IMG/VR virus record: IMGVR_UViG_3300029787_000028
Coordinates: 45,138-65,137 of that record
Length of the DNA stretch: 20,000 nt
Direction: 5' to 3' (one strand)
Origin: an uncultured virus (IMG/VR IMGVR_UViG_3300029787_000028)
Lineage: Duplodnaviria; Heunggongvirae; Uroviricota; Caudoviricetes; Crassvirales
Positions within the stretch are counted from its first letter, which is position 1. The number at the start of each line of letters is the position of its first letter. This document shows, in pieces, positions 1-20,000 of the stretch. Made by a program: the position numbers and the translations under genes. A model generated the notes under the pieces. The model was given only the letters and a program-made list of their open reading frames with translations, had not been told where the DNA came from and did no database searches.

Positions 1-210
1 ATGGGCAGCGATGTCAAGCTGGCTAAGCTTATCAGACCAGTCACTTTGATCGCATTGATGAGCATGTTTATGGTGACTATGTTTATAGACAGCATGGACA
101 ACGTCGCATTTAACGTCAAGGATTCTTATGTAGATTTGTTGCAGGTTTTAATGCTAACAGCATTTGGTGCATACTTTGCTGGTCGCACCATAGAAAAGGC
201 AAAAAAGTAA
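1..210 (+). CDS. Putative holin (3TM/GTA-type holin-like), probably 5'-truncated by the window edge
   Basis: SDxKLAKLIRPVTLI...AYFAGRTIEK with two hydrophobic segments and a basic C-terminus. This resembles the SD-x-LSKNIRP...YFGGRS-EK pattern of 3TM phage/GTA holins. Confidence 0.7.
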   Translation: MGSDVKLAKLIRPVTLIALMSMFMVTMFIDSMDNVAFNVKDSYVDLLQVLMLTAFGAYFAGRTIEKAKK

Positions 211-213
211 GTC

Positions 214-1038
214 ATGAAAGTCAGGTATGAACATGGTGGTGAGCACGATCCAATCAAGCAGATCTTAGCAAATCAGTTGGCGGCTGACAGGGCAGACCTT
301 GGCTTTTCTGCAAGCCCCTCAATGCAGTTGTATGGGTTTGAAGATGGGCCCGTCAACATGAGACCAGACTTGCTCTTAGATGTTTTGGGTGGGCCTGCAA
401 CGGTTAAGGCAGGTGTCCAGGGCATCAGACAACTCATGAAAAAAAGCCCAGAGCTTTACAAAAAGTTGATGGGATCTGGAACTAAAGTAGTAGATGATGC
501 TGCAAAGCAGGGTGGATTTGATCCCACAGATATTGCTGCTTTGAGGAAAGATGGGGTTTCTGAAGAAGAGATCATGAAGCTTGTGAAGGGCCCCCAAACA
601 AAGATGACAAAGAAAACTGCTGACAACACTCAGGCTTACATAGAGCGCATGAAGAAGCAGAAGGTTCAGAATCAAGCCAACAGAGCTCTAAGAGAAGCGG
701 CACGGGACGAATCTCAGCAATTCATAAATATGCAAAGAAGACTTAGCGAACTTGGGATGGAGGCTGCGGAAGCAGAAAAGATTGCACAAAAAATCTTCAA
801 AGAAAACGTAGATGACATCTTTACTCAGGCAAGAATAGATGACATGGTGCTTGGTAAGGGTGATCAACTGGCGAAACAGCTTGGACCCACTATGCAGGAG
901 CTGTACAAAACAAACAGGGGTGTGTTCGATGCCATTTATAATGAGCTCATCCAGCCTGTTACATCTAAAAAAATAAGCGGCGCGGTGAACCCACGCATGA
1001 ATCAGTTTGGTGGCAAGATAAATGTGAGAAAGGCATGA
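214..1038 (+). CDS. Hypothetical helical protein with N-terminal RYEHGGEHD motif, possible internal virion/ejected protein
   Basis: 274-aa ORF rich in K/Q/E/A. N-terminal YEHGG and C-terminal QFGG motifs. The stop overlaps the next start (ATGA). Confidence 0.6.
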   Translation: MKVRYEHGGEHDPIKQILANQLAADRADLGFSASPSMQLYGFEDGPVNMRPDLLLDVLGGPATVKAGVQGIRQLMKKSPELYKKLMGSGTKVVDDAAKQGGFDPTDIAALRKDGVSEEEIMKLVKGPQTKMTKKTADNTQAYIERMKKQKVQNQANRALREAARDESQQFINMQRRLSELGMEAAEAEKIAQKIFKENVDDIFTQARIDDMVLGKGDQLAKQLGPTMQELYKTNRGVFDAIYNELIQPVTSKKISGAVNPRMNQFGGKINVRKA

Positions 1039-3176
1039 GGTGTTTGTTGTTTATGCTTCTCCCTTTGTTTGCTACTGCTCAGACAGGGTGGGTCTCTATC
1101 TCTATACAGGGTGATGCATACGGCAACGAAACCACATGGCTACTTCGTGATTCCAGCGACGCAATTGTTGCAGGATCTGCACCCCTGCAGGGGGAGTATC
1201 CCTATGTTGAGGCTTTTCTTCCTCTGCCTGTAGGTGATTACACCTTTACTATCTACGACTCTTTTGGTGATGGCATTTGCTGTGACTTTGGTGAGGGTTG
1301 GTTCTCAATCAACACTTGCGTCTTAGACACCACGGTGTACGACTTCAACGCCTCAGAGCAAACCATTCCGTTTGAGGTGCTGGCATGCCCCCCACCAATC
1401 TTTGGATGCATGCAGCAGGGAGCTCTGAACTACCATCCCTGGGCAACCGCCCCTGCACCCTGCGACTTCCCTCCTGTACAATGCGAAGAAGGATACAACA
1501 ACATCCTTGTCACAGTTACGCCTGATACTTATGCAGCTGAGATCAGCTGGGATCTAATCACAATCCCAGATGGTGAGGTCATTGCAGAGGGGTCAGGCTA
1601 TTCTATTGTAGGGGCTCCCATTGTAGAGGCTGTATGTCTGCCCATTAGTTCAGAGTTCAAGGTAAACGTGTACGACACATTTGGTGACGGCATGTGTGGT
1701 AGCTGCTATGGCGGAGTGGATGGCAACCTACTTGTTTCCAACCTATGTGGAGAGACACTGTACTACGTAGGCGACACCACACAGTACGAAGTAGTGTCAA
1801 GTGATACTATCGTGATCGACCCATGCTTCCCGCCCATACCTCAGGGATGCACAGACTCGTGGTTTACAGAGTATGACCCTGGTGCTGTTATCGACGACGG
1901 TAGCTGCCAGACAGAAGTGATATTGGGATGCACTGATCCTCAAGCAATTAACTTCAACGAGGATGCCAACACACTAGAGACAGAGAACAACTGTGACTTT
2001 ACTCTGACACTTACAGACGGCGCAGGCGATGGATGGTTTGGCAGCTGGATTGGCGTGCAGCAAGGTGACGAGATCTGGGGGCCTCTTACGATGCATCCTA
2101 ACGATGAGTTTGAGAAAGAGATTCAGATTCCCCTTTACTCTGGAGAGGCAGTCAGGGTCATGTTCTTTACGCAGGGCAACGCTGAGACAACAGCTTCACA
2201 GTGTGGTTTCTACTTCGATGGACCCAACGGTGTATTCATGGAAGGCGGAACCAACCCATGGTCAGACGCCATCAAAAAGTTTCCGTTCAAGTACGATGGT
2301 GTGCCTGTGTGCGGAGACTTCTGCGAGCCTGCTATCATGGGCTGCACGCTTAGCTTCGCCTGCGACTACAACCCTGAAGCAAACGTTGACGGTGACTGCA
2401 CGTTTCCTATCGAGTACTATGGATGCGACAACGAGTGCATCAACGATGCTGACGGCGATGGAGTCTGTGATGAGCTGGAGGTCGAGGGGTGTCAGGACTC
2501 AGAGGCATACAACTACAACGAGGATGCCACTGATCCAGCTGATTGTGAGGACGTTGTGTTTGGGTGTACAGATCCCATCATGTTTAACTACAATGAGGAG
2601 GCGAACACTGAGAACAACAGCTGCGTGCCGTTCATCTACGGATGTACGATCCCTGAGGCACTGAACTACGACCCTACTGCCAACACCAACAACGGTAGCT
2701 GCGAGCTACCCATGCCTGGGTGTATGGACCCTGACGCTGCCAACTACAACGTGTACGCCAACGTACCTGCGAACGAGGACTGCCTGTATGATGCGGGGTG
2801 CATCACTGGTCCTGGCGAACCATACTGGGCCAACGACTACTGCTACTCGTGGGTGATTGAGGTTGATCCCTACTGCTGTGAGGTAGGATGGGATGCCGTT
2901 TGCATTGAGATGCACGAGTACTGCAGCCAGGGTGTAACCAATGTCGAGGCTCTGGGCTACAACTCAATTCAGATATGGCCCAACCCAACATCTGGTGTGC
3001 TCAACTTCCAGGCCCCCGCAGAAGCATTTGCAGACGTTTACAGCCACTCTGGGCAGCTTCTGATGTCATGGCAAGGAGATAGAGAGATAGACCTTACATC
3101 GCTGCCTAACGGCTTGTATGAGATTGTCATCAACTACAAGGGCAGAATTAGGGTTGAAAGAATCGTGAAGCAATGA
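1035..3176 (+). CDS. Secreted Cys-rich repeat protein with C-terminal T9SS type-A sorting domain
   Basis: Signal peptide MRCLLFMLLPLFATA|Q. Repeated YDxFGDG-type modules. Eight GCxDxxAxNYxxxA...C-type repeats and a DADGDGVCDE Ca-binding-like motif. C-terminus IWPNPTSG...IDLTSLPNGLYEIVINYKGRIRVERIVKQ matches the Por secretion tail pattern (YPNP...LxxGxY...KxxK). Confidence 0.85.
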   Translation: MRCLLFMLLPLFATAQTGWVSISIQGDAYGNETTWLLRDSSDAIVAGSAPLQGEYPYVEAFLPLPVGDYTFTIYDSFGDGICCDFGEGWFSINTCVLDTTVYDFNASEQTIPFEVLACPPPIFGCMQQGALNYHPWATAPAPCDFPPVQCEEGYNNILVTVTPDTYAAEISWDLITIPDGEVIAEGSGYSIVGAPIVEAVCLPISSEFKVNVYDTFGDGMCGSCYGGVDGNLLVSNLCGETLYYVGDTTQYEVVSSDTIVIDPCFPPIPQGCTDSWFTEYDPGAVIDDGSCQTEVILGCTDPQAINFNEDANTLETENNCDFTLTLTDGAGDGWFGSWIGVQQGDEIWGPLTMHPNDEFEKEIQIPLYSGEAVRVMFFTQGNAETTASQCGFYFDGPNGVFMEGGTNPWSDAIKKFPFKYDGVPVCGDFCEPAIMGCTLSFACDYNPEANVDGDCTFPIEYYGCDNECINDADGDGVCDELEVEGCQDSEAYNYNEDATDPADCEDVVFGCTDPIMFNYNEEANTENNSCVPFIYGCTIPEALNYDPTANTNNGSCELPMPGCMDPDAANYNVYANVPANEDCLYDAGCITGPGEPYWANDYCYSWVIEVDPYCCEVGWDAVCIEMHEYCSQGVTNVEALGYNSIQIWPNPTSGVLNFQAPAEAFADVYSHSGQLLMSWQGDREIDLTSLPNGLYEIVINYKGRIRVERIVKQ

Positions 3177-4207
3177 GATACCTCGCAACCACATTGCTGT
3201 TGTTGATCACCTTCAACGTGTCAGCACAGGCAGTAAAGAAAGCATTTAAGTTTGCCACCTTCTACACCGCCTTCAGTGGTGGTAACTCCCTGTCAGACAG
3301 AGAGGTCTTTTCTGTGGCCAACGGCTTGCAAACTGACATTGTAGAAACTCCGTTTGACTTTGCCCTTACTGCAGGCGTTCGCAAGATCGCACGCTTTGGA
3401 TACGAGAACAGAGCCAACACATTCTACAACGGAACAGAGAAGTCTTACGGAGACGCCGCCACCATTGGTAAGGTGAGTGGCTTTGAGTTCTTGTTCGAGG
3501 GAGACTACAGGAGACAGCAAGGGGTCAACTACCTAGACCAAGACTACTTCCTTAGGTATGTGGCTGACAAGTGGATCACCAAGGTGGAGTTCCTGCAGGA
3601 TGGATTCGCTGACGTCAGGTACTTCGAGGCATCCCAGAGAGCCAGGGTCAAGCTTGGTAAGCTGTCCCTCAACGCTGGAATCATGCAGAGATTGTCAGAA
3701 CCCTATGGTTACGATCCTTTGAACGAGTGGTTGCTAGACAACAATCAACTTCATTTTACTTCACTCGCTCTGCAAGAGGGATACGATATTGATGTGAACA
3801 CAGGTGAGTTCTTCAGCCCTGATGGGACACTCGTTGCTAGTAGCTACGAGGTGTGGGAGGAAGTTGTTATCCCCCAGGCGCTCGAAGATTACGTGAGCAA
3901 GAAGCGTGGAGAACTGGACAATCAATGGGTTCATTCTGTGGTGGTTGGCTTTGACTACTATCACTTCACCAAGAACTTTTGGGTGCATAGCTGGGCCAAC
4001 CTGATCCCCTACCACCTAGACACAGATGGAGAGTACTCGTATCATAGGTTTGTTAACAGCGGGCAGTGGATAGACTACTCTGGGGGTCTTATATTTGGTA
4101 AGAGGTTCAATAAAAGTTTTGGTGTATTCGCAGAGGGTAAGTATCATAAGTACTGGGACAGGTCATGGCACGACTTCTCTCTGGGAATCAACTATGTAAT
4201 AATTTGA
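3173..4207 (+). CDS. Predicted outer-membrane beta-barrel protein of unknown family
   Basis: Signal peptide ending VSA|Q. Aromatic-rich alternating strands (GFEFLFEGDY, KWITKVEF, SVVVGFDYY, SFGVFAEGKY). The terminal strand FSLGINYVII resembles a BAM beta-signal. Coupled to the upstream gene by ATGA. Confidence 0.65.
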   Translation: MRYLATTLLLLITFNVSAQAVKKAFKFATFYTAFSGGNSLSDREVFSVANGLQTDIVETPFDFALTAGVRKIARFGYENRANTFYNGTEKSYGDAATIGKVSGFEFLFEGDYRRQQGVNYLDQDYFLRYVADKWITKVEFLQDGFADVRYFEASQRARVKLGKLSLNAGIMQRLSEPYGYDPLNEWLLDNNQLHFTSLALQEGYDIDVNTGEFFSPDGTLVASSYEVWEEVVIPQALEDYVSKKRGELDNQWVHSVVVGFDYYHFTKNFWVHSWANLIPYHLDTDGEYSYHRFVNSGQWIDYSGGLIFGKRFNKSFGVFAEGKYHKYWDRSWHDFSLGINYVII

Positions 4208-4208
4208 T

Positions 4209-4493
4209 ATGGCTCAGCAGATAGGGGAGGATACGAAGATCACACTAGACCTAAAGACCATAGGTATGGCAGCCGCAGGGATTGGCACAATCGTAGCCAT
4301 GTGGTTCGCCCTGCAAGCAGACATCGCAGAGGCAAAGGAACTGCCTGTCCCCCCATCTCCAGATATCACGCGCATGGAGTTTGACATGAAGGATCAGCTA
4401 GTCCGTCAGACAATCATGAGTACACAAGAGGATATCACTGAGATAAAAGAAGACATTAAGCGTATCGAAGAAAAAATAGATCAACTCAGATGA
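4209..4493 (+). CDS. Small single-pass membrane protein with C-terminal coiled coil
   Basis: TM segment TIGMAAAGIGTIVAMWFAL, Pro linker LPVPPSP, heptad tail ITEIKEDIKRIEEKIDQLR. Starts 1 bp after the upstream stop. Confidence 0.75.
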   Translation: MAQQIGEDTKITLDLKTIGMAAAGIGTIVAMWFALQADIAEAKELPVPPSPDITRMEFDMKDQLVRQTIMSTQEDITEIKEDIKRIEEKIDQLR

Positions 4494-4496
4494 CCT

Positions 4497-4859
4497 ATGA
4501 AAGCTTTAGCCACCTGCATACTAATCTTACTTTTTTCCGCCGCAACATACGTTTCTGTACCTGCAGAGGATGAAGTTTGTGAATCAGGTATTTGCGTAGT
4601 AGAGTTTAACGCGAGCTTCAATGCTCAAAACAGTGTAGAATGGATCGAAAGCCTCAGCGACTGCGTCACAAACCGTGTAGACATTGCCTCTGCACCAAGC
4701 CTTCAGCAGGAGCACAAGATTGTGGTAGTACCCACGATCGTTGTATTCAACGAGGGAGAGGAGGTGAAGAGATTTCAGGCGAACATCATGATGACGATGG
4801 AGGCCAGCAAGGATGACGTACAGGGGGCCATCGACGAAATATTGATGAGCGACTTCTAA
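4497..4859 (+). CDS. Exported thioredoxin-fold protein lacking canonical CxxC
   Basis: Signal peptide. VVEFNASFN sits where Trx has VVDFWAxWC. RVDI strand, and IVVVPTIVVFNEGEEVKRF matching the Trx cis-Pro/C-terminal motif (xPTxxxFKxGxxVxR). Confidence 0.7.
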   Translation: MKALATCILILLFSAATYVSVPAEDEVCESGICVVEFNASFNAQNSVEWIESLSDCVTNRVDIASAPSLQQEHKIVVVPTIVVFNEGEEVKRFQANIMMTMEASKDDVQGAIDEILMSDF

Positions 4860-4860
4860 C

Positions 4861-5364
4861 TCAGTATTTTTTATCGTACTCCCAAACTCTGTATGACACC
4901 AGAGTCTTGATGTCGTGAAGCTTGAGAAGAGAGATGACGTCTTTCTTCCCCTCCCTTGTGTATCTCTTTAGGTAGGCGTTCTTGTACTTGGTAACTGCCT
5001 CGTCAGAGACGTGCTTCTCGCAAAAGAATGCCAGCTCTTGCCTGTCTACTATGACAAACCCCCCTTCTTCTGGCATGTCGAACGCGATGATGGTGGCACC
5101 ACCGTATAACCAACCTTTGTTCCCTCTCACGTTTGTAAACTCACACCAGATTTGATCTGGAAGGTTGTTGCCCTTGACATCGACACCCCACCGCTTGCCT
5201 GCTGGCGACATAGCCAACCAGTAGTCGATATGCTCATGCATATCCTCCGTGTGACTGGACTTGGTGACCAACAGCCCCTTGTGTCTGGCTGCCCTGAGAA
5301 ACCTTATCTCTGCGACCCTGCCAGTGCTTGACTGATACTCACTGCGACTTGGCTTGATGTTCAT
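4861..5364 (-). CDS. Putative PD-(D/E)xK-family nuclease (phage protein)
   Basis: GRVAE...HIDYW...VDVKG motif spacing, followed by WxEF..NVRGNKGWLYG. Convergent with the + arm across a 1-bp gap. Confidence 0.6.
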   Translation of the reverse strand: MNIKPSRSEYQSSTGRVAEIRFLRAARHKGLLVTKSSHTEDMHEHIDYWLAMSPAGKRWGVDVKGNNLPDQIWCEFTNVRGNKGWLYGGATIIAFDMPEEGGFVIVDRQELAFFCEKHVSDEAVTKYKNAYLKRYTREGKKDVISLLKLHDIKTLVSYRVWEYDKKY

Positions 5365-5557
5365 CGATCAGAGTTTTAATCAGGTCAAGCTCCTGATAAA
5401 TTTTGCTTTTGCTTTCGAGCACCTCTCGATACACCTTTTCAAAGTCCTCTTGTGGATAACCCTGGTTGTCGTGTATGGCTTCATACAAGTCATCTACGAC
5501 CTCATGGATGCGGTCGCAGGCAAAGTGATACATCCAACTAAGCTCAGATCTCTCCAT
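5339..5557 (-). CDS. Hypothetical protein
   Basis: 72-aa ORF overlapping both neighbours in the co-directional operon. Confidence 0.6.
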   Translation of the reverse strand: MERSELSWMYHFACDRIHEVVDDLYEAIHDNQGYPQEDFEKVYREVLESKSKIYQELDLIKTLIDEHQAKSQ

Positions 5558-5999
5558 TCTTAATAGATGCTAGTATTTCCTGGATGGCGTGGTCCACTTG
5601 CTCCCTGTTCTTAGCTAAAAATACAACATCTGGGGCCTGTTTCTCCACCAAATGTTTGAGGAACAGCTTCCATCTCATGGGGAAGTCATGATGCGATGGC
5701 AGATACCCTTTCGTTTCTATGACCCACGCATGATCCTTACCCACAAAATCAGGCTTGTATGTGATGGGCAGCACAACAGAACCTGTCTTGTCCGTCATGT
5801 GCTTTGCCCTAGCCGTCATCTTGAAGTACTTGTTGGGATATCGAAACTTGTCTTGCAGTTCGTAGGTGTGCTCTTCATAATCGAAAGCCAACCCATTCTG
5901 TTTCAGTTGATCCGCACAATACTTTTCGATTGCAGATGCGTATCTTCCCAAGCTTTTCTTTCGAGAGGTCTTTCTGCTCCTCTTCGCTTTCTTTCGCAT
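5544..5999 (-). CDS. T7 endonuclease I-like Holliday junction resolvase
   Basis: YASAIE...FDYE...ITYKPDF...VIETKG matches the endonuclease I pattern SxLE/YE/YxPDF/ExKG. Lies directly downstream of the primase-helicase. Confidence 0.8.
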   Translation of the reverse strand: MRKKAKRSRKTSRKKSLGRYASAIEKYCADQLKQNGLAFDYEEHTYELQDKFRYPNKYFKMTARAKHMTDKTGSVVLPITYKPDFVGKDHAWVIETKGYLPSHHDFPMRWKLFLKHLVEKQAPDVVFLAKNREQVDHAIQEILASIKNGEI

Positions 6000-6015
6000 G
6001 AGTCAATATACACCA

Positions 6016-7818
6016 TCAATCCTTCAAAAAGCTGGTGTTCAGTGGCATTTGTTTTTCACTCTCATTAAATGATAACGTGTCGAACAGTGGCTTCTGTGCT
6101 GCCCAGCTAGTAAATCCTGTATGTGATAGGTTCATAGTCATGCGGTAGGGCTCTTCCAGTGGCGTGGGTCTACCACCTGTCTCCGTCACCCTGACTTTCC
6201 TGACGTGGAACTCAGTCATCTTCCTGATGTTGTGGTCTGGAGACTGCACCTTCCTGTGAATCGTCACAAAGCAATCACACCTGTTCACAAACTTACCCCC
6301 TCCCTCTGTGTCCTCTGCGTATGGGGCGATGGGCAATCCGTCTGGGCCTTTGCGACGTTGAGCCTCTGTAAATGCGTGGGTGTTGACCCATACAGCGATG
6401 TCGTTAGCCTTGCTGAATGTCAAAAACTCTGATGCTGCCTCGTAGTGGTAGTCGTGTGGGGTGATGCTGCTGTTTCCAAGGTCCAACTTCAAGCTGTTGT
6501 ATGGGTCCACGAATATGCCATCGAGTCCACGCTCACGCATGATCTTCTCCATAAACAAGATGATGTCGCTGTAGCTATACACCTGGTTGTTGTTGATGAT
6601 CACAAAATGCTTCTGCACCCATTCGTATGCCATCGTTCGCTCGTGGTAATTCATGTCAGTCACCTTCTTGTTCATGGCAAACTGCATGAGCTCCATCTTC
6701 ACAGACGCCGTCTGGTTCTCGCTAGAATATATAGCCCACTTCCATCCGTGCTTGATTGCAGCGTTCACAATCATGTACAGCACCGTGGTTGTCTTTCCCA
6801 CATTGCTATGTCCATTGAGGATGACGAACTCCTTTTTGTACCTGAAGTATTCGTCCAACGCTTCATCCCCTGTGGGCAGTCCAAGCTCAATCAACCCCTG
6901 ACTGAAGTCATCAATCCACTTCCAGTCCACATCGTCTGATGCAATGAAGGACATGTCCCCATCATTCAACTGCATCTCCCTCTCTACTGACTGCTCCTCA
7001 CGCATCAGATCCCTGATGGGCATCAGCTTCCCGTGCTCAAGGCCATCACGTATCGTGTGCATAGCCTGAGACTCACTGTCAATGTCTCTCTTGGTTATTT
7101 CCCTGATGAGTACACGAACAGCCTCGTCCTCCTCAATGCGCCCAGCTGCAACGTATCCACCACAGAGCTTGGACGCTCTCAATAAACTCGCATGCTTGTC
7201 ACCGTCGTCAGCATGACGGATCATACGGGCCGCCAGGTTTAGGCGCATGTAATCTGTGTGATCCCCCTTGACCTCTATCTTCTCCTTCTCCTCCCTGTTT
7301 TCTACGAGCAGCCCAGCAAACTTTTCGTGATTTTCCTTGATCACAATATCTGGGTCGTATGACTCAAAGCAAGCACGAGATTCGTTGATGCCTGACTCAT
7401 CAACGTCCAACCCATACTGACTGTCAAAGTACTTTACTAGTGCTCTAAAATGATCCCTGTGTCTTTCAGGGTTGGTGATCTTCACCAGAGCCTTGACGCC
7501 ATGGCCACTGGGTGATACCCAACAGGACTGCACATAGTTGTCTGTCGCTAAGGATGTCTTGGTGCTGTCTACATCAACATGATCGAAGTCCAAAACGATA
7601 AAGCCAGAGTGCTCAAAGAGAGCTTCGTCAGCGCGTTCTGAAAACTCACCACTCCAACATACAACGGGTAGTTGCTTCTTCTTCTCAGTCTCTCCGTCTC
7701 TTACATCACTTATGGTCGTAATCGACTTCCCATCCTGAATCCTTGACAGTGCTTGTTGTAGACTGACGTGCCAGGGGTTGGTCTTGTCGTAGACGTTCTT
7801 GAATATTGTTACTTTCAT
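6016..7818 (-). CDS. Primase-helicase fusion: BT4734/VirE-N-like primase domain plus DnaB/RecA-like helicase
   Basis: N-terminal KKQLP..WSGEF...HSGFIVLDFDH...VSPSGHGVKALV...RACFESYDP. C-terminal LPTG..LD, Walker A GHSNVGKTT, YSSEN, Walker B IFVDPYN and VRKVR. Start taken as the ATG at 7818 (MKVTIF). Confidence 0.85.
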   Translation of the reverse strand: MKVTIFKNVYDKTNPWHVSLQQALSRIQDGKSITTISDVRDGETEKKKQLPVVCWSGEFSERADEALFEHSGFIVLDFDHVDVDSTKTSLATDNYVQSCWVSPSGHGVKALVKITNPERHRDHFRALVKYFDSQYGLDVDESGINESRACFESYDPDIVIKENHEKFAGLLVENREEKEKIEVKGDHTDYMRLNLAARMIRHADDGDKHASLLRASKLCGGYVAAGRIEEDEAVRVLIREITKRDIDSESQAMHTIRDGLEHGKLMPIRDLMREEQSVEREMQLNDGDMSFIASDDVDWKWIDDFSQGLIELGLPTGDEALDEYFRYKKEFVILNGHSNVGKTTTVLYMIVNAAIKHGWKWAIYSSENQTASVKMELMQFAMNKKVTDMNYHERTMAYEWVQKHFVIINNNQVYSYSDIILFMEKIMRERGLDGIFVDPYNSLKLDLGNSSITPHDYHYEAASEFLTFSKANDIAVWVNTHAFTEAQRRKGPDGLPIAPYAEDTEGGGKFVNRCDCFVTIHRKVQSPDHNIRKMTEFHVRKVRVTETGGRPTPLEEPYRMTMNLSHTGFTSWAAQKPLFDTLSFNESEKQMPLNTSFLKD

Positions 7819-8071
7819 TTTCCTTTGCAATCATGAGCAGGATCATATATCCTACGATGTCTTTAAGTGTGTCCTCCGTATCCTCTACGAGCCCACTGTT
7901 TTGTATCCGTTTTAGTTTTTCATCAATGCGAATCTTGATGCTGCTGCTCGCACTCGCTTGACTGAAAATACTCAGGGGGCTGAGGGCCGCGTCACCATAA
8001 GCTGCGTTCTTCTTCAGAAGCAAGCTTTTAATCTCCTCACACTTTTTCTTGATGCTGTCTTTTGTGCTCAT
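7706..8071 (-). CDS. Nucleotide-modification-associated domain 1 (Nmad1/DUF1599)-like protein
   Basis: KKNAAYGD...IRIDEKLKRI...EDTLKDIVGY signature of this all-alpha NTP-pyrophosphatase-like family. Confidence 0.7.
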   Translation of the reverse strand: MSTKDSIKKKCEEIKSLLLKKNAAYGDAALSPLSIFSQASASSSIKIRIDEKLKRIQNSGLVEDTEDTLKDIVGYMILLMIAKENESNNIQERLRQDQPLARQSTTSTVKDSGWEVDYDHK

Positions 8072-8327
8072 CTGTAGTCAGGTTTGAGTATGAAATACGT
8101 TTCTTGTCAATGATGTCCCTCACAATGATGTGCTTATCTGATTTCGCATTCTTTCCATACAGCTCTTGTCCAAGCCTGTGCATGGTTTTGCTGTCATACT
8201 TGCGAATGTCCGCAGGCGTATCAAAGACGGATACTATCCACACGACACGCTCGTGTACAACCTTCTTTTTTTTGAAGGCGACACGAGCGGTCATGTAATA
8301 GATAGGAGCTTTAGAAGGGGAGGTCAT
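8037..8327 (-). CDS. Hypothetical basic protein
   Basis: Likely start at MTSPSKAP (8327). Overlaps the SSB stop and the Nmad1 start. Confidence 0.55.
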   Translation of the reverse strand: MTSPSKAPIYYMTARVAFKKKKVVHERVVWIVSVFDTPADIRKYDSKTMHRLGQELYGKNAKSDKHIIVRDIIDKKRISYSNLTTDEHKRQHQEKV

Positions 8328-8607
8328 CCTCCTTCTGCGCTGCTTTCTTAGCGCGTTTCTCCTTCGCAGCTTCGCTGTTAGGATCGTACACACGGCAGCA
8401 TGACTTGCCGTTCTTAGACATGAACATGGTCAGGTAGATGTTGCCACCTTGTCCTTGTTCGTTACGCGATGTAGCGTACTTCTCAATCATCTCCTTCATC
8501 TCGTGGTCTTTCAGACGCACGGTCCAGGCAATGATGTTTTTGTTGTCGTCCCGCAAGGGCTCTTCAGCGTATCCACAGAGGACGCTGTCATACTTTTGAT
8601 CGCTCAT
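8311..8607 (-). CDS. Putative single-stranded DNA-binding protein
   Basis: Short beta-rich protein ending in the acidic tail EDDLPF, located in the recombination cluster. Likely start MSDQKYD (8607). Confidence 0.65.
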   Translation of the reverse strand: MSDQKYDSVLCGYAEEPLRDDNKNIIAWTVRLKDHEMKEMIEKYATSRNEQGQGGNIYLTMFMSKNGKSCCRVYDPNSEAAKEKRAKKAAQKEDDLPF

Positions 8608-8702
8608 AGTATAGGGTTTAATTAAATAGTTGGTGTAAAAATAGGAGAATGGATAGGGCACATGCCACCCAGAAAACTTGGGTGATTACAATGCCCACAC
8701 AT

Positions 8703-9461
8703 TCAGACAATAAATTCAGCAAAATGCTCTTCAGAGTTTTGTTTTCCATTCAAATAATTGTTGATGTTCTCAAGGGCTTGATGGAATTTCATCTCACCTC
8801 TGAACATGGTTTCTTCTGAACACTTGACGTTAGCTGGGTAGTAGGGGTATGTCTTCTCTTGCACCACCCAGTAAAAATCTTTGATACCAAAGACCTTGCT
8901 GTAGATGTATGCTTGGATGTCATAGCTGAAGCTGTTGACATCATACCTGAACTTGTCTATGCTGCGCGATGACTTCGAATCAATGATGCGATCATCTTGT
9001 AAGCAATCCAAGAACCCCTTGAGTGGCACCCCATCCAGGTCAACATTGAACTCAACCTGGAACTTACCACCATCGAATTGTGTGTAATACAAGCCACAGT
9101 CTTTGAGTCTTGTGATCATCGTCTTGGCCTGATCCCAGTCTTCCTGTGATACAAGCGTTTGATCCGTGTTCTTCGATGCTTGTTCTGCCTTCCACTCTTT
9201 GTATCGCTTTGTGCTTCTAGGATTGCGGCCACCAATATCAGCAACCACATCGCTGTCGTCAAGAGTATAATATAACTCATTGGCTTTGTCTGGTTCGAAC
9301 AACAGCATGTCGTACAACGTGCCAAAGCGTAACGCATCTGACTCTTTCTTCAGCTCACCCCTCATGTACATCTCCCACAAACGCATGTCTCCAAGCGCAT
9401 GCTTAATAGAGCTGTATGAAAGGTGTGGCTTACCCACTGCCTGTTCGAGCTGCTTTCTCAT
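8703..9461 (-). CDS. PD-(D/E)xK exonuclease, RecE/exonuclease VIII (DUF3799)-like
   Basis: LSYSSIK, ALRFGT, LKGFLD, IIDSKS and YDIQAYIY motifs. Confidence 0.8.
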   Translation of the reverse strand: MRKQLEQAVGKPHLSYSSIKHALGDMRLWEMYMRGELKKESDALRFGTLYDMLLFEPDKANELYYTLDDSDVVADIGGRNPRSTKRYKEWKAEQASKNTDQTLVSQEDWDQAKTMITRLKDCGLYYTQFDGGKFQVEFNVDLDGVPLKGFLDCLQDDRIIDSKSSRSIDKFRYDVNSFSYDIQAYIYSKVFGIKDFYWVVQEKTYPYYPANVKCSEETMFRGEMKFHQALENINNYLNGKQNSEEHFAEFIV

Positions 9462-9673
9462 TCTGAGATGCTGTATCGTGCAATCTGAGTGGACTCCCCG
9501 TGCCTGTTGGGGACAGACACAAAGTCTCGTTCGATTTCGTAGCTCATCTCTTTGATGTCATGGATGCGAGCCGCTAGGCGGTAGCACCCAAGATCACGCA
9601 TGGCTTCAAGAGCTGTGATAGATCCGTGGTCACGGATGTATTCCACAATACGAATGGCTTGATTCTGTCTCAT
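9458..9673 (-). CDS. Winged helix-turn-helix protein (HTH_39-like)
   Basis: Q..RI...GSITALEA...GCYRLAARIHDI motif. ATGA-coupled on both sides. Confidence 0.75.
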   Translation of the reverse strand: MRQNQAIRIVEYIRDHGSITALEAMRDLGCYRLAARIHDIKEMSYEIERDFVSVPNRHGESTQIARYSISE

Positions 9674-10224
9674 CGTACAAACTTCTGGAGTCCTGCCACC
9701 TGCTTGTCCGTAAGCTGTTCACCATACTTCTTGGTGATGGCCTGGAAAGCTTTCTTCTTGTCTGATTGAGACTTGATGTACCCTACAGCTTTGTCCATGA
9801 TGTTTTCGACGGGGGCATCAAGGGCTTTCGCAAGTTTCTGTACAACAGGATTGTCCACGAGTTCTTGCTGCTTCGCAATGGCTTCTTCCACTTCATTGGC
9901 CGAGGCGATAGAGGTATCAATGCCGATTCCGAGCATGGCCAATGAACGCCCAACGGCTGATGTTTCACAGTTTTCGACATAGCTAGTCTTGTTGATGTTA
10001 GATGATCCGCGCTCCTCGTGGGCATGACCCACAGCCACCACACGCCCCTGCTCATTGGCAATTGTGCATTTGCAAACGCACGTCTTGTCGTCTAGCATGG
10101 GGAAGTCTGTTGCTATCGTCCAGTTTTTGTACTGCTGCTCTTGTCGAAAGAACTTGATGCGTTCGTTGACTTCAACGTACTGCTTGCCACGGATGTTCGT
10201 GGTCTTGAATTTGTAGTTTGACAT
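9670..10224 (-). CDS. Putative ssDNA-annealing recombinase (Rad52/Sak-like SSAP)
   Basis: GKQYVEVNERI...GHAHE...ENCETSAVGRSLAMLGIG motif. Lies upstream of the exonuclease and SSB. Confidence 0.6.
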   Translation of the reverse strand: MSNYKFKTTNIRGKQYVEVNERIKFFRQEQQYKNWTIATDFPMLDDKTCVCKCTIANEQGRVVAVGHAHEERGSSNINKTSYVENCETSAVGRSLAMLGIGIDTSIASANEVEEAIAKQQELVDNPVVQKLAKALDAPVENIMDKAVGYIKSQSDKKKAFQAITKKYGEQLTDKQVAGLQKFVR

Positions 10225-10246
10225 TGAGTTGAATTGAATTGTTGTG

Positions 10247-10277
10247 CAAATCTATGTTGAAAGTTATTTCTGTGCAA
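10247..10277 (-). promoter_or_regulatory. Bacteroidota housekeeping promoter driving the recombination/replication genes
   Basis: Minus strand reads TTG-20 nt-TAGATTTG (TAnnTTTG at 10247-10254), about 23 nt before the SSAP ATG. Confidence 0.7.
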
Positions 10278-10695
10278 GTCCCTTGTTCTGTTTGGCTAGA
10301 ATCCTGCACTTCATGTCCATCAGGCCAATGATGACTCTGTCTATGTCCTCAAGGGCTCTGCGTGGACTGATGTCTACGTTGTATGACTCATGAAAGATGG
10401 GTGCAATGTCCAATCCTCTTGTCACATTATTCACCACCTCAACTGCTGTTGCATACTTGTTGCGATACGCGGGTGAGAACCTGATCATGGGTTCGTGCTC
10501 TTTGTTGTAGTGTACGATCGAGCTGTGGTCCTTGTCGAACAAAGCACCAATACTGGCGTATGACAGGTATGGTCGAAGGGCGTTCGATACAGCTGCACGG
10601 TGTTCAACCATGGGTCTGTATCGTTTGACATCGTCAATCTTTTCCCCAATCTGTCTTTCATATTCCGCTCTGACCTGAACGGCTAACTCACTCAT
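10264..10695 (-). CDS. DnaA domain IV-like HTH DNA-binding protein
   Basis: R.R.MVEHR...LSYASIGALFDKDHSSIVH resembles DnaA-C SLxxIGxxFxRDHTTVxH. Likely start MSELAVQ (10695). Confidence 0.65.
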   Translation of the reverse strand: MSELAVQVRAEYERQIGEKIDDVKRYRPMVEHRAAVSNALRPYLSYASIGALFDKDHSSIVHYNKEHEPMIRFSPAYRNKYATAVEVVNNVTRGLDIAPIFHESYNVDISPRRALEDIDRVIIGLMDMKCRILAKQNKGLAQK

Positions 10696-11071
10696 TATTC
10701 CTCTCATTGTGTTGGTGCTTTGCAATCTCTAGGATTCGCAAATATGTGGCCAACACCTTGAACGTGTCAAGTACAGACGTGTGGAATTTTTCGATTTCCT
10801 CAAAGCTTAGGCGGTCTGACTGCGACAAACCCATGTCATCAATCAGTTCTTCTCCTGCCAAACGGGACTTGAGTTCGTCCACCACCACGCCAATGGTGAT
10901 GCCAGCAACATCTACAAATCCATCTGCTACCTCTGAACCGCTTTGATTGAGCCAGTCCTTTGCCCCCATCTTGAAAACATCAAGACGTACAAGCTTTCCT
11001 GCGATGATAGTGGAGTGCTCTCCATCCTGTTCCTGCTTGTCTACGATTTTGTGAATATTTTTTTGTGTCAT
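10688..11071 (-). CDS. Hypothetical protein
   Basis: 127-aa ORF overlapping the next start. Confidence 0.7.
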   Translation of the reverse strand: MTQKNIHKIVDKQEQDGEHSTIIAGKLVRLDVFKMGAKDWLNQSGSEVADGFVDVAGITIGVVVDELKSRLAGEELIDDMGLSQSDRLSFEEIEKFHTSVLDTFKVLATYLRILEIAKHQHNERNNE

Positions 11072-11126
11072 GCTTTGTAGCTGTTTATATGTTAGTTTGT
11101 ATATAGATATATAAGCTTATATACTG

Positions 11127-11339
11127 TTAAGAAGCAGGTGGTTCATCCTTTGATTCATTCGAATCATCATATCCCTCTGGTCTCCAACCACTTAACAGCT
11201 TCCTCTTAGTGTACTCCTCCAAGACCTGTGGGTTATCTTTCAAGAATCTCTGCATTTTACGTCGCCTGGCTCGCGGCGTGTGATCGTTCCTGCCCACGTC
11301 AAACTGCGGGACAGATGGGGGTGTGTCTTTCTTAGGCAT
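11127..11339 (-). CDS. Hypothetical protein
   Basis: Likely start MPKKDTPP (11339), overlapping the upstream stop. Confidence 0.55.
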   Translation of the reverse strand: MPKKDTPPSVPQFDVGRNDHTPRARRRKMQRFLKDNPQVLEEYTKRKLLSGWRPEGYDDSNESKDEPPAS

Positions 11340-11718
11340 AGATTCCTCTTTTGTGTGTGAACATGGCATTCAACTGCAAGCCATCTCTGTTGTCGTGCGT
11401 GTCTGTAAACCAGTGCGGGTTCTTCCGTGGGTTGTACTTATAGTGCGTCATCTCATCAATGCTGTATGATTTCATGCTGTAGTCCGCGTCCCAGACGGCG
11501 ATGTTCTCGCACTCCACCCACGCACAGACCGTCTTGTTTTCTCCATTAAAGATTCTCTTGGCCGTCGCGGGTTGATTGCCAAGCTTGCAGTCTAGCATCT
11601 GAATGCTGTACGAATCAGGCTCGTAGTATTTTTTGGTGCCTCGCTTCTTGTCGAACACCTGCCACTTCATGTAGTTCTCACCTTTGGCCAGGTGGAATCG
11701 CACCCTGTATCTTTTCAT
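11332..11718 (-). CDS. Phage hypothetical protein
   Basis: 128-aa ORF containing RVRFHL..G..YMKWQV...KTVCAWV...YNPRKNPHW. Confidence 0.7.
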   Translation of the reverse strand: MKRYRVRFHLAKGENYMKWQVFDKKRGTKKYYEPDSYSIQMLDCKLGNQPATAKRIFNGENKTVCAWVECENIAVWDADYSMKSYSIDEMTHYKYNPRKNPHWFTDTHDNRDGLQLNAMFTHKRGIYA

Positions 11719-11730
11719 GTTGCATGAATT

Positions 11731-12369
11731 TTAAGCATTTAGTTTTTCCATTTGGTAATTTGCAAGCTTCTCGAAATTCCTGACCCCTGTGTACATGTCA
11801 TACCACGTCCTGTCTTCCATCTCATCCCACAGGAAGTCAATGGTCCTGGCTGATGCCTCTTTGTGTGTTACGTTTAGTGCCATCGTGCTCACCAGATAGC
11901 ACAGTGCATTCTCAGGCAGGTTATGGTTGTTAAGCTCTAAAAAATTGTAGTCGTATTCGCTTGTTAGGTGGGGGACCATCATAGAAGCAAGACTCTTTCG
12001 AGTCCTGCCCTTCTTAATGCCTGAATCCTTAATGAATTTCATACGTCGCTCCCAGATGCCTGGCGCATGCCTTTGAACCATTTTGTCCCTGTTTTCAGAC
12101 TCCACATGTGATCTCATGACGGCATATATCTTGCTGTAGAAAGCAAGCACATCGTCGTACTCGTCTTCTTCGATGCTATGAGCCTCCATAAAATGATGTA
12201 AATCTTTCTTTAATGTGTCAGTGTCAACCTCTCTGATTGTCTCTGTAGGGATGCCCATGGACACCATGATTTCTGGGTTCCATAAAGCTCTTGCCATATC
12301 TTGCTTCGACTCCGTAGATGTGATTGCCGCGCTCAGAATCTGAAGCTCATGTCCTTGCAGTTCTTTCAT
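11731..12369 (-). CDS. Hypothetical protein
   Basis: 212-aa ORF, ATGA-coupled to the upstream gene. Confidence 0.7.
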   Translation of the reverse strand: MKELQGHELQILSAAITSTESKQDMARALWNPEIMVSMGIPTETIREVDTDTLKKDLHHFMEAHSIEEDEYDDVLAFYSKIYAVMRSHVESENRDKMVQRHAPGIWERRMKFIKDSGIKKGRTRKSLASMMVPHLTSEYDYNFLELNNHNLPENALCYLVSTMALNVTHKEASARTIDFLWDEMEDRTWYDMYTGVRNFEKLANYQMEKLNA

Positions 12370-12617
12370 GTCAATCGTTTAGGGGTTTCTTGAGGAAGGC
12401 TGTCGAAGTTCTTGCTTTCAAGCCTGCGATGTTCTGCTTTTATTTCAGGGTTGCTCATGAGTGCAGCCCTCTTGAGCTCATAGTTCAACAGCTTGCCGCA
12501 CTCCCCTACAAGCTTCGCTGTCGCTGTCGCCTTAAAGACATCAATCTCATCGTTGTCTAACTTCTCTAGGGTTGATGTGAGCTTGTGAAACAGGCTCTTT
12601 GTATTTACTGGTTGCAT
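12366..12617 (-). CDS. Hypothetical protein
   Basis: 83-aa helical ORF with an AT-rich leader. Confidence 0.7.
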   Translation of the reverse strand: MQPVNTKSLFHKLTSTLEKLDNDEIDVFKATATAKLVGECGKLLNYELKRAALMSNPEIKAEHRRLESKNFDSLPQETPKRLT

Positions 12618-12631
12618 AATTATGGGTTTAA

Positions 12632-13006
12632 TTAGTTTTTGTCTTCTTCACGCTTGATGAGCTTGCGTTCAAGCATGGCAATCTGGTCGTCACGCAAGGC
12701 TACGAGTTCACGCTGCTCACGCCACGCTTTCTTGTACACTTGTGTCTCATGATGCTCATCTTTGTGTGCTTTCTCAAGCTCTGCAATCTCGTCTGTCATC
12801 AGGGCCATGTTGGTCTTGAGTTCCTCGTTGCGCTCGCCCACCTCTACGTTCTCGTCGAGAAGCCTGTCAGCGTATTGCTTCATGTTGTTGTATGCGTGTT
12901 CAAGCTCATCGACTTCACTCTTGAGTTTCTCAACTTCATTGGTTGCAATCATGAGGCGGTCATTGAGGGCGGCCTCAAGCCCTGTGTTTTTTGCGTATGT
13001 GTTCAT
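12632..13006 (-). CDS. Coiled-coil protein
   Basis: Continuous E/K/L heptads. The ATG at 13006 overlaps the upstream TGA (TGATG). Confidence 0.7.
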   Translation of the reverse strand: MNTYAKNTGLEAALNDRLMIATNEVEKLKSEVDELEHAYNNMKQYADRLLDENVEVGERNEELKTNMALMTDEIAELEKAHKDEHHETQVYKKAWREQRELVALRDDQIAMLERKLIKREEDKN

Positions 13007-13185
13007 CACCAATCAATTACTGCGTTGTGGTTTATTGTTGTGAGGTGTACTTCGTTGGAGAACGGCAGGCTCTGCACAAAGAAGTCGTAGGTGTCGTCTG
13101 TCACGATCACGCCACGCACATCTAATGTGACGAGCGCGTCGTCTGGGTATTCGTACAGGGCGTCGATGAGTTCAGCTTTCGTCAT
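13006..13185 (-). CDS. Small hypothetical protein (59 aa, not in ORF track)
   Basis: MTKAELIDALYEYPDDALVTLDV...VIDW*, coupled to the downstream gene. Confidence 0.65.
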   Translation of the reverse strand: MTKAELIDALYEYPDDALVTLDVRGVIVTDDTYDFFVQSLPFSNEVHLTTINHNAVIDW

Positions 13186-13291
13186 GGTATTCGTTTTCGA
13201 GTTTGTAAAGGGTGTCCAGAACCTGTTGCAGTTCGTACTTGATGTCCGCCACTTTGTGGCAGAGGTCTGCGATGATTTCGTGTTTAGTCAT
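13172..13291 (-). CDS. Small hypothetical protein (39 aa)
   Basis: MTKHEIIADLCHKV...HDES*. ATGA overlap with the upstream ORF. Confidence 0.5.
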   Translation of the reverse strand: MTKHEIIADLCHKVADIKYELQQVLDTLYKLENEYHDES

Positions 13292-13383
13292 TTGTCTTGG
13301 ATGTGTCTGATTATGCATAGGATTCCCAGTGCTGTCAGGTACATGGATAGTCCTGACAGGCAGTAGATGTCGAACGTGGTCAT
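13288..13383 (-). CDS. Small membrane peptide (31 aa)
   Basis: MTTFDIYCLSGLSMYLTALGILCIIRHIQDK*, preceded by a TCAAACTT leader. Confidence 0.5.
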   Translation of the reverse strand: MTTFDIYCLSGLSMYLTALGILCIIRHIQDK

Positions 13384-13444
13384 GAATTAAAGTTTGAAAG
13401 TGGTGAGGTCGCCCCTCATAATCTTGACTTGATTGTCGTGCGTG

Positions 13445-13509
13445 TGGAAGGGAGGTTGGGATTCGAACACAACTGCCATCGTATGATGTACGCACCATCT
13501 GCGCTCCCT
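13445..13509 (-). ncRNA. tRNA-like element (short/degenerate, no canonical anticodon arm)
   Basis: AGGGAG/CTCCCT acceptor stem plus T-CCA, T-arm with a TTCGAAT loop, D-like hairpin GCA-GATGG-TGC, and a central hairpin CATC-ATAC-GATG. Confidence 0.5.
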
Positions 13510-13511
13510 TG

Positions 13512-13550
13512 AAAAAGGTGGGGGTGGCATGACGTTTCATACACACCCCC
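13512..13550 (-). terminator. GC-rich hairpin followed by a U-tract (terminator or processing site)
   Basis: Minus strand GGGGGTG-T-GTATGA-AACG-TCATGC-CACCCCC-ACC-TTTTT, just after the stop at 13562. Confidence 0.5.
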
Positions 13551-13561
13551 TTGGTCAAACT

Positions 13562-13774
13562 TCACTCAACCAAATACTTTTTGTACTGAACTACCATGTC
13601 AATCGCTTGAATCATGGCGTATGTCTTCTGTTGCTCGATGGTTCCTGCCACTTGTGGCTTGGGCAAAGTAAACTTAAAACAGCCTTCCTTGCAAATGTGC
13701 CCCATCGTGACACTACCCATCATGATCGCCTGTGCGATGTCATTTGTCAGCTTTATCTTCTCCTGATGTGTCAT
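13562..13774 (-). CDS. Hypothetical protein
   Basis: 70-aa ORF in the early-gene array. Confidence 0.6.
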   Translation of the reverse strand: MTHQEKIKLTNDIAQAIMMGSVTMGHICKEGCFKFTLPKPQVAGTIEQQKTYAMIQAIDMVVQYKKYLVE

Positions 13775-13892
13775 TCTTTTTTTTCTTCAATGGTGGGATG
13801 GTCACGAAGTGAATGTTGTGCTTCTTGAGTGCCTTCTCTTGCATCTGTGCAAGCTCCTTCACGAGGTTGAATTGTGTGTTGTCGTTGCTCAT
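13740..13892 (-). CDS. Small hypothetical protein (50 aa)
   Basis: MSNDNTQFNLVKELAQMQEK...*, ATGA-coupled. Confidence 0.45.
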   Translation of the reverse strand: MSNDNTQFNLVKELAQMQEKALKKHNIHFVTIPPLKKKKNDTSGEDKADK

Positions 13893-14035
13893 GTCAAATC
13901 AAATGCTGTGCCTTTGAAGGCGTTTTCGAGGATGCGTTTGTTGTTGCCGTCTGCATGATACCATGTGTCGATGAGTCGATACATGAATCCACCGCAGGTC
14001 TTTTGGCGTTGCTCTAATTTTTCGCTCTGTGTCAT
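13889..14035 (-). CDS. Small phage protein (48 aa)
   Basis: MTQSEKLEQRQKTCGGFMYRLIDTWYHADGNNKRILENAF...*, ATGA-coupled on both sides. Confidence 0.6.
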   Translation of the reverse strand: MTQSEKLEQRQKTCGGFMYRLIDTWYHADGNNKRILENAFKGTAFDLT

Positions 14036-14208
14036 GATTGTGGTGTGATGTTGAATGAACGGACTTCGTAGAATTTTTGGTACCCATCCTTGTAGTTGTC
14101 CAACTGCCTCTGTGCTTGCTCTTTCTTCTCGAAGAAGGTGTGAGAGCCAAAGATTGCGTCAGATGCAGGGTTGCCTGTGGTGACGTGTGATACTGCGTAT
14201 AATGTCAT
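14032..14208 (-). CDS. Small hypothetical protein (58 aa)
   Basis: MTLYAVSHVTTGNPASDAIFGSHTFF...*, ATGA-coupled on both sides. Confidence 0.6.
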   Translation of the reverse strand: MTLYAVSHVTTGNPASDAIFGSHTFFEKKEQAQRQLDNYKDGYQKFYEVRSFNITPQS

Positions 14209-14396
14209 GATTCTTGTTCTTGTTTTAAGAGTTCGAGGTGTTGGTCTGCTCTCCAGATGATTTCCTGCTTGGAGATTTGAACGTACACGTCTGGGTTGGA
14301 GGTCATGACGAGGATGGTGCCGTCGTCTTCGAGTTCAGCGGGGATTTCAAATCGCTCTAAGCATTCGAGGCAATCTTGTAGTGTGATTTTATGCAT
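14205..14396 (-). CDS. Small hypothetical protein (63 aa)
   Basis: Likely start MHKITLQD (14396), overlapping the upstream stop. Confidence 0.55.
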   Translation of the reverse strand: MHKITLQDCLECLERFEIPAELEDDGTILVMTSNPDVYVQISKQEIIWRADQHLELLKQEQES

Positions 14397-14697
14397 TGTC
14401 TTGAGTTTCAGTATTAAGTTTTGAGCATTCCTCGTAGTGCGAAGCCGTTGCGTCATCGACGTAGCCGCACTCATCGCATGGCTCAACTTCTTCGTATTGA
14501 TAGTCGTCCTCGTCCTCCCACTCCGTGTAGTAGTAGTATTCGTCGTCGTATGCCTCCTGTGCGGTCTTGTATGATGTGTGCTCCTTGAGCCACCATTCGA
14601 TGCCCACCTCTTCAGAGACATAGTATGCACCATCGCAGATGCAGAATCCTTTGTTCATGCCCTCTCCTGTGACGGAGCATTGTCTTGCGTACTTCAT
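14389..14697 (-). CDS. Acidic Tyr/Cys-rich early protein (102 aa)
   Basis: Likely start MKYARQC (14697). Contains AYDDEYYYYTEWEDEDDYQYEE and CDEC. Confidence 0.65.
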   Translation of the reverse strand: MKYARQCSVTGEGMNKGFCICDGAYYVSEEVGIEWWLKEHTSYKTAQEAYDDEYYYYTEWEDEDDYQYEEVEPCDECGYVDDATASHYEECSKLNTETQDNA

Positions 14698-14698
14698 G

Positions 14699-15034
14699 TC
14701 AGTGTGTTTTGCGTTTGATGTCGTTGCCTGTTTTGACGGACACGCTTCCGTCTGCATGGAGGTGATACTCGTACTCCTCCCACACCTCTGCGTCGATGGG
14801 GATGATGCCCCACCCTGTGTCCCGTGACGAGTCAAGTTTGTACTTCTGTGCGTCGAATGCGCTTGACCGCAGGAGTTGTGCGAGTTTGTAGTCAGGGTCG
14901 TCGCCCCGTGCCTCTGTGAAGGTTCTGTTGAACTCCTCAAGCCAAGGGAGGGTAGCTGTTTCGTACCCGTCCCAATGCTTGTATGCTTTCACGGAAGTCT
15001 GTCCCTCCACAATGATGGTTGCTCGTGTTGCCAT
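14699..15034 (-). CDS. Phage early protein (YxHWDGY motif)
   Basis: MATRATI...YKHWDGY...EYEYHL, a pattern I recognise from small phage early proteins. Confidence 0.7.
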   Translation of the reverse strand: MATRATIIVEGQTSVKAYKHWDGYETATLPWLEEFNRTFTEARGDDPDYKLAQLLRSSAFDAQKYKLDSSRDTGWGIIPIDAEVWEEYEYHLHADGSVSVKTGNDIKRKTH

Positions 15035-15036
15035 GA

Positions 15037-15309
15037 TTAGCTGTATTTTTCTTCAATTCGTTGTTGAGTTGCTTCACAGCATTCCACCCATGCTTCCATA
15101 TTGATGAGTGATACTGCGCCTCCTTTTTTACGTCGCTTTCGTTCGTCTTCAAGGATTTGCTCCTTGGCTTCGACGTAGTGGTCGAGGCCACGCTGAAGGC
15201 AGTCGAGGACTACCATTTGCACGAGTGCTCCGTGCTTGTTGTACCCTGTCATGAGATGTGACATGAACTCGTCGTTGGTCATGTCCTTGATGTCGATGGG
15301 ACTTTTCAT
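15037..15309 (-). CDS. Hypothetical protein
   Basis: 90-aa ORF directly preceded by the TCAAACTTCACA leader. Confidence 0.7.
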   Translation of the reverse strand: MKSPIDIKDMTNDEFMSHLMTGYNKHGALVQMVVLDCLQRGLDHYVEAKEQILEDERKRRKKGGAVSLINMEAWVECCEATQQRIEEKYS

Positions 15310-15330
15310 GGTTGTGAAGTTTGAGTTGTT

Positions 15331-15387
15331 TAGTGTGTTCGTGTGTTAGACTCTTCACTATGTTCAGAGTCTAACACACTCACACTA
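15331..15387. repeat. Long inverted repeat/hairpin
   Basis: GTGTGTTAGACTCT-(11 nt)-AGAGTCTAACACAC (14 bp perfect), extended by TAGTGTG/CACACTA. Confidence 0.85.
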
Positions 15388-15389
15388 CA

Positions 15390-15551
15390 TTAGTGGTTGG
15401 TGGGGTTGACTTCCCACACTTCGTCGAGATGATACCTGTGCTTGCGTTTCATATATTGTATGAAGTTATCATAGTGGTTCTTGTCACGGAATGTTTTACT
15501 AATAGTAAACTTCCTGCCATAGGGGATGATGAACTGAATTTTCAAGTCCAT
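15390..15551 (-). CDS. Small hypothetical protein (53 aa, not in ORF track)
   Basis: MDLKIQFIIPYGRKFTISKTFRDKNHYDNFIQYMKRKH...*. Confidence 0.55.
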   Translation of the reverse strand: MDLKIQFIIPYGRKFTISKTFRDKNHYDNFIQYMKRKHRYHLDEVWEVNPTNH

Positions 15552-16144
15552 AGCTCACGAATCATAAGCCATACGACGGCCTGCAAATGTGCAGGTGCAT
15601 ACCCCATGTCATGTGACATACGTTGGAACCTGCGTTCCATGATGTCATACTGCTTGGGTGTGACGGTGGTTTCAAGGGGCTTGCGCTTGTTTGATACACT
15701 TTGGAATGCCAATAACATCCATGAATCAATTGTAACAGCATTCATGTCTTTTGCACCCACATTTAGAGCGAAGCGATGGGTCTTTCGACTCGTTTCTTGG
15801 ATTGACTTGGTGCCTTTGGCAATGTTGAAAGCCTTGATTTTGTTCGTGTCAAATGTCGAACACTTCACCATGTCATGTGATACGTTGTCACGAACTGCTT
15901 GACATACGTTCCATGCGTCAATCTTGTTGCGTTCCCACTTGTTTCTTGGGGAGAGGGCTGAGATGACACCCCCTGCCATAACAGGGGAGATGTCAAACTT
16001 GTTAGCCATACTCAAAGCGAACTGCTGGGCTTCGTCATACCATACGAGGCCGTCTTGCTTCATGTCATGTGATGCCATGTCATGCCAATGTGATACGTTA
16101 CGCCGCATCTTGGACAGCGTCTTGTCAAATGTTTGTGGATTCAT
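15542..16144 (-). CDS. Phage protein resembling the HhH-GPD DNA-glycosylase-like superfamily
   Basis: WYDEA...ISALSPRNKWERN...KTHRF...VTIDSW...QY...LQAVVW pattern. Likely start MNPQTF (16144). Confidence 0.55.
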   Translation of the reverse strand: MNPQTFDKTLSKMRRNVSHWHDMASHDMKQDGLVWYDEAQQFALSMANKFDISPVMAGGVISALSPRNKWERNKIDAWNVCQAVRDNVSHDMVKCSTFDTNKIKAFNIAKGTKSIQETSRKTHRFALNVGAKDMNAVTIDSWMLLAFQSVSNKRKPLETTVTPKQYDIMERRFQRMSHDMGYAPAHLQAVVWLMIRELWT

Positions 16145-16293
16145 TGCTGTTGATTGTTCAAGTATGCCAAAGCATTCTTGATGGTGGTACATTGTGGCAC
16201 ATTTTCTGTTGTGCCGTCAGTGAAGTGCAACTTGTTGAGTTCTGGGGCATATGCATGGCGCTCAAGCCCAAGGATAGGATGGATTCTTTTCAT
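16141..16293 (-). CDS. Small hypothetical protein (50 aa, not in ORF track)
   Basis: MKRIHPILGLERHAYAPELNKLHFTDG...*, ATGA-coupled on both sides. Confidence 0.6.
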   Translation of the reverse strand: MKRIHPILGLERHAYAPELNKLHFTDGTTENVPQCTTIKNALAYLNNQQQ

Positions 16294-16580
16294 GCTGTTT
16301 GCTTTGTGAGTTCGACGAAGTTGTCACCCCAATTGTCACACATGATCGTGTGCCTGCTCCCATCATACCCTGTACATACGGGGTTGAAGCCTGTGATTTC
16401 GAGGTGTTGAAGGGCTTGCTTCAATGGGTCACCAATGGCGTAATCATATGACATGACTATGGTGTCTGTGTGGCTGAACTCCTTTGCGGCAGGTTCAATG
16501 ATTGCAACTCTGGCACCAAGGGTGTTGGTGGGGCCAAGGAAGGCTACCTCAAGAAGGCGGTAGTTAGGTGTATCTGACAT
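16290..16580 (-). CDS. Phage early hypothetical protein
   Basis: 96-aa ORF with an FLGPTNTLGARV motif. Confidence 0.7.
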   Translation of the reverse strand: MSDTPNYRLLEVAFLGPTNTLGARVAIIEPAAKEFSHTDTIVMSYDYAIGDPLKQALQHLEITGFNPVCTGYDGSRHTIMCDNWGDNFVELTKQTA

Positions 16581-16592
16581 GATATGTGAAGT

Positions 16593-16805
16593 TTACTTGG
16601 TACGAAATTCTTTGAAGGCGATTCTGGCTTCGCCAAGGGCGTCGAGTTGTCTTTCGAGACGTTCGATTGTCCATTTTGCCTGCTCCATGATGTCCTTTTG
16701 GGCATGGAGGGCACGCTTGGTGGATTGCCAAACTTCTTCCTGTTTGTCCAGAGAGTCCATAAAGTCCAGCTCTGCTGGGTCAAAGGTCATGTGTGTATCT
16801 GACAT
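16593..16805 (-). CDS. Small coiled-coil protein
   Basis: 70 aa. Shares a 21-bp start region with the 16580 gene. Confidence 0.65.
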   Translation of the reverse strand: MSDTHMTFDPAELDFMDSLDKQEEVWQSTKRALHAQKDIMEQAKWTIERLERQLDALGEARIAFKEFRTK

Positions 16806-16815
16806 GATATGTGTA

Positions 16816-16920
16816 TTAGAGGCCTGAGCCGTTGTTCATGTTGAGCCAATCGTTCAACAGATTCCACAGAATCAACGTGGATATGATGATGACGCAAACG
16901 GAGATGATGGATGAAAGCAT
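16816..16920 (-). CDS. Small membrane peptide (34 aa)
   Basis: MLSSIISVCVIIISTLILWNLLNDWLNMNNGSGL*. Confidence 0.45.
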   Translation of the reverse strand: MLSSIISVCVIIISTLILWNLLNDWLNMNNGSGL

Positions 16921-17014
16921 GGGGCATAAAAATTTTGGTGAGGACGGCCCTCATTATCTTAGACTTGATTGTTGGGGGCACACATCACATCATATGATAT
17001 GCACCCCCTTCACA

Positions 17015-17644
17015 TCACATCAACTCTGAAAGCTGACGGAGGGACAGGTCGCTGAAGCTGACTTCGTTGGCCGTTCCATCCAATGGGAACTCCAAATCAA
17101 GCTTCGCTTGGAAAGCCTTCAGCACCTCTTCCTTTTGAGCCTTCGCCCTTTGTGTGATACGTTCCGTGCTTCCGTTGGCCTTGCTGACCTCAGCGACAGC
17201 TTTCTGTGCTTCCTTGACGGAAGCCTTGGGCTTGTGCTTGGATGGTGTGATAGGTGTATCAGGGCGGCCATGGAAGGCTTTCTCTTGGCGGTCAGCTACC
17301 CTTTGGGTAGGGGTGGCTTTCTTGGTCGTCGTCTTACGACGCTTTGGCTTGGCCTTGGCTTTGGGCTTGGTCACCTTTGGTGGCTCTTGTGTCATACCCT
17401 GTGATACGAGGAACTGCTTGAACAACTCCATCATCTCATCAGCCCCTTGGGGCTGATCTGTGTGTGATACCTTAGGCTTGGGTGCCTTGGGTTTGGGGAG
17501 TTCGACTGCTTCAACGAACTCAAGGAGTTCATTGATGGCCTTTCGAGCAGCCCCTTTCTTCACCTTGGAAGGTGAGAAGTAGAACTCATTGACTGAGACA
17601 GACACTGCCTTCAGCAGTGAAACACGATTGGTTGACTTTTTCAT
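17015..17644 (-). CDS. Lys/Pro/Ala-rich basic early protein (possible DNA-binding, histone H1-like composition)
   Basis: PKPKAPKPK and KPKAKAKPKRRKTTTKKA tracts. Confidence 0.7.
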   Translation of the reverse strand: MKKSTNRVSLLKAVSVSVNEFYFSPSKVKKGAARKAINELLEFVEAVELPKPKAPKPKVSHTDQPQGADEMMELFKQFLVSQGMTQEPPKVTKPKAKAKPKRRKTTTKKATPTQRVADRQEKAFHGRPDTPITPSKHKPKASVKEAQKAVAEVSKANGSTERITQRAKAQKEEVLKAFQAKLDLEFPLDGTANEVSFSDLSLRQLSELM

Positions 17645-17684
17645 TGAAAATGAATTTGAAAATGTGAAGTTTGAAGTTGAAAGG

Positions 17685-17740
17685 GAGGGGTCGTTACTGA
17701 CACTGTTCGTAAGAACTCACAGTGTCTGTAACTCCCCCTC
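17685..17740. repeat. Long imperfect hairpin
   Basis: GAGGGG..GTTAC.GACACTGT-(12 nt)-ACAGTGTC.GTAAC..CCCCTC. Confidence 0.8.
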
Positions 17741-17750
17741 TGTTGGTTGG

Positions 17751-17891
17751 TCAGTCCATCAACTCGTTGATGATGGCTTGCTGAAGGTCTGTCGAGAGTT
17801 CAAGGAACTCCGCATCATACCACAGGGTGGCAGGTGAAGGAGTCCAGAAGATTTCAAGCAAGGCTTGAACTTTGAGGGTTGAATTATCCAT
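17751..17891 (-). CDS. Small hypothetical protein (46 aa)
   Basis: Likely start MDNSTLK (17891), following the conserved leader GTCAAACTTCACAATCATCTTCG. Confidence 0.6.
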   Translation of the reverse strand: MDNSTLKVQALLEIFWTPSPATLWYDAEFLELSTDLQQAIINELMD

Positions 17892-17920
17892 CGAAGATGA
17901 TTGTGAAGTTTGACAAGGGA

Positions 17921-17946
17921 TAAACAGACCCCCCAAAGGGGGTCTG
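17921..17946 (-). terminator. Hairpin, terminator-like or RNA-stabilising
   Basis: CAGACCCCC-TTTG-GGGGGTCTG (9-bp stem) followed by TTTA, 12 nt after the stop at 17958. Confidence 0.55.
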
Positions 17947-17957
17947 AGATACTGCTT

Positions 17958-18386
17958 TCAGCAGTGGTTGAAGAACTTGATTTTCTCTTCCAAAGGAAGA
18001 GAGCGAGCCCACTTACATTCCTCTTCGAGGACATCTTGGAATTTCATTCCAAAGGGTTGTAGCAGAGCTACAATGTTTCTGAACTCAACAACTGTGTTGT
18101 TGACTCTGTCAGAAGCAGCGAAGTAAACTTCGCCATCTTCGACATCGACTTCAAACAAGGTTCCCTTGTCAGTTTGGTACTGAGCAAATTGAACAAGTTC
18201 AAATTGCTGCTCTTCCAACTCTTCGAGTTGTGACTCGACTTCGTCGAATACTGCCTTCGGCAGCTTGATGTCCTTCGGACATTCGAAGACTCTGATGATT
18301 TCGTCAACGACGTAGTCGTTGTTGAACAGGGCTACAACTTCGTTGTAAGAGTACTGCTTCGCAGTAGGTTGAATTGATGTGTTCAT
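17958..18386 (-). CDS. First early gene, acidic hypothetical protein (142 aa)
   Basis: Likely start MNTSIQP (18386), downstream of the promoter at 18428. Rich in E/D. Confidence 0.7.
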   Translation of the reverse strand: MNTSIQPTAKQYSYNEVVALFNNDYVVDEIIRVFECPKDIKLPKAVFDEVESQLEELEEQQFELVQFAQYQTDKGTLFEVDVEDGEVYFAASDRVNNTVVEFRNIVALLQPFGMKFQDVLEEECKWARSLPLEEKIKFFNHC

Positions 18387-18427
18387 CGTAGATGAATTGT
18401 GAAGTTTGACTGGCAACATTGCCGCCA

Positions 18428-18459
18428 CAAAGGTATGGGCAACTTCTGGCAAAATCCAA
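18428..18459 (-). promoter_or_regulatory. Bacteroidota housekeeping promoter for the early arm
   Basis: Minus strand reads TTG-21 nt-TACCTTTG (18428-18435). Confidence 0.75.
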
Positions 18460-18985
18460 CCCTCTTCTTACTGCGCGATTTTTCCCGCGTGAAGGTTACG
18501 AAGTAACCCGTGCGAAAACAGGCGAAGAAGTGGCCTCGCGCCCAAGCATCATGCGGCGTATGTGCGAGGTTCGACGTTGTTAGTGTTAGTTGGTTGGGAT
18601 AGTCAATAGCAAACCCTGTACGTTACTGTATGTGGTCCTTTGGACTGCGCGTGGTAAGGCGTAGGGGTTTTGTCCCCCTGATGGAATTGTCAATACTTTC
18701 CAGGGATTTGGCAGGGCCTTGGCCTTTCTCTTCCGTTGTTAGAACCCCTTGGGGTTCCAACAAAGCTGAAAAGATGTGGCAAAGTTGACCAAAGGTCAAG
18801 GGGAGGGGGGTCTCGCAGCGCATTTGTGTATGCAGGTGTAGACGTACACAGGTGTATATAATCCCCACGGTGCGTATTTCTCCGCTTTTTTCTCAATGAT
18901 CGTTCGCTCATCGACTTCGAGTGGGAGCATTAACCACAGCCTGATCAAACACTTACACCCTGTTGCTTCTAGTGGCTGTTCAGGG

Positions 18986-19016
18986 TTGACTTTTAAAATT
19001 TTCTAGTATAACTTTG
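18986..19016 (+). promoter_or_regulatory. Bacteroidota promoter, also matching the sigma70 -35/-10 pattern
   Basis: TTG(18986)-20 nt-TAACTTTG(19009-19016), with overlapping TTGACT...TATAAC. Confidence 0.65.
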
Positions 19017-19145
19017 CTAAACTATTTAGAAGGTTGTCACTGTACAGATGGTTGTGTGTGCACACAAAGCTGATGCGCGTACTCTCGTGGGTAACAACTA
19101 TTACTATAACGCAGGGATAGCTGTGTTTTGTGCGTAACCAGGCTG

Positions 19146-19175
19146 TTGTAGTCCTCTGCAGAACGTTTATATTTG
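19146..19175 (+). promoter_or_regulatory. Bacteroidota promoter immediately before ATG 19181
   Basis: TTG(19146)-19 nt-TATATTTG(19168-19175). Confidence 0.65.
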
Positions 19176-19180
19176 CAGGT

Positions 19181-20000
19181 ATGAGATCTAAAGTCAAGAG
19201 AAAGCGTGGTTTGCAGCCTATTAAGAGGTATGAGCATGGTGGCCCGCATGATGTTCTTGGAAATCCTATCCCACCAGCATCCAGGGCTGACACCGCTAGG
19301 CTTGTAAGTGCGGGTCAGGCGCAGATGCAGGAGCTTTTAGATCAGGGGTATATTCCTTTTGGTGAGTCAGCCATTAAAGACACTGACACCAGAACAGACT
19401 GGGTTAGTGCTGATAGAGGATTCTTTGCAGATAACAGCATACTTCTAGGTGAGATTGAAGATGCCATGCTTGAAAAGCCATGGTTGGCGTACAAGATGTA
19501 TCCTCCTGGATATTCTGCATTGGTTGCAGATGATCTGGACTGGAGCAGCGGATTCTTTTCAAAGTACGCTAGGAAGGTAGAGAAGTTTGTTGAAGACAAC
19601 CAGAGGAAATACTTTAGAGATCGCCCATTTAGTCAACTTAAAGAAAGTCTAGAAGAACTTTTAGAAAACAAAGATCAGAGCTCTTTCTACAGAGTAACGC
19701 AATCTTTAAACAGATTTGTAGATCTAGCCAAGCAGTTTCCTGGGAGAAATGACGATATGCTTTATACAGAGAGCATAAAGGATGCTGTTGGTGATTTGAG
19801 ATCTTACGATCAAAAGCTAGAACGACTTAATGCAGTTCAAGATTTTGCTGAGATCCCCGTTTTCCCATTGGACGACGAGGGCAACAGAAGAAGACAGACT
19901 GTAGAAGAAGAGTACGGGAGGTCTATTGACAGCTCTCCTGCGAAATTTGGAGGCACAAGATCTAAAGAAGATGCTCGATTCTACAGAGAAATTAACAGAT
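19181..20000 (+). CDS. Hypothetical protein with RYEHGGPHD motif, 3'-truncated (missing from ORF track)
   Basis: Frame translated by hand is open from ATG 19181 to the window end: MRSKVKRKRGLQPIKRYEHGGPHDVLGNPIPP... Confidence 0.8.
   Translation, partial: MRSKVKRKRGLQPIKRYEHGGPHDVLGNPIPPASRADTARLVSAGQAQMQELLDQGYIPFGESAIKDTDTRTDWVSADRGFFADNSILLGEIEDAMLEKPWLAYKMYPPGYSALVADDLDWSSGFFSKYARKVEKFVEDNQRKYFRDRPFSQLKESLEELLENKDQSSFYRVTQSLNRFVDLAKQFPGRNDDMLYTESIKDAVGDLRSYDQKLERLNAVQDFAEIPVFPLDDEGNRRRQTVEEEYGRSIDSSPAKFGGTRSKEDARFYREINR

Follow-up and report, generated by a model that had tools for sequence, protein, structure and literature searches.

The question raised by this locus is what a phage does with four consecutive genes whose products all carry export or membrane signals. 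The source genome (G000) is that of an uncultured marine phage of flavobacteria, a phi38:1-like podovirus of 65,137 bases (CheckV 100%), and the window designates here the whole stretch analysed, i.e. 20,000 nucleotides covering positions 45,138 to 65,137 of the record. The terminase and capsid genes that the earlier note looked for on the same contig are present, together with the portal gene. A genome-wide search detected no PF00589 integrase and no tRNA was found by scanning. The ORF calls agree with the described series of four adjacent genes, named A to D (Table 1): A and B share an ATGA overlap (3173-3176), one base separates B from C and three bases separate C from D. As had been noticed, the series lies between a holin region and replication genes. 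The holin belongs to phrog_3427 (E 3.8e-15 for the in-window part and E 1e-21, more exactly 1.2e-21, for the whole gene), and convergent replication genes, including a primase/helicase assigned to phrog_18375, are found from position 4861. The 274-aa ORF, joined to A by another ATGA overlap, displays no family match in Pfam, NCBIfam or PHROG and no BLAST match in 81 related loci, where the holin often directly abuts A. The endolysin gene is localized far from the module (genome positions 2172-2651). Over positions 1-6000, neither the promoter scan (5 vs 6.4) nor the terminator scan (6 vs 4.8) departed from chance.

Table 1. Features of the locus, numbered from the first position of the window.
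Feature	Positions	Strand	Product or residues	Remark
Holin gene, 3' part	1-210	+	148 aa (whole)	start upstream of the window, genome position 44901
274-aa ORF	214-1038	+	274 aa	variable insert between holin and A, outside the conserved module
Gene A, T9SS cargo (predicted)	1035-3176	+	713 aa	
A, Cys-rich helical cap	2793-2924	+	about aa 587-630	best conserved element ahead of the CTD
A, predicted type A T9SS C-terminal domain (CTD)	2964-3176	+	aa 644-713	TIGR04183 and 8glk_D overlay
Gene B, predicted outer-membrane beta-barrel	3173-4207	+	344 aa	
B, best conserved segment (RKIARF motif)	3380-3478	+	aa 70-102	long basic loop after strand 2
Gene C, predicted single-helix membrane protein	4209-4493	+	94 aa	
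Gene D, predicted exported thioredoxin fold	4497-4859	+	120 aa	

All four genes, with the junctions between them, are confirmed. Contigs from four public runs of one study bridge the junctions holin/insert, insert/A, A/B, C/D and D/replication. No bridging piece for the B/C junction is among those listed from these runs, and this junction recurs in relatives. Two objections foreseen by the earlier note, a chimeric assembly and an ordinary chromosomal operon, are rejected. The A-B-C-D set is almost phage-only.

Judging from sequence and model, protein A is an elongated acidic fibre rich in Cys. Its T9SS signal is truly of type A, as the first reading of the DNA had proposed. Its C-terminus passes the TIGR04183 profile (29.2 bits for a cut-off of 23); the score with Pfam PF18962 (24.8) is below the cut-off of 27, which is exceeded by six of the seven long relatives scanned. 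The modelled C-terminus overlays the type A CTD of NucA (8glk_D) with a Z-score of 11.8 and an rmsd of 1.3 Å over 70 residues, and the next two fold matches are also CTDs; the protein thus terminates in an Ig-like CTD fold of seven strands. The CTD is the only part of A giving recognisable matches in the fold search, and no catalytic domain was recognised. Ahead of it, a putative signal peptide is followed by three domains of beta-sandwich type (about aa 17-115, 154-255 and 319-422), seven Cys repeats of the form GC..A.NY and the helical cap, in which C589, G594, Y597, C603, W606, I608, C614, C615, W619, C623 and C630 are invariant in 48 rows. A contains 40 Cys and bears a net charge of -97 over aa 16-636. 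According to hydrophobicity and alignment, the basis on which every signal peptide and the C helix were assigned, the N-terminus is signal-like and ends in A-x-A-Q, Q16 being invariant in the 48 rows. The relatives of A range from 649 to 1222 aa, and a CBM48-like insertion occurs in some of them. In one Flavobacteriales family, 51 of the 61 genomes match the profile of A, mostly at the repeats; among cultured phages (50,697 records) A gives short repeat or CTD matches only.

B is predicted to be an outer-membrane barrel, as had been suspected, of no known family. The AlphaFold model (pLDDT 85.9) shows a barrel in which 12 long strands were counted, and every top fold match is an outer-membrane barrel; they have no specificity, with a best Z of 9.6 and many ties, the top Foldseek match being a weak one to the 12-stranded porin NanC (E 1.7e-4). 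A C-terminal beta-signal is present; of 126 rows, 114 have a Tyr four residues from the end. A helical insertion (aa 176-250) is probably extracellular. Within the RKIARF loop, R70, K71, R74, Y77, G87 and E89 are invariant in 126 rows; judging from strand order this loop would be periplasmic or luminal and is a candidate partner site. A Cys after residue 30 is absent from 89 of the 126 rows. B has no match in Pfam, NCBIfam, PHROG or the 50,697 records of cultured phages, and its 36-row profile recovered no PDB sequence up to E 10. In the ESM Atlas it falls in a viral cluster without name. Its homologs number 3,318 at 90% clustering; one of them stands alone among housekeeping genes in a Flavobacteriales MAG (L314).

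C displays one predicted transmembrane helix (aa 17-35), in agreement with the membrane anchor proposed earlier, followed by a Pro-rich hinge, an EFDMKD motif and a coiled coil. Its PHROG search gave only a weak match to phrog_1009, its nearest ESM Atlas clusters are viral and without family, and one of the seven C-family proteins scanned matches an Rz-like PHROG, at E 0.036 only. D appears from its sequence to be an exported thioredoxin fold without CxxC. It matches thioredoxins, as expected from the Trx-like assignment, with 51 PDB sequences recovered (best E 1.9e-7), and keeps the cis-Pro position (P79, invariant). The thioredoxin active site is replaced and shortened, and any CxxC occurs in one of 126 rows; one Cys (111/126 rows) and an aromatic C-terminus are retained. 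No match to D was found among the 50,697 records of cultured phages. The complex prediction of B with three copies of C(36-94) and D, with D as the partner, scored 0.39, against 0.47 for a control with B replaced and 0.00 for controls with D replaced; it gives no verdict and is counted neither for nor against binding. Paired coevolution (126 rows, effective 68) was too shallow, its top inter-protein pairs including impossible ones, and was left unused.

The synteny is conserved in phages, all four genes being kept in 69 of 74 close-relative loci. Among 79 distant loci, 49 contain B-C-D with a small cargo bearing a short-CTD-like tail and 30 contain B-C-D without cargo. TIGR04183 was found in none of 19 cargo-less whole contigs, many of them incomplete, and in 8/8 controls. 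The cargo occurs beside the trio in the orders ABCD, BCDA, CDAB, BaCD and BCDa, and it is modular and variable (CBM48-like, LDLa-like, beta-sandwich). C immediately precedes D in nearly every arrangement, spacer genes are often inserted between B and C, and the set shifts as a block between genome positions in phages of 29-158 kb. The six near-complete relatives chosen by their terminase all carry B. G420 (complete, 88.7 kb, with terminal repeats) has the order C-D-holin-like-M15, with neither B nor another barrel candidate; G157:C58 shows C-D-M15-holin with no adjacent B; and in G445 (85% complete) a divergent C, placed after the holin, is all that is present. From these three gene contents, B is dispensable in some phages. 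The module of G439 is situated between the portal and capsid genes, and some 23 kb separate it from the holin.

The occurrence is therefore nested: C alone (G445), C-D (G420, G157:C58), B-C-D and A-B-C-D. The earlier note had given the cargo the central place in the unit; what is conserved is instead B-C-D, or C-D, and this core follows lysis genes, a linkage which that note did not weigh. On the best reading A is a swappable extra rather than the core. Two roles assigned to the partners are also unsupported. Since D lacks CxxC and is retained in cargo-less phages, it is not a redox folding helper for the Cys-rich cargo. Since a type A signal uses the host PorV and B persists in phages without cargo (and without TIGR04183), B probably does not serve as a dedicated shuttle of the T9SS. 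The nesting would also suit a loose cluster, in which C is a common helix-plus-coil holin co-factor and the late envelope morons D, B and A have gathered beside it without forming a single complex; the spacers that often split B from C and the solitary cellular B point the same way. We consider this very unlikely, as C directly precedes D nearly everywhere and the set moves as a block. Furthermore, all 126 D proteins of B-carrying loci have F or Y within three residues of the end, whereas D of the two B-less cassettes has lost the aromatic end.

A holin or endolysin is found within 1.5 kb of the module in 38 of 42 lineages (80% clusters), and in 32 of 42 when only library-supported families are counted, for 14-28% expected by position; the count is biased upward because lysis families were first found in the same neighbourhood. 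In close relatives, a lysis gene lies within this distance in only 42 of 70 loci. The neighbouring endolysins are unrelated (M15, amidase_2, phrog_33083-like and, as a candidate, DUF5675) and the holins differ too, as expected of a partner-independent step. No lipoprotein was detected in the coding frames of G000 with strict and loose lipobox patterns, and the same scan detects lipoproteins in host contigs. The only membrane or exported candidates seen in G000 are the holin and A-D.

We tentatively prefer, at somewhat less than an even chance, the reading in which B-C-D takes the place of a spanin and the surface protein A is an accessory. B, C and D would form a late-expressed, phage-specific envelope set performing the outer-membrane lysis step in phages without lipoprotein spanins. 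C would be the inner-membrane anchor, its coiled coil reaching into the periplasm, B would be inserted into the outer membrane by the host BAM, and D would act as a redox-dead periplasmic adaptor linking C and B. Once the holin and the endolysin had cleared the wall, a B-D-C bridge would fuse or tear both membranes. A would be exported by Sec and the host T9SS via PorV, displayed on the infected cell, and possibly rest on the outer helical domain of B. On the best reading, each layer thus receives one protein (A the surface, B the outer membrane, D the periplasm and C the inner membrane), with the topology of C presumed.

Several observations run against a spanin role. The part of C beyond the helix, putatively periplasmic, is only 59 aa long and its charge bias is weak (-1 on the N-side, -6 on the C-side). 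B is missing in G420, the G439 module is distant from the holin and the endolysin of G000 is distant from the module. The cellular homolog of B in L314 is standalone. Finally, a spanin role gives no reason for the cargo staying beside the trio through several gene orders.

This last point keeps alive, as a rival, the surface complex favoured by the earlier note, which nevertheless yields first place to the spanin substitute. In its most developed form, A or a small cargo placed on B would bind sibling virions or an outside cue, and D and C would relay the signal inward, delaying lysis or blocking superinfection. Such a chain is somewhat unlikely. It would account for the cargo linked to the trio in 69/74 close and 49/79 distant loci, for its variable modules, and for the supply of one protein to each envelope layer beside holins; a periplasmic antiholin acts in T4 (bioRxiv 2025.11.12.688109), and phage-encoded T9SS cargo has been suggested to act in superinfection exclusion (PMC7468147). 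It has to face the 30/79 distant loci without cargo, the differing holins paired with the trio, and a common holin apparently made of two helices, without the large periplasmic domain used by T4 T. The absence of integrase also leaves no lysogen to protect, although lytic phages can exclude too. The T4 lysis inhibition system (T holin, RI, RIII, Spackle; bioRxiv 2025.11.12.688109) shares with the module an exported periplasmic and a membrane protein beside holin action, and with the relay the delay of lysis. The surface receptor is proper to the relay. No sequence link was found, the holins differ, and the T4 system contains neither a barrel nor a surface cargo. A true relay would be a phage-built signalling chain from the cell surface to the lysis clock.

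The infected cell could also show A as an adhesin, sticking to particles, polysaccharides or new hosts before burst, while B, C and D anchor A or load vesicles. The fibre-like nature predicted for A, its repeat stalk resembling host proteins (51/61 genomes) and the CBM48-like domains of some relatives would fit. We hold this decidedly unlikely, because the host can anchor type A cargo with no barrel devoted to it (PMC12635249), the trio is also kept where cargo is absent, and the lysis linkage is left unexplained. Highly improbable, lastly, is that the proteins are built into particles or that B is a porin feeding the infected cell: the late-operon location (sometimes between portal and capsid genes, as in G439), the weak NanC match and the porin-like genes of other phages speak for it, but the proteins bear a beta-signal, a T9SS signal and signals of Sec type, which direct them away from cytoplasmic assembly, and the fold matches of B are generic.

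Compared with two-component spanins (lambda Rz/Rz1; PMC6139136), the module shares a presumed inner-membrane protein whose N-terminal helix is followed by a coiled coil, a predicted partner in the outer membrane, the siting beside holin and endolysin genes and the pairing with unrelated lysis enzymes. It differs by the absence of a lipoprotein and of any significant sequence match, by an outer part predicted as an integral 12-stranded barrel, and by the addition of a soluble Trx-fold protein and an optional T9SS cargo. Kongari et al. raise the possibility that an OMP replaces the o-spanin and report 91 of 677 genomes without recognisable spanins, including Bacteroides and Croceibacter phages (PMC6139136). 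The module bears on the open question of how such phages get through the outer membrane; B-C-D may be an undescribed way of breaking this membrane, and its named genes allow a direct test of an integral outer-membrane protein in the spanin role. The module is common in phages of the main oceanic polysaccharide degraders. Whether for lysis or for sensing, these phages would exploit the host BAM and T9SS.

The earlier statement that no characterised phage system has this architecture stands for the trio, since no paper describing a barrel-coil-thioredoxin set was found in the literature, supplements aside. It does not stand for the cargo: the 'Cryophage' (Bellas et al. 2020, PMC7468147) carries type A CTDs, variable between variants, with a proposed use of the host T9SS. 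Those cargos are an endoglucanase, a GH39 and a PA14 protein, whereas A is without recognised catalytic domain, and a barrel, anchor or Trx partner is not mentioned in the accessible portion of that paper. In T9SS, type A cargo uses PorV and type B an SprF-type barrel (PMC12635249), and a cargo gene adjoining a barrel gene is a shared trait. The differences lie in the type A signal of A, in the persistence of B without cargo and in its lack of sequence membership. Its fold match to PorV (6h3i_F: Z 7.2, rmsd 8.1) is one of many comparable rows and ranks below the TamA, OmpG and OMPLA rows.

The small-cargo tails appear to share motifs B, D and E with short spacing with the short CTDs of Prevotella intermedia (PMC11969387), in that source the only species reported with both CTD lengths. 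They contain Y-x-x-x-G and G-x-Y-I plus a basic residue, some after T-I-G-I; 42 of 43 fit this pattern, written after seeing the tails, for 0.02% of shuffles. Unlike those of P. intermedia, these putative signals are found in marine phages and a marine MAG, and they have no TIGR04183 match, their long-CTD profile score not exceeding that of shuffles.

Cultured phages offer another kind of candidate. The phages phi38:1, phi14:2 and Panino have no match to B or D, and each encodes a protein (gp084, g076 and CDS0090, respectively) with an N-terminal membrane helix and C-terminal beta-strands ending in a beta-signal, which would make them one-piece, spanin-like candidates joining both membranes. 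A search with the three proteins recovered phi38:1, Calle and phi14:2 only. The same detector applied to 10 B-carrying genomes recovered B (8/10), one antisense ORF and nothing else. A still broader scheme is unlikely: a trans-envelope machine, made by a widespread class of marine Bacteroidota phages, of inner-membrane coiled coil, dead thioredoxin, barrel and swappable T9SS cargo that breaks the outer membrane without lipoprotein spanin while a surface ligand times lysis, with an inverted one-piece spanin in cultured Bacteroidota phages. The gp084 of phi38:1, which provides a cultured comparison, and g076 are each encoded directly after the endolysin. As phi38:1 carries a helix-plus-coil protein, gp082, as well as gp084, C could be a holin co-factor.

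The record is a linear phage genome of 65,137 bases (CheckV 100%), of which the window forms the final 20 kb and in which no PF00589 integrase was found. It also carries terminase, portal and capsid genes, a point that the earlier note had left to be checked. The gene order (GroES, terminase, portal, capsid, tail, large structural genes) matches that of Cellulophaga phage phi38:1 (Pervagoviridae). Among cultured phages, the primase/helicase finds its best matches in Maribacter phage Panino and in phi38:1. The late strand terminates with the module (holin, 274-aa insert, A-B-C-D), followed by convergent replication genes. The ORF calls reproduced the four genes with their ATGA overlap and gaps of 1 and 3 bases, as first described. 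Contigs of four runs, all belonging to a single study, span the junctions holin/insert, insert/A, A/B, C/D and D/replication; among the pieces listed, B/C is unbridged. The motif [KR][FY]xxGG, possibly a packaging or cleavage tag, is found in 4 of the 49 ORFs on the late strand, always near the N-terminus, and in none of the 30 early ones; many small basic late proteins of relatives have it as well.

Of the loci detected with B, C or D, 74 non-redundant ones have 4.5 kb on both sides. All four genes are present in 69 of these 74; the others contain BCD (3), AB (1) or CD (1). A search with 15 distant barrels added 79 loci, none with the long A-type cargo: 49 encode a small exported protein (a) and 30 have no cargo. 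Of 19 whole contigs that carry a cargo-less locus, none matches TIGR04183, the profile of the T9SS type A C-terminal domain (CTD); all 8 of 8 long-cargo controls do. The orders found are ABCD, BCDA, CDAB, AABCD, BaCD, BCDa, CDBa, BCD and CDB. C-D occurs without B in one complete genome (G420) and one contig (G157:C58), and a lone divergent C follows the holin in G445; the sets form a nested series (C, C-D, B-C-D).

Out of 4,821 candidates, 3,318 are homologs of B, and 80 of its 104 viral matches were kept. Neither B nor D found a match in a cultured phage. In relatives selected through their terminase, B is present in 11 of 20 contigs, including all six that are at least 90% complete. The cellular genome contigs scanned contained one locus, on a 43,296-base MAG contig equal in size to an IMG/VR virus record. 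Profile searches of that MAG's order detected B in 2 of 401 genomes and C in 4 of 301; two of the contexts of C look phage-like and one ends next to a cellular-type peptidase gene. A Flavobacteriales MAG (G060) encodes a lone B homolog and a broken fragment.

Clustered at 80% identity, the 284 loci that carry the whole trio (B, C, D) come down to 58, of which 42 have a 2-kb flank. A holin or endolysin (families labelled from Pfam and PHROGs) lies within 1.5 kb in 38 of these 42 lineages (long cargo 11/14, small 14/14, none 13/14, the last including L023, with A 2.7 kb upstream), a count that leans upward since the lysis families were first found in the module neighbourhood. Without two families lacking a lysis label, 32 of 42 remain linked. 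At 95% identity, 83 of 113 clusters are linked, and only 42 of 70 with long cargo. For a block placed at random in ten whole contigs, the chance of such proximity is 14-19%, rising to 21-28% within the late genes.

From its N-terminus, which is signal-like, A runs through three beta-sandwich domains and seven GC..A.NY repeats to a conserved Cys cap and, last, the CTD. As the earlier note had claimed, A is a type A T9SS cargo: its CTD scores above the TIGR04183 cut-off and its model superposes on solved type A CTDs. Phage genes for such cargos are already published (PMC7468147). The repeat stalk is host-like: in one marine Flavobacteriales family the A profile matches 51 of 61 genomes, almost all at the repeats. 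Of the 49 small cargos, 35 have an LDLa-like head and 12 a domain homologous to the beta-sandwich of A (E 1.4e-8); the others were recognized by profile. Their C-termini form a short tail resembling the short CTDs of Prevotella intermedia (compared with PMC11969387), and marine MAG proteins end in similar tails; TIGR04183 matches neither group. These sequences suggest that short T9SS signals occur beyond Prevotella. In five loci (L094, L097, L107, L109, L217) A is followed in tandem, before B, by another T9SS cargo of 411-521 aa whose start is CARDB-like.

B was modelled as a barrel (pLDDT 85.9; 12 long strands by our count), in agreement with the earlier note. Fold searches returned generic barrels, apart from one strong match to an unnamed viral protein (TM 0.83), and establish no kinship to PorV or SprF (as defined in PMC12635249). 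Strand order in the model would place the most conserved stretch, aa 70-102, on the periplasmic side. In C, a Pro hinge lies between the single helix and the coiled coil. D has the thioredoxin fold that had been proposed for it, without CxxC. Within three residues of its C-terminus, D has F or Y in all 126 B-carrying rows but in neither of the two B-less cassettes (G420 and G157:C58; n = 2 only).

Taking the folds, signals, distribution and lysis linkage together with a topology, contacts, timing and function that we infer, the most likely reading, still a tentative one, is that C, D and B would link the inner to the outer membrane and complete lysis, A acting as an accessory surface protein. 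Against it, B is missing in some phages, the lysis link is looser among close relatives and the linkage to cargo is left unexplained. The main rival would have a chain for surface sensing or exclusion set the time of lysis, in analogy to T4 lysis inhibition (bioRxiv 2025.11.12.688109); it appears somewhat unlikely. Display of an adhesin is unlikely, a loose cluster of the genes quite improbable and a virion or porin role very unlikely. The B-C-D set may work like spanins; it is not a member of them, since it contains no lipoprotein. No lipobox protein in coding frame was found in the genome under study, where the only envelope candidates seen are the holin and A-D; short lipobox ORFs occur in the B-carrying genomes G417 (63 aa) and G439 (47 aa). 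Kongari et al. count Bacteroides and Croceibacter phages among the spanin-less ones and consider an o-spanin role possible for an OMP (PMC6139136); the account of the Calle endolysin by Bartlau et al. places two TMD proteins nearby and names no spanin there (PMC8776804). Our literature search returned no description of the B-C-D trio.

A simple detector (N-terminal membrane helix and C-terminal beta-signal) retrieved exactly one protein in each scanned part of phi38:1 (50 of 72.5 kb), Panino (50 of 77 kb) and phi14:2 (8.5 kb). These proteins of about 200 aa, annotated "hypothetical", have C-terminal beta-strands closing with the beta-signal, and directly follow the endolysin in phi38:1 and phi14:2 (2/3). 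They are candidate inverted one-piece spanins and, lying in cultured phages, are testable. Applied to ten B-carrying genomes, the same detector retrieved B in eight; its one other hit was an antisense ORF.

Coordinates of the features (L, locus; G, genome; C after G, contig)
Feature	Position	Remark
M15 endolysin	genome 2172-2651	
[KR][FY]xxGG ORF	window 214-1038	274-aa insert
[KR][FY]xxGG ORF	window 19130-19999	
[KR][FY]xxGG ORF	genome 1453-1851	
[KR][FY]xxGG ORF	genome 36536-37714	
DUF7178 protein	window 15542-16192, minus	among early genes; E 2e-34
Few ORFs	window ~18460-19130	divergence point of the minus (early) and plus (late) strands; probably a control region or the end of the genome
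One-piece candidate	L340:21650-22249	phi38:1 gp084
One-piece candidate	L422:3971-4549	phi14:2 g076
One-piece candidate	L341:25540-26142	Panino CDS0090
Short-tail phage protein	L241:8971-9480	
Short-tail phage protein	L243:8661-9209	
Short-tail phage protein	L276:8296-8976	
Short-tail phage protein	L309:6966-7898	
Short-tail marine MAG protein	L315:996-3014	host
Short-tail marine MAG protein	L315:3065-5158	host
B homolog	L314:9379-10593 (G060:C35)	404 aa; among housekeeping genes
B-homolog fragment	G060:C25:16681-16941	amid T9SS cargo genes
Second, small barrel	L235:9696-10103	weak OMP_b-brl match
Second, small barrel	L236:9764-10183	weak OMP_b-brl match
Lengthened C (208-224 aa)	L244:8092-8766	distant locus
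Lengthened C (208-224 aa)	L298:6852-7478	distant locus
57-62-aa protein	L113:5441-5629	and relatives
387-aa membrane protein	L178:2084-3247	and relatives

Several neighbouring genes were also observed. Both second outer-membrane barrels, together with a 74-aa two-helix protein, come after the endolysin in cargo-less, siphovirus-like loci. The 57-62-aa protein (MxxNWINSW...RF.I.NFGFEI), which matches no family, recurs in 14 of 144 non-redundant close loci, where it lies within the module or next to it; distant loci have it as well. The 387-aa multi-helix membrane protein with a long coiled coil, possibly another envelope-spanning protein, is present in 21 of the 144 loci, downstream of the module, after an amidase and holin 4_1.
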